Source: Pristiophorus japonicus (lineage: Eukaryota). Taken from it: DNA of 64,000 nucleotides. The notes beneath the pieces are model-generated. The model saw only the letters and a program-made list of their open reading frames with translations, did not search any database and was not told where the DNA came from. Positions within the stretch are counted from its first letter, which is position 1, and every line of letters begins with the position of its first letter. The DNA lies in the NCBI RefSeq assembly GCF_044704955.1, contig NC_091992.1, positions 128,092,001 to 128,156,000 on the forward strand, in the 5' to 3' direction. Made by a program: the position numbers and the translations under genes. Positions 1 to 64,000 of the stretch are shown here, one piece after another.

Positions 1-2756
1 GACGAAGGTGCGGATCCACTTGGCTCCAGAGGCACGACCCATTCACCACAAAGCGCGAGCGGTACCTCACATGATGAGGGAGAGTGTGGAAATCGAGCTG
101 TACAGGCTGCAATGCAAGGGCATCATCTCCCCAGTGGAATTCAGCGAGTGGGCCAGCCCAATTGTTCCAGTGCTCAAAAGTGATGGCACGGTCAGAATTT
201 GCGGCGATTATAAAGTAACTATTAATCGTTTCTCGCTACAGGACCAATACCCGCTACCTAAGGCAGATGCTGGCAGGAGGCAAGACGTTCACCAAGCTCG
301 ACCTGACTTTGGCCTACATGACGCAGGAGCTGGTGGAGTCTTCGAAGGGCCTCACCTCCATCAACACACACAAGTGACTGTTCATCTACAACAGATGCCC
401 GTTTGGAATTCGGTCGGCTGCAGCGATCTTCCAGAGAAACATGGAGAGCCTACTCAAGTTGGTACCATGCACAGTGGTTTTTCAGGACGACATATTGGTC
501 ATGGGTCGGGACACCGCCGAGCACCTACAAAACCTGGAGGAGGTTCTCCAGTGACTGTATCGCATAGGGCTGCGGCTGAAGAGGTCGAAATGCATCTTCA
601 TGGCAACAGAAGTGGAGTTTTGGGGAGAAAGATCGCGGCGGACGGCATTCGGCCCACAGACGCCAAGACAGAGGCTATCAGGAACGCGCCCAGGCCACAG
701 AACGTCACGGAGCTGCGGTCGTTCCTGGGATTCCTCAACTATTTTGGTAACTTCCTACTGGGGTTAAGCACCTTTTTATAGCCCCTACATGTGTTATTGT
801 GCAAAGGTGAGAACTGGGTATGGGGGAAAAAAAACAAGTAATTGCTTTTGAGAAAGCCAGAAACATTTTATGCTCCAACAAGCTGCTTGTATTGTATAAC
901 CCGTGTAAAAGACTTGTGCTAGCATGTGACGCGTCGTCGTACAGATTCGGGTGTGTATTACAATAATCTAACGTTGCGGGGAGGTTGCAACCTGTCACCT
1001 ATGCTTCCAGGAGCTTGTCTAAGGCCGAGAGGGCCTACAGCATGATTGAGAAAGAGGCATTAGCATGTGTGTTCGGGGTAAAGAAAATGCATCAGTCCCT
1101 GTTTGGCCTCAAATTTGAGCTGGAAACTGATCACAAACCCCTCATATCCCTGTTCGATGAAAACAAGGGGAGAAATACTAATGCCTCAGCCCGCATACAA
1201 AGGTGGGCACTCGCACTATCAGCGTATAACTATACCATCCGCCACAGGCCAGGCACCGAGAACTGTGCGGATGTTCTCAGTCGGCTACCATTGCCCACCA
1301 CGGGGGTGGAAATGGCGCAGCCTGCAAACTTGTTGATGGTGGCGCAGCCCGCAGAATTGTTGATGGTCATGGAAGTGTTTGAAAATGATAAATCACCTGT
1401 CACGACCCGCCAGATTAGGACTTGGACCAGCCAAGATCCTCTGTTGTCCCTAGTAAAAAACCGTGTACTGCATGGGAGCTGGGCCAGCATCCCCGTTGAA
1501 ATGCAAGAGCTAATCAAGCCGTTCCAGTGGTGAAAGGACGAGCTGTCCATTCAGGCAGATTGCCTGTTGTGAGGTAACCGTGTAGTGCTACCCAAAAAGG
1601 GCAGGGAGACGTTCATCTCGGATCTCCACAGCACACACCCGGGTATAGTAATGATGAAAGCGATAGCCAGATCCCATGTGTGGTGGCCCGGTATCGACTC
1701 TGACTTAGAGTCCTGTGTACGGCAATGCCTCTAAGTTTGTGGTCCTGGCCCTCCAGACCATGGTCGAGGATCCATGTCGACTATGCGGGCCTGGTTCTCG
1801 GTAAAATGTTCCTGGTGGTGGTGGATGCTTTTTCAAAATGGATTGAATGTGAAATAATGTCGAGAAGCACCGCCACCGCCACCATTGAAAGCCTGAGGGC
1901 CATGTTTGCCACCCACGGCCTGCCTGACATAATGGTCAGTGACAATGGGCCATGTTTCACCAGTGCCGAATTTAAAGAATTCATGACCCGCAATGGGATC
2001 AAACATGTCACCTCAGCCCCATTTAAACCAGCCTCCAATGGGCAGGCAGAGCGGGCAGTACAAACAATCAAACAGAGCCTCAAATGAGTCACAGAAGGCT
2101 CACTCCAAACCCGCCTGTCCTGAGTACTGCTCAGTTATCGCACGAGGCCCCACTCACTCGCAGGGGTGTCCCCGGCTGAGCTACTCATGAAAAGGACACT
2201 TAAAACCAGACTCTCGCTGGTTCACCCCAACCTGCATGATCAGGTAGAGAGCAGGCGGCAGCAACAAAATGTAAACGATGGTCGCGCCACTGTGTCACGG
2301 GAAATTGATCTGAATGACCCTGTGTATGTGCTAAACTATGGACATGGTCCCAAGTGGATCGCGGGCACGGTGATAGCTAAAGAAGGGAGTAGGGTGTTTG
2401 TAGTCAAACTAGACAATGGACAAATTTGCAGAAAGCACCTGGACCAAACGAGGCTGCGGTTCACAGACTGCCCTGAACAACCCACAGCAGACACCACCTT
2501 TTGCGAGCCCACAACACACACCCAAAGGATCAACGACACCATCCCGGACCAGGAAATTGAACCCATCACACCCAACAGCCCAACAAGGCCAGGCTCACCC
2601 AGCAGCCCTGCAGGGCCAACAACACGCCAGCCCAGCGAGGGCACAGCCAACGCACCAGAACAGACATTTGTACCAAGGCGGTCCACCAGGGAAAGAAAGG
2701 CTCCCGACCGCCTCACCTTGTAAATAGTTTTCACTCTGACTTTGGGTGGGTAGTGA
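1..2756 (+). mobile_element. Gypsy/Ty3 LTR retrotransposon A, decayed pol (RT, RNase H, integrase); continues beyond the left edge of the window
   Basis: ORFs 8..781, 985..1533, 1725..2087 and 2166..2723 carry Gypsy motifs (SEWASPIVPVLKSDGTVRICGDYK; YSMIEKEALAC..TDHKPL; WSRIHVDYAG..SDNGPCF..SNGQAER). Multiple stops and frameshifts. Purine-rich tract GGGTGGGTAGTGA precedes the LTR. Confidence 0.95.
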
Positions 2757-2967
2757 TGTTGTGTATCTGTAAAGCATGCACTCCCATGTTCCACCACCAG
2801 GGAGCGCATCCCCTGAAGTCCCAAGGGATCCCAGCATCCCTTGGGAGCACTGTATATAAGCCAGCCCCTAAGGCCTGTTCCTCACTCTGGAGTGTCTTAT
2901 TAAAGACTGAGGTCACTGTTACTGTAACCTCCCTGTGTGCAGCCTCATCTGTGTTAGGAACACAACA
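2757..2967 (+). mobile_element. 3' LTR of Gypsy element A
   Basis: Inverted termini TGTTGTG...CACAACA, TATATAA near 2853 and ATTAAA near 2899; directly follows the PPT. Confidence 0.85.
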
Positions 2968-3220
2968 GTTATGCTGATAGTTTAGATGAAGTAGGGTGGG
3001 AGGAAGCTCGTGTTGAGCATAAACGCCGGCATAGGCAAGTTGGGCCGAATGGCCTGTTTCTATGCTGTATTGTAATTAGTCAGAGCGTGACGTTAATCAG
3101 CGTGCAAAGACAAGTTGATATATCATCCATTTTGATATAGCGGCTCCTCTTGCTGCCCTCTCCAAAGCATGCCCGTGCGTGCAGCTGTTAAAAGTGCTTC
3201 AGCTGCATTAACAGCTGTGT

Positions 3221-5802
3221 AGAGAGTTGTGTACAGACCATCAAACAGTAATAGTGAGGTTGGGGATGGCATCAAACAAGAAATTAGGGATGCGTGCAAT
3301 AAAGGTACAGCAGTTATAATGGGTGACTTTAATCTACATATTAATTGGGCTAACCAAGCTGGTAGCAATGCGGTGGAGGAGGATTTCCTGGAGTGTTATT
3401 AGGGATGGCTTTCTAGACCAATATGTCAAGGAACCAGCTAGAGAGCTGGCCATCCTAGACTGGGTGATGTGTAATGAGAAAGAACTAATTAGCAATCTTG
3501 TTGTGCGAGGCCCCCTGGGGAAGAGTGACCATAATATGGTAGAATTCTTTATTAAGATGGAGAGTGCCACAGTTAATTCAGAGACTAGGGTCCTGAACTT
3601 AAGGAAAAGTAACTTCGATGGTAAGAGACGTGAATTGGCTAGGATCGACTGACAAATGATACTTAAAGGTTGACAGTGGATAGGCAATGGCAGACATTTA
3701 TAGATTACATGGATGAACGTCAACAATTGTCCATCCCTGTCTGGAGTAAAAATAAAAAGGGGAAGGTAGCTCAACCAAGGCTAACAAAGGAAATTAGGGA
3801 TAGTGTTAAATTCAAGGAAGAGGCATATACATTGGCCAGAAAAAGCAGCAAACCTGAGGACTGGGAGAAATTTAGAATTCAGCAGAGGAGGACAAAGGGT
3901 CTAATTAGGAGGGGGAAAATAAAGTATGAGAGGAAGCTTGCAGGGAATATAAAAACTGACTGCAAAAGCTTCTATAGATATGTGAAGAGAAAAAGATTAG
4001 TAAAGACCAATGTAGGTGCTTTGCAGACAGAATCAGGTGAATTTATAATGGGGACCAAAGAAATGGCAGACCAATTGAACAAATACTTTGGATCTGTCTT
4101 CACTAAGGAAGACACAAATAACCTGCTGGAAATACTGGGGGTTCGAGGGACTAGCGAAAAGGAGGAACTGAAGGAAATCCTTATTAGTCAGGAAATTGGG
4201 TTAGGGAAATTGATGGGATTGAAGGCCGATAAATCCCCAGGGCCTGATAGGCTGCATCCCAGAGTACTTAAGTACCTAGAAATAGTGGATGCATTGGTGA
4301 TAATTTTCCAACATTCTATTGACTCTGGATCAGTTCCTAGGGACTGGATGGTAGCTAATGTAACACCACTTTTTAAAAAAGGAGGGAGAGAGAAAACAGG
4401 GAATTATAGACCGGTTATCCTGACATCAGTGGTGGGGAAAATGTTGGAATCAATTATTAAAGATGAAATAGCAGTGCATTTGGAAAGCAGTGACAGGATC
4501 GGTCCAAGTCAGCATGGATTTATGAAAGGGAAATCATGCTCGACAATTCTTCTAGAATTTTTTGAGGATGTAACTAGTAGAGTGGACAAGGGAGAACCAG
4601 TGGATGTGGTGTATTTGGACTTTCAAAAGGCTTTTGACAAGGTCCCACACAAGAGATTAGTGTGCAAAATTAAAGCACATGGTATTGGGGGTAATGTATT
4701 GACGTGGATAGAGAACTGGTTGGCAGACAGGAAGCAGAGAGTTGGAATAAACGGGTCCTTTTCAGAATGGCAAGCAGTGACCAGTGGGGTGCCACAGGGT
4801 TCAGTGTTGGGACCCCAGCTATTTACAATATATCAATGATTTAGATGAAGGAATTGAATGTAATATCTTCAAGTTTGCAGATGACACTAAGCTGGGTGGC
4901 GGTGTAAGCTCTGAGGAGGATTCTAAGAGGCTGAAGGGTGACTTGGACAGGTTAGGTGAGTGGGCAAACGCATGGCAGATGCAGTATAATGGATAAATGT
5001 GAGGTTATCCACTTTGGTGGCAAAAACAGGAAGACAGAATATTATCTGAATGGTGACAGATTAGGAAAAGGGGAGGTGCAACGAGACCTGGGTGTCATGG
5101 TACATCAGTCATTGAAGTTTGGCATACAGGTGCAGCAGGCGGTGAAGAAGGCAAATGGCATGTTAGCCTTCATAGCTCGAGGATTTGAGTATAGGAGCAG
5201 GGAGGTCTTACTGCAGTTGTACAGGGCCTTGGTGAGCCACACCTGGAATATTGTATTCAGTTTTGGTCTCCTAAACTGAGGAAGGATGTTCTTGTTATTG
5301 AGGGAGTACAGCGAAGGTTTACCAGATTGATTCCCGGGATGGCAAGACTGACATATGAGGAGTGACTGGATCAACTGGGCTTGTATCCACTGGAGTTTAG
5401 AAGAGAGGGGATCTCATAGAAACATATAATATTCTGACGGGATTGGACAGGTTAGAGGCAGTTTGAATGTTCCCGTTGCTGGGGAGTTCAAGAACTAGGG
5501 GTCACAGTCTAAGAATAAGGGGTAAGCCATTCAGGACCGAGATGAGGAGAAACTTCTTCACTCAGAGAGTGATTAACCTGTGAAATTCTCTACCGCAGAA
5601 AGTTGTTGATGCCAGTTCGTTAGATATATTCAAAACGGAGTTAGATATGGTCCTTAAGGCTAAGGGGATCAAGGGGTATGGAGAGAAAGCAGGAAAGGGG
5701 TATTGAGGGAATGATCAGCCATGATCTTATTGAATGGCGATGCAGGCTTGAAGGGCCGAATGGCCTGCTCCTGCACCTAATTTCTATGTTTCTGTTTCTA
5801 TG
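3221..5802 (+). mobile_element. CR1 LINE ORF2 (endonuclease end + RT) with 3' tail, decayed
   Basis: ORFs 3323..3652, 3670..4839 and 4956..5279 (KSPGPD, NYRPV, YLDFQKAFDKVPH, SGVPQGSVLGP, FADDTKL); TTCTATGT-type tail repeats near 5780-5802. Confidence 0.95.
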
Positions 5803-6040
5803 TAACAGCCATGAGGATGCTTCAACTGACAAATGTAAGACAGCCAGAACTCTCCACATAGCATTAATCGCAAGCCTAGGTCGTGAGAGGTATACCTTGA
5901 GATCACATGGTTTCAGATGGAGTGGACACAAAGTATCGCAATTGTGTGGGATAGGCTCGATAGACCAGAGGGTCTTTATCTGTCCCTCATTGTTCATAGA
6001 TGTTAGGTACTTCTTACTTTCCCAGAGAGTAGTGAGCCAC

Positions 6041-6617
6041 TGAAATGTGATGTGTGCTGACTCTCTGCATACAATCAAGAGGGAGCGAGGCCAGTTCTTG
6101 GCTACAGCAGAGATCACATCTTATAGAAGGTAAGTGGTTTAACAGTTAATGTACACATGGTAAACACCATCTCCTGGACTAGTTTTGATCGACTGAGGGG
6201 TTTGGAGATACATTTTCTAAAGTTTTTTTCCCCTTATTGGCTGTTTTTTTGGGGGTTTTTGCCTCTCCTAGTAGATGCCCTAGCTACTGGGGGTAAGAAG
6301 TGTCTCGTCATGATGCTCCAGCCAATATGAGTGTGGGGCAGAGTTGATGGACTAGCTGTGTTTTTCATACGTGGTACATCAGCCCACTAGGAGAGGCAAA
6401 AACCCCCCAAAAAACAGCCAATAAGGGGAAAAAAACTTTAGAAAATGTATCTCCAAACCCCTCAGTCGATCAAAACTAGTCCAGGAGATGGTGTTTACCA
6501 TGTGTACATTAACTGTTAAACCACTTACCTTCTATAAGATGTGATCTCTGCTGTAGCCAAGAACTGGCCTCGCTCCCTCTTGATTGTATGCAGAGAGTCA
6601 GCACACATCACATTTCA
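6041..6617. repeat. Near-perfect 232-bp inverted repeat (arms 6041-6272 and 6386-6617, spacer about 113 bp)
   Basis: The right arm is the reverse complement of the left arm. I saw one mismatch, in the T7G5 versus C6A6 run. Confidence 0.95.
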
Positions 6618-7249
6618 AAGGAACTGTCTTACTGCAGATATAGATAACAGAACAGTGTAATATCACAAGTAGCAGCTGATTTATAAACAGGAACTCACCA
6701 CATAAGCCATATGGGTGGGGAAACACTGTGACTTTGATACATTTCCAAATCTTCTTCTGAACAGAAGTGCCAGAAAAACAAACGGAAATTGCAAACAGCC
6801 CACAGATTGCAAAAGAAAAAGACCATGGGTCCAAAATTCGGATCCTTCGCGCCTGTTTTTTTTCGGTGCTACTAGTGCACCGTTTGGTTCAAATGGTGTT
6901 CGCGGCACACGCAAAGGGTTGTGTGGCGAATCGCACCGGACACCAAATTGGTGAGGGCGTTAGCGCACGCGCAATAAAGGTGCACTGCAAGTATATAGAG
7001 CAGGCAGATCATGATGCCAATCAGCATACAACGCTAATTTGATGCCAGCAGTGCCATTTTGGAGCGCAATGCTCCAGCCAATGCCCCCTCTTAACCGCGC
7101 ACAGCTGAACGCAGGAAGGCCCCCCCCATCAGCACTATTTAAAGGGATCACACAGAAGTACACAGAAGTTGCTGATTTATTTCTACTGGCTGTTGCTACA
7201 ATTCTACAAGTGTTTGGTTCCTTCTATAGTTGTTTAAAGTTGCTGAAGT

Positions 7250-8372
7250 CTATGGGGAGTGGTGTGGCAGATCCTGAAGGATCTTTCCCTGTCTTCAAAG
7301 CTTTTGCACAAACCACTTGCTGCCAGACGTGGAGAAAGAGCAGAGGGAAGGCAGCTGGAAAAGGAAGAATGAAGAGGGGGAGAAGGGCTCTCAGCAAGAG
7401 GCCATATCCGCCTAGAGTGTTCAGGGAGCAATTCTCCTCACTGAACCTCAGCGAGAAACAACGTGTGGGACATCTGTGCTTCAGTAAGGATGTCCTCATT
7501 GAAATCTGCCACATGCTGCAGCCACAACTCAGAGCAGGGCAAGGACCACATTGCCAGTGAGATGACCGTGGCCATGAACTTTTATGCATCAGGCTGGAGC
7601 TGGAGACATTTGCAACATCTCGCAATTTGCCATCCACTGTTGCGTAAGTAAGGACACCGAGGCTTTCTATTCCAAGAGAGCTGACTGCATTTCGTTCTCT
7701 CTTGCCAGAGACCAGCCAGCAGAGCAAGTACACAACTTTGCTAGGATTTCAGCTTTCCCCGTGGTGCAGGGTGCCATTGACTGCACACACATTGCTTTGT
7801 GGGCACTGCATGTCAACTCTGCAATGTATCGGACCCGAAAGGGATTCCACTCCCTCAGCTTCCAGCTGGTGTGCGACCCTAGGCAGCGAAGAATGCAGGT
7901 GAATGCCAGCTATCCCGGCAGCAGTCATGATGCCTTTCATTCTGCGGCAGTCCGCTGAGCCAGCTGCATTTCAGCCAACACGGCAAATAATAGGGTGGCT
8001 ACTGAGTGACAAGAGCAATCTAATGACCGGGTAGTGTCCCCGGTACACAACCCATGCACACATGCGCAGCATACATACAATGAAAGCTGTGCTGCAGCAC
8101 AAAATGCGATAGAGCAGACCATTGGCATGCTGGAACAATGCTTCCACTGCCTGGACCACTCGGGAGGACCTCTGCAGTACTCGGCAGAAAGGGTGTCAAG
8201 ATTCGTGGTGGTCTGCTGCATGCTGCACAACCTTATCATCAAGCGGGCACGACCCTTGCCAGCAGCTATACGGGGAGCAGCTGAGGAGCAGGGGCATGAA
8301 GAGAAGGAGGAAGAGAGAGTGCAACCTAGAAAGCCCCTTTCTGCCCAGGCTGTCTGTGATGAACTCATCTGA
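7250..8372 (+). pseudogene. PIF/Harbinger (HARBI1-like) DDE transposase remnant
   Basis: ORF fragments: RPYPPRVFRE..LNLSE; GDICNISQFAIHCC; FPVVQGAIDCTHIAL; RKGFHSL..QLVCD; YPGSSHDAF; IEQTIGMLEQCFHCLD; VVVCCMLHN. Frameshifted. Confidence 0.9.
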
Positions 8373-8451
8373 GTGCGATATGAGTAACTGCAACCTCAAT
8401 TCTCCATTCACCAACACTCCCACATATTACCTTCCTTCTGTCACTGACTAT

Positions 8452-9295
8452 GGGCCCAAATTTGGCCAGGAGTTGCTCCGTTTTTTTTGGAGCAACTTGA
8501 TTTTTCTGGAGTATCTTAAAAATCCCCATTCTGCAAATTTAATTTGCGGCAGTGTAAGTGAGTTAGGATTTTTTTTAGTTTAGTTTTTTTTTTCAAAAGG
8601 GAGCGTTACCAGCCACCTATGCCTGTTTTGGCCATTTAAGCCAGTTTGGACAGCTAATAGTTCCTCCAAACTAACTTAGGCCAGCTTGTGGCCACTTGTG
8701 GCCACACAGAAAACCCTTGCGGAGAGTTAAGAAATCAGCGCAGGTAAGTACATTCTAAAGCACCAAGCACTAAACAAAGCATAAAAATAAGCATTCAATA
8801 ACAAATAAAAAATACAAGGAAGTTGAGAGGACCTGCACCAAGCACCAAGATTTACAAAGCACTAAACAAAGCTCAAACAGTAATAAGCAATTAATTAATA
8901 AAAAATAGAAGGAATCCTGCACCTAATGCACCAAGACCAAAGAGATAAGCAATCAATCAATAACAAATAAAAAATAGAAGTCCTACCAAAACACGGCCCA
9001 GGAATGCTTCGGCCCCTCCCACACAGCCTACAGAGCAGACTCACAGATTCTGGGGGCGAGAAGCTACTGCGCATGCGCACACACTCTGGCGCGCATGTGC
9101 AGAGGTACCAGCACTATTTTCAGCGCCAGGACCTGGCTCCGCCCCCGAATCCAGTTGCCACGCTACGCCACCATTGAGGAGAGGCTGGGAAGCGGCCAAA
9201 CTCGGCCCGAAGATTTTTGCCACCCTTGGAGTTCTACAAAAAAGGCGCACCTCTAGTGAGTGCGTCAGAAATCTGTACTGGCCAAATTTGGGCCC
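8452..9295. mobile_element. Non-autonomous Harbinger-type MITE
   Basis: Perfect 18-bp terminal inverted repeats (TIRs) GGGCCCAAATTTGGCCAG / CTGGCCAAATTTGGGCCC with a 3-bp TAT TSD (8449-8451, 9296-9298). Removing it restores the CR1 sequence GACTATGAAAGT. Confidence 0.9.
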
Positions 9296-9668
9296 TATGA
9301 AAGTAAACTAGCACGAAATATAAAAACAAATAGCAAGAGTTTCTACGGGTATATAAAAAGGAAACAAGTGACTAAAGTAAATGTTGGTCCCTTAGAGGAC
9401 GAGACCGGGGAATTAGTAATGGGGAACACAGAGATGGCAGAAACTCTGATCAAATATTTTATATCAGTCTTTACATAAGAACATAAGAAATAGGAGCAGG
9501 AGTAGGCTATATGGCCCCTCGAGCCTGCTCCGCCATTCAAGAAGATCATGGCTGATCTGATCATGGACTCACTTCTCTGCCCGCTCCCCATAACTCATTA
9601 TCCACTTATTGTTTAAGAAACTGTCTATTTCTGTCTTCAATTTATTCAATGTCCCAGCTCCTTCCACT
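9296..9668. mobile_element. CR1 ORF2 fragment (+) joined to an inverted CR1 3' tail (-)
   Basis: YESKLARNIKTNSKSFY..YFISVFT followed by the (ACATAAGA)n tail in reverse orientation. Confidence 0.85.
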
Positions 9669-10753
9669 GACTGCGCTTGGCTTCTGCATGCTCTCAGCGA
9701 TGAGACTCGAGGTGCTCTGCGCCCTCCCGGATGCACTTCCTCCACCTAGGGCGGTCTTTGGCCAGGGACTCCCAGGTGTCGGTTGGTGTGTTGCACTTTA
9801 TCAAGGAGGCTTTGAGGGTGTCCTTGAAACGTTTCCTCTGCCCACCTGAGGCCCGCCTGCCGTGTAGGAGTTCCGAGTAGAGCGCTTGCTTTGGGAGACG
9901 TGTCAGGCATGCGAACAATGTGGCCCACCCAGCGGAGCTGGTCGAGTGTAGTCAGTGCCTCGATGCTGGGGATGTTGGCCTGGTCAAGGTTGGTGCGTCT
10001 GTCTCCCAGGGGATTTACAGGATCTTGCGGAGACATCATTGGTGGTATTTCTCCAGCGATTTGTGGTGTCTGCTGTATATGTCCACGTCTCTGAGCCATA
10101 CAGGAGGGCGGATATCATTACAGCCCGTAGACCATGAGCTTGGTGGCAGATTTGAGGTCCTGATCTTCGAACACTCTTTTCCTCAGGCGGCCAAAGGCTG
10201 CGCTGGCGGACTGGAGGCAGCGTTGAATCTCGTCATCGATGTCTGCTCTTGCCGATAATAGGCTCCCGAGGTATGGAAAGTGGTTCACGTTGTCCAGGAC
10301 CGCGCCGTGGATCTTGATGACCGGGAGGAAGTGTTGTGTGGTGGGGACAGGCTGGTGGAGGACCTTTGTCTTACGGATGTTTAGTGTAAGGCTCATGCTT
10401 TCGTATGCCTCAGTGAAGACGTTGACTATGACTTGGAGTTCAGTCTCTGAATGTGCGCAGACGCATGCGTTGTCCGTGTACTGTAGCTCAACGACAGAGG
10501 TTAGGACAGTCTTGGATCTGGCCTGGAGACGACGAAGGTTGAACAGGTTCCCACTGGCTCTGTAGTTTAGTTCCACTCCAGCGGGGAGCTTGTTGAGTGA
10601 GAGGTGGAGCATTGCAGCGAGGAAGATTGAGAAGAGGATTGGCGTGATGACGCAGCCCTGCTTGACCCCTGTCCGGATGTGGATTGGGTCTGTGGTGGAT
10701 CCGTTGGTCAGGATCATGGCTTGCATGTCGTCGTGGAGCAGGCTGAGGATCAC
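9669..10753 (-). mobile_element. RTE-clade LINE RT/C-terminal fragment
   Basis: ORF 10118..10753 (GVKQGCVITPILF, LQYTDN, FPYLGS, ASAAFGRLRKRVF) and ORF 9694..9918 (RLPKQALYSEL..GGQRKRFKDTLKASL). Confidence 0.92.
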
Positions 10754-11111
10754 CTGTGTGTTTACAGTACTTAATGACGGGGGTTGATTGTTACAGTGAG
10801 ACCTGATTTCAGGACAATGGGTAGCTAATCATTTAGTCTACATCATCTGTATGTTAATTATTTGTATGTATCATTGATACTATGCATGGAATCGAAGACT
10901 TGATTCTGTATAAACTCCTGCTGATCACCTGGTTTGTGTACAGTAATCCTTCCGACTGTGTGCAGAGGAGGTTGCCTGGCCAGTCATCTCACCTATGTGG
11001 ATAGAGCTACCGTCGGAAGAGGGGTGTGACTTGATCGGTTGGCCCGAAGAACCTACAATCAACACAAATTGACCATCCATGGGCATTGTATGTAAATCCT
11101 ATCTGCATTAC

Positions 11112-11736
11112 AGGGAGCAACGTGCAGCGGCCCAGCCCGGAAATCGGCACGGTCCCGGCCTGCAAGACCGTCGGCAGGCTGGGGCTGTTAGAGGGAGCAA
11201 CGTGCAGCGGCATACCACTGCAGAGAGCAACGCTTGCTGCTGCAGGAGGGCAACGGCTGTGAAGAGGGCGACTGGATTTGACGTCATCCAAATCTAGATC
11301 GCTGATTGGAGCGTGGGCGGGTCGAGCAGGAGCGGCGAGGTTGGGGTGAAGGAGCGGCGAGAGTTCGTAGATGGATGTGATCGAAGCCCAGGAGAGGCGT
11401 GAGTTCGGGGCCCAGAAGAGGCGAGGGCCCAGGGGCAGCACAGGCCCAGCCCACACTGCGATATGTGTGCGCACTAGGTCCATGCAACAGAGCTGTCGCC
11501 AGTCATCTTGGATAATCCTTGCCTTTCCAAGACCTCGCTCTGTCAAGCCCGTGTGGCGGCTGGTGTGCAACGGCCACCCCACGTTAAAACAACCCACGCA
11601 CAGGCATCTTCCACCCTTCAACATGTAGTTCGGGACCTGGAATATTAGTTCCTTCATTGAAATACCTGTGAGCTCATCCCTTTTTGGCGTGGAAGCAAGT
11701 CATCCTAGATGCGAGGGACCGCCTATGATGATGATG
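11112..11736 (+). mobile_element. Non-coding GC-rich retroposon with an RTE-type 3' end ((GAT)n tail); RTE-dependent SINE-like element
   Basis: Homologous to 61813-62382, 48923-49120 and 47085-47185. Its 3' end GCAAGTCATCCT..GGGACCGCCTATGATGATG matches the RTE 3' end at about 34972-35010. Confidence 0.75.
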
Positions 11737-12654
11737 TACAGTCATTCATGAAGCAGTTAGATGTGATTTCTGGACAATGGTTGTTTAGTCTACATCGTCT
11801 GTATGTTAATTATTTACATGTACTATTGATACTATTTTTGAAATATCGAGTTCAAAGGCCTAATTTTGTATTCGTGATATGAGAAAAGGCTGTTTGAGGA
11901 GAGTCTCGAGATTGGAAGGTGCGTGCCTCACAAGTAGAGAGCTGGCTTTGTGAAGTGTTTGTGTCTCAGTAGCATTCATACTGGGTTGGTATAAGTATGA
12001 AGGTTTAACCAAAAGACCTGATCCTGCCATTACTACAACTGAGTGTGTGTGTAATTCCGCTGTTTAAAGCAACAAAGCGAAAAGAGCAAGTCCACAGCTG
12101 TCCAACAGGCTCCACTATCTCTTCAGCTTGCTAAGCGTGAAAGAAAACATGGATAGGGATTTCCAAACCGTTACATCACTCCTACACTTTGCTCTTGCTT
12201 AGGGCAGTGGGAGTGCTGAGACACAGCGCTACGTGAGTGGGAGAGGCGCATGCTATCCTCTCTCAGGATGACAGCATACTCTGCTCCACTACCAGTCTCG
12301 TCAACCAGTGCCCATGTTGGTGCTTAAAGCAGCAGGGCCAAACTGCTCTGGCTGTAACGGCAGTCTGCAGCTGAGGGTTCTCAGGCCAGAGGTCCGATGT
12401 CACCCAGCACGGTCATCTCAAACACCCTCAGTGGATGAACCGCAGCTGTCCATGTCTGTGGGCAGCCAGGAATGGAAAATCTCCCCTTCCTGTGTGTCTG
12501 GAGTATCGCAGCCACTTTACACAGGGTTTGGTATCACTCTCCGGTGTTGTCTACAGCTGCACTGCAGCAGGTGGTATAGCTTTCACTGAACTACAGAAAC
12601 CATGCTAACCTACTTTACAAATAACGGCTGGCTCTCGGTAACACATAAAGCAAT

Positions 12655-13368
12655 CACTTGGTGTAGGAGGGAGGGCTTTACATTTTTGAGGCATTTGGAC
12701 CGCTTCTGGGGGAGATGGGACCTGTACAAACCGAATGGGTTGCACCCCAACAGAGCCGGGACCAATATCCTCGCGGGGAGTTTTGCTCGTGCTGTTGGGG
12801 AGAGTTTAAACTAGCTTGGCAGGGGGATGGGAACCTGAGAACAAATTCAAAAGGGAAGGAAGTAAAGCAGAAATTGGATAGCAAGAATCTAGAAAACGAA
12901 TCTGTAAGACAGAGAAAACAAAGCTTAGTAAGGAGGTCTTCCTGTGTTAAATGGTATATACTTTAATGCAAGGAGTATAGCGAATAAGGCGGATGAGCTA
13001 AGAGCACAGGTAGACACTTGGGAGTATGATATTACAGAAACATGCCTGAAAGAGGGGCTGGTTTGGCAGATCAATATCCCTGGTTACAGGATTTTTAGAC
13101 AAGATAGAGATGGGGGTAAAAAAGATGGGGGCAGGGGGCGGCGGTCACGGTACTGATTAAAGAAACTATTACAGTGGTGAGGAGGGATGAGGGATGATAT
13201 GTTAGAGGGACCATGAAATGAGGCCATATGGGCCGAATTGAAAAATAAAAAAGGGGCAATCACACTGCTGGGCGTGTATTATAGACCCCCAAACAGTGGG
13301 AGGGAGATAGAGGAGCAAATATGTCGGCAAATTGCTGTGAAGTCCAAAAACCATAGGGTAGTAATAGT
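12655..13368 (+). mobile_element. CR1 LINE fragment (ORF1 esterase end + start of ORF2 endonuclease)
   Basis: WCRREGFTFL..WGRWDLYK..GLHPN; YFNARSIANKADEL..ITET; GVYYRPPNS. Confidence 0.88.
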
Positions 13369-16300
13369 AGTGTGCTCTGATTCGGGACCATCTCAAATCT
13401 AAAGAAGGCATCATTATCTCGAGATACCGCTTTTACAAGCATGTTGGTTCTGAGGGCCAGGAGCTGGCGGAATTTGTTGCCGTCTCGCTGGGCCGTGTAA
13501 GTTTGGAACCGCGTTGGAAGACATGCTGCGTGACGTCTTTGTAACAGGCCTAAACCACGAGGTGATCCTGCGGAAACTGCTGGCTGCGGAGGCGCTGGAT
13601 CTGAGCAGGGCCATCACGATCGCCCAGGCTTGCCTGACCACAGTCGATAGTACAAAGCAGATATCCTCGCAGAGTCGGAACTCCACGGCAAGTACTGTGC
13701 TCCAGATTGTGTCATCGGTTAGCGGAGCTGCATATGGCAGGGCCCAGCCGACTGTGTTTGCGAAACCTGTAGCTACTCGAAGTCCGCCATTGGGCACGAA
13801 TCCGATTTCACCCTGTTGGCGTTGTGGGGGCAATCATCGGCCTCATCAGTGCCGTTTCAGACAGTATATTTGTAGAGGCTGTGCGAAAATGGGGCACCTT
13901 CAGCGGGGTGTGTTCGCAGCTCAGTAAGCGTGCTGCGACACACCATGTGAATGATGATGACCGATCCGGAGCGGATCCGGCAATGTAACCCGAGATACCC
14001 AAGGAGGAAGTGTTTAGTGTACATTCATTCCTGGCAAAGAGCCGACCGATAATGATTAAAGTAAAATTGTACGGCGTGCCGGTATCTATGGAATTAGACA
14101 CAGGTGCGAGTCAGTCAATTATGAGCCAGAGGACTTTCGAAAAGCTGTGGGACACCAAGGCCGTGAAACCCAAGCTGAGTCCAGTAAATGCAAAATTGCG
14201 TACCTACACCAAAGAGCTCATACCAGTGATTGGCAGTGCAGCAGTCACGGTGTCGTACGATGGGGCGGTTCATGATCTATTGCTGTGGATCATTCCAGGC
14301 AATGGTCCAACGCTGTTGGGCAGCAGTTGGCTCAAAAAAATAAAGTGGAACTGTAACGATATTAAAGCTTTGTCATTGGTGGATGACGCTTCGTGTGCTC
14401 AAGTGCTGAGCAAATTTCCCTCGCTGTTTGAACCGGGCATCGGCAACTTCACGGGAGCCAAGGTGCAGATCCACCTGGACTCAGATGCAAGACCCGTCCA
14501 TCACAAAGCCCGGGCGGTCCCGTACATGATGAGGGAGAAGGTCGAAATCGAACTGGACAGACTCCAACATGAAGGGGTCATTTCACCGGTCGAATTTAAC
14601 GAATGGGCTAGTCCCATTGCTCCTGTGCTGAAGAGCGATGGCACTGTCAGGATTTGTGGAAACTACAAGGTTACGATCAACCGAGTTTCGAAACAGGATC
14701 AGTACCTATTACCAAAGGCTAATGACCTGTTTGCACCGCTAGCCGGGGGAAAGTCGTTCACCAAATTGGATTTGACGTCAGCCTATATATATGACACAGG
14801 AGTTTGTCGAAGTGTCGAAGAAACTTACGTGCATCAATACCCATAAAGGGCTGTTCATTTACAACAGGTGTCCTTTCGAAATTCGCTCGGCTGCAGCCAT
14901 ATTTCAGAGAAACATAGAGGGTTTACTGAAGTCCGTCCCTAGAACCGTGGTGTTCCAAGAAGACATTCTGGTCACAGGTCGTGATACTGCCGAACACCTG
15001 CACAACCTGGAAGAGGTTCTACGTCATCTGGACAAAGTAGGGCTCAGGCTGAAACGTTCAAAGTGCATCTTTATGGCACTGGAAATCGAATTCCTGGGAA
15101 GGAAGTTTGCTGCAGACGGCATCAGGCCTACAGACTCGAAAACAGAGGCCATCAAAAATGCACCCAGATCCCAGAATGTGCTGCGTTCGTTCCTTGGTCT
15201 TCTCAACTAATTTGGTAATTTCTGACCTAAATTGAGCACATTATTAGAGCCATTGCACAAGCTGCTCAGAAAAAGCGACAACTGGGTTTGGGGTGTATTT
15301 CAAGACAGGGCCATCGAGAAGGCTAGAAATCTGCTTTGTTCCAACAAATTGCTGGTACATTATGACCCGTGCAAGCGTTTAGTATTGGCCTGTGATGCTT
15401 CATCACATGGGGTTGGTTGTGGGCTCCAACAATCCAATGAGTCGGGTAAACTACAACCCGTTGCGTATGCGTCGAGAAGCATATCTAAAGCAGAAAGAGC
15501 CTACGGCATGGTGGAGAAAGAAGCTTTAGCCTGCGTATATGGGTTTAAAAATATACACCAGTATCTGTTTGGGCTTCGTTTCGAGCTTGAAACCGATCAC
15601 AAGCCGCTCATATCTTTGTTTTCAGAGCATCGTGGTATCAAATACCAATGCATCGTCCCGCATCCAGAGATGGGTGCTGACATTATGTGCCTATCATTAT
15701 GTATTTGCCATAGACCTGGCACCGAGAATTGTGCTGATGCATTGAGCCATTTACCATTGCCCACGCCGGAGGTGGAAATGCCACAGCCCGCAGACCAGTT
15801 AGTCATGGATGCCTTTGAGAGTGAAGGGTCGCCTGTCACTGTTTAACAAGTTAGGACCTGGACCAGCCAGGATCCGATCTTATCGGTTGTAAAATGTTGT
15901 GTCCTTAGTGGTGATTGGTTGGCCATTCCCAGGGAAGTCTGTGATGAGACCAAACCTTACAACCGTCGCAAAGACAAATTATCCATTCAATCTGATTGTT
16001 TGCTATGGGATAATCATGTTGTTATGCCCAAGAAAGGCAGGGAGAGATGTGTACGGGATTTACACAGTACCCATCCCAGTATTGTGATGATGAAGGCCAT
16101 TGCCAGGTCCCATGTTTGGTGGCCTGGCATTGACTCTGATTTGGAGTCATGTGTGCATCAGTGCAACACTTGCATGCAGTTAAGCAATGCACCAGTGGAA
16201 TCTCCGCTAAGTCGGTGGTCGTGGCCATCCAAACCATGGTCGAGGATCCACATCGACTATGCGGGTCCTTTCCTGGGCAAAATGTTTTTGGTGATGGTGG

Positions 16301-17158
16301 ATGCGTATTCCAAATGCATAGAATGTGTAATCATGTCATCCAGCACATTCACAGCCACCACTGAGAGCCTTCGTGCCATGTTCGCCACTCATGGTCTGCC
16401 TGACATCAATGGTATCAAGCACGTAAGGTCAGCACCATTCAAACCCACGTCCAATGGTCAAGCGGAGCAGGCCGTCCAAACCATCAAGCAGAGCCTGAAA
16501 CGCGTAACTCACGGTTCTTTGCAGACTTGCTTGTCACGCATACTGCTTAGTTACAGGACGAGACCTCACATGCTTACCGAGGTCCCCCCTGCTGAACTGT
16601 TGATGAAGAGAGGTCTCAAGACTAGGCTCTTGCTTGTCCACCCTGATCTTAACGATCACGTCGAAAACGGACGTCAACATCAGCAGTGGTATCATGATTG
16701 CACTGCCGTGTCACGCGACATCTTTATTAATAATCCTGTGTATGTGCTAAATTATGGTCAAGGCCCCAAGTGGGTCACTGGCACTGTTACAGCCAAGGAG
16801 GGTAACAGGGTGCTTATTGTCAGGCTCACTAATGAGCAAACATGCAGGAGGCACATTGATCAGATGAAATTGCGGCACACAGACAAACCGGAACAGCTTG
16901 AAGAAGACACCATCAATGACCAACCGATTCATGTTCAGCCATCAGAAGACCCTGCTGTTGTCAATGAATCTGGACCTTCAATCCCCGACATGGACACTGC
17001 CACTCCCATTAGATCGGCTACCCAGCCTCAAGACATCAATGACTCGGAGAGCTCACCCAGATCTGGAATTGAACTGAGACGATCAACTAGGGAGCGGAAA
17101 GCCCCGGTCCGTCTCAATTTGTAAATCGGACTGATACCAAGATCATGGGGGGGAATGA
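13369..17158 (+). mobile_element. Gypsy/Ty3 LTR retrotransposon B, 5'-truncated: gag (zinc knuckles), protease, RT, RNase H, integrase; decayed
   Basis: CWRCGGNH..C..ICRGCAKMGH zinc knuckles (13514..13927); MELDTGAS protease (14010..14846); RT and RNase H (14791..15846); integrase (15919..17124); PPT GGGGGGGAA near 17147-17155. Confidence 0.95.
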
Positions 17159-17363
17159 TGTAATGTATGTATGCCTGGGTTTACCTGCCACCAGGTGGAG
17201 CGACCGTCAGAGGTCATTGGGCCACAGACACACACGTGAAGCCCTTGTATTATAAAGAAAGCCTCCATGTTTAATCCTCACTTTGAGAGCTAATAAAGTA
17301 GAGTCAAGTCGCACCTGACTGTGTTCATGGTACTAAGCCTATTGAGTTATTGCATACGCAACA
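17159..17363 (+). mobile_element. 3' LTR of Gypsy element B
   Basis: TGTAATGTATG...CATACGCAACA termini, TATAAA near 17251 and AATAAA near 17292; follows the PPT. Confidence 0.85.
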
Positions 17364-17680
17364 AGAAACACATGCCAATTTCTTATTTTTCAAAAAAACC
17401 CAGAACTATATCTAAACGCCCCATCGTAAATTACCTCAAACACATCCACCCACCGTTTGTCTGTCTCTCTATTTTATTGGAGAGCTTGTATTTTTAACTT
17501 GCAGCATACAAGATTACGAATCTACATTGTGGTATCTGTCTCACCAGTCAGTCCTATGACGGAAGGACAAAAATAAACATTTCCTGATCTAGATTGCCAG
17601 AAGTACTTGCCCACATATCTCCCACTAACTGTTACTACAGAGAAAACAACTTTGTTTCTGATCATCCCAGTTCAACAAAT

Positions 17681-17717
17681 ATGTTGCAAACAATCTTCTC
17701 TCTTTGGATTGTTCTAT
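17681..17717 (+). CDS. Putative first coding exon (signal peptide MLQTIFSLWIVL) of a PECAM1-like Ig-superfamily gene
   Basis: ATG plus 12 mostly hydrophobic codons plus 1 nt, then a perfect GTAAGT donor. Phase 1 matches the downstream Ig exons. ETS-like motifs (ACGGAAG near 17559, ATTTCCT near 17579) lie upstream. Confidence 0.6.
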
Positions 17718-17726
17718 GTAAGTACA

Positions 17727-17735
<9 letters not shown>

Positions 17736-17774
<39 letters not shown>
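17736..17774. repeat. (TA)n microsatellite followed by a poly-T run
   Basis: Seen directly, about 20 bp downstream of the exon 1 donor. Confidence 0.95.
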
Positions 17775-17778
<4 letters not shown>

Positions 17779-17995
17779 ACTAATTTTAAAAATGGTTTTT
17801 ATTAGCATCAACATAAATGGTCAGCATTAGAATCAGACACAGAAAGCATGACATCAATATGGTTAGCTTGGGATGTAGGATTATGGAGTTAACCTTTTTT
17901 TTAAAGAAAGTTCTGCATTTCACCATAATTGCAGGGTTCTGCACAAGCAGGAAGCATCGCGATAAAAATAAAACTTGGTTGGCAGAGTGGCAATG

Positions 17996-18554
17996 AATTA
18001 AAGAAAGAGAAATGGATTGTTCCCAAATAATTTGGATGTGTTTTAAATGATGACAATACAATAAGAAATACACAGGGGCTGTGGCAAAGCTACGCAACAA
18101 AGCACAGCAACTAATTTAACTCTGATCTGGGATGTTTGTGATAATAACAGACAGTCTACTATAAAGTGATTTAAAACTTACAATATATCCTTTCAGATTA
18201 ATCACTGTAGTCTGTGTTTAATACACTGTGAAAATTTGAAGTTCCAATATCTAAACTCATTGTGTTTTCATTGTTTCAGTTCACGTTATTAAGACAATGG
18301 AGTCTTGGCAAGGTAAGGAGGTATTTAACGTTAATCCTTAAATATTCTGAGCTCTTACTATAAGATTGTACTGGAAAATAATGTAAAAAGCATGTGATAA
18401 ATACTGAGCAATAGAAAGCATTATATGGTTTCTGTAAATTAAAGAAAGGGAAAATGCATTCTTCCCAAATATTTTGGACGTGTTTTAAATGATGACGATA
18501 CAATAAGACATACACAGGGGATGTGGCAAAGCTACGCAGAAAAGCACAGCAACT
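17996..18554 (+). repeat. Diverged direct repeat of about 117 bp (17996-18112 and 18437-18554)
   Basis: AATTAAAGAAAG..TTCCCAAATA..GTTTTAAATGATGAC..TACACAGGGG.TGTGGCAAAGCTACGCA..AAAGCACAGCAACT occurs twice. Confidence 0.9.
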
Positions 18555-18674
18555 CTTTGAGAATTTAACTATGGTCTGGACCATACAATTTCAAAATTTA
18601 CAGATGACAGCAAATTGGGGGACTGCGTCAAAATACTGGATGACATTAATAAACTAGCAGAATCTGTGCTCCAC

Positions 18675-18955
18675 CAATTGTGGCCTCTTGCACATCCCAG
18701 TTTTAATCGCTTCACTATTGGCGGCCGTGCCTTCAGCTGTCGAGGGCCTAAGTTCTGTAATTCCCTCCCTAAACCTCTCCACCTCTCTTCATTCCTTTAA
18801 GGCACTCCTTAAAACCTACCCCTTTGACCAAACCTTTGGTCATCTGCCCTAATATCTCCTTATGTGGCTTGGTGTCAAAGTTTGTTTGATAACACTCCTG
18901 CGCAGCATCTTGAGATGTTTTACTACATTAAAGGCACTATATAAATACATGTTGT
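18675..18955 (+). mobile_element. L2-type LINE/SINE 3' end
   Basis: GGCGGCCGTGCCTTCAGCTG..CTTAAAACCTAC..TTTGACCAA..GGCACTATATAAAT. A related antisense copy lies at about 40640-40800. Confidence 0.7.
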
Positions 18956-19132
18956 TGCGTAATTGGCAAATGAACTTTAGCATAGTTAAGTGTGAGGTGG
19001 GACATTTTGGTAGGAAGAATAAGGAGGCCACAGGTGGAAAATAAGTGTCTAAATGGAGTAATGGAACAGAGAGATCTGGGGGTACAGATAAACAGATCAT
19101 TAAAAGTAGCGACGCAGGTTAATATATGGATT

Positions 19133-19555
19133 TGTATAGCACCTTTCACGACCACCCAAAGTGCTTTACAGCCAATGAAGTACTTTTTGAGTGTAGTCGC
19201 TGTTGTAATGTGGGAAACGCGGCAGCCAACTTACGCACAGCAAGCTCCCACACACAGCAATGTGATAATGACCAGATAATCTGTTTTTGTGATGTTGGTT
19301 GAGGGATAAATATTGGCCAGGACACCGGGGATAACTCCCCTGCTCTTCTTCGAAATAGTACCATGGGATCTTTTACGTCCACCTGAGAGAGCAGACGGGG
19401 CCTCGGTTTAACATCTCATCCAAAAGACAGCATTCCCTCAGCACTACACTGGAGTGTCAGCCCATATTTATGCGCTCAAGTCCCTGGAGTGAGACTTGAA
19501 CCCACAACCTTCTGGCTCAGAAGCAAGTGTGCTATCCACTGAGCCACAGCTGACA
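19133..19555 (-). mobile_element. tRNA-derived DeuSINE (SacSINE1/AmnSINE1-like)
   Basis: Minus-strand A box TGGCTCAGTGGATAGC and B box GGTTCAAGTC, a Deu-like core (GATGTTAAACCGAGGCCCCGTCTGC..GTAAAAGATCCCATGG..GGTGTCCTGGCCAATATT) and an L2-like tail. Confidence 0.8.
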
Positions 19556-19659
19556 CATAATAAGACCATAAAAATGCAAACAAAGCTCTGTCACAAAAAG
19601 AATTAAGGAAACAATTTCTTTACACAGAGGTTGGTTAGAACTTGAATTCTCTGCCACTA

Positions 19660-20870
19660 AACATAAGAACATAAGAAATAGGAGCAGGAGCAGGCCATAC
19701 GGCCCCTCAAGCCTGCTCCACCATTTAATACGATCATGGCTGATCTGATCATGGACTCAGCTCCACTTCCCTGCCCACTCCCCATAACCCCTATCCCCTT
19801 ATTGGTTAAGAAACTGTCAATCTCTGTCCTAAATTTATTCAATGACCCAGCTTCCACAGCTCTCTGAGGCAGCAAATTCCACAGATTTACAACCCTCTGA
19901 GAGAAGAAATTCCTCCTCATCTCAGTTTTAAATGGGCGGCCCCTTATTCTAAGATCATGCCCGCTAGTTCCAGTCTCCCCCATCAGTGGAAACATCCTCC
20001 CTGCATCCACCTTGTCAAGCCCCCTCATAATCTTATACGTTTTGCTAAGATCACCTCTCATTCTTCTGAATTCCAATGAGTAGAGGCCCAACCTCCTCAA
20101 CCTTTCCTCATAAGTCAACCCCTTCATCTCCAGAATCAACCTAGTGAACCTTCTCTGAACTTCCTCCAAAGCAAGTAGATCCTTTCGTAAATATGGAAAC
20201 CAAAACTGTACGCAGTATTCCAGGTGCGGCCTCGCCAATACCCTGTATAACTGTAGCAAGACTTCCCTGCTTTTATTCTCCATCCCCTTTGCAATAAAGG
20301 CCAAGATTCCATTGGCCTTCCTGATCACTTGCTATACCTACATACTAACCTCTTGTGTTTCATGCACAAGTACCCCCAGGTCCCGTTGTACTGCAGTACT
20401 TTGCAATTTTTCTCCATTTAAATAATAACTTGCTACTTGATTTTTTTCTGCCAAAGTGCATGACCTCACACTTTCCAACATTATACTTCATCTGCCAAAT
20501 TTTTGCCCACTTAGCCTGTCTATGCCCTTTTGCAGATTTTTTGGGTCCTCCTCACACATTGCTTTTCCTCCCATCTTTGTAGCATCAGCAAACTTGGCTA
20601 CGTTACACTCCAAGTCGTTAATATAGATTGTAAATAGTTGGGGTCCCAGCGCTGATCCCTGTGGCACCTCACTAGTTACTGATTGCCAACCTGAGAATGA
20701 ACCATTTACCCCGACTCTCTGTTTTCTGTTGGTTAGCCAATCCTCTATCCATGCTAATATATTACCCCCAACCCCGTGAACTTTTATCTTGTGCAGTAAC
20801 CTTTTATGTGGCACCTTGTCAAATGCCCTCTGGAAGTCCAAATACATTACATCCACTGGTTGCTCTTTAC
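19660..20870 (-). mobile_element. CR1 LINE 3' portion
   Basis: ORFs 20488..20856 and 19657..20328 (RPHLEYCVQFW, VQRRFTR, FFSQRVVNLWN); (ACATAAGA)n tail. Confidence 0.93.
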
Positions 20871-21166
20871 CCTGGCATCACGGAGACATGGCTCCAGGGT
20901 GACCAAGGCTGGGAATTCAACATCCAGGGGTATTCAACATTTAGGAAGGATAGACAGAAAGGAAAAGGAGGTGGGATAGCGTTGATGGTTAAAGAGGAAA
21001 TTAACGCAATAGTAAGGAGGGACATTAGCTTGGATGATGTGGAATCTGTATGTGTGGAGCTGCGGAATACCAAAGGGCAGAAAACACTACTGGGAGTTGT
21101 GTACAGACCACCAAACAGTAGTAGTGAGGTTGGGGACAGTATCAAACAAGAAATTAGGGATGCGTG
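20871..21166 (+). mobile_element. CR1 endonuclease fragment, 5' part of the copy split by the ERV
   Basis: GITETWLQG..FRKDR..GGG..GVVYRPPNS..EIRDAC; continues at 27219. Confidence 0.9.
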
Positions 21167-21846
21167 TGTTAGCGTTAGTGTTTTCTTAGAAGAATCACTC
21201 AACACTCAGGGTCGGTTCCAATGCTGAAGCAGCTTTTATTACGCTCAGCGGGAAGGAAAAACTCAGGACCGTATCCAGGTTTCTCTTCACAGAACAAAGG
21301 TTTACATGTACCTTTATATGTTTCACAACAGTTACAAAACAGTTTACTACAGTTACACAGCCCATCACGGCTGGACACAAGCCAATCACAACGATTATAG
21401 ATTACATATAGGTTCTTTTAACCCAATAGAATTCTCCTAGTATCCAGGGAACCATATGTTCGGTTATTGTCAGCTTGGGCTGATCGATGACTTTATAGGT
21501 TCTCTCCCTAGTTCTTTCATCTGGGAGAAATAATTGGTTTATAGCCTTGTTTACAGCAAATGGCTTCCCTCTTATCTTTCTTCCTGGGGAATTAATTGGT
21601 TTATGACCTTGCTCACAGGAGATGGTTTCCTTCTTATCTCTGTCTTCCCAGGCATTCCTACAGTGGGCCTCACAGGGTTATTGCTCGGTCAGTGAACGTT
21701 CAACAGTTCACAGCTTGACTACCTGGTTTCCCATCATGCCTGGGCAGCCATTTTATGTGTGTGTCCATTTAAGCTTATGTGAGTTTTAAATATCCAGCAG
21801 GTGCCTAATGCCTAAGTCTATATATATCTTTCTACTCTCTACAACA
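21167..21846 (-). mobile_element. ERV 3' LTR (680 bp)
   Basis: Minus strand reads TGTTGTAGAG...CGCTAACA. TATAAA near 21313-21318, AATAAA near 21235-21240, CCAAT near 21382, and two imperfect ~62-bp U3 repeats with CCAAT and AGATAAG motifs (about 21525-21650). Confidence 0.95.
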
Positions 21847-21862
21847 ATTCCCCCTTTCGGTA
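21847..21862 (-). other. ERV polypurine tract
   Basis: Minus strand GAAAGGGGGAAT immediately precedes the 3' LTR. Confidence 0.85.
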
Positions 21863-21983
21863 AAGGGACTAGTCCTAGTCCCCTTTTAACCAAAATACTG
21901 CCTTTATCTGATATTTGTGCACGGCCCGGTATTCCTTGCCTCAACGTGCTGGCCAGTCACGCGGTTTCAGGAGTTCCGGTTGC

Positions 21984-23997
21984 TTAAATCAAATTAACAA
22001 AGGCTAGCTCCTCCCGTCCCCTTATCAAACAGGCTTGTTTAATATCCAGGGAACGGTGATTAGTCCGTTTCCGCCATTTGTGGCGCCTGCATACCTGGCA
22101 GGCCATCACGCCCCAGGTTATTGCTAAGATTAATTGTATACCGACCAGTGTGTGTGAAATAATTCGGATCCATGGGTGGATGTTCACATTTATTCCCCAG
22201 TCCCAGACCTTTCTCCACCAACTCTGACTTTGTAAGTCTACCTCGGTATCTTCTTCCAGTTCTTTGATTTTAGTTTGTAGCTGGTGATAGATTTTTACAG
22301 ATTGCCCCACTCTGAGCCTTAACTCCCGTAATACCTCGGTTAGATGTGGGATAGGGACCTGCTCTGGCTCGTCATAATCCTGTAAATGATCATGGAGCTG
22401 ATTGGTTACCTCGATAACTTCGGACTTCCGGCGCCTAACCTGGGTGATATGCGCTTGCCCGATCGCGACAGGTCGTAGTGGTGTAAAGCAAAAGTTTGGC
22501 TGCGGTATAGGGCACTGCAGGTCATTATACTGGTATGAACGCTCTGTGGTAGAGACGCAGTATCTTCCCCTCCCTCCGTAGCCTGCCCTCGCGAAGTGCA
22601 TGTGTGCGGGCACTATTTCTAGTACACACCCGTTGGTTCGGTTAAACCCGCACTCGTCTAGTTCACCTCGGCCCACCGGGTGAGGGCATACTGTGATTTC
22701 CCCCTTTTGCTTGCAATCTGCTAGGGAAATCCCAGTAAGTATGTTGTTTCGACGAACGGCAGAGGTGGTGGTTAGGTAGTAGCGTATGGAGACATTTTCC
22801 CGTATTACTCCGATATTCTCTCGTTGGTATAGGGGGAACGGCCCTGAGTCCGGCGTGACTATAGGGATCATCAGGACTGTCCCTATCCCGGTAGTCCTAC
22901 CCATCTGGCAATCTGGAATTGCTGGGTATACTCTGGTCAGTCCCTTCAGAGTACAATTATCCAGTGTCCCCCTTTGGTTAGCCAACTGAGCTAAATCTTC
23001 CTGTTCTCTATCAATGAGGTGATTGATGGTTCTGGCGTGAGCTTCCAGAACTGAGATGCCATCCAGCTGGATTTTGGCACCCTCCTTTCCTAGGTTGGCT
23101 TGGTCTTCCTGGTTTTGCTCCACCCTCTCCAATAACCCCTTCATCACCCCTCTAAGCTGTTCCACCCTCTCATTTAATTCTTGTATGTCTATCGAGTTCA
23201 CTACGGAGGTCTCTGTATTGAAAACGGTAGCAACATCATTAACTATTTCCCTCTTCATCCTGGGGGCTAACCCCTGTCCCCGGAACCTACTGGCACCCAT
23301 TGCATCGGCAGCCTGCTGCATTACAACTTTACTTAATACATTGTACATCTTCCTTGACTGTTCTGTACAGTATTCCGGCATCTGGATGCCTGAAATATTG
23401 ATCAGAACAGGCACAATTTCATGTCTAACATTATCATACAACAGTTCCCCCTCGCTGTACATTACAATCCCATTCTCTGGTCCCTTCGTAGTTATGGGGC
23501 AAGGCAGTTCCTCGGGCAATGTAGTGATTCTTATGGGGCGCGGTGTCGGAGGGGGTGAGAAACATACATACAATGATATTGCAGCCGCCCCCACCTCCTC
23601 GTAATACCCACACAGCCCCATTCCCTTCTTGCGGATGACTGATTGCTGGGATTGTCCCGGAGGCGCACAAATTATGCCGAAAGTACATTCATCAGGCCCT
23701 TTGACATCCCTCCGTTTAATGCATCTGCTCCTTATACCCGTGGAGCACTGTACACATACTCTTATTCTTATTAGGATTCTTATTAGGATTCACTTGTAAC
23801 CATGCATTAAAATAAGTCCTGTCCTTGCTCCAGTCCTTGGCTGCTGGAATGCACATTCCGTCCGTTAAATTAAACAAGACTCCATAGTTCATGTAGTTGT
23901 TTATTTCCAGCGTGCTCTGCTGTCCGTCGGTGTTGCCCAGGGTACGTGCATGTCGCAGGGCTATCCATATTACGAGTAGCGCCGTTCGTATTCCCAT
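21984..23997 (-). CDS. env: ERV envelope / class I fusion glycoprotein (about 670 aa when one frameshift near 23760-23790 is repaired)
   Basis: Signal peptide MGIRTALLVIWIALRHART from ATG 23997; the second frame is open from about 23790 to 21984. Furin site RMKR (23250-23261), HR1 coiled coil, Cys-rich domain, HR2, Trp-rich SWWRKVWDWG, TM IISHTLVGIQLILAITWGVMAC and a basic tail. Confidence 0.88.
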
Positions 23998-24085
23998 TCC
24001 GGTAAGTATTATCTGTAATTTTAAACAGACGGCCTGGTCGTCACCAGGGGTTAAGTTTTTTTGCTCTACGAGTGTCCCTGTCACC

Positions 24086-24105
24086 CTGCAAAATCAGAAG
24101 CACAA
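24086..24105 (-). promoter_or_regulatory. env splice acceptor
   Basis: Minus strand TTGTGCTTCTGATTTTGCAG|G, about 90 nt upstream of the env ATG. Confidence 0.75.
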
Positions 24106-24107
24106 GG

Positions 24108-24218
24108 TTATAATCGAACCATTTCGAGCTGAATCTGTAGGGCGTGCGCCCGTGTCTTTACCCACTTAAATATTACCCAAACTCCTATGACCAAGGCCAA
24201 AGCTATTCCTCCAAACAT
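24108..24218 (-). CDS. 36-aa single-pass membrane micro-ORF upstream of env
   Basis: Hand translation MFGGIALALVIGVWVIFKWVKTRAHALQIQLEMVRL*; shorter than any ORF in the supplied track. Confidence 0.45.
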   Translation of the reverse strand: MFGGIALALVIGVWVIFKWVKTRAHALQIQLEMVRL

Positions 24219-24329
24219 CGCTGTCTGCTTTACCGTTAGGTTGGGTTTGTGGACTACACCTACCCACCGTGGGGTACATTGGCTCTATTGCCAGAGGTGA
24301 CGGTGCTATGGCTGCGCACTGCACTATCC

Positions 24330-25984
24330 GTCTAGTCCCGTTATCTCTTCCAGCCTGTTTATCTTAGCTTTTAACTCTTCAATTTGTTTTATTGAATATC
24401 TATTTCTTTATTGTATCAGGCAAGTATTATTACATAAGCTAGTTCTGTTTTTATTTTTGTTTCCTCTGTTAGGTGAGTCTTTTTTTTCCTATTAAGAAAT
24501 CCAAATTAATAATGTTCAGTATAAAACGGCTGTCAATGGAAAGGGTTAACTCCTTTCCAGGTTTGTAAGAAGACCTGATGTCATTACGTGACTTCACGTA
24601 ATCATCTGAAAAAAAGTCTTTGTGCCTTCAAAACTGGCTTCGAAATTAGGAATCCGTTAAAAACAGCATAAATCATTAGAGTAAACTCCAATGTTTTCTT
24701 AACTTCTAATTCAAGTACTTGCCAAAGAAATTTTTTTTTTTTTTTATTGTTTTAAAACAAGACCACACATACAATAGCAATTTTGTTTACTGAAATTCAA
24801 TTCTGTTTTTTTTTATTTCTCTCTTTCTCCTCGTTATCTTCAAAACCCTCCTGCTTGTTTAGACTGTTCGGGACTTTTTTGATAAACACTGTCCATTTTG
24901 GAAATCTTTTCAAACTGCATTGAAACTTTTGAAAATTCGAATCCATGTAGAGTGTTTTTTACTTATTATTTTTTTTTTCTCTTCTAATTAAACCAATATC
25001 TTTTTCACAGCAAACATCAACTAGTATTTAGTAAGTTATGTCTTTTTCCATTTAGTCCGTTACATCTTTTTTTTTTCTTTCTTCAAATTAGGTTTTGTAT
25101 TTTACACGGAGGGTTCGTAACTCCATAAAGTTGTTAATTTAAAATCATGCTCCAGTTTCAAAGTCGTTACTAAAGCTTGCTGTTTTTTAACATTTTCCAA
25201 AAGTTCCTTTTACACCTTCGCAGATAGCTCGCCACTTGCCCAGGAGTTTGACCTGATCAGATTTAATTTAATCTTTTTCTTTTTTTTTTTAAATCCACCT
25301 CAGTATTTCCTGTGCCTTCTCTGAATATCTCAAAATCCCAATTCAAACTTTGTAATTTCAATCTTTATTTAAAACTTTTTTTTTTTAGAAGCTCTTTTTT
25401 TTTAAAGCATTCTTTATCTCATTCCGAGACTAAATTTATGTCTTTCAACCCAATCAATCATTGCATGTTTTCTTTCGGCAAGTAAGTGAGCATGTCAAAT
25501 AAATATTTTGCTCAACAAACCTATTCTTTATTTGTTTATTTTCCTAGCTCCGTAACTTATCATCCGAATAAATCCACACCTGCGTTTCTAACTTAAATGT
25601 CTTAAAACTTCCCACATACAGGACAACATTACAAAGGGTTTAAAAAAAGACTTTCACTCTGTTTCTAAAATAAACAGACACTTGCATTCCTCTTCCAACC
25701 AGGCTTTCGGAACATGAAAACATAAAAAAATCACACAGACACTTCTCACTCAACGATCAGACATTTACAACAGTCTCTCTTCTTGTTTTGGCCGTCTCTA
25801 TTTTTGGATCCATGACCTTTCAGGGAATTCGTAGTTTTATCTAAATAATTCCTCACATAACTAATTCCTGAGGATTCCACCCTGCTTTAATCATTTTTTC
25901 AATTAGCTTCTTTTGTTTTTCCGCCAGGTGGCGGGTAAGCGACCCTTCTGGTCCCCACTCGAGTTTACTTGTTTTCATGGCCAT
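24330..25984 (-). pseudogene. Decayed A-rich gag/accessory region of the ERV
   Basis: Short protein-like remnants (MAMKTSKLEWGPEGSLTRHLAEKQKKLIEKMIKAGWNPQELVM*; KELLENVKKQQALVTTLKLEHD; IKQIEELKAKINRLEEITGLDG*) are broken by many poly-A runs. No RT or integrase motifs seen. Confidence 0.55.
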
Positions 25985-26477
25985 TCCTGGGTAGGGCTAG
26001 TACCGTTAGGAATCTACTCTCAGAGGTCCACTTTCTTTCTAGCGCGACTTGTAGTAAACTGTCTCTTGGCTACTGTCAGGTCACAAGTTCTGCTGTTACA
26101 CAAACTTATACAATTCTTAAAAACGCGTTTAAGCAATTCCCGCAGTGCTCTACGTATCCTTAACGACTACCTACCACCGCTCAGCCCGTTGGTCCGACCC
26201 TGTTCACAGGTTTGGATTCCGTTAGCCGCTGTACACCGCTTGGTTCTACCCCGGGGTATTTCAAATTACACTACTGGGTCCGGAAGATGTCTCTCGGTAT
26301 CACGATCCCACGGTCTAAGTGTGTTCCCTACGCCTACTTGGTTCCTGGCCATCACGTGGGACAAAAGTCCTCTTAATTCAGGCTCAGGCTAGGCGTTTGA
26401 GATATTAGACCGTCTCCTCATGTCGATCAACCAGCTTCCACCTTCCGCACCCTTTATACTTAAAAATTGTTTTTTAT

Positions 26478-26486
26478 ACTCACCCG
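26478..26486 (-). promoter_or_regulatory. ERV major splice donor
   Basis: Minus strand CGG|GTGAGT, about 40 nt downstream of the PBS. Confidence 0.78.
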
Positions 26487-26520
26487 GGTTTTTTCCAAGG
26501 GCGTCCAGCGACTCCGGGAA

Positions 26521-26538
26521 ATCCCGTCGACTACGCCA
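26521..26538 (-). other. Primer-binding site complementary to tRNA-Ser
   Basis: TGGCGTAGTCGACGGGAT, 1 nt after the 5' LTR. The complement of the vertebrate tRNA-Ser 3' end is TGGCGTAGTCGGCAGGAT (16/18 match). Confidence 0.85.
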
Positions 26539-26539
26539 T

Positions 26540-27218
26540 TGTTAGCGTTAGTGTTTTCTTAGAAGAATCACTCAACACTCAGAGTCGGTTCCAATGCTGA
26601 AGCAGCTTTTATTACGCTCAGCGGGAAGGAAAAACTCAGGACCGTATCCAGGTTTCTCTTCACAGAACAAAGGTTTACATGTACCTTTATATGTTTCACA
26701 ACAGTTACAAAACAGTTTACTACAGTTACACAGCCCATCACGGCTGGACACAAGCCAATCACAACGATTATAGATTACATATAGGTTCTTTTAACCCAAT
26801 AGAATTCTCCTAGTATCCAGGGAACCATATGTTCGGTTATTGTCAGCTTGGGCTGATCGATGACTTTATAGGTTCTCTCCCTAGTTCTTTCATCTGGGAG
26901 AAATAATTGGTTTATAGCCTTGTTTACAGCAAATGGCTTCCCTCTTATCTTTCTTCCTGGGGAATTAATTGGTTTATGACCTTGCTCACAGGAGATGGTT
27001 TCCTTCTTATCTCTGTCTTCCCAGGCATTCCTACAGTGGGCCTCACAGGGTTATTGCTCGGTCAGTGAACGTTCAACAGTTCACAGCTTGACTACCTGGT
27101 TTCCCATCATGCCTGGGCAGCCATTTTATGTGTGTGTCCATTTAAGCTTATGTGAGTTTTAAATATCCAGCAGGTGCTAATGCCTAAGTCTATATATATC
27201 TTTCTACTCTCTACAACA
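26540..27218 (-). mobile_element. ERV 5' LTR (679 bp)
   Basis: Identical to 21167-21846 except one substitution (CAGGGTC/CAGAGTC) and one 1-bp indel (GTGCCTAA/GTGCTAA), by visual comparison. Confidence 0.95.
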
Positions 27219-29685
27219 CGTGCAATAAAGGTACAGCAGTTATCATGGGAGACTTTAATCTACATATAGATTGGGCTAACCAAACTGGTAGCAATACAGT
27301 GGAGGAGGATTTCCTGGAGTGTATTAGGGATGGTTTTCTAGACCAATATGTCGAGGAACCAACTAGAGGGCTGGCCATCTTAGACTGGGTGATGTGTAAT
27401 GAGAAAGGACTAATTAGCAATCTTGTTGTGCAAGGTGCCTTGGAGAAGAGTGACCATAATATGGTAGAATTCTTTATTAAGATGGAGAGGGACACAGTTA
27501 ATTCAGAGACTAGGATCCTAAACTTAAGGAGAGTTAACTTCGATGGTATGAGACGTGAATTGGCTAGAATAGACTGGCAAATGATACTTAAAGGGTTGAT
27601 GGTGGATAGGCAATGGCAAACATTTGAAGATCACATGGATGAACTTCAACAATACCTGTCTGGAGTAAAAAATAAAACGGGGAAGGTGGCTCAACCGTAG
27701 CTAAGAAGGGAAATTAAGGATAGTGTTAAATCCAAGGAAGAGACATATAAATTGGCCAGAAAAAGCAGCAAGCCTGAGGACTGGGAGAAATTTAGAATTC
27801 AGCAGAGGAGGACAAAGGATTTAATTAGGAGAGGGAAAATAGAGCATGAGAGGAAGTTGCCAGGAACATAAAAACTGACTGCAAAAGCTTCTATAGATAT
27901 GTGAAGAGAAAAAGATTAGTGAAGACAAACGTAGGCCCCTCGCAGTCAGATTTAGGTGAATTTATAATGCGGAACAAAGAAATGGCAGACCAGTTGAACA
28001 AATACTTTGGTTCTGTCTTCACGAAGGAAGACCCGAATAACCTTCCGGAAATACTTAGGGACCGAGGATCTAGTGGGAAGGAGGAACTGAAGGAAATCCT
28101 TATTAGGCGGGAAATTGTGTTAGGGAAATTGATGGGATTGAAGCCCGATAAATCCCCAGGGCCTGATAATTTGCATCCCAAAGTACTTAAGGAAGTGGCC
28201 CTAGAAATAGTGGATACATTGGTGATCATTTTCCAACAGTCTATCGACTCTAGATCAGTTCCTATGGACTGGAGGGTAGCTAATGTAACACCTTTTTTTT
28301 AAAAGGGAGGGAGAGAAAAAACGGGTAATTATCGACCGGTTAGCCCGACATCAGTAGTGGGGAAAATGTCGGAATCAATTATTAACGATGAAATAGCAGC
28401 GCATTTGGAAAGCAGTGACAGGATCGGTCCAAGTCAGCTTGACAAATCTTCTGGAATTTTTTGAGGATGTAACTAGTAGAGTGGACAAGGGAGAACCAGT
28501 GGATGTGGTGTATATGGACTTTCGAACGGCTTTTGACAAGGTCCCACACAAGAGATTGGTGTGCAAAATTAAAGCACATGGTATTGGGGTAATGTACTGA
28601 CATGGATAGAGAACTCGTTGGCAGACAGGAAGCAGAGTCGGGATAAATGGGTCCTTTTCAGAATGGCAGGCAGTGACTAGTGGGGTGCTGCAGGGCTCAG
28701 TGCTGGGACCCCAGCTATTTACAATATACATTAATGATTTAGATGAAGGAATTGAGTCTAATATCTCCAAGTTTGCAGATGACACTAAGCTGGGTGGAGG
28801 TGTGAGCTGTGAGGAGAACGCTAAGAGGCTGCAGGTGACTTGGGCAGGTTAGGTGAGTGGGCAGCTGCATGGCAGATGCAGTATAATGTGGATAAATGTG
28901 AGATTATCCACTTTGGTGGCAAAAACAGGAAGGCAGAATATTATCTGAATGGCGACAGATTAGGAAAAGGGGAGGTGCAACGAGACCTGGGTGTCATGGT
29001 ACATCAGTCATTGAAAGTTGGCATGCAGGTACAGCAGTGGTGAAGAAGGCAAATGGTATGTTGGCCTTCATAGCTAGGGGATTTGAGTATAGGAGCAGGG
29101 AGGTCTTACTGCAGTTGTACAAGGTCTTGGTGAGGCCTCACCTGGAATATTGTGTTCGGTTTTGTTCTCCTAATGTGAGGAAGGACGTTCTTACTATTGA
29201 GGGAGTGCAGCGAAGGTTCACCAGACTGATTCCCGGGATGGCAGGACTGACATAAGAGGAGAGACTGGATCGACTGGGCCTGTATTCATTGGAGTTTAGA
29301 AGGATGAGAGGGGATCTCATAGAAACATAAAATTCTGATGGGACTGGACAGGTTAGATGCAGGAAGAATGTTCCCGATGTTGGGAAAGTCCAGAACCAGA
29401 GGACACAGTCTAAGGATAAGGGGTAAGCCATTTAGGACTGCGATGAGGAGAAACTTCTTCACTCAGAGAGTTGTTAACCTGTGGAATTCCCTACTGCCGT
29501 GAGTTGTTCACTGGATATATTCAAGAGGGAGTTAGATATGGCCCTTACGGCTAAAGGAATCAAGGGGTATGGAGAGAAAGCAGGAAAGGGGTACTGAGGT
29601 GAATGATCAGCCATGATCTTATTGAATGGTGGTGCAGGCTCGAAGGGCCGAATGGCCTACTCCTGCACCTATTTTCTATGTTTCT
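27219..29685 (+). mobile_element. CR1 LINE ORF2 and tail, 3' part of the copy split by the ERV
   Basis: MGDFNLHIDW.., KSPGPD, FADDTKL and RPHLEYC motifs; TTCTATGTTTCTAT tail. Confidence 0.93.
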
Positions 29686-31665
29686 ATCCACCCTGTTCAT
29701 TACATCCTCAAAGAGTTCCAGCAAATTTGTCAAAGATGACTTCTCCTTCATAAATCCATGCTGACTCTGCCTGACTGCACTATGCTTTTCCAACTGTCCT
29801 GCTGCTGCTTCTTTAATAATGGACTCCAACATTTTCCCAGATGTTAGGTTAACTGGTCTATAGATTCCTGCTTTTTGTCTGCCTCCTTTTTTAAAAAGGG
29901 GCGTTACATTTGCAGTTTTCCAACCTGCTGGGACCTCCCCAGAATCCAGGGAATTTTGGTAAATTACAACCAATGCATCCTCTATCCCTGCCGCTACTTC
30001 TCTTAAGATCATAGGATGCAAACCATCAGGTCCAGGTGATTTATTCGACTTTAGTCCCATTATCTTACTGAGTACCACCTCCTTAGTGATTGTGATTGTG
30101 TTAAGTTCCTCCCCGCCTCCCCATAGCCCGCAGAGCACCTCGAGTCTCATCGCCGAGAGCATGCAGAAGCCAAGCGCAGGCAGTGGAAGGAGCTGGGGCA
30201 TTGAATAAATTTAAGACAGAAATAGACAGTTTCTTAAACAATAAAGGGTTATGGGGAGTGGGCAGAGAAGTGGAGCTGAGTCCATGATCAGATCAGCCAT
30301 GATCTTATTGAACGGCGGAGCAGGCTCTAGGGGCTGTTTGGCCTATTCCTGCTCCTATTTCTTATGTTCTTATGTAAAGATTGATACAAAATATGTGTTC
30401 AGAGTTTCTGCCATCTCCATGTTCCCCATTACTAATTCCCTGGTCTCATCCTCTAAGGGACCAACATTTACTTTAGCCACTCTTTATATACCTATAGAAA
30501 CTCATGCTATCTGTTTTTATATTTCGTGCTAGTTTACTTTCATAGTCTATCTTCCCTTTCTTAATCATTTTTTTGGTCATTCTTTGCTGGCTTTTAAAAG
30601 CTTCCAAATCTTCTGTCCTCTCACTAGTTTTGGCCACTTTGTATGCCCTTGTTTTTAATTGGATACCGTCCATTATTTCTTTAGTTCGCCACAGATGGCT
30701 ATCTTTTCTTTTACACCCTTTTCTCCTCACTGGAATATATTTTTCTTGAGAGTTGTGAAATATCTCCTTAAATGTACGCCACTGTTCATCAACCGTCCTA
30801 CACTTTAATCTATTTTCTCAGTCCACTTTAACCAACCCTGCCCTCATACCTTCATAGTCTCCTTTATTTAAGCTTAGTACGCTGGTTTGAGATCCAACTT
30901 TCTCACCCTCCATCTGAATTTGAAATTCAACCATGTTATGATCACTCATTCCAAGGGAATCCTTTACTAGGTGATTGTTTATTAGTCCCATTACACAGGA
31001 CCAGATCCAAGATAGCCTCAAGGAACCCGTCCCTTATACACTCTATGAACTCGTCCTCAAGGCTACCCCGACCAATTTAATTTGTCTGATCAATATGGAG
31101 GTTAAAATCACCCATGGTTATTGCTATTCCCTTTTTACAAGCCCCCACTATTTCCTGGTTTATACTCCGACCAACAGAGTTGCTACTATTAGGGGGACTA
31201 TAGATTACGCCCACCAATGACTTTTTCCCCTTATTATTCCTTATCTCCACCCAAACTGTTTCAACATCCTGATCATTTGAGCCAATATCGTTTCTCACTA
31301 TTGCAGTGATCCCATCCTTTATCAATAGAGCTCCTCCACCTCCTTTTCCTTTCTATCTGTCCTTCCGGATTGTCAAATACCCCTGAATATTTAATTCCCA
31401 GTCCTGGTCACCTTGCAACCACGTCTCTGTGATAGCTATCAGATCGCACCCATTTGTATCTATTTGTGCCGTCAACTCATCTATTTTGTTACAAATGCTA
31501 CAAGTGCATTTAGACAAAGTGCCTTTAAATTTGTTTCTTTACCCTTTTTTCCTGCTTGTTTCCTCTCTCCTTCAAACTCACTTTATTTGTTTTTGCTTTC
31601 TAATTCCAGCTTTACTCCCTTCCCTACTGAATCTATTTCCAGGTTCCCATCCCCCTGCCAACCTT
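29686..31665 (-). mobile_element. CR1 LINE carrying an internal opposite-strand RTE-fragment/CR1-tail insert (30128-30375)
   Basis: ORFs 31077..31325, 30818..31021, 30473..30730 and 29560..30201 are CR1-like. The insert matches 9475-9720. Confidence 0.85.
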
Positions 31666-33556
31666 CTATGATTTAGGAACCATGCTTGATAAATATCCCA
31701 TTGACACATGTCTTTGTTGGTGCAATTTTTGTGGGTGGACAATCTTCATCTCAAATGGTGCTAATTTATTATCCCAAAAAGAAGTTTAGGAAATTCTCGG
31801 TATAGTGCAATGTTAATGGCTGGTTACCCGATGCTGTGCTTGGGGAGCGCCCCATCTCGGGCAACAGGCGAGCAGTGTGGAATGAGGAGGTAGGAGCAAG
31901 TGCCAGCGATACCAGACTCTTGGTTTGGTGACCCACGGGGTTTTTTGATTGTTTTGAAACTGCACAGCAAGCAAGCACATACCAGATTATTTATTCTAAT
32001 TGATTTAAATGTTTCCCACAACAATTGCTGTTCCCTCAATGCTTTGTGTGCAATTTGCTGCTTTTAAAACAGGCGTTTCTTGATTCCAAGTTGTTCATAA
32101 GAAAAAGGGTTTTATTTTTATTTCACTTGGCATAGTGCTTTTTCTGCATTATTGATTCTGCTATAGGGTTTTTTCTTCTGTTTGCTGGTGGCTGTTTAAA
32201 ATACTGGACTCCTTTTGCACACACTCTAGGCACCGTATTATTTCTCCCACCAGCTGCCAATATCTGCTCCAACCAGACTGCTCATCATGAGCACTCCATT
32301 GGGCTGTTATGGAGGTGGAGGAAATGGAATTCCTGCTAGGGAAGAATGGAAGGTGTGCATCTTCTTCCCTGGTTCTTCCAGTGAGAATCCCCGATCTCCG
32401 TTCCCTTGTTCCCCATTGGCCCACCGGTGGAAACAATCTTTCACTGTTTATCCTGAGTAAAGTCCCCAGGTTTCACTTACTCCTTTACTGACTGCTGCTC
32501 TCTCGGTGCCGCCCCCACTCACCACATTGCTGCTGCTCCTGGCTCTGCAGTAAAATCCCCATCACCCACGCCATTGCCCAGTCACCCTCTCCACCACCTC
32601 CCCAGGCAGCAGGGGTGACATCAGCGAGCTGGGGGCTTCTCTGCAGTGGTGGGTGGTGATGCCATGAAAGCAAAAGGGAAAGCACTGCTGCGGCAGGGAA
32701 TTTAAAGCTAGCGGCAGCTCATGGGTGATGCACGCCCCATTCCAGGAGACTCCCGGGCAATTCTGGAGGGTTGGCAACGCTTGCAGTGACTCATCCTTCC
32801 TAGCAACCAAACAATTGGAGGACGGGTTTTTCAAAGGCCGATACAGAAAGTAATTTGCGTCTGTCACCATATGCCCTTACGCCTACAGAACCTGTGTGAG
32901 AGGGAGTAGGAAAATCATGAGTATCTCCTGCTGATTGCAGTACTTGATACTTCTTCTCAGTGGGCAGTGTAGTTTCTCCCACAGACAATGGTTAATTGTG
33001 AGTTTACATTAAATCTGGCCATTAACTGTATTTGAATCTGCAATATTCTTGGTGACACATTAATCATGTGATGCACTAATCTCATCTATTAGAAATCGGT
33101 ATTAGAATTCATCCTTGTTTGTGTTGGGAATAAAAGCTGTATTGTGTTGTGTTTCGGATTCTTGGCTCAAGTACTGCATTCTTACCTCAGAAAACAAGAG
33201 ATTTTAAATAAATATTTGCCATCTAGAAGAAAGATTCACCTTTATGTCTTGATGCCATAAAGACATAAATTTCTAAATAAACTATGACATTTCCAGTTAG
33301 TAAGACTACAGATACCTCAGTACAGTAGTTAATGATTTAAAGTTTAATGTTAATGTTATTGAATATTTATATTTTTAACATATGGTTTGGTTATTGCAGC
33401 AATGTCCCAGTCCTCTGCTCAGAATTTCTCTAAAATACATAACTAGAAATAAACACTAATACTGTATCCCAACTTTGGTTTCTGTGCAGGTACTACACAG
33501 TGAAAAAAATATTCTACAAGAAGAAGCTAATTTCTGTTTCTGTTCTTCTCTTACAG

Positions 33557-33865
33557 TTGCGACTATAAGTAATGTACAAATAATCTCTGATTCTGCAGAT
33601 GCAGAAAATGTTCAAGAGGGAAACACCATTACCCTGACTTGTTCAGCAAATATCGTGATACCTCTTGGCCTACCATCTCAGATTTTGTACATATTTTATA
33701 AAGGATCAAACAAAGGTTTCCTGTTGAAAAATGTCACGTCTACTAAGCAAGAATCCCAGTATACTATACAACCTGCTCGAGCATCACATTCCGGATACTA
33801 TTATTGTGTAGTGGTAGCAGGAAGTACAAGGGAAAAAAGTGAAACAACATATATAACAGTTACAG
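33557..33865 (+). CDS. Ig domain exon 1 (PECAM1 D1-like)
   Basis: TTACAG| ... |GTATT, 309 bp, phase 1-1. ATISNVQI..VQEGNTITLTCSAN..YIFYK..YTIQPARASHSGYYYCVV..ITVTG resembles human PECAM1 D1 (TINSV..VQNGKNLTLQC..LFYK..DSGTYKC..LVEG). Confidence 0.88.
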
Positions 33866-33944
33866 GTATTGTAAAATATGAAACATTTAGCAGCACAACA
33901 TGAGATATGGGACTAGTAACATGATTCTAACCAAAGTGTTCCCA

Positions 33945-36900
33945 CCATTATAGCCATTACAGAGCTATGGCTGAAAGAGGGGCAGGTTTGTCAGCTCGAT
34001 ATTCCTGGTTAAAGGATTTTTAGACAGGACAGAGAGGGGGTAAAAAAAGGGGGGTCACGGTATCGATTAAAGAAACTATTACAGCTTTGACGAGGATTGA
34101 TATGTTAGAGGGATCATCAAATGAGGCCATATGGGTCGAACTGAAAAATAAAAAAGGGATGCTCACACTGCTGGGCTTATATAGACCCCCAAACAGTGGG
34201 AGGGAGATAGAAGAGCAAATATGTAGGCAACTTTCTGTGAAGTCCAAAAACCATATGGCAGTAATAGTAGGGGATTTCAACTATCCTAATATTGATTGGG
34301 ACAAATATAGCGTGAAGGGTATAGAGGGTGCGGAATTCCTAAAATGCATTCAAGAGAACTTTTTTAGTCAGTATGTAACAAGTCCAACACGGGAGGGGGC
34401 GGTTCTGAATTTAGTTTTGGGGAATGAAGCTGGGCAGGTGGAAGGGGTATCAATGGGAGAGCACTTGGGTGTCAGTGACCATAATTCAGTCAGATTCAAG
34501 GTAGTTATGGATAAGAACAAGGATAGACCAGGAATAAAAGTCCCAAATTGGGGAAAAGTTAGCTTTGCTAAGTTGAGAAGTGATTTGGCCACAGTGGACT
34601 AGATACAGCTACTTGAAGGTAAATCAGTGTGGGAACACTGGAAGGCATTCAAGGAGGAGATCCGGAGGGCTCAGGCCAAACATGTGCCCTGAAAGAAAAA
34701 GGGTGGGAATAACAATTCAAGAGCACCCTGGATGTCTAGGTACTTACAGGGGAGGATAAAGAAAAAAGAGAAGCTTATATCATATACCAACAGCTAAATA
34801 CTGTAGAATCTCTGGAGGAATATAGAAAGTTCAGAGGTGAAATTAAAAAGGATGTTAGGAATGCAAAGAGAGAGCATGAAAAATTCTCAGCAAGCAAAAT
34901 CAAGGAAAACCCAAAAATGTTCTATAAATATATTAAGAGCAAGAGGATAACTAAAGAAAGGATAGAGCCTATTATCATCATAGGCAGTCCCTCGGAATCG
35001 AGGAAGACTTTTTCCACTCCCAAAGTGAATTCTTTGATGGCTGAACAATCCGATACGAGAGCCACAGAGCCTGTCACAGGTGGGACAGACATTCGTCGAG
35101 GGAAGGGGTCGGTGAGGCTGGTTTGCCGCACGCTCCTTCCGCTGCCTGCGCTTGGCCTCTTCACGTTTTTTGCGTTGAGACGCGAAGAGCTCAACGCCCT
35201 CCCGGATGCACTTTCTCCACCTCAGGCGGCATTTGGCCAAGGTCTCCCAGGTGTCAGTGGTGATGTCACACTTTACCAGGGAGGCTTTGAGGGTGTCCTT
35301 ATAACGTTTCCGCTGTCCTCCTTTGGCTCGTTTATCACGAAGGAACTCCACATAAAGCATTTGCTTAGGGAGTCTCATATCTGGCATGCGAACTATGTGG
35401 CCTGCCCAGCGACGCTGATCGAATGTGGTCAGTGCTTCAATACTGGGGATATTAGCCTGGTCGAGGACACTGATGTTGGTGCGCCTGTCCTCCCAGGGGA
35501 TTTGCAGGATCTTGCGGAGACATCGTTGATGATATATCTCCAGCGACTTGAGGTGCCTTCTATACATCATCCATGCCTCGGATCCATACAGGAGGGCGGG
35601 TATTACTACAGCCCTGTAGACCATGAGCTTGGTGATAGATTTGAGGGCCTGGTCTTCAAACATGTGTGAAATTCTGGATGAAATAAACATCGTGAGAGAT
35701 GAGGTATTAAGGGGTTTAGCAGTTTTGAAAGTGGATAAGTCCCCAGACCTGAAATGCATCCCAGGCTGTTGAGCGAAGCAAAAGAGGAAATAGCAAAGGC
35801 CTTGACCATCATTTTCCAGTCCTCTTTGGATTCAGGCATGATGCCAGGGAACTGGAGGACTGCTAATGTGGTACCTTTGTTTAGGAAAGGAGAAAGGGAT
35901 AGGCCGAATAATTACAGGCCTGTCAGCCTAACCTCAGTGGTTGGAAAATTATTGGAAAAAATCCTGAAGGACAGAATAAATCTACATTTAGAAAGGCTAG
36001 GATTAATTATGGACAGTCAGCACGGATTTGTTAAGGGAAGATCGTGTTTGACTAACCTGATTGAATTTTTCGAGGAGGTAACCAGAAGGGTCGTTGAGGG
36101 CAGTGCGTATGATGTAGTGTATATGGACTTTAGAAAAGCTTTTGATAAGGTCCCACATAGCAGACTGGTCATGAAGGTAAAAGCCCATGGGATCCAGGGC
36201 AAAGTAGCAAGTTGGATCCAAAATTGGCTTAGAGGTAGGAAGCAAAGGGTAATGGTTGATGGATGTTTTTGTGACTGGAGGGATGTTTCCTGTGGAGTTT
36301 CGCAGGGCTCAGTACTGGGTCCCTTGTTTTTTGTGGTATACATCAATGATCTAAATTTGAAAATAGGATGTTGATTAAGAAGTTTGCAGATGACACTAAA
36401 ATTGGCTGTGTGGTTGTTAATGAAGAGGAAAGTCATGAACTGCAGGAGGATATCAATCTATTACTGAAGTAATGCACTTGGGGAGAGCTAATAAGAAAAG
36501 GATATACACATTAAATGGTAGGCCACTTAGAAGTGTAGATGAACAAAGGGACCTTTGAGTGCTTGTCCACAGATCCCTGATAGTAGCAGGCCAGGTGGAT
36601 AAGGTGGTTAAGAAGGCATACGGAATGCTTGCCTTTATTGGCTGAGGCATAGAATACAAGAGCAAGGAGGTTATGCTTAAATTGTATAATAGCTATGAGG
36701 ATAGATTGGATAGGCTGGATTTGTTCTCCTTGGAACAGAGGAGGCTGAAGGAAGACCTCATTGAGGTATATAACATTTTGAGGGGCCTGGATATAGTGGC
36801 TAGCAAGGGCCTATTTCCCTTGGTGGAGGGGTCAATTATGAGGGGGCATAGGTTTAAAGTGGTTGATGGAAGGTTTAGAGGGGATTTGAGGGGAAGCTTC

Positions 36901-37450
36901 TTCACACAGAGGGTTGTGAGGGTCTGGAACTCACTGCCTGGAAAGGTGGTAGAGGCAGAAACCCTCACCACATATAAAAGGTGCTTGGATGGGCACTTGA
37001 AGTGTTGTAACCTGCAGGGTTACGGACCTAGAGCTGGCAAGTGGGATTAGACTGGATAACCTCTTGTTGGCTGGCACAGATACGATGGCAAGTACTGCAG
37101 GGAATCAAATACAGTCAGAGTGGTCTCCTGGACTAGTTTCGATCACCTGGATGGGTTGGAGAGGAATTTTCCCAGATTTTTTCCCCAATTGGCCTGGGTT
37201 TTTATCTAGTTTTTTGTGTCTCCCAGGAGATCGCATGTCTCTGGGTGGGGTGGAGTGTAAAATGTTGCAATATATGGGGTATCGCAGTTCTGTGGGGCGG
37301 CCTGGTTGGGCCGGATGCTCTTTACCTGTCCGCCATGGTTCATAGGTTTATATGTAACCTTCAGGGATGCTGACCGAGGGCCGCGCGGCTCTTTGTCGGC
37401 TGCCGCGGACATGATGGGCCGAAATGGCCTCCATCTGCGCTGTAAATTTC
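33945..37450 (+). mobile_element. CR1 LINE ORF2 with long 3' UTR, interrupted by an RTE
   Basis: ORFs 34087..34602, 35754..36374 and 36673..37050. Confidence 0.92.
34972..35666 (-). mobile_element. RTE LINE 3' end nested in the CR1
   Basis: ORF 34887..35759 segment TKLMVYRAVVIPALLYGSEAW..RWAGHIVRM..CPTCDRLCGSRIGLFSHQRIH; (GAT)n tail. Confidence 0.92.
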
Positions 37451-37949
37451 TATCTCTGGATAACTGTACCTCAGTGTGTATCTGTGGTTATTATTATGTT
37501 ATCCTTTCCTCTGTCCACTGCTGCTGCTCCTCCTCCATTATAATGTCATACATTGGTATGCTTATAGGGAATGCCAAACCTGCTCCTGAGCAGCAAGGGA
37601 CCAAGATTTGCCGGTGGTTTTAGACTCACAGAAGTGAGAAGCCAGCACAAAGCTGTGTAGGTGGAATGTCAACAAATTTCTCAGAAGTTATTTCCAGCTG
37701 CAGTAATTGCGATGCAAACCCTCCACATTCTTCAGGCTCACAAACTCCTCACTGCCTGCCTCAGCTGACCCTAGTAGCAGCTATGCCTTATATTTCTCAT
37801 TCTAACTTATCCCAAGTCCATTGCAAGTGTAAAACCAGGAAATGTGAGGATGCAGCACTATTGTCCCTTTTACCCTATGTTTTAATGAATTCACTATGGG
37901 ATTGGCAGGCACAACACAGGAGGAGCCAAATCGCATTAGGAATCTTGAG

Positions 37950-38600
37950 AGGTCTGAGATTGGGGTGATAAGCCAGCGGGCATGGCTTCCATCTCATTTT
38001 GCTGTGCAATTCATATACTTCTCAATGGAAGCAGACAAAGAGAAACTGACAGGGTTCCCATTGGTGCATGGAGCAACTGATGGAGTACATGTGCCGTAAT
38101 GTGTTGTAACCTACAAGGCTATGGACCAAGAGCTGGAAAGTGGGATTAGTCTGGATAGCTCTTTTAGACACAATCAGCCGAATGGCCTCCTTCTGTGCCG
38201 TAAATGTTTAAGATTCAAAACCCCAAATGACAACCCCCTCATTTTTTTGAACAGGCAAAGTTGCCATTCTATTAATGTACAGCTAGTGTATGATGCCAAT
38301 CCTGCACATCATTGCAAGATACCCAGGAAGCTGCTATGATGCTTTCATCATGTGACAATCCACCATACCACCCTTCACGATTCAGAACATCAGGCTGGTT
38401 CACGGTCATAAGGACTATGTCCTGCAGTCATGGCATATGCCTCCAGTAAGGTTTCTGCAGGTAATGGGAAGGTGGGGCGGGGGAGGGCAATAGATAAAAT
38501 GAGGTCCATGCCACTACAAGAAGTGTCATAGAGCAGACTATAGAAATTCTCAAGTCTCATTTTCAGTGCCTGGATTAATCTGGTAGCACTAAGCCCAGTG
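37950..38600 (+). pseudogene. Highly decayed Harbinger transposase fragment
   Basis: GFPLVHGATDGVHVP; FLNRQSCHSINVQLVYDA; IEQTIEILK-like segment near 38525. Confidence 0.7.
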
Positions 38601-39744
38601 AGGTTTTCCCAGGAATTTAATTGGACCTGTCACTCTGCCACCGTAACTTTGCTTGAAGCATGGCGGAAATCCTGTTTGTGCTTAATCAGGGTTTCCACTG
38701 CACTTCCGTGAAGTTACAGCGGTGAGGAGCAGCAGCTCTGAGGAAATTAAGTACTTCACAATTTTGATCATTCCTCCCTGCCGTGATGGTAGTCACCAAT
38801 ACCACAATGCTTTGGTGGCCACAGATGGAATAAGTGCGGCCATACAGGCCCAAAAATTCCTGCGACCCTCACTTTGCTGGCATGGAGTGAAACCCCTGCG
38901 TGCCTGGAGACCTCAGTCCAAATTCGGGCAAATTGCTGGGGCCTGCGAGGGCACATCAGTGGTCTCTGCCTCAGCCCATCCCAATCTACCCTTCTAAGCC
39001 TGAAGTTCTAAACTGCTGAAGGAATTTTTTTAATTAAAAAAAATATATATATAAATATTAAAATCTTCAGCTCCCATTGGAGCCACTCGACGCTTCAGAA
39101 GGTAAATGATCACTTCCAGGATTGAGTAGCTTATTCTAGTAAAGGCTGGGGCCGTCTAAAGGCCTCAATTGACTCATGCTAGGTCTTAGTGGCACGAGTT
39201 CCACCTGAGGCAATTCAAGAGCGTAGTTCAGGACGTCCTGCCCTACACATCTCCTTAACGTGAAGATCCGCCCACAGACTCCCAGACCAGAATTCAAAGG
39301 TCCGGTCTAAATGGGTTGGAATCTGTGCAGCGCCAGGTTCCGGTCCATTTTCCGGAACCGGTGGATGGAAAAGGGATTTTTGCCAAGGCTGACACCTTGG
39401 AAGGCTCTTTATAGTGTAAACTTCCTTCACCCCTGAAAGAATGAATCAATTGTTGGGTGACTGAATCACTCCTTTCCCACTCGAAATTTTAATTTTGAGC
39501 ACAAAAATACGTACGCTGCCCTTTTCTGGCACATAATGCCTGCAGCAAGCACCTGCCCCTCTCACAAGGAGGTTCCACGGAGCAGCCGGGGATCTGGGGA
39601 TCCTGCTGGGAGTCTGCCAAAAAACACAAAGATGAGAATTGGACTGAACAGCTTTTTCTTTCCTATTTTCTAAAGCTGTAAAAAGACAACAGATTTTTAA
39701 AAGCCACAAACGTTGCTTAATTTCCTTTTTGTATTCCACTTTAG

Positions 39745-40035
39745 GAAAATTACAGAGGCCTGTACTCAGCATACATCCAATGGTGGTGACTGTGGGAAAT
39801 TCAACTGAGCTGCGCTGTGAAATATCTGGAGAAATTCCTCCTCTTACATTCATATTCTATAAATACAGTGGACGATATCTGCGCTTAGCTGACACAAAAG
39901 ACACCAATAAAAGTTTTGCAACACACACATTGAAAGTGGCAGAAAATACAGTGAAAGACTATTGCTGTAAAGTCCACGGCAACAGCAAGGACAGTATCTC
40001 AAACTACAGTGAAATAGTAAAACTCAGCGTGCAAG
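39745..40035 (+). CDS. Ig domain exon 2 (PECAM1 D2-like)
   Basis: TTTAG| ... |GTAAGT, 291 bp, phase 1-1. GKLQRPVLSI..VGNSTELRCEISGEIPPLTFIFYK..YCCKV..YSEIVKLSVQ. Confidence 0.88.
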
Positions 40036-41779
40036 GTAAGTCAGCTTTCTAAATACTTAAATACGTACATATAGTTGAAGAATCTATGAAGCTCAGAGCC
40101 TCCATTTTAAAATTCTGCTTTAAAAATTCCTCAATCGTTTTGGTATAAAAATAGTAGAGGAGTGTGGGGATTTGAAGTGCGATTCAAATAGGCCAGAGTT
40201 CTGCCGCTAAAGAGGCAGGAGCAAACGACAGAATAATGAAGTGTAAACTGATCTGTCAGAAATTCTGCCATTGTTTCAGCCACATTGCACCTGGTTTAAC
40301 TCAAGCCTGTACAACATAGGCGTGAATTGTTGCATGACCTGCCAAGCTATGAAGCGGTTGACTTCACAGGCAATGACTGCCCAAGGACTTTCTCTGATAT
40401 CACAGCTCTGACTGGTGCAATTTAAAACGTTTATTTTTCCCGCTGTGCTGCAGTTTCAGGCAGGGAAATGTATTTTTTCCATCCTTCTTGCCATGGGGTT
40501 CCCTTTGGATATTCCCATACATGTACTTCTGATCGTGGCAGAACGGGAGCAGGGTGAAAAAAAAATGAGATGCATGCAGGATATCCCTGTACCAAGGGAG
40601 AAGACCATGTAGGAGATATCCTTCCACCACCACCACAACAACTGCATTTATATAGTGCCTTTCATGTAGTAAAAATGTCACAAAATGTCACAGGAGTGTT
40701 ATCAAACAAAATTTGACACCGAGCCTCATAAACTTGGTCATAGAGGTAGGTTTTAAGGAGAGAGAGATGGAGGGGCGGGGAGGTTTAGGGAATGAATTCC
40801 AGAATTTGTCTACAGACCATGCTATACCTTTAAGGATGTATCAAAAGCAGTCTGTTTAAGAAGGTGTTTATTCAGTAAGAACTCTGCAGGAACTCTTGCG
40901 TTCTATAGCAACCAAACCTTAAAGCATTTTCTCAAACACAAAAAATCCAAACAAAGAACAGGCATACTTCTGAGCACTGGACTTCACGGGGTAATTTTAA
41001 CCCCAAAAATGGCTGGGTTGGAGTCAGGCGATATGTAAAAAAAAATTTTAAATCTCAAATCCGAGCCCAACCCGCCCACTTTTTCGGGGTTTAACAAGGT
41101 GGGACAGGTGGTGGGCAGCCAACCTGCTCCCAGGAGGTGGGTTGGCCATTTAAATATTATAATGAGGCTGGGAACCTCACATTTAACCTGTCTTACAGGT
41201 TTAACCCTGGCCGTCCAGGTTTCCCAAGCCTTGGGAAACCTGGCAGCTCAAGGGAGGCAAGGACAGCTTTGGGGAAAGTTAGGTGCCCTTACAGCACTGC
41301 TTGTGGGCCAGGAGGAACAGGAGTGCTTCCCCCCAGTCCACCAAGCTACCTTTTTCTCTGCCTTCAGACCCCCTCACCACCCACCCCCACCCACTAACGC
41401 AGCAGCAGGTTTTATACCTGTCAATCAGGCTAGCTTCCAGGTGGGGAACCTGTTGAAAACAAAGATGCACACTGTGTAGTTAAAACTCCATAGCATGCGG
41501 GGAAACCCGGACTTCCGGGAAATATTAATAGGATTGTTAACTAGTTTAAAATAAAATGTTATAAAATAAACAAGTTAGCACTTCAACTTTTTATCGTTTA
41601 ATTCAACAACACAGTGACATCGCTCTGCAGCTTGTTTCCAAATTTTACCAACATGTTTAACAAACTTATTAATTTTCACAATATATAACAATTGCATTAA
41701 GAAAGTAGTAGCCACCACAGTGATTTATACAGTGTCATTGCTAGACAGTGACTGACTTTATTTTGCTTTTTTCTGATAG

Positions 41780-42064
41780 CACTGGAAGTCTCTAAGCCAA
41801 TTTTGCAGTCAGATTCCAATACGAATACACTGAAGAAGGGACAAGCTTTGACTCTAAAATGCACCGTATCAAAAGGATCCTTTCCCATCACTTACATGTT
41901 TTTCCATGGATCACTCAATCATAGCACAACTTCAAGTTACAATGAAGAAAAGTATTTAATTCGCTCTGTGAACAATCATCACAGTGGAAGGTACTACTGT
42001 ACGGCATCAAATGCAGCAACATCTGAAGCAAAACAGAGCAACCATATTGTTATGGAAGTGTTTG
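41780..42064 (+). CDS. Ig domain exon 3 (PECAM1 membrane-proximal / allergin / FCRL-type C2 domain)
   Basis: TGATAG| ... |GTAAGA, 285 bp, phase 1-1. VSKPILQ..GQALTLKCTVSKGSFPITYMFF..HSGRYYCTASN..KQS. Confidence 0.9.
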
Positions 42065-42399
42065 GTAAGATCAAAGTATTTACCAATTGTTCCTCTGCGA
42101 ACTTTATTTATTGTGATTGAAAAAAATTCTCCACGTGAAATATAGAACTCCAAAAATTAGCTTGGAAAACCTGTGAAATCTGTAATGTTGATCTGACAGG
42201 GGAAATCAAGAAAACTTTTGTTCACAATCACTTTGATGACTTATAATCCAGCCACACATCGCAGCTATCATTGCACGTATTCATTCAAATCCTTTTTGAG
42301 GACTAAATTCCCATATCCCAGTTTTCTATTTATTTACCACATCTGGCAGTGTAGTGGTTCTTGTACTGAACTAATAATTACACAAACTGAGGTTGTATT

Positions 42400-42782
42400 C
42401 CCTGGAGGGGTGATTTGATCGAAGTTGTCAGGATATTAAGGGAAACTGATAGGGTAAATAGAGAGAACTATTTCCCCTGGTTGGGGAGTCAAGGACTGGG
42501 GTCATAGCCTAAAAATTAGCAGATCTTTCAGGTGTGAAGTTATGCAACACTTCTACACACAAAGGCTGGTGCAAGTTTGGAACTCTCTTCTGCAAACAGC
42601 AATTGATGTTGGGTCAATTGTTAATGTTAGATCTGAGATTGATAGATTTTTGTTAACCCAAGGTATTAAGGGATATGAGGCAAAGGTGGGGATATGGAGT
42701 TAGGTTGCAGATCAGCCGTGATCTAATTGAATGGCAGAACAGGTTCGAGGGGCTGAATGGCCTCCTCCTGTTCCTATGTTCC
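42400..42782 (+). mobile_element. Decayed CR1 3' end
   Basis: CR1 C-terminal region and the GGGGCTGAATGGCCTCCTCCTGTTCCTATG tail. Confidence 0.75.
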
Positions 42783-43062
42783 TTTGTAATGGGGTAAGAG
42801 TTGAAATCCCACCATGGCAACTTGTGAAATTGAATTTAATAAATCTCATGTTCAGCACCAGGGACAAATGACAGATTGGGAGCTGACAGATTATTGTTAA
42901 TGCCCACAGATTCACTAACGAAATCTACCACCCCTACCCAGAATGGCCTATATGTGACTCCAGTCCCACACTACGTGTTCTCTGGTGACCGAGCCATCCA
43001 CTCAGTTAAAAATAAAATCGTCCCACCACCACCTACTGAGGGTAACTGGTACAGTAATGTGA

Positions 43063-44320
43063 AATAAAAACAGAAAATGCTGGAAATAATCAGCAGGTCA
43101 GGCGACATCTGTGGAGAGAGAAACAGAGTTAACGTTTCAGGTCGATGACACGTCGTCAGAACTGGAAAAAAATAGGGGTGCATCAGATTTTAAGCAAGTG
43201 CAGGGACAGGGGAAAGGGGAAGGGGAGGAAAGAACAAATCTGTGATAGGGTGGAAGGCAGAAGGGATTAAATGACAAAAAGGATGATTGTATAAAGCAAA
43301 AGGAGATGGTAATGGGACAGGTAAAGAAACAAAAGATGAGTCTGGAAGAAATGTAAATGGGAATTGCAGAATAATCAACAGCTGCCATCTGAAACAATAG
43401 CAGTACAGGTTATGATCTGAAATTGTTGAACTCACTGTTGACTCCAAAAGCCTAATCGAAAGATGGGGTGCTGTTCCTTGAGGTTACATTGAGCTTCGTT
43501 GGAACAGTATAAGAGGCCGAGGGCGGAGAGGTCAGAGTGGGAGTTGAGTGGAGAATTAAAGTGACAGGCGACCGGTAGCTCAGGTAACACTTGCAAACTG
43601 AATGGAGGTGTTCCATAATGTGGTCAACCAATCAGCTCTCTCTAATGTAGAGGAAAGCACATCGTGAGCAGCGAATGCAGTATACTAAATTGCAAGAAGT
43701 ACAGGTTAATTGCATGTACACCTTGAAGGAATGTTTGGGAAGGGATGCATCTCCTGGACTTGGGAAGGGGAGGGGGTGTTGGGGGTGATTGAGGAGTGGA
43801 CCAGGATGTCGCAGAGGGAGCAGTCCCTTCTGGAATTCTGAAAGGGCAGGGGAGCAGATGTGTTTGGTGGTGGGATCACGCTGGAGGTGGCGGAAATGGC
43901 GGTGGATGATCCGTTGACTGTGGAGGCTGGTGGAATGGAAGATGAGGACAAGGGAATGCTGCCGTGGTTCTGGGAGGGAGGGGAAGGAGTGAGAGCAGCA
44001 GTGCGGGAAATGGAACGGACACGGTCGAGGGCCACATCAACCACGTAGAGGGGACTCCTTGGATGAGAAAAAAGGAAGACATATCGGAAGCACTAGTATG
44101 GAAGGTGGCATCATCAGAACAGATGCAACGGAGACGGATAAACTGGGAGAATGGAATAGAGTCCTTACAGGAAGCGGGGGTAGGAGGAAGTGTAGTCTAG
44201 GTAGCTGTGGTGTCAGTGGGCCTACAGTAGATGTTTGTCAGCAGCCTATCCCCAGAAATGGAGACAGAAGTCAGGGAAGGGAAGAATCGGAGTTGGACCA
44301 TGTGAAGGTGAGGGAATATA
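43063..44320 (-). mobile_element. Penelope-like element fragment
   Basis: ORF remnants 43706..44044 and 43876..44082 (RVRSISRTAALTP..) and a pLTR-like end CTGACCTGCTGA..TCCAGCATTTTCTG, as I recall from chondrichthyan Penelope elements. Confidence 0.7.
43128..43163 (-). ncRNA. Minimal hammerhead ribozyme motif (degenerate) in the Penelope pLTR
   Basis: Minus strand GTT-CTGACGA-CGTGTCATCGACCT-GAAAC-GTTAAC, i.e. a CUGANGA...GAAA core. Confidence 0.55.
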
Positions 44321-45473
44321 GTGGTTATGTTACTGGACTAATAATCCAACAAATGTGAGTTCAACTCCCAGCAAGGCAATTTGAGAAAATGAACTCACCT
44401 CACAAGTGATCCAGTAATACAGTGTCGATTTTAACAGAGGGCTTTTGCTGTTGGGATAACTCCACTTCCATATCATTCTCTTTCTTTCTCTTCTTGTCCA
44501 ACAAGAGAAAACACTCACAAATCCCACAGCCAGACAAGCTATTAAGAGAAAATAAAATGCAGGAAAAAGGAAACAGAACGAGAAGGGTAATAGAGGAAGA
44601 GAAATGGAATGGACAGAGAAATGAAAATGAAAGGAGTATATTGGCAACTCAATTCGCTCATGTGGCCCACATGTTGCTAATGTTAATGTTGTTTAAAGGT
44701 GTGAGGTGACAACTCGAGTATACAGCCCAGGATTGAAAAATCTCACACCTATAATTTGTTCTAGGTTAACAGCCCCATTTCCAGTAGAGACAGTTTATAC
44801 AGCTGCACCGCCAATGCTATATGCAGACATGTGACTTGATTTACACACTTGCCTGAATAAATCCGTAGTTTGAGTTAAGTTTTGAAGATTATAGCACTTT
44901 TCAGCTTTCAAAATTATCGTTCTAAAGTTTTTTAAAAAATGCCTTGGTGCAATTGTGCTACTGTGGTTTTGTGAAGATTAGCAGTGCATATCTGAAACTA
45001 TGTTTAGCAGAATAAAGCTGGAATCAAACACCATTCGCACACAGGAAGCTGAAGTTCTGCACATTCGAAATGCAGAAAGTAACAGAGCACGTCAGCATTT
45101 ACCACAGTGGAAACTTCAAAGCTTAAAATATAGAGACAATAAAAGTTCAAATGTGTATCTGCTATGAACAGCAAACAGCAAATAGCACTGCCTGGCCACA
45201 ATGGAAAATGTTGAATCGTGAAACTACCAGCATCTCATGCATGCATTCACAGACATAGAGATCCTGAAAAAATAATCTTTTATAATATCAGCCCTGTGTC
45301 ACTCTCTGCAGATGTGCTGAGGTCCATTCACTGGCATCTGAATACGAATTAAAATCTAATTGTTCATTGTTAACCTTCAAAGTATATTCAACTTCATTTT
45401 AACGTTGCAAGAAGTTAAAAAACCATGGTCCTGATGACACAAAAAAAAGTTTTTCAAGTGTTTCCCAAGATTA

Positions 45474-46599
45474 CGGCTCAATTTTCTTCAAAGCTTTTTT
45501 TTGGAGTATTTGAAGAGTTCCGCCTTTTTTTTGGGCCCAAGTACGCCAAAAATAAATGTTCCAAGTTTCCCCGTTTGATTTCTTCATTTTGGCTCAGCCT
45601 AGCCTGTCCTTTAGTTTTGGGAGTGAAGCCTTGATCTGTACCAAAAAGATCAGGTTGCCACGGTAACCAGGGACACAATGCGAGCTGAGGCTGGAAAGTG
45701 AAACATACAACCAGCTCACAACCTGCACAAGCGCATTAAACATTGTAGCAACGTCATAAGCACAAATACAACTTACCTCCATTAAATTATTAAAGTTTCC
45801 CCCTTGATGCCGATCCCTGCTCCGATCCCAGGCCGAAGGGCCTCCCGGTCAGCTCCCCCGCACCAAGCTCTGGCCGAGTGGCCTCCTCCCTCCCTGTCCC
45901 GCACCTAGCCCTGGCCAAGTGGCCTCCTCCATCTCGGTCCCGCACCTATCCCAGGCCAAATGGCCTCCTCTCTTCCGGTCCCCGCACTTAGCTATACCAG
46001 AAAGGCTTCCCCGCTCTCTCTTACCTCTCCTGTTGTTGCTGCCCGGGCATTTGCTGGACTTACCTGCGCTGATTTCCTTAACTCTCCAGAAGGTTTTTCT
46101 ACAGAGGCCACATACGCTGGCCTAAGAAGAACTGGAGTAACTCTCAGCTGGCCAAACTTGCCTAACCGGCCAGAATTGGCGTGGGTGGCAAGTTACGCCC
46201 CCTTTGGCTGAAAAAAAGTACCTAAAAAAATCATAACTGAGTTATGCTGGTGCAAATTGATTGGGGAAACTTGGGTTTTTTAAACTTAGGCCAAAAAAAG
46301 CGGCCTGCGCTGATATGCCCTTCCTATACAGTATAAATGCACACGAGGCCCATACTTGAGAGAAGGTCACTCTGTGACCAGTTACCTTTATTACCAAGAC
46401 CTCAAGTGATGAAGGTGGGTGGAGCTTCCCCTTTTATACCTGAGAGTCCAGGTTGGGAGTGTCTCCCACAAGTTCGCCCCTTGTGGTCAATGTTCTCAAG
46501 GTCTACAACTTAGGTCAGCTTTTACATGGGTTACAATGATAGTTGAATACATGACATGCGCCAAAAAAACGGTGCACATCACTGGGGAAAATTGAGCCC
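45474..46599. mobile_element. Harbinger-type MITE related to 8452-9295 and 49180-51102
   Basis: TIRs (C)GGCTCAATTTTC / GAAAATTGAGCCC, flanked by TTA/TAA. Confidence 0.8.
46311..46556 (-). mobile_element. Solo LTR nested in the MITE
   Basis: TG..CA termini, 5-bp TSD TGCGC (46306-46310, 46557-46561), minus-strand TATAAAA and AATAAA. Confidence 0.88.
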
Positions 46600-46882
46600 T
46601 AAAACAGTGACTACATTTCAAAGTACTTAATTGGCTGTGAAATGCTTTGGGGCGTCCTGAGGTTGTGACAGGCACTAGACAAATACAAGTTCTTTCTATG
46701 TAATATATTCTAGCTTTTGTCTTAGCCAATACAAATAACAGATTTGTCCTTTAATATACATTTCATTTTACTTATGAGATAATTTTACTCCCTCTGTAAT
46801 TAAATCACAACAGAGCACTTCACTTCACTTGTCTAAAACTGTATGTTCAAGATGCCAATTACTGTGCGCTTTGTTTAAACAG

Positions 46883-46965
46883 GTTGTTCTCAAGCTGCAG
46901 TACCAGTGGCCTGGATTTTAGTTACCACACTGCTCCTCAGTATCAGCATCATCTGCTCCAACTAA
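46883..46965 (+). CDS. Putative terminal exon with a GPI-signal-like hydrophobic C-terminus
   Basis: TTTGTTTAAACAG| phase 1, giving GCSQAAVPVAWILVTTLLLSISIICSN*. Confidence 0.55.
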
Positions 46966-47204
46966 CTAAGCACAGACGCGACAGTGGTGTGCATTTTTCA
47001 ATCGGCCACGAGTTTGATGAGAAGTGGGACAGTGCAAGAATCATCCACCATCTGCAGTGCAGTGATTCTGTCTGTATTTCTAGCATCAGCGTCGTGTGGG
47101 TGTGTACAATGCAGTAATTAGGAGGAGCTTGGTCTCCAGTCATCTTGGTGAACCCTTGCCACTGGATCAAGGCCTAGCTCTGTCATAGAAACATAGAAAA
47201 TAGG

Positions 47205-48922
47205 TGCAGGAGTAGGCCATTCGACCCTTCGAACCTGCACCACCATTCGCTAAGATCATGGTTGATCATTCCCTCAGTATCCCTTTCCTGCGTTCTCTCC
47301 ATTACCCCTTGATCCCTTTAGCTGTAAGAACCTTATCTAACTCCCCCTTGAATATATCCAATGAACTGGCATCAACAACTCTCTGCTGTGGTGAATTCCA
47401 CAGGTTAACAACTCTCTGAGTGAAGAAGTTTCTCCTCATCTCAGTCCTAAATTTCTTAGCCCTTATCCTTAGACTATGTCCCCTGGTTCTAGACTTCCCC
47501 AACATCGGGAACATTCTTCCTGCATCTAACCTGTCCAGTCCCGTCAGAATTTTATATGTTTCTATGAGATCCCCTCTCATCCTTCTAAACTCCAATGAAT
47601 ACAGGCCCAGTCGATCCAGTCTCTCCTCATATGTCAGTCCTGCCATCCCGGGAATCAGTCTGGTGAACCTTTGCTGCACTCCCTCAATAGCAAGAACGTC
47701 CTTCCTCACATTAGGAGACCAAAACGGAACACGGTATTCCAGGTGAGGCCTCACTAAGGCCCTGTACAACTGCAGTAAGACCTCCCTACTCCTATACGCA
47801 AATCCCCTAGCTATGAAGACCAACATACCATTTGCCTTCTTCACTGCCTGCTGAACCTGCATGCCAACTTTCAATGACTGATGCACCATGACACCCAGGT
47901 CTTGCTGCACCTCCCCTTTTCCTAATCTGCCGCCATTCAGATAATATTCTGCCTTCATGTTTTTGCCACCAAAGTGGATAACCTCACATTTATCCACATT
48001 ACACTGCATCTGCCACGCATTTGCCCACTCACCTAACCTGTCCAAGTCACCCTGTAGCCTTTTAGCATCCTCCTCACAGCTCACACTGCCACCCAGCTTA
48101 GTGTCATCTTGGAGATATTACACTCAATTCTCTCATCCAAATCATTAATGTATATTGTAAATAGCTGGGGTCCCAGCACTGGGCCCTGCGGTACCCCACT
48201 AGTCACTGCCTGCCATTCTGAAAAGGACCCGTTTATCTCGACTCTGCTTCCTGTCTGCCAACCAGTTCTCTATCCACGTCAATACATTACCCCCAATACC
48301 ATGTGCTTTAATTTTGCACACCAATCTCTTGTGTGGGACCTTGTCAGAAGCCTTTTGAAAGTCCAAATACACCACATCCACTGGTTCTCCCTTGTCCACT
48401 CTACCAAATACATCCTCAAAAAATTATAGAAGATTTGTCAAGCAGGATTTCCCTTTCATAAATCCATACTGACTTGGGCCGATCCCGTCACTGCTTTCCA
48501 AATGCGCTGCTATTTCATCTTTAATAATTGATTCCAACATTTTCCCCACTACTGATGTCAGGCTAACCAGTCTATAATTACCCATTTTCTCTCTCCCTCC
48601 TTTCTTAAAAAGTGGTGTTACATTAGCTACCCTCCAGTCCAGAGGAACCGATCCCAGAGTCGATAGACTGTTGGAAAATGATCACCAATGCATCCACTAT
48701 TTCTAGGGCTACTTCCTTAAGTACTCTGGGATGCAGACTATTAGGCCCCGGGGATTTATCGGCCTACAATCCCATCAATTTCCCTAACACCATTTCCTGC
48801 CTAATAAGGATTTCCTTCAGTTCCTCCTTCTCACTAGACCCTCGGTCCCCTAGTATTTCCAGAAGGTTATTTGTGTCTTCCTTCATGAAGTCAGAACCAA
48901 AGTACTTGTTTAATTGGTCCAC
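47205..48922 (-). mobile_element. CR1 LINE 3' portion
   Basis: ORFs 47302..48084, 48199..48399 and 48764..48952; (CATAGAAA)n tail. Confidence 0.93.
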
Positions 48923-49179
48923 TGTCAAGCCCATGTGGTGGCTGGTGTGCAACTGTCACCATACGTTAAAAAAAAACCACGCACAGGCATCTTCCGCTCT
49001 TCAATATGTAGTTCGGGATCCGGAATATTAGGTCCTTCACTGAAACACCTGTGAGCTCATCCCTTTTTGGTGTGGAAGCTGGTCATCCTCAATACAAGGG
49101 ACTGCCTAATACTACTACTAATAATTAGGATGAGTTCACCTGTTCTGGGTGGGAAATCATGTGCTGCTGCACGGATTAT

Positions 49180-51102
49180 GGGCTCAAATTTCCTCAGGAG
49201 TTGCTCCGTTTTTTTTGGAGCAACTTGATTTTTCTGGAGTATCTTTTTAGATGCAATTTAGGCCATTTAATTTGCGCCAGTGTAAGTGAGTTAGTTCGGT
49301 TCTTTTTTAAGTTTTTTTTTCAAAAGGGGGCTTTACAGCCCTTTACACCTGTTTTGGCCATTTAAGCAAGGTTAGCCAGCTAAAAGTTACTCCAAACTAA
49401 TTTAGGCCAGCGTAAGTGGGCACTCTTGTACGTTCAGAAAAACCTTGCGGTGACTTAAGAAATCAGCACAGGCAACCAGAGATAGGCGGGGTGGGGGGAA
49501 GGGGACCTTGCAAAGCACTAAACACCTTCACAACAACATTAAAGAAGCATAAATACATTTAAAGCACCAAGCACTAAACAAAGCACAAAAAGTAATAAGC
49601 AATTAATTAACAAATAAAAGATAGAAGGAACCCTGCACCTAAAGCACCAAGACCAAAGTAATAAGCAATCAGAATGGCAGGCAGTGACTAGTGGGGTACC
49701 GCAAGGTTCTGTGCTGGGGCCCCAGCTGTTTACACTGTACATTAATGATTTAGATGAGGGGATTAAATGTAGTATCTCCAAATTTGCGGATGACACTAAG
49801 TTGGGTGGCAGTGTGAGCTGCGAGGAGGATGCTGTGAGGCTGCAGAGCGACTTGGATAGGTTAGGTGAGTGGGCAAATGCATGGCAGATGAAGTATAATG
49901 TGGATAAATGTGAGGTTATCCACTTTGGTGGTAAAAACAGAGAGACAGACTATTATCTGAATGGTGACAGATTAGGAAAAGGGGAGGTGCAAAGAGACCT
50001 GGGTGTCATGGTACATCAGTCATTGAAGGTTGGCATGCAGGTGCAGCAGGCGGTTAAGAAAGCAAATGGCATGTTGGCCTTCATAGCAAGGGGATTTGAG
50101 TACAGGGGCAGGGAGGTGTTGCTACAGTTGTACAGGGCCTTGGTGAGGCCACACCTGGAGTATTGTGTACAGTTTTGGTCTCCTAACCTGAGGAAGGACA
50201 TTCTTGCTATTGAGGGAGTGCAGCGAAGGTTCACCAGACTGATTCCCGGGATGGCGGGACTGACCTATCAAGAAAGACTGGATCAACTGGGCTTGTATTC
50301 ACTGGAGTTCAGAAGAATGAGAGGGGACCTCATAGAAACATTTAAAATTCTGACGGGGTTAGACAGGTTAGATGCAGGAAGAATGTTCCCAATGTTGGGG
50401 AAGTCCAGAACCAGAGGTCACAGTCTAAGGATAAGGGGTAAGCCATTTAGGACCGAGATGAGGAGGAACTTCTTCACCCAGAGAGTGGTGAACCTGTGGA
50501 CTTCTCTACCACAGAAAGTTGTTGAGGCCAATTCACTAAATATATTCAAAAAGGAGTTAGATGAGGTCCTTACTACTAGGGGGATCAAGGGGTATGGCGA
50601 GAAAGCAGGAATGGGGTACTGAAGTTGAATGTTCAGCCATGAACTCATTGAATGGCGGTGCAGGCTAGAAGGGCCGAATGGCCTACTCCTGCACCTATTT
50701 TCTATGTTTCTATTAATCAGTAAATAACAAATAACAAATAGAAGTCCTATCTTCGGGAACGCAGCGGGCCGCCGATGAGGGAGCCCATTCGGCCCGGGCT
50801 AGGGACGGCATGCTTCGGGCCCCTCCCACACAGCCTGCAGCGCGCACTCTCAGATTCAGCCTGCTAAGAGCTACTGCACATGCGCGCAGACTGTAGCGCG
50901 CATGTGCAGAGGTCCCGGCACTGTTTTCAGCACCGGGATCTGGCTCCGCCCCCAATCCACTGGACCACGCTACACCATCACCGAGGAGAGGCTGGGGAGC
51001 GGCCAGAATCGGGAGGAAGATTTTCGACGCACTTGGAGGCGGACAAAAGCGACACACCTCGGGTGAGGGCGCCAGAAAAAGGGGTTGGGGAAATTTGAGC
51101 CC
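49180..51102. mobile_element. Harbinger-type MITE with a nested CR1
   Basis: TIRs GGGCTCAAATTTCC / GGAAATTTGAGCCC and a TAT TSD (49177-49179, 51103-51105); body homologous to 8452-9295. Confidence 0.88.
49670..50712 (+). mobile_element. Young 5'-truncated CR1 with an uninterrupted 312-aa ORF2 C-terminus
   Basis: ORF 49684..50622 has no internal stops; tail TTCTATGTTTCTA; AATCAG occurs at both junctions. Confidence 0.93.
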
Positions 51103-51149
51103 TATATTTGGCCAAATTTGGTGGACAGCAAATTTCTAATTTAAAAAAA

Positions 51150-52460
51150 ATCATAGAATCATAGAAGTTTACATAAGAACATAAGAATTAGGAACAGGAG
51201 TAGCCCATCTAGCACCTCGAGCCGCTCCGCCATTCAAAAAGATCAAAAAGATTACAGCACGGAAGGAGGCCATTTCGGCCTATCGTGCCTATGCCGGCCA
51301 ACAAGAGAATATGCAGCCTAATCCCACTTTCCAGTTCTAGGTCCATAACCCTGCAGGTTACAGCACTTCAGCTGCACATCCAAGTACTTTTTAAATGTGG
51401 TGAGGGTTTTTGCCTTTACCACCCTTTCAGGCAGTGAGTTCCAGATCCCCACAACCCTCTGCGTGAAGACATTTCCCATCAAATCCCCTCTAAATCTTCT
51501 ACCAATTACTTTAAATTTATGCCCCCTGGTTGTTGACCCCTCTGTAAGGGAAATAGGCCCTTTCTATCCATTATATCTAGGCCCCTCATAACTTTATACA
51601 CCTCAATGAGGTGTCCCCTCAGCCTCCACTGTTTAAGGAAAACAAACCCAGCCTCTCCAATCTGTCCTCATAGCTAAGATGCTCCACTCCCGGCAACATC
51701 CTCGTAAATCTCCTCTATACCCTCTCCAGTGCAATCAAGTCCTTCCTGTAATGCGGTGACCAGAACTGCACGCAGTACTCCAGCGGTGGCCTAACCAGTG
51801 TTTTATACAGTTCAAACATAACCCCCCTGCTCTTATATTCTATGCCTCGCTTAATAAAGGCAAGCATTCCGTATGCCTTCTTAACCACCTTATCCACCTG
51901 GCCTGCTACCTTTAGGGATCTGTGGATGTGCTCTCCCAGGTCCCTTTGTTCCTCTACACTTTAGTGTCCTACCATTTAATGTATATTCCCTTTCCTTGTT
52001 AGCCCTCCCCAATTGCAATACCTCACACTTCTCCGGATTAAATTCCATTTGCCACTGTTCTGCCCACCTGACGAGTCCATTGATATCTTCCTGCAGTCCA
52101 CAGCTTTCTTCTTCGTTATCAACCACACAGCCGATTTTAGTATCATCTGCAAACTTCTTAATCATACCCCTATATTCAAGTCTAGATCATTGATGTATAT
52201 CACAAAAAGCAAGAGACCCAGCACTGAGCCCTGCAGAACCCCACTGGATACAGCCTTCCAGTCACAAAAACACCCATCAACCATTACCCTTTGCTTCCTG
52301 CCTCGGAGCCAATTTTGGATCCAACTTGCCACTTTGCCCTGGATCCCATGGGCTTTTACTGTCATGATCAGTCTGCCATGTGAGACCTATCGAAAGCTTT
52401 GCTAAAATCCATACAAACCACATCATATGCACTGCCCTCATCGACCCTCCTCGTTACCTC
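51150..52460 (-). mobile_element. CR1 LINE 3' portion, plus an extra nested tail fragment
   Basis: ORFs 52162..52365, 51890..52165 and 51715..51897. Confidence 0.88.
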
Positions 52461-55035
52461 TGGAAGGACTGCAACAGGGCAGAGAGAGCGCTCTCTTTAT
52501 GCGACATGGCCACAGAAATTCTTTTGGTTTCTGTGAAACTACTGCTATATTTTGTAGATTTCCGCTCGGAATGTGCAGATGCTATCATCAGCCTTTTAGC
52601 AATTAGTAAACAAAAATATTTTTATCTTAATGTTTAGTTATTACAGTATTTTTACATTGACGTTTTTAGATATGTATTTTACAAATTACATTGAAGCTTT
52701 TGAAATGCTTTATGAGAAATGTTGTTAAAATGTAATTTTTTAAATTATTTTATGCAATAATACAGCATATGGCTGCCTTGAAATGGTTCCTGAAATGAGA
52801 GGATATTGTACATTTCAATATACCCTGTATAGGGAACAGTACCTTTCTGGAGTATGTGACCACCTCTATATTACAGCAAGTGTGGCACATTAAATGATAA
52901 GGGGATAAGGGGTCGTGGGGAGTGGGCGGGGAAGTGGAGCTGAGTCCATGATCAGATCAGCCATGAGCGTATTGAATGGCGGAGCAGGCTCGAGGGGCCG
53001 TATTCCTGTTCCTATTTCTTATGTTCTTATAAGACCGGCATATAGATAATGCTCAGGGACTGGGGGCGCAAACAGGGGCTTCACCATATTTCAAATCATA
53101 TAGTTTATGGCTCCGAAATCCCTGGAGGTGTGCTCCATCAGCAGAACCTCTACCCACCCTAGCCCCAGGCCGCAGACCCTAGCCGAGATTCTCATCCACG
53201 ATCCCGCACAAAATCAGGCTTGATCACGTCAGAGAACGAGGGGCATTTATGACGGTAAAGTCTACAGCCGCCTCACCACCCAGCCTGGGACTTGCCACCC
53301 CAGCCCTGCCGGAACCACTTTCCTTCCCTGCCTGCTCCGTTCAAATGGCCTGAGTCCTCGGAGTTTTTTGTATCCCACCTGTCCCACTTACCGCTGATTC
53401 TCAGGCCACCATGTGGAAGGTGGCAGAGACCCAGGAAGCAGCAATTTCCCCAGTGGAGGGAGGGGGTCTTATCATAGAATCATAAAACCATAGGCCTAGA
53501 AATTGGGTGCATTTGTGCCTCCCGTTAGTGTCCCTTTGCGACCGGGTGCAGCGCTGACAACAACAGTTTAGCGGCCGCTCTATGGCATTGCGTCCCGGTC
53601 TCCTGCGCCCGGAGATTGTGACATCATCGCTGTGTGCATCACCCCGTTAGCATCCTGGACCCGAAATTCACTTTCGCCCCATGCAGCAGAGTCGGGTGAA
53701 AACACCGGCAGCTGCAGGAGGCGTGGATCAGGCTGGCCGCCCGGGACGGTGATTAAAGGCGAGATGGCTGATGCAAGTTAAAAAAAGGCTTACCTTTGCT
53801 GTTGATGTCTTCTTCCATTTTCTTTGCAGGGTCCTGCCTGTGATCATTCAGACCGGCACTCTGCATAAGTGCTGGGCTGACCGCGCAGGTCCACTGCTCC
53901 CTTGGTGGCCCAGGTCAGTGATTTTTTAATTGCTGATCCTGTAGCGGTGGCCCCTCCCTTTAAGGGAGGGAAGAGCCCTTTGAACACAACAGCACTGCAT
54001 GGCCCAGTGTGCATCGCTGCTGAGGTTTCTGACCCGCCTACTGCCCGTCAGCGCTCCAAGAAGAAAGTGGAGCACTCGATTTAGCACTTCACTTTCTTCC
54101 TGGAGCGCTAAAGCCAATTTTCCTCCTAACCCCAGATTAGAGGTTGCCTTTCCTTATTCATTTTGCAAAGCATTGCTATTTTAAAACTGTTACACAAAAT
54201 TGTTGTAATTCTCCTTATTCATGATGTGTAGCTTTGTATAAACAATAAAATATTATGTGTTCTACATCTTTTTTACTGATTACCTAAAACTATTTATTTG
54301 AGTCAATTTGTGTCTAAAACTTTCTACATCTGCATCTGTATCTGAACTTGCCAGACTTCCATTCCAACACCTGTATTTATGGAGCTACTAAAAACTATTT
54401 TTGGTCCCGTCTATTTTCGCTCTATTTTCCTTCCGAACTCTCGGGTATGTGCCATCCAGTCCTGATGACCTGCACTTTGTCACAAGGACTACAGAGGTTC
54501 AAGAAGGCAAAACGTGCATTCTTGCCCATGAAAAAAACAAAGATCCCTCTCTGTTTGTACATTAAATTCAGCAACAGTCATTTTTCCCCCTTTCGTCAGG
54601 TAAAACATCTCAAAGGAGTGAGGAAAATACAGAGCATGCTCAAAGATATCCCCTCATTCTTTCAAACTGATGTTAAAGTAGCAGAAACTAGCTTGGCTAT
54701 ATTACCTCCTCTCCATCCCCATTAGCCCTTAAAAATCCAAAATTCATATTATAAAAAAACTTTTGAAGGTAACCTCCACTGCTATTGTGCTCTAAAAACT
54801 TTAAATTGCCCTTAATCAAATAAGGCAGCAATCAAATAATACCGACTTTGAACAGGGAAAAATGAATGCAACAAGTGTACAGGATGGTAAATATATCCAG
54901 TAGAAAATGACAGTGCCCAACTGCCAGTGGTCAGGTTACTGACTGCACTATGTTCCTGGCATCCCTGTGAAGCACCATACAGCTTCAACCTTCTATCCCC
55001 ATCTTTGCTTCCTTGATCCCAAGAGGGTGATGCTA

Positions 55036-57323
55036 CATAAGAACATGAGAAATAGGAGTAGGCCATACGGCCCCTCGAGCTTGCTCCACCATTCAATAAG
55101 ATCATGGTAATCATCGGCCTCAACGCCACCTTCCAGCCCGATCCCCATATCCCTTGATTCCCCTAGACTCCAAAAATCTATCGATCTCAGCCTTGAATAT
55201 ATTCAGTGACTCAGAATCCACAGCCCTCTGGGGCAGAGAATTCCAAAGATTCACAACCCTCTGAGTGAAGAAATTCCTCTTCATCTCTGTCTTAAATGGC
55301 CGACCCCTTATCCTGAGACTGTGCCCCCTAGTTCTAGACACTCCAGCCAGGGGAAAACAACATGCCATTTGCCTTCCTTATTGCTTGCTGTACCTGCATG
55401 CTAGTTTTCTCTGTTCCTTGCACAAGGGACACCCAAATCTCTCGGAACACCAACATTTAAAAGTTTCTCACTACTTAAAAAAATTCTGTTTTTCTATTCT
55501 TCCTACCAAAGTGAATAACCTCACATTTCCCCACATTATACTCCATCTGCCACCTTGCTGCCCACTCACTCAGTCTATCTATATCCCTTTGCAGACGTTT
55601 TGTGTTCTCCTAACAACTTGCTTTCCCACCTAGCTTTGTATGGTCAGCAAACTTGGATACATTACACTCGGTCCCTTCAGCTAGGTCATTAATATAGAGT
55701 GTAAACAGCTGAGGCCCCAGCACTGATCCTTGCGGTACCCCATTAGTTATAGCCTGCCAACATGAAAAAGACCCGTTTATTCCTACTCTCTGTTTTCTGA
55801 CCGTTAACCAATCCTCTATCCATACTAATACATTACCTCCAATCCCATGATCCCTTATCTTGTGTAATAACCTTTTATGTGGCATCTTATCGACTGCCTT
55901 TTGGAAATCCAAATATACTACATCCACTGGTTCCCCTTTATCTACCCTGCTAGTTACATCCTCAAAAAACTCTAATAAATTTGTCAAACATGATTTCCCT
56001 TTCATAACACCATGTTGACTCTGTCTATTCATGTTATGATTTTCTAAGTGTCCTGATACTACTTTCTTAACAATAAATTCCAGCATTTTCCCGATGACTA
56101 ATGTCAGGCTAACTGGCCTGTAGTTCCCTGTTTTCTTTCCCTCCTTTCTTGAATAGCGGTGTCATATTTGCTACCTTCCAATCCGCTGGGACCGTTCTAG
56201 AATCTAGGAAATTTTAAAAGATCAAAACCAATGCTTCCACTATCTCTGCAGCCATCTCTTTTAGAACCCGAGGATGTAGGCCGTCGGGTCCGGGTGATTT
56301 GTCGGCTTTTAGTCCATTAGTTTCTCTCGTACTTTTTCTCTACTTATATTAATTACATTAAGTTCCTCACCCTCATTAGACTCTTGGTTCCTCACCATTT
56401 TAGATATGCGTTTTGTGTTTTCTACTGCGAAGACAGATACCAAATTGTTTAATGTTTCTGCCATTTCCTTACTCCACATAATAATTTCTCCTGCCTCAGC
56501 CTCTAAGGGACCAACGTTTACTTTTGCTACTCTCTTCCTTTTTACATACTTGTAGAAGCTCTTACAATCTGTTTTTATATTTCTTGCCAGTTTTCTCTCA
56601 TAGTCTCTTCCCTTTCATCAATGTTTTGGTCACCCTTTGCTGGTTTCTGAAACTCTCCCAATCCTCAAGCTTACTACTATTCTTCGCAACATTATAAGCT
56701 TCTTCTTTCAATCCAATGATTTCCTTAACTTCTTTAGTTAACCACGGGTGGATCACTTTTCCTGTGTAGATTTTGTTTCTCAATGGAATGCGTTTTTGTT
56801 GAGAATTCTGAAATATTTCTTTGAATGCTAGCCACAGCTTATCATACTCTTTAATCTATTTTTACAATCTATCTTAGCCAACTCGCACTTCATACCTATG
56901 TAATTGGCTTTTTTTAAGTTTAAGACTCTAGTTTCGGACTTAGGCATGTTACTTTCAAATGTGATGTGAAATTATATTGTATTATGATCATTCTGCCCCA
57001 GAGGATACTTTACTATGAGATTGCTAATCAACGTTGTCTTATTACACAATACAAGATCTAAAATAGCCTGTTCCCTGGTTGGTTCCATAACGTATTACTC
57101 TAGGAAACTGTCCCGAATGCATTCCATGAACTCTTCCTCCAGACGACCTTTGCCAATTTGATTTGTCCAGTCTATATGAAGATCAAAGTCCCCCACGATT
57201 ATTGTATTACTTTTGTTACAAGCTCCTGCTATTTCTTGATTAATATTCTGTGCAACGGTACAGCTACTATTGGGGGACCTATATACTTCTCCCACCAGTG
57301 TTTTCTGCCCCTTGTTATTCCTT
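55036..57323 (-). mobile_element. CR1 LINE, decayed; continues at 58080-58133 and 61674-61812
   Basis: ORFs 57095..57295, 56598..56783, 55610..56086 and 55120..55368. Confidence 0.9.
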
Positions 57324-58079
57324 GGGGCGGAAATTCAGGTGCACAAGAAAGTGGTACTTACCGCTGGGAGCTTCAATGCGGTCGGAAGAGCCATTTCCAG
57401 GACTTTGACATTTTTCATAGTCCCCCAGGAAATGGCTGGTAATGGGGGCGGGCCATAGACTTAAAGCCAGGCTGACTGGCTGAAAATCAGTCGGTCAATC
57501 AGTGGTAGAGTAATGGTGACGTCACAGCGTTAAAGGGGAGAGATTCTGTTATTTTACATCTTCGGCCACGGGGCCACCAGGGAGGGTTTCGGCCGGGCCA
57601 GCGGCCTGGCGTTCATGGGGGGGGTGCCAGGCTGCCCATTAGCGGCCCGGCCGAACCCGGGGGGGGGGGGGGGGCAGTAATTTGCCAGCCAATCGGGAAG
57701 TCGGCCGGCAAAAATGTTTACATCGCGGCCGCGGCAGTGGGCCCTCCCTTTTAAAAGCCGCCATGCTGCTGGGCCGCACTCACTCTGCAGAGGGTGCACC
57801 GACAGCAAAACCTGCCGGGGGCACCGTGCGGAGGGGGATCGACGGATGGAGCTGAATATCAGAAGGTAAGTATTTTTGTGCAATAAAATTGGTGCTGCAA
57901 CCCCTGATGACTCAGCGGTTATCAGAATCGAGCAGAATCGTATCTAGGCCGAAAAATCCCCGACCTGAATTTAGGTTGGATCGGCCCGTTGACCCCAAAG
58001 CGCCCGTCAATCCGTTTTTAAGAATGGCTGCTGCAAACGGGCATTAACAGGTCTCTTTGAGACCCTGAATTTCGGTCCC
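57324..58079. mobile_element. Harbinger-type MITE inserted in the CR1
   Basis: Imperfect TIRs GGGGCGGAAATTCAGG / CCTGAATTTCGGTCCC; CR1 sequence resumes on both sides. Confidence 0.72.
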
Positions 58080-58133
58080 TTCATCTCCACGCATTTTGAT
58101 TATATTTCCTGATCTTCTGTGCCAAGATCCACT

Positions 58134-61100
58134 AGGCTAGAATTTCCTCTCACATCGCCCATTTACCACCCAGGTACTGCCCATTTTCATGAAAAATGTG
58201 AAATACTGGCCGGTAACAGCCGTTACAGCTCCCGATTATCGGCGGCGTTAATTTGGGCCTACCATTTCCGCCGACGTTGCTGCAAATCGTCCGCCCACTT
58301 TGGAGATCCAGAAATGTCGGAAAATTCACTCCCAGCGCTAAATTCCATTAAAATGTTTTTTTTAAGGCCCACTACCACCCGTTATTGCTGCGCTGGAAAC
58401 CACCCATTTCTGAAGTACTTACCTGACTTCGGCCCAGCGTTATGCCTCCCTCCATTTTGTTTGCAGCTTGACAGTGGCCCAGAAGATCGTGGATAATGAA
58501 GAAAAGCTATTCTTGATGCAAATGTAATGACATGTGCTGTACATATTAACAGACATGTGAGATTTTGACAAGATGACCACCACTACAGTAGTTAAATGCT
58601 TCTATGCAGAAAATGAACTTTTGTATCTTTGAATGTGATTGGGAGAACCTTTTGTTCAGTCGGCTTTGAGCTGACATGTATGCTGAGTTTCTGCTATAAT
58701 TTGGTTCTGTGTTAGCTGATTGACACTTCGACTCTGTGGTGGACTGGAACATCACCTCACCAACGTGCAAACATTGTATCAGGAAGTCTATGAAGGATTG
58801 TGACCTCAAAAAGCATTGCAAATTATTGGACTGTGCAATATAAAAAAGTTATCATATTCAAAGGAGTATTCAAAAAGGCACTGAATTAACTCCCAGTACA
58901 GGATTAGAGAAAGGGTCTCACTGTCTTACACTGAGGGGGGAGTGGCTGTGTCCACGCAATGGGACCTCATTCAAGTCACTGTGTGTACATAACGACCTGG
59001 GGGGGAGGGAGAACAAAGTCAGTCACTGGGTGTACAAGAAGACCGGAGGGGGGGGGAGCAGGAGGAGAAGGGAGTCAGTCACTAGGTGTACATCCAAGTA
59101 ACCATTCAACTGTAGCAGGCATCACAACTGTAATGTATGCCCCTGTGAGAATGCTCACAGGTTGGTAGAGCTGTTGTATTGGGAGTGGCTTACCCAGTTA
59201 CATGATGTTCGCAAGACTCAAGAAAACCCCAGTCAGTTGGGTTTAGGTCATCCAAGATGAGGTATGAGTTTACAAGGGACACATGTAAAATTGTGTTTCC
59301 TAAAAGTTGTCAAAGTTGTAAAAGATCCCACTAACAATACCCCTGGCCCTGCCCACGTCGGGACCAGTAGGTCGTGCACCAGCACAGCTCCTCGAGCGTG
59401 TCTGCTGAGGGGGGGGGGGCGACAATAGCAGCACTATGTTTGGGGGTTTTGGAGAAGGTGGAGGTGCTAAGGATCCATCTTCAAAGTCGGAAGAAACTAC
59501 TCCCTCCCAACGATCAGGTGCTGTCACCATTGGTGGTATAGCACCTTGGGGTGCAGTGCCATATCCCACGACCGTCGATTGCAGCATTGCATTGGCGGTC
59601 CGCGTGTTCTCCCTCACCGCGGCAATCAGCTCCGCCATGTCCTCCGATTGACAGACGGCTAAAGCCGCGATGTTTTCGGACAGCCCAGCAATGGCCTGGA
59701 GGAGCTCTCGAATCAAGTCGATGCTCATCCTGGACAGTCCCACCAAGTCCAGCCTCACATCTGCCTGTCACGCAGCATTCCCACTTTGGTGGATCAGTCG
59801 CCATGGATTCACCACGGGGGTCGGTGTGTGCTATTGCAGTCCGCTTGGTCCCCCTTCCTCGGGCCGGAATCCAAGAAAGTTGGATTCCGACGAGGAACCG
59901 GTGGGCCACCAGTAGAAACGACCCTTGAAGTCCCGCCACCCCTCCCTCCTCATGCAACACCAGCATTACAACGCTTTGAGGAGTTCTCCTCCAGCTCCTC
60001 CAGCACCATGTCCTCCGTCTCCTCCACCACCGTCTCTTCATTTCATCTTCCCTGCAATGACTCCTCTCTGGGAGGGGCAGGCAGCTCCACCTGTGCAACT
60101 GTAAAAACAGAACATTAATGGGTGGCGACAGGGGAGGGGAGGGGTCAGAGGTAACATCAGAGCAATTCTTATGTGGAGGAAATTTTTTTTTTTTACTGAG
60201 AATCATTATATGAAAGTATCATAAGCAAAGTATAGAGAAAGTACATGACATAACAAAAGTTCAGTCTCAAACAGTTTGGTTTCCAAGTGGCAGAGGGTGA
60301 TCAATCAATAAATCATGTCACAACTAATAACATTTCTTGCTCCCAGCATTACATTACATTCTACATTATATTGTCATAAGATTGAATTACATGACCGCAG
60401 TTCAGTCCAGGGATTGTGCAGACTTACCCTCCGGGACCAACACACGTGGCGGTACGATCATATGCTCCCATTAGGGCTGCAGCGCGTTCCTCGAGGTCCG
60501 TCAGAGGAATGGTCTTCGATGGACCACTGCCCGTTTTGCGTAGCTCTGCCCTATTGCCGGCTAGTTTTTTCTGCAAAGGTGACAAAAAATATTTGTGAAC
60601 TAATTTGGCAGCTACCAATACCGAACACACACACACATACGTATATACATACATACATACACAATATATTGGTACACACCCCCAATTAACCATCCCCCAG
60701 TCTTTTCGTCAACGAGTGCACGATTTAAGTTTTGATAGCAGGCTCATGTTGCATGATGAACACATTAAAATGCAGAGGACTAACACAATGAGATCGCTGA
60801 TGGGAAATAAAAATGATACCAAGCTTTACAATATAATAAAACGTGGCACTACTTAAGAGCAAATCGTCAATGCGTGATAAAAGTTAGTACTTACTCTTGC
60901 AGACCCAACGATGTCTTTCCATCTTTTGCGGCCCCCGCATCACGGGCGCTACGGAGATCTCGCGCCATCACCACTGATACACGAACGGTGACGGTTTCCC
61001 TCGCCCACCCCGTGTTCACTGATTCCGACGGGCCTTCACTTCGCCCACCAATGACTCCTGGACTTCCTCTGAGAAACGAGTGGCCCTCTTCCTCCCACCC

Positions 61101-61673
61101 AACTCCCTCTCCACTTCCATGGCTTGATTCTCCTTTGTACTGATATTTATTCATATATATATATAAATAAATTTAATTGATTATTTATTTATTTATTATA
61201 TTTTTAAGGATTAATTATTATAATAATTATTAGTTATATTATTAATTATAGGATATAATTGTCAAGATACTAAATACTCCTCAAAAACCTGAAAAATCCT
61301 CACAGCTCCTCTCTCACTGACATCAATCAAGCTCTGCAGCTTGAAAATTTTCAGTGCTGTCCTTCTCTTCTCTGCGCATGTGCAGGGTCACCCTTGACCC
61401 CGAAATCGCGGGAGAATGGCCGCACATGCGCAGAGAAGCTTCTCCGGCTATTTTGGACAGAGGTTCTGCTTTCCTTTCTACAGCTAAGCTGATCACCGAC
61501 TTCAGTCCCAGTTCGGCTGCCTGCTCGACTCCACTATCGCAACGCTTCGCCGCCATCGAGGCTCCGAAAACCTCAGGAGCGTGCACCAGCGGTATTCCAG
61601 CGGTTAAAAAGACGCAAACGCAGGAATACCGCTAACGATCGGGCGGGGGCGATCCGGATGCAAATTCTAGCCC
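58134..61673 (-). mobile_element. Harbinger derivative with spliced Myb/SANT-partner gene exons and no recognisable transposase
   Basis: TIRs GGCTAGAATTT / AAATTCTAGCCC. Exon 60428-60570 (KKLAGNRAELRKTGSGP..LTDLEERAAALMG) has AG/GT ends. Coiled-coil ORF 59300..59758. Confidence 0.72.
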
Positions 61674-61812
61674 TTTCTCTCTACTGTCCTTATGTCATCC
61701 TTTATTATCAGGGCTAGCCCCCTCCTTTACCATTCTGATTGTCTTTTCAAAACGTCAAGTACCCTGGAACATTTAGTTCCCAACCGTGGTCACCTTGCAG
61801 CCACGTCTCTGT

Positions 61813-62382
61813 ATTCTCTGCATTCGGTGCGGTGGCCCCGACCTGCAAGGACCATCGGCAGGTCGGGGCCTTCAAAGGTGCATACCGCTTCAAGGTACAG
61901 CGCGTGCTGGAGAGCGAGGGCTGTGAAGAGGGCGACTGGATTGGACGTCACCATAATCCAGGTCGCTGATTGGAGCGTGGGCAGGTACAGCAGGAGCGGT
62001 GAGTGATCGTGGCGCGATGTGATCGGGGCCCAGGAGAGGCGCGAGTTCGGGGCCCAGAAGAGGCGAGGGCCCAGGGGCAGCACAGGCCAGCCCACACTGC
62101 GATGTGTGCGCGCACTAGGCCCATGCAGCAGAGCTGGTCTCCAGTCATCTTGGTTAACCCTTGCCACTGGACCAAGACCGAGCTCTGTCAAGCCCGTGTG
62201 GTGGCTGGTGTGCAACGGTCACCACACGTTAAAAAAATCCACACACTGGCATCTTCCACCCTTCAACATGTGGTTCGAGATCTGGAATATTAGGTCCTTC
62301 ATTGAAACACCTGTGAACTCATCCCTTTTTTGGCGTGGAAGCAAGTCATCCTCGATACGTGGGACTGTCTATGATGATGATG
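61813..62382 (+). mobile_element. RTE-tailed SINE-like retroposon with a 10-bp TSD
   Basis: TSD ACGTCTCTGT (61803-61812, 62383-62392), (GAT)n tail, homologous to 11112-11736. Confidence 0.85.
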
Positions 62383-63744
62383 ACGTCTCTGTGATGGCTA
62401 TTAGATCAAACCCATTTATCTCTATTTGTGCCACTACTTCATCTCACTCCAAGTTCTTCTCCAGCTGCGATAGATATCCTTGGCACCAGGCAGGCAACAC
62501 AACCTCCGGAACTCCCTGTCACGGAGAACAGTATCTATCCCACTGACTATACTGTCCTCTACCACTACCACATTCCTTCCTTCTCCACCACTTGGATGGC
62601 TACCTGCATCATGGTGCCGTGATCAGTTCGCCCATCCTCCCTGCTGTCCTTCTCCTCATCCATACAGGGAGCAAGTGCCTCATACCTGTTGGACAGGGTC
62701 AAAGGCTAAGGCTCCTCCAACACTGCGCCCTGGGCCCCCATACCTTCCTGACTCGCAGTCACACCCTCCAGTCCCTATCAATTGTTTAACTCTAAAGTAC
62801 TACTGAACCTTAAGGGTATGACTGCCTCCTGGAGCAAAGTGTCCAGGTAACTCTCTCCCTCCCTGATGCATCGCAATGTCTCACCCTTTCTTAGCTTCTG
62901 CCCTCCTTTCCTTTCAAGTCCCCCATAGCAGCGGGCAGCACAGGAGGAAGATGACGGTGAGGACCGAGCTACCCAAGAGTCGAAGCATTCTAGCGCCGCT
63001 TCTCAGGACAGCAGCACATGCCAGGCCTCCAGCCGTCCCCCTCACAGTGGGACATGGGAAGCAACACCAACCTGCCAAGGAGTAAACTGACCTGAGACGA
63101 GGGCCCCTTTAGTCCCATGAGCCTCTTGTAGAGCGTGAGCAGCCAATCACCTCCCTTCCATGATCCTGGCCCTCGAGTGGCACCGAGAAGAAGCAGGTGC
63201 CCTTAGGCTATGCCGTACATGATCCTGAGAAGCCCCGATATGAGGTAGCAGGTGGGGGGTCCAACAATCTGCCAGTGGTCTGACTCAGTGAGAAACAGGT
63301 TGAAGAAAGTGCAGGTGTCTGTAGCCAGAATGAATTTTTTAAAACTGCTTTAAAAATCGTTTCCTACCTGCAGAAATCTGAAGTTAAAGATTTCCAGCGT
63401 CTCGTTTCAGCGCTAGGGTTTCAACTCCTGGTCAGTATTTAGGAGTCCTCCTGGCAGATGCACCCATGTGAACGTCAGATTGGCTGTGGCTGTGATTCTC
63501 CCATGGTAAAATAGCAGACATACGCTCTCTATTTAGGCCACTTAGGTGAGGTACCAGAGAGCTGTATACACCAACGTGAGTTACTGCTCGTAACTTTTAG
63601 GTTTCTATTCTGTTTCTTCTCTGAATATTCTTTTTTCTGCTGTTTGAGACCCATGTTAAATGAAGAAAGTTATATGCAAAAGTTTACTCGTTTATTTATT
63701 TAAATCACGTAACTCTTAATGTTTGCAACTTCTTTCAGCCTTTA

Positions 63745-63920
63745 TAAGAACATAAGAATTAGGAGTAGGAGTCAACCATTCGGCCCCTCGAGCCTGCTCC
63801 ATCATTCAATAAGATCATGGCTGATCATCAACCTCAACTCCACTTTCCCGGCCTAGCCCCATATCCCTTAATTCCCCCTGAGTCCAAAAATCTATCTATC
63901 TCAACATTGAACATACTAAA
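63745..63920 (-). mobile_element. CR1 3' tail fragment
   Basis: ATAAGAACATAAGAATTAGGAG..CGGCCCCTCGAGCCTGCTCC. Confidence 0.8.
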
Positions 63921-64000
63921 TTTATTACTTCATAAATCTATTCAATTATCATAAAACATTTCTCTCCTGTATCACATGACACTAAGATGTTTGGACAAGT

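What the first reader, a model, noticed from the sequence alone, without database searches (positions are those of the whole stretch)
21167..27218. Very young env-only provirus: candidate satellite or bipartite retrovirus in a cartilaginous fish
Seen: the LTRs differ at only about 2 of 680 positions, and the TSD, tRNA-Ser PBS, PPT and both splice sites are intact, so integration was recent. There is no RT, protease or integrase, and the gag region is shredded by poly-A runs, while env is open for about 590 codons. Established: LTRs are identical at integration. Inference: the gag-pol loss and decay happened before this insertion, over rounds of replication in trans, while env was preserved. 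Non-autonomous ERVs usually lose env first. Keeping env and dropping gag-pol suggests a complementation pair in which this element supplies the envelope and a separate, possibly env-less, helper supplies Gag-Pol.
Basis: partly seen in the sequence, partly recalled or inferred. Interest (0 to 1): 0.9.

Follow-up and report, generated by a model that had tools for sequence, protein, structure and literature searches.

The report
Defective shark provirus with dead envelope
This is one recent copy of a large family of defective shark retroviral elements whose envelope gene is broken, and which likely spread by borrowing the proteins of complete gag-pol-env relatives in the same genome, a helper-and-parasite pattern already described in cattle and koalas.

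Summary
The provirus is real: minus strand, LTRs differing at 2 of 680 sites, 4-bp TSD, PBS, PPT, splice sites, no pol. Env is not preserved: a frameshift cuts the signal-peptide ORF (93 aa) from the 601-codon frame, and 41 ectodomain codons are missing. In a systematic sample, 32 of 33 family copies lack an open env. The helper is not env-less: the genome holds 9.4-kb gag-pol-env proviruses with the same LTR, PBS and env, some with all three frames open. The 'shredded gag' is 40 gag codons plus a 1.64-kb AT-rich cassette with no detectable likeness to helper gag/pol. A cassette marker has 1,434 exact hits against 120 for a pol marker. Trees reject a single origin for the env and LTR of the env-only copies; low env dN/dS sits mainly in variants shared with full-length copies. 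So env likely hitchhikes and is refreshed by recombination. This matches bovine ERVK D-type elements and koala recKoRV: a new member of a known kind. Side results: helper Env folds like paramyxovirus F; the cassette spans two helper generations.

The parts
26540..27218 (-). 5' LTR (679 bp)
   Evidence: 93-96% identical to LTRs of young full-length proviruses, 74-87% to older ones
26520..26538 (-). Primer-binding site (tRNA-Ser-like; label recalled)
   Evidence: same PBS in full-length copies, two variants alternate among copies; matching tRNA gene not found
26475..26484 (-). Splice donor motif (GT at 26483)
   Evidence: same motif in 17 of 19 full-length copies; use not shown
25862..25984 (-). 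First ~40 codons of gag (remnant)
   Evidence: 95% amino-acid identity over 44 residues to gag frame of a full-length copy
24218..25861 (-). 1,644-bp AT-rich non-coding cassette replacing gag-pol; origin unknown
   Evidence: no similarity to helper gag/pol, Pfam, Rfam or 184 held proteins; 74-82% identical to cassette of older env-only lineage; 22-mer marker 1,434 exact hits
24108..24217 (-). 3' half of the helper's 66-aa membrane-protein ORF that lies between pol and env
   Evidence: ORF open in 19 of 19 full-length copies
24085..24104 (-). env splice acceptor motif (AG ends 24086)
   Evidence: use not shown
23716..23997 (-). env start: signal peptide and N-terminus, running out of frame near 23770-23790 and stopping after 93 aa
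21984..23789 (-). Remainder of env (601-codon frame, no signal peptide, 41-codon in-frame deletion at ~22995)
   Evidence: loose ends at 22995-22996 in all four runs laid
21848..21858 (-). Polypurine tract
21167..21846 (-). 3' LTR (680 bp)
21163..21166 (+). Target-site duplication, left copy (right copy 27219-27222)
20676..21162 (+). Host LINE endonuclease frame interrupted by the insertion (continues from 27223)
   Evidence: Exo_endo_phos families on both flanks, E 0.008 and 1e-5

Best explanation
This is a non-autonomous endogenous retrovirus with a broken env and no pol, likely copied and integrated by the proteins of full-length gag-pol-env relatives in the same genome, with env likely carried as a passenger that is renewed by recombination. 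SHOWN: cis signals intact; gag-pol replaced by an AT-rich cassette; env broken here and in nearly all sampled copies; full-length relatives with the same LTR, PBS, leader and env exist, some with identical LTRs and open frames; env and LTR of env-only copies are interleaved with full-length copies in trees; a third class joins part of the cassette to pol. INFERRED: the defective RNA is packaged, reverse-transcribed and integrated by helper Gag-Pol; co-packaging with helper RNA allows template switching, which swaps in current LTR and env segments while the cassette is kept; env persists because it lies between the cassette and the PPT/LTR, not because its protein is needed.
For: Env broken: 30 of 30 closest copies give a 93-aa or shorter ORF from the signal ATG; 0 of 20 cassette-picked copies intact, with further lesions shared between copies; 32 of 33 systematic copies lack an open env. 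Helper with env: (8 of 20 stretches fetched, at 6 distinct target sites, have gag, pol and env all open; LTR pairs 100% identical in 5 of them, at 3 distinct sites). Copy excess: 1,434 cassette-marker hits against 120 pol-marker hits. Recombination: AU test rejects one clade for env-only copies in 3' env (p 0.0005) and LTR (p 0.00003), and for the young ones alone in 3' env (p 0.0002) (27 of 53 rows used). This copy's leader is nearest older full-length copies (95.4%) while its 3' env is nearest young ones (97.6%). 8 of 8 fetched copies of a third class join cassette, protease-less pol and broken env. dN/dS: variants also present in full-length copies 0.18-0.44; private variants 0.84, 0.95, 1.16 (not different from neutral).
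Against: Private variants shared among young env-only copies have dN/dS 0.55 (37 N, 25 S; p 0.03 against neutral); this may be import from helper lineages I did not sample (19 full-length copies held) but could be residual selection. 1 of 33 systematic copies, and one more found by a search for open frames, have an open ~700-codon env. Groups for the AU tests were defined by structure but I had seen FastTree drawings first. Gene conversion between integrated copies could also mix segments. No expression or packaging data.
Confidence: 0.85

Rival explanations
1. Bipartite complementation: env-only elements supply the envelope to an env-less Gag-Pol helper.
For: Full-length env region and both splice motifs are kept in the young lineage; overall shared-variant dN/dS is 0.2-0.3; rare env-only copies have an open env.
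Against: Env broken in this copy and 32 of 33 sampled; older lineage lost the acceptor motif in 16 of 17 and the signal start; all 15 pol-picked stretches fetched carry env sequence (14 along its length, 1 truncated copy up to codon 202); low dN/dS traces to helper-shared variants.
Confidence: 0.03
2. The spliced RNA makes a short secreted Env fragment (93 aa) or a signal-less Env that interferes with helper infection, so the env region is kept for a decoy or restriction role.
For: Splice motifs, first ATG and signal peptide are intact; 28 of 30 closest copies keep the 93-aa ORF; the frameshift is shared by 23 of 33 sampled copies.
Against: These copies are young, so conservation is expected; the older lineage lost this start; the last ~20 residues are off-frame; no expression evidence was obtained.
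Confidence: 0.06
3. Mixing of segments arose mostly by gene conversion or ectopic recombination between integrated copies rather than by co-packaging.
For: Some copies have discordant LTR pairs or inverted or missing 5' LTRs.
Against: Recombinant classes occur at many loci with identical or near-identical LTR pairs and their own target-site duplications, which needs new integration after the exchange.
Confidence: 0.06

Closest known systems
Bovine ERVK[2-1-LTR] C/D pair (PMC10924933; passages read)
   Same: Competent ~10-kb and defective ~6.8-kb forms; central segment swapped for unrelated sequence; flanks keep parts of gag and env; defective form outnumbers competent form; C-D recombination and a recombinant class.
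   Different: That family is ERVK; here the helper pol is MLV-like with an F-like Env, the whole env length and splice motifs are kept, and the cassette spans at least two helper generations.
Koala recKoRV (PMC6112702; passages read)
   Same: Helper LTR and gag leader, foreign middle, helper env end and LTR; relies on helper integrase.
   Different: recKoRV middle comes from a known element (PhER) and keeps only the end of env; here the cassette's source was not found.
Mouse VL30 (PMC4859993; passages read) and ETn/MusD (as cited)
   Same: Non-coding LTR elements mobilised in trans.
   Different: VL30 has no env; ETn keeps gag and pol flanks.
Epsilon-like fish and shark ERVs (CmiERV lineages II/III, PMC4422223, first 10,000 characters read; WEHV1 and WDSV)
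   Same: Helper pol scores best against MLV RT; helper Env model matches WEHV1 and WDSV Env models (E 1e-12, 3e-8); in-frame gag-stop-pol.
   Different: No RT tree with epsilon references was built; the junction codon is TGA in 18 of 18 read; a 66-aa membrane ORF precedes env.
Lokiretroviruses (PMC7947760; first 10,000 characters read)
   Same: Env related to paramyxo/pneumovirus F, with signal peptide, RxKR site, coiled coils and TM.
   Different: Pol here is far closer to MLV (405 bits) than to foamy (205) or Ty3 (204), which does not fit a lineage sister to all retroviruses; that paper's abstract lists no cartilaginous fish.

Membership tests
Non-autonomous ERV, D-type/recKoRV-like | Intact cis signals (LTRs, PBS, PPT, TSD) and no Gag-Pol capacity | tested here: met
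Non-autonomous ERV, D-type/recKoRV-like | Many copies at independent sites sharing the same defective structure | tested here: met
Non-autonomous ERV, D-type/recKoRV-like | Co-resident competent element with the same LTR and PBS | tested here: met
Non-autonomous ERV, D-type/recKoRV-like | Central segment replaced by sequence unrelated to the helper | tested here: met
Non-autonomous ERV, D-type/recKoRV-like | Swapped segment derives from an older retroelement | tested here: inconclusive
   no source found; searches return only family copies
Non-autonomous ERV, D-type/recKoRV-like | Recombination with the competent form | tested here: met
Non-autonomous ERV, D-type/recKoRV-like | Mobilisation in trans observed directly | not testable with these tools
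   needs pedigree or germline sequencing
Bipartite/complementing pair | Defective partner encodes an intact Env under purifying selection | tested here: not met
Bipartite/complementing pair | Gag-Pol partner lacks env | tested here: not met
Class I (gamma/epsilon-like) retrovirus, for the helper | PR-RT-tether-RNase H-IN order, YVDD, MLV-like pol, in-frame gag-stop-pol | tested here: met
Epsilonretrovirus, for the helper | RT groups with WDSV/WEHV in a tree | not tested
   no epsilon RT reference held; only Env fold similarity
Lokiretrovirus | F-like Env | tested here: met
Lokiretrovirus | RT sister to all sampled retroviruses | tested here: inconclusive
   score pattern argues against; no tree built

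The most novel reading that the evidence does not exclude
The AT-rich cassette is itself the selfish unit: a non-coding cis-acting drive element that gains a packaging or copying advantage, has outlived one helper generation by recombining into the LTR, leader and env of the next, and now outnumbers its helper about twelve to one: a long-lived satellite of a shark retrovirus with an F-type envelope.
Probability: 0.3. Interest if true: 0.6.

Novelty: new member of a known kind. Interest (0 to 1): 0.38.

Why it matters
It shows that the competent/defective pairing with a swapped centre, described in cattle, koala and mouse, also occurs in a cartilaginous fish, at over a thousand copies and across at least two helper generations. 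It is also a caution: a long open env frame and low dN/dS in defective copies can come from recombination with helpers and need not mean function. The family offers a natural test of the 'parasite-of-parasite' idea for ERV decline. The F-like fold of the helper Env, close to walleye epsilonretrovirus Env models, bears on where retroviral envelopes came from.

Tried and rejected
Pfam and solved-structure sequence searches with the window env: nothing; Pfam on the full-length env and P0001: nothing. Cassette as decayed gag/pol: rejected. Cassette in six frames (window) and three frames (older copy) against Pfam: nothing; Rfam: 0; 184 held proteins: 0 hits; genome searches returned only family copies. 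tRNA gene matching the PBS: 0 hits with one exact 22-base pattern, uninformative because common words may be skipped and the pattern may be wrong. Genome-wide counts of the env frame state failed because an anchor was mistyped; a systematic sample replaced them. Sequencing runs: no RNA holder listed; contigs of four runs showed no donor-acceptor joint among the joints displayed, which says nothing on splicing. Insertion polymorphism was not tested. ESM Atlas on the 66-aa ORF: no usable hit. Earlier findings of this scan: three look-ups, nothing. Literature: searches found no description of this shark family; and passage searches found no statement that epsilonretrovirus Env is F-like; the library lacks most subscription papers and I opened no supplements, where shark ERV sequences could be listed.

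Full report
Observation. The element spans 21167-27218 on the minus strand. Its LTRs (679 and 680 bp) differ by one substitution and one single-base indel; it has TG...CA ends, a 4-bp target-site duplication, a PBS at 26538 and an 11-purine PPT. It interrupts a LINE endonuclease frame. Splice donor and acceptor motifs match those of full-length relatives, and the first ATG after the acceptor is at 23997. The tRNA-Ser label is recalled; one exact search for a matching tRNA end found nothing. 'Very young' is relative: with the rate assumed in PMC4422223 (2.2e-10 per site per year) one or two differences give roughly 3-7 million years, with a wide error. The host is consistent with a shark: all 9 env homologs found are named from sharks.

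Env is broken. The 601-codon frame (21984-23789) has no signal peptide. The signal ATG opens a different frame that matches the start of a shark homolog for about 70 codons and stops after 93. A second lesion removes 41 codons of the ectodomain. All 30 closest copies share the frame break. Among 20 copies picked by similarity of the internal region, none has an intact env, and several further frameshifts and deletions are shared between copies, so decay went on during copying. In a systematic sample (every third of the first 100 listed cassette hits on contig C1; 31 fetched, 2 already held), 32 of 33 lack an open env from the signal start, 23 carry the same frameshifting insertion, 2 carry the 41-codon deletion, and 1 has an open 708-codon frame (the script's label called it broken, the ORF length shows otherwise). 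One more open env-only copy was found by a search that favours open frames.

The helper has its own env. A search with the shark homolog returned 62 scored env copies, many without stops. Of 20 fetched, 15 are 9.4-kb or near-full gag-pol-env proviruses and 5 are env-only; 8, at 6 distinct target sites, have gag, pol and env all open. Their LTRs are 93-96% identical to the window's and their own LTR pairs reach 100%, so they are contemporaries. Fifteen more stretches picked by pol all carry env sequence: 7 older full-length or truncated copies, and 8 copies of a third class. Pol has PR, RT, tether, RNase H and IN domains and scores best against MLV RT; gag has zinc knuckles and is followed in frame by TGA in 18 of 18 junctions read, of 19 copies examined.

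The middle is a foreign cassette. After about 40 gag codons, 1,644 bases (24218-25861, about 67% A+T) show no similarity to helper gag or pol, to Pfam, Rfam or 184 held proteins. Helper sequence resumes inside a 66-aa membrane ORF that lies between pol and env. The cassette is shared, at 74-82% identity, with an older env-only lineage whose LTR pairs are 93-98% identical. That lineage has lost the acceptor motif in 16 of 17 copies and the signal start, and shares its LTR type and PBS variant with older full-length copies. Exact markers give 1,434 cassette hits and 120 pol hits, controls 0 (overlapping 20-mers were present in 64 of 68 cassette-bearing and 27 of 27 pol-bearing copies held). These are lower bounds and may include duplicated contigs.

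Recombination. In trees of 27 of the 53 aligned copies, env-only copies interleave with full-length ones; one clade for them is rejected for 3' env (p 0.0005) and LTR (p 0.00003), and for young copies alone in 3' env (p 0.0002) and weakly in LTR (p 0.048). I had seen rough trees first. The window copy is a mosaic: leader 95.4% to an older full-length copy against 92.7% to a young one, 3' env 97.6% to young against 92.0% to that older one. The third class joins LTR, leader, about 1 kb of cassette, pol without protease and a broken env, with LTR pairs 99.7-100% identical in 7 of 8; 23 such matches appear among the 40.

Selection. Splitting them changes this: variants with both alleles among 19 full-length copies give 0.18 (young) and 0.23 (old); private ones give 0.84 and 0.55 (young singletons, shared) and 1.16 and 0.95 (old). 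The 0.55 differs from neutral (p 0.03) and is the main result against my reading; unsampled helpers could explain it. Shared variants of full-length copies give 0.16.

Mechanism. Shown: intact cis signals, no enzymes, broken env, competent relatives, mosaic segments, copy excess. Inferred from retroviral biology: helper Gag-Pol packages, copies and integrates the defective RNA; co-packaging allows template switching that renews LTR and env; env is a passenger. Why the cassette is kept is open: it may be inert filler or give a cis advantage.

Envelope type. An AlphaFold model of a full-length copy's Env (mean pLDDT 69, pTM 0.47) matches RSV, hPIV3 and henipavirus F (best E 4e-11, TM-scores 0.3-0.36 by query) and, among predicted viral structures, WEHV1 Env (1e-12) and WDSV Env (3e-8). 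F-like Env is known for lokiretroviruses (PMC7947760) and foamy viruses (PMC11468914, search listing and passages); modelling of epsilon SU was reported as unsuccessful in bioRxiv 10.1101/2021.11.05.467493 (passages).

Comparison and verdict. PMC10924933 (passages) describes bovine C and D elements, 15% and 85%, with trans-complementation and recombination, and notes that this pair, MusD/ETn and KoRV/recKoRV share a swapped centre with retained gag and env or pol flanks. PMC6112702 (passages) describes recKoRV. This shark family fits that kind. The bipartite-retrovirus reading is not supported. Interest 0.38; new member of a known kind.

Noticed in passing
L031-L043, L046, L049, L113-L117, L119 between pol and env (e.g. 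L034:6406-6603): A 66-aa ORF with one predicted membrane segment starts just after the pol stop and is open in 19 of 19 full-length copies; no Atlas hit. Possible accessory gene.
   Followed up: partly
gag-pol junction of full-length copies (L034 ~2858): In-frame TGA in 18 of 18 junctions read; UAG is the usual read-through codon in gamma/epsilon viruses (recalled).
   Followed up: partly
L105-L112: A second defective class: cassette part plus pol without protease plus broken env, LTR pairs up to 100% identical; 23 of 40 pol matches.
   Followed up: partly
Env of full-length copies: Predicted fold matches paramyxo/pneumovirus F and walleye epsilonretrovirus Env models; distant full-length homologs at 22-24% identity exist.
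   Followed up: partly
L034, L035, L036: The same insertion (same target duplication) occurs on three contigs: segmental duplication or assembly duplicates.
   Followed up: no
family-wide: Target duplications are 4 bp in some copies and 5 bp in others; two PBS variants alternate within young classes and a third marks the older lineage.
   Followed up: no
window 6041-6272 and 6386-6617: A 232-nt perfect inverted repeat with a 113-nt spacer: foldback element or assembly artefact.
   Followed up: no
G000:C2256, C3435, C3829, C1706, C3940: Older pol copies on small contigs carry a 56-bp tandem expansion inside pol.
   Followed up: no
window 1-64000: The window is dense in LINE fragments and short repeats at 60-95% identity.
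   Followed up: no

What the first reader, a model, noticed from the sequence alone, without database searches (positions are those of the whole stretch)
21984..23997. Env resembles a paramyxo/pneumovirus F protein (lokiretrovirus-type), not a gamma- or beta-type Env
Seen: the furin site RMKR is followed by about 420 aa comprising a putative fusion segment, a long HR1, a Cys-rich block (CKQKGEITVCP..ECG..GCV..RYCVS..QCP..NFCF), HR2, a Trp-rich membrane-proximal segment and a TM. There is no CX6CC/immunosuppressive motif. Established: lokiretroviruses, a sister lineage of the sampled retroviruses, have Env proteins similar to Mononegavirales fusion proteins. Inference: this is a lokiretrovirus-like F-type fusogen, potentially an undescribed recently active lineage.
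Basis: partly seen in the sequence, partly recalled or inferred. Interest (0 to 1): 0.78.

Follow-up and report, generated by a model that had tools for sequence, protein, structure and literature searches.

The report
Shark retrovirus with F-type envelope
This is a defective copy of a young, abundant shark endogenous retrovirus whose envelope protein looks like the fusion proteins of foamy, loki and measles-type viruses although its polymerase is that of an ordinary fish retrovirus, which bears on where retroviral envelopes came from.

Summary
The described Env features are all present. The gene sits in a 6.05-kb provirus with near-identical LTRs and no gag-pol. Full-length 9.4-kb relatives in the same shark genome identify the carrier. 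Their RT has the snakehead-retrovirus (SnRV) motif, not the loki one, and their RNase H is MLV-type. So this is not a lokiretrovirus. The Env is probably F-type: family profiles hit foamy-virus Env best (E 5e-4 to 8e-4; no paramyxo/pneumo F), and published loki Envs share ordered motifs with it by eye. No structure model was obtained, so the fold is inferred. The family is young; env in full-length copies is under purifying selection (dN/dS 0.16), and exact marker counts give about 3,280 deleted against 100 pol-bearing copies. The interesting point is an F-type Env on a canonical retroviral Pol, which fits an ancestral F-type retroviral Env or an env swap with loki.

The parts
26540..27218 (-). 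5' LTR (TG...CA)
   Evidence: 99.7% identical to the 3' LTR over 680 nt; 1 transition, 1 indel
26521..26538 (-). Primer binding site, tRNA-Ser(AGA) type, two mismatches to the host tRNA end
   Evidence: 712 exact copies of this variant in the genome
26478..26484 (-). Splice-donor-like motif in the leader (inferred)
   Evidence: motif only
25862..25966 (-). Stub of gag (35 codons, 97% identical to Gag of a full-length copy)
   Evidence: tblastn
24223..25861 (-). A-rich non-coding filler in place of gag-pol
   Evidence: 40% A, longest frame 53 aa, no blastn match in 4 of 4 full-length copies tested; shared by other deleted copies
23998..24222 (-). Region upstream of env shared with full-length copies; splice-acceptor-like motif near 24086 (inferred)
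23716..23997 (-). env first frame: signal-peptide-like start and beginning of the N-terminal domain; ends after 93 codons
   Evidence: aligns with N-termini of other shark Envs
21984..23789 (-). env main frame (601 aa): Cys-rich N-terminal domain, F2-like part, F1-like part; frameshift lies in the overlap with the first frame
23250..23261 (-). Furin-type site RMKR
   Evidence: R-x-K/R-R at the same column in most shark and frog homologues
23004..23249 (-). Putative fusion segment (weakly hydrophobic) and HR1
22986..23009 (-). Site of a 41-codon in-frame gap relative to other copies
22485..22715 (-). Cys-rich block; its first part is within the stretch that aligns to foamy-virus Env TM
22098..22346 (-). 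HR2, Trp-rich membrane-proximal segment (22194-22220) and TM (22098-22172)
21847..21857 (-). Polypurine tract
21167..21846 (-). 3' LTR
21163..21166 (.). 4-bp target-site duplication (partner at 27219-27222); insertion splits a LINE
   Evidence: flanks are contiguous in another LINE copy at 3230-3369; endonuclease domain at 27188-27697

Best explanation
The stretch is the broken env of a non-autonomous, gag-pol-deleted copy of a young shark ERV family. The family is a canonical retrovirus of the SnRV-like grade (clade Huo of Xu et al. 2018 or next to it) that carries an F-type (class Ib) Env homologous to foamy and loki Env. Shown: the anatomy, the two breaks, full-length relatives with gag-TGA-pol in one frame and env, RT and RNase H type, purifying selection on env in full-length copies, near-neutral change in the broken env. 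Inferred: intact copies make a spliced env whose product is cleaved by furin, binds a receptor through its extra Cys-rich N-terminal domain, and fuses membranes by an HR1/HR2 six-helix bundle on an F-like scaffold; pol is made by read-through of the gag stop; deleted copies such as this one kept LTRs, PBS, PPT and leader and were packaged, recombined and integrated by helper proteins in trans.
For: Full-length layout in 8 of 14 chosen stretches, filler type in 6 of 14; gag stop TGA in 6 of 6; two zinc knuckles in Gag, PR-RT-tether-RH-IN in Pol. RT motifs as in SnRV; RT outside the 24-row gamma/epsilon-like clade (100/99); a clade with the SnRV-motif protein is not rejected (p-AU 0.365); RNase H E 4e-34 to MLV-type chains against 7e-4 to 2lsn, recalled as foamy. 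Env profiles: foamy Env best; Atlas features Baculo_F, Fusion_gly, Gypsy at 0.91-0.92; ordered motifs shared with loki Env by eye. dN/dS 0.16 for env in 7 full-length copies against 0.57 within bursts of the broken type and a neutral null of 0.59-0.69. The 3' env of the window's burst nests among young full-length copies while another burst with the same breaks does not, as recombination with helpers would give.
Against: No structure model or fold search was obtained. Foamy hits are weak (E 5e-4 to 1e-2), cover about 160 of 450-500 profile positions, and the two profiles overlap. Atlas recognition was low (1608 against 2300), so its scores are weak evidence. No Pfam fusion family was hit by the window protein or, among the 25 of 49 families shown, by any of 47 relatives. 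The RT trees hold no loki, foamy or Ty3 row and do not resolve the family with SnRV. The integrase's best solved hits are foamy. The loki comparison is by eye. dN/dS used copies chosen for open frames. Expression is untested.
Confidence: 0.75

Rival explanations
1. The element is a true lokiretrovirus, the first from cartilaginous fishes.
For: Env shares ordered motifs with loki Env by eye; RXKR site, coiled coil, TM and dual RNase H as in loki.
Against: RT has LPQGFH, not PFGY.NSPA; RNase H is MLV-type whereas loki RNase H groups with foamy; Wang and Han screened 3 Orectolobiformes genomes and found 0 loki although Chiloscyllium punctatum carries this Env; no PF00523 hit, which Loki-Str Env has.
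Confidence: 0.05
2. It is a recombinant: an SnRV-grade gag-pol that captured env from a lokiretrovirus or another F-bearing virus in an aquatic host, rather than inheriting it.
For: Env/Pol incongruence is common in anamniote ERVs (bioRxiv 2021.11.23.469661); the core F2-like start motif looks very close to loki by eye.
Against: Homologous Envs occur in several shark genera and in frogs at about 20-30% identity, so any capture is ancient; 49 profile hits gave no identifiable loki Env (only some were named).
Confidence: 0.3
3. It is a foamy-like ERV of cartilaginous fishes.
For: Best Env profile hits and best integrase hits are foamy; weakly hydrophobic fusion segment.
Against: Gag has two zinc knuckles, which foamy-like fish ERVs lack; gag-pol in one frame with a stop; tRNA-Ser PBS; MLV-type RNase H; cleavable-type signal peptide and no large insert before the furin site. 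The paper on cartilaginous-fish foamy ERVs could not be read.
Confidence: 0.07
4. The env-only elements are not dead passengers: some supply Env or an Env fragment (helper function or receptor interference), which is why env is kept while gag-pol is lost.
For: Some filler-type copies keep long env frames (722 and 676 aa); 12 of 20 window-type copies keep a downstream frame of 601 aa or more; pooled dN/dS 0.33.
Against: Within bursts pN/pS is 0.57, at the neutral null; the low pooled value comes from pairs between two bursts and is explained by recombination; stops occur in 6 of 17 gap-free copies.
Confidence: 0.12

Closest known systems
Snakehead retrovirus (SnRV) and SnRV-like ERVs (clade Huo, PMC6001957; CmiERV lineage I of elephant shark, PMC4422223)
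   Same: RT motifs (LDI.NGFWS, LPQGFH, YVDD); 42.5% identity over 273 aa to a stored protein with SnRV motifs; a 9.5-kb SnRV-like provirus is already reported from a cartilaginous fish.
   Different: No accessory frames of 200 aa or more seen, Env tail about 37 aa against 136 in SnRV, two zinc knuckles against one; RT trees do not resolve it as SnRV's sister; SnRV Env was not available for comparison.
Lokiretroviruses (PMC7947760, PMC9040795)
   Same: Env layout and ordered motifs by eye: GP..GIV...G.L..N, RxKR, G.(I/V)P, L.IP, N(I/V)G, C...C...CG.
   Different: RT and RNase H type; this Env has an extra Cys-rich domain of roughly 130 aa after the signal peptide, a less hydrophobic fusion segment, extra Cys in the C-terminal block and no PF00523 hit.
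Foamy-virus Env (class Ib fusogen, PMC11468914; PDB 8ozh, 8rm0, 8rm1, identities recalled)
   Same: Profile match over about 160 positions of the TM subunit with aligned cysteines.
   Different: No leader-peptide TM and no large receptor-binding insert before the furin site; Gag with zinc knuckles; MLV-type RNase H.
Paramyxo/pneumovirus F, baculovirus F, errantivirus F-type Env
   Same: Signal peptide, F2-like part, furin site, HR1, Cys-rich block, HR2, TM; Atlas feature neighbours at 0.91-0.92.
   Different: No sequence or profile hit to any solved F at E<=10; extra N-terminal domain.

Membership tests
Lokiretrovirus | RT in the clade sister to canonical retroviruses | tested here: not met
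   By motifs and scores, not by a tree with loki rows: LPQGFH instead of PFGY.NSPA; RT core E 2e-42 to MLV against 1e-19 to Ty3
Lokiretrovirus | RNase H of the foamy/loki group | tested here: not met
   E 4e-34 to MLV-type, 7e-4 to 2lsn (recalled as foamy)
Lokiretrovirus | Env with detectable similarity to PF00523 | tested here: not met
   No hit for the window protein, a full-length copy or relatives
Lokiretrovirus | Env with signal peptide, RXKR, coiled coil, TM, homologous to loki Env | tested here: inconclusive
   Layout met; homology judged by eye only
Lokiretrovirus | Integrase related to CGIN1; optional smc gene | not tested
   No integrase tree; no extra frame of 200 aa or more inside full-length copies
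SnRV-like ERV (clade Huo) | RT motifs as in SnRV, outside gamma/epsilon | tested here: met
SnRV-like ERV (clade Huo) | RT monophyletic with SnRV | tested here: inconclusive
   Unresolved in two trees; AU p 0.365 neither rejects nor shows it
SnRV-like ERV (clade Huo) | Env homologous to SnRV Env | not testable with these tools
   No named SnRV Env among hits
Gamma-type Env | ISD and CX6CC in TM | tested here: not met
   definition
Foamy / foamy-like ERV | Gag without Cys-His boxes | tested here: not met
   zf-CCHC, two stretches; definition
Class Ib (F-like) fusogen | Nested domain I/II/III fold | not testable with these tools

The most novel reading that the evidence does not exclude
F-type (class Ib) Env is the ancestral envelope of retroviruses plus lokiretroviruses. 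It survives in loki, in foamy viruses and in a widespread SnRV-grade lineage of sharks, frogs and perhaps birds (Ovex1), with lineage-specific N-terminal receptor-binding modules (Cys-rich here, Ig-like in some relatives), and gamma/beta-type Envs are later replacements. This shark family would be a recently infectious orthoretrovirus-like virus still using that ancestral fusogen.
Probability: 0.35. Interest if true: 0.8.

Novelty: new variant of a known kind. Interest (0 to 1): 0.55.

Why it matters
Wang and Han preferred independent acquisition of Env by canonical retroviruses and by loki because the two Envs shared no detectable similarity (PMC9040795). A canonical Pol with an Env that resembles both loki and foamy Env is the missing case, and makes the choice between an ancestral F-type Env and an env swap testable with trees. 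It also means that an F-like env does not identify a lokiretrovirus, and that surveys using gamma/beta Env queries would miss these elements. The window copy itself is an ordinary defective passenger.

Tried and rejected
No structure model or fold search was obtained; the Atlas held no model for either query. Single-sequence Pfam and PDB searches of the window Env gave only chance hits. Viral contigs gave no relative of the RT, and the Env alignment was too divergent for that scan. A word-based search with the wide Env profile returned 21 proteins, all close relatives and every named one from a shark. Rfam: 0 matches in 21000-27400. Sequencing-error explanation of the frameshift rejected (20 of 20 copies). 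Filler as a hidden ORF or smc-like gene rejected: longest frames 53-83 aa in 6 of 6 copies and no match beyond a gag stub. A variant tRNA gene matching the window's PBS: 0 matches. Two Calx-beta proteins and chimeric gene models among the 49 profile hits were left out of alignments. LTR dating: bounds were wrong for 2 copies and the script stopped after 11 of 14 copies. Literature searches for an F-type Env on SnRV-like or shark ERVs found no such paper; subscription papers, including Calcraft 2024 and the cartilaginous-fish foamy ERV paper, could not be read and may bear on novelty, and bioRxiv supplements were not seen.

Full report
Observation. The minus strand holds a 601-aa frame at 21984-23789 and an upstream frame with a signal-peptide-like start at 23997. 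The segment after the furin site is only weakly hydrophobic.

The element. The env lies in a 6,052-nt provirus on the minus strand: LTRs at 26540-27218 and 21167-21846, 99.7% identical, TG...CA ends, a 4-bp target duplication, inserted into a LINE. The PBS is of the tRNA-Ser(AGA) type (7 of 8 loci scanned gave that tRNA). There is no gag-pol: a 35-codon gag stub is followed by 1.6 kb of A-rich non-coding DNA. One substitution separates the LTRs (K2P 0.0015): about 0.3 My at the mammalian rate or 3.4 My at the shark rate assumed in PMC4422223, with wide error.

The env is broken twice. Translation from its own start ends after 93 codons, and 41 codons present in other copies are missing near 22986-23009. 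The 20 closest copies fetched, of 40 listed at 96-100% identity, all show the split; these were chosen by likeness to the window, so they are one subfamily. Among 20 copies without the gap, 7 change frame at the same place, so the frameshift is probably the older lesion.

The family. A UniRef protein labelled Pristiophorus japonicus matches the genome at 100% over 386 aa, so the host is a shark. I fetched 14 stretches around env hits, favouring long open frames: 8 are 9.4-kb full-length proviruses and 6 are filler-type. Among the 8, gag is open (469-472 aa) in 6, pol (1178-1181 aa) in 4 and env (737-760 aa) in 7. Gag and pol share a frame separated by TGA in 6 of 6 checked. LTR divergence in 6 full-length copies is 0-0.047. 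Exact 18-mer counts, which are single markers and lower bounds, are 3,280 for filler, 100 for pol, 1,606 for env and 4,195 for LTR.

What carries this Env. Pol has PR, RT, tether, RNase H and integrase; Gag has two zinc knuckles. The RT reads LDIANGFWS and LPQGFHNSP. In the held text of the loki paper's supplement LPQGFH occurs 3 times, each in SnRV, while PFGY occurs 92 times, in loki Pol in the passages shown. None of 120 related RT stretches has the loki motif; one unnamed protein with SnRV motifs is 42.5% identical, named shark and teleost relatives 53-55%, Rauscher MLV 39%. In a tree of 49 of the 120 rows the family falls outside a 24-row clade that holds Rauscher MLV and what I take as gamma/epsilon-like ERVs (100/99). 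Its place relative to SnRV is unresolved; a joint clade is not rejected (29 rows, p-AU 0.365). Neither tree has loki, foamy or Ty3 rows. RNase H scores E 4e-34 to MLV-type chains and 7e-4 to 2lsn, recalled as foamy, whereas loki RNase H groups with foamy. Wang and Han found 0 loki in 3 Orectolobiformes genomes, yet Chiloscyllium punctatum has this Env. I conclude SnRV-grade canonical retrovirus, not loki. Against a clean picture, the integrase's best solved hits are foamy.

What the Env is. Single-sequence searches find nothing known. A profile search of 1.84 billion proteins gave 49 hits; those I could name are from sharks and frogs, and 2 were unrelated Calx-beta proteins. Two overlapping family profiles both rank foamy-virus Env first among solved chains (E 4.8e-4 and 8.1e-4) over about 160 positions with aligned cysteines, and hit no paramyxo- or pneumovirus F at E<=10 (PDB identities recalled). 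Foamy Env has the F fold (PMC11468914). Atlas features point to Baculo_F, Fusion_gly and Gypsy clusters at 0.91-0.92, with low recognition. Published loki Envs share ordered motifs with this Env along its length, judged by eye, but begin at the F2-like motif, whereas this Env has about 130 extra Cys-rich residues before it; some relatives have an Ig-like domain there. No model was obtained, so the F fold is inferred, at about 80%.

How it works. Inferred for intact copies: spliced env, furin cleavage, receptor binding by the N-terminal module, fusion by HR1/HR2 refolding. Env in 7 full-length copies has dN/dS 0.16, pol 0.24 (4 copies), gag 0.26 (6 copies), which fits spread by reinfection, with the caveat that copies were chosen for open frames. 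The broken env type gives 0.33 pooled over 17 of 20 copies, but 0.57 among the 49 closest pairs against a neutral null of 0.59-0.69. In a 3' env tree of 34 copies the window's burst nests among young full-length copies while a second burst with the same breaks groups with a filler-type copy. That fits dead env cargo moved and recombined by helper viruses.

What is known. SnRV-like ERVs are known from elephant shark (PMC4422223, part 1 of 2 read) and across vertebrates (PMC6001957, passages). I read parts 1-3 of 4 and supplement passages of PMC7947760 (the supplement is cut at 300 of 318 pages), parts 1-2 of 6 of bioRxiv 2021.11.23.469661, and passages only of PMC9040795, PMC11468914, PMC5210030, PMC12193657, PMC12583693, PMC13709493, PMC10435555, PMC2717909, bioRxiv 2023.10.26.564294 and bioRxiv 2024.03.17.585361. 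Seven searches found no paper that reports an F-type Env on an SnRV-like or shark ERV; the library lacks most subscription papers. Two earlier AI notes from other genomes reached similar readings; they are leads, not support.

Verdict. Observation confirmed; F-type probable; loki membership not met; recent activity supported. New variant of a known kind, interest 0.55. The value lies in the family, not in this defective copy.

Noticed in passing
window 24538-24560 (filler): A short hairpin with the palindrome GTTAAC at its loop is kept in 12 of 12 filler-type copies checked and its 18-mer occurs 3,280 times; it recalls a kissing-loop dimerisation signal (speculative). The filler's origin is unexplained.
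   Followed up: partly
L041-L060 and window 21163-21166: Target-site duplications are mixed: 5 bp in 11, 4 bp in 5 and none in 1 of 17 copies with both ends found; the window has 4 bp.
   Followed up: partly
window 26521-26538: The PBS variant has two mismatches to tRNA-Ser(AGA), occurs in 712 exact copies, and no matching tRNA gene end was found.
   Followed up: partly
proteins P0149, P0162-P0164: Distant shark, frog and unnamed Env homologues carry an Ig-like N-terminal domain where this family has a Cys-rich one (UniRef name; V-set E 0.045), suggesting swappable receptor-binding modules. Mantella aurantiaca has many 677-aa copies.
   Followed up: partly
protein P0149: Its only Atlas neighbour shown is an 874-aa chordate cluster (score 0.82, a lead only); avian Ovex1 ORF3, an Env-like protein without CX6CC on an SnRV-related Gag-Pol, is 873-874 aa.
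   Followed up: no
window 13989-17124 and about 1-2900: Remnants of an LTR-retrotransposon pol (protease, RNase H, integrase zinc finger) with a diverged second copy near the window start.
   Followed up: no
window 3300-5800, 27200-29700, 49600-50700 and others: Several copies of LINE elements with RT or endonuclease domains make up much of the window; CR1-type label recalled.
   Followed up: no
G000:C23 about 18.57-20.47 Mb: Long tandem arrays with a period near 1.95 kb carry the tRNA-Ser 3' pattern; 1,067 matches genome-wide.
   Followed up: no
proteins P0158, P0174: Gene models fuse pieces of a related env to Niban1-like and cadherin-related host genes; annotation artefact or exonisation.
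   Followed up: no
window 21513-21639 and 26886-27012: The LTR contains an internal tandem duplication of about 62 nt at 80% identity.
   Followed up: no
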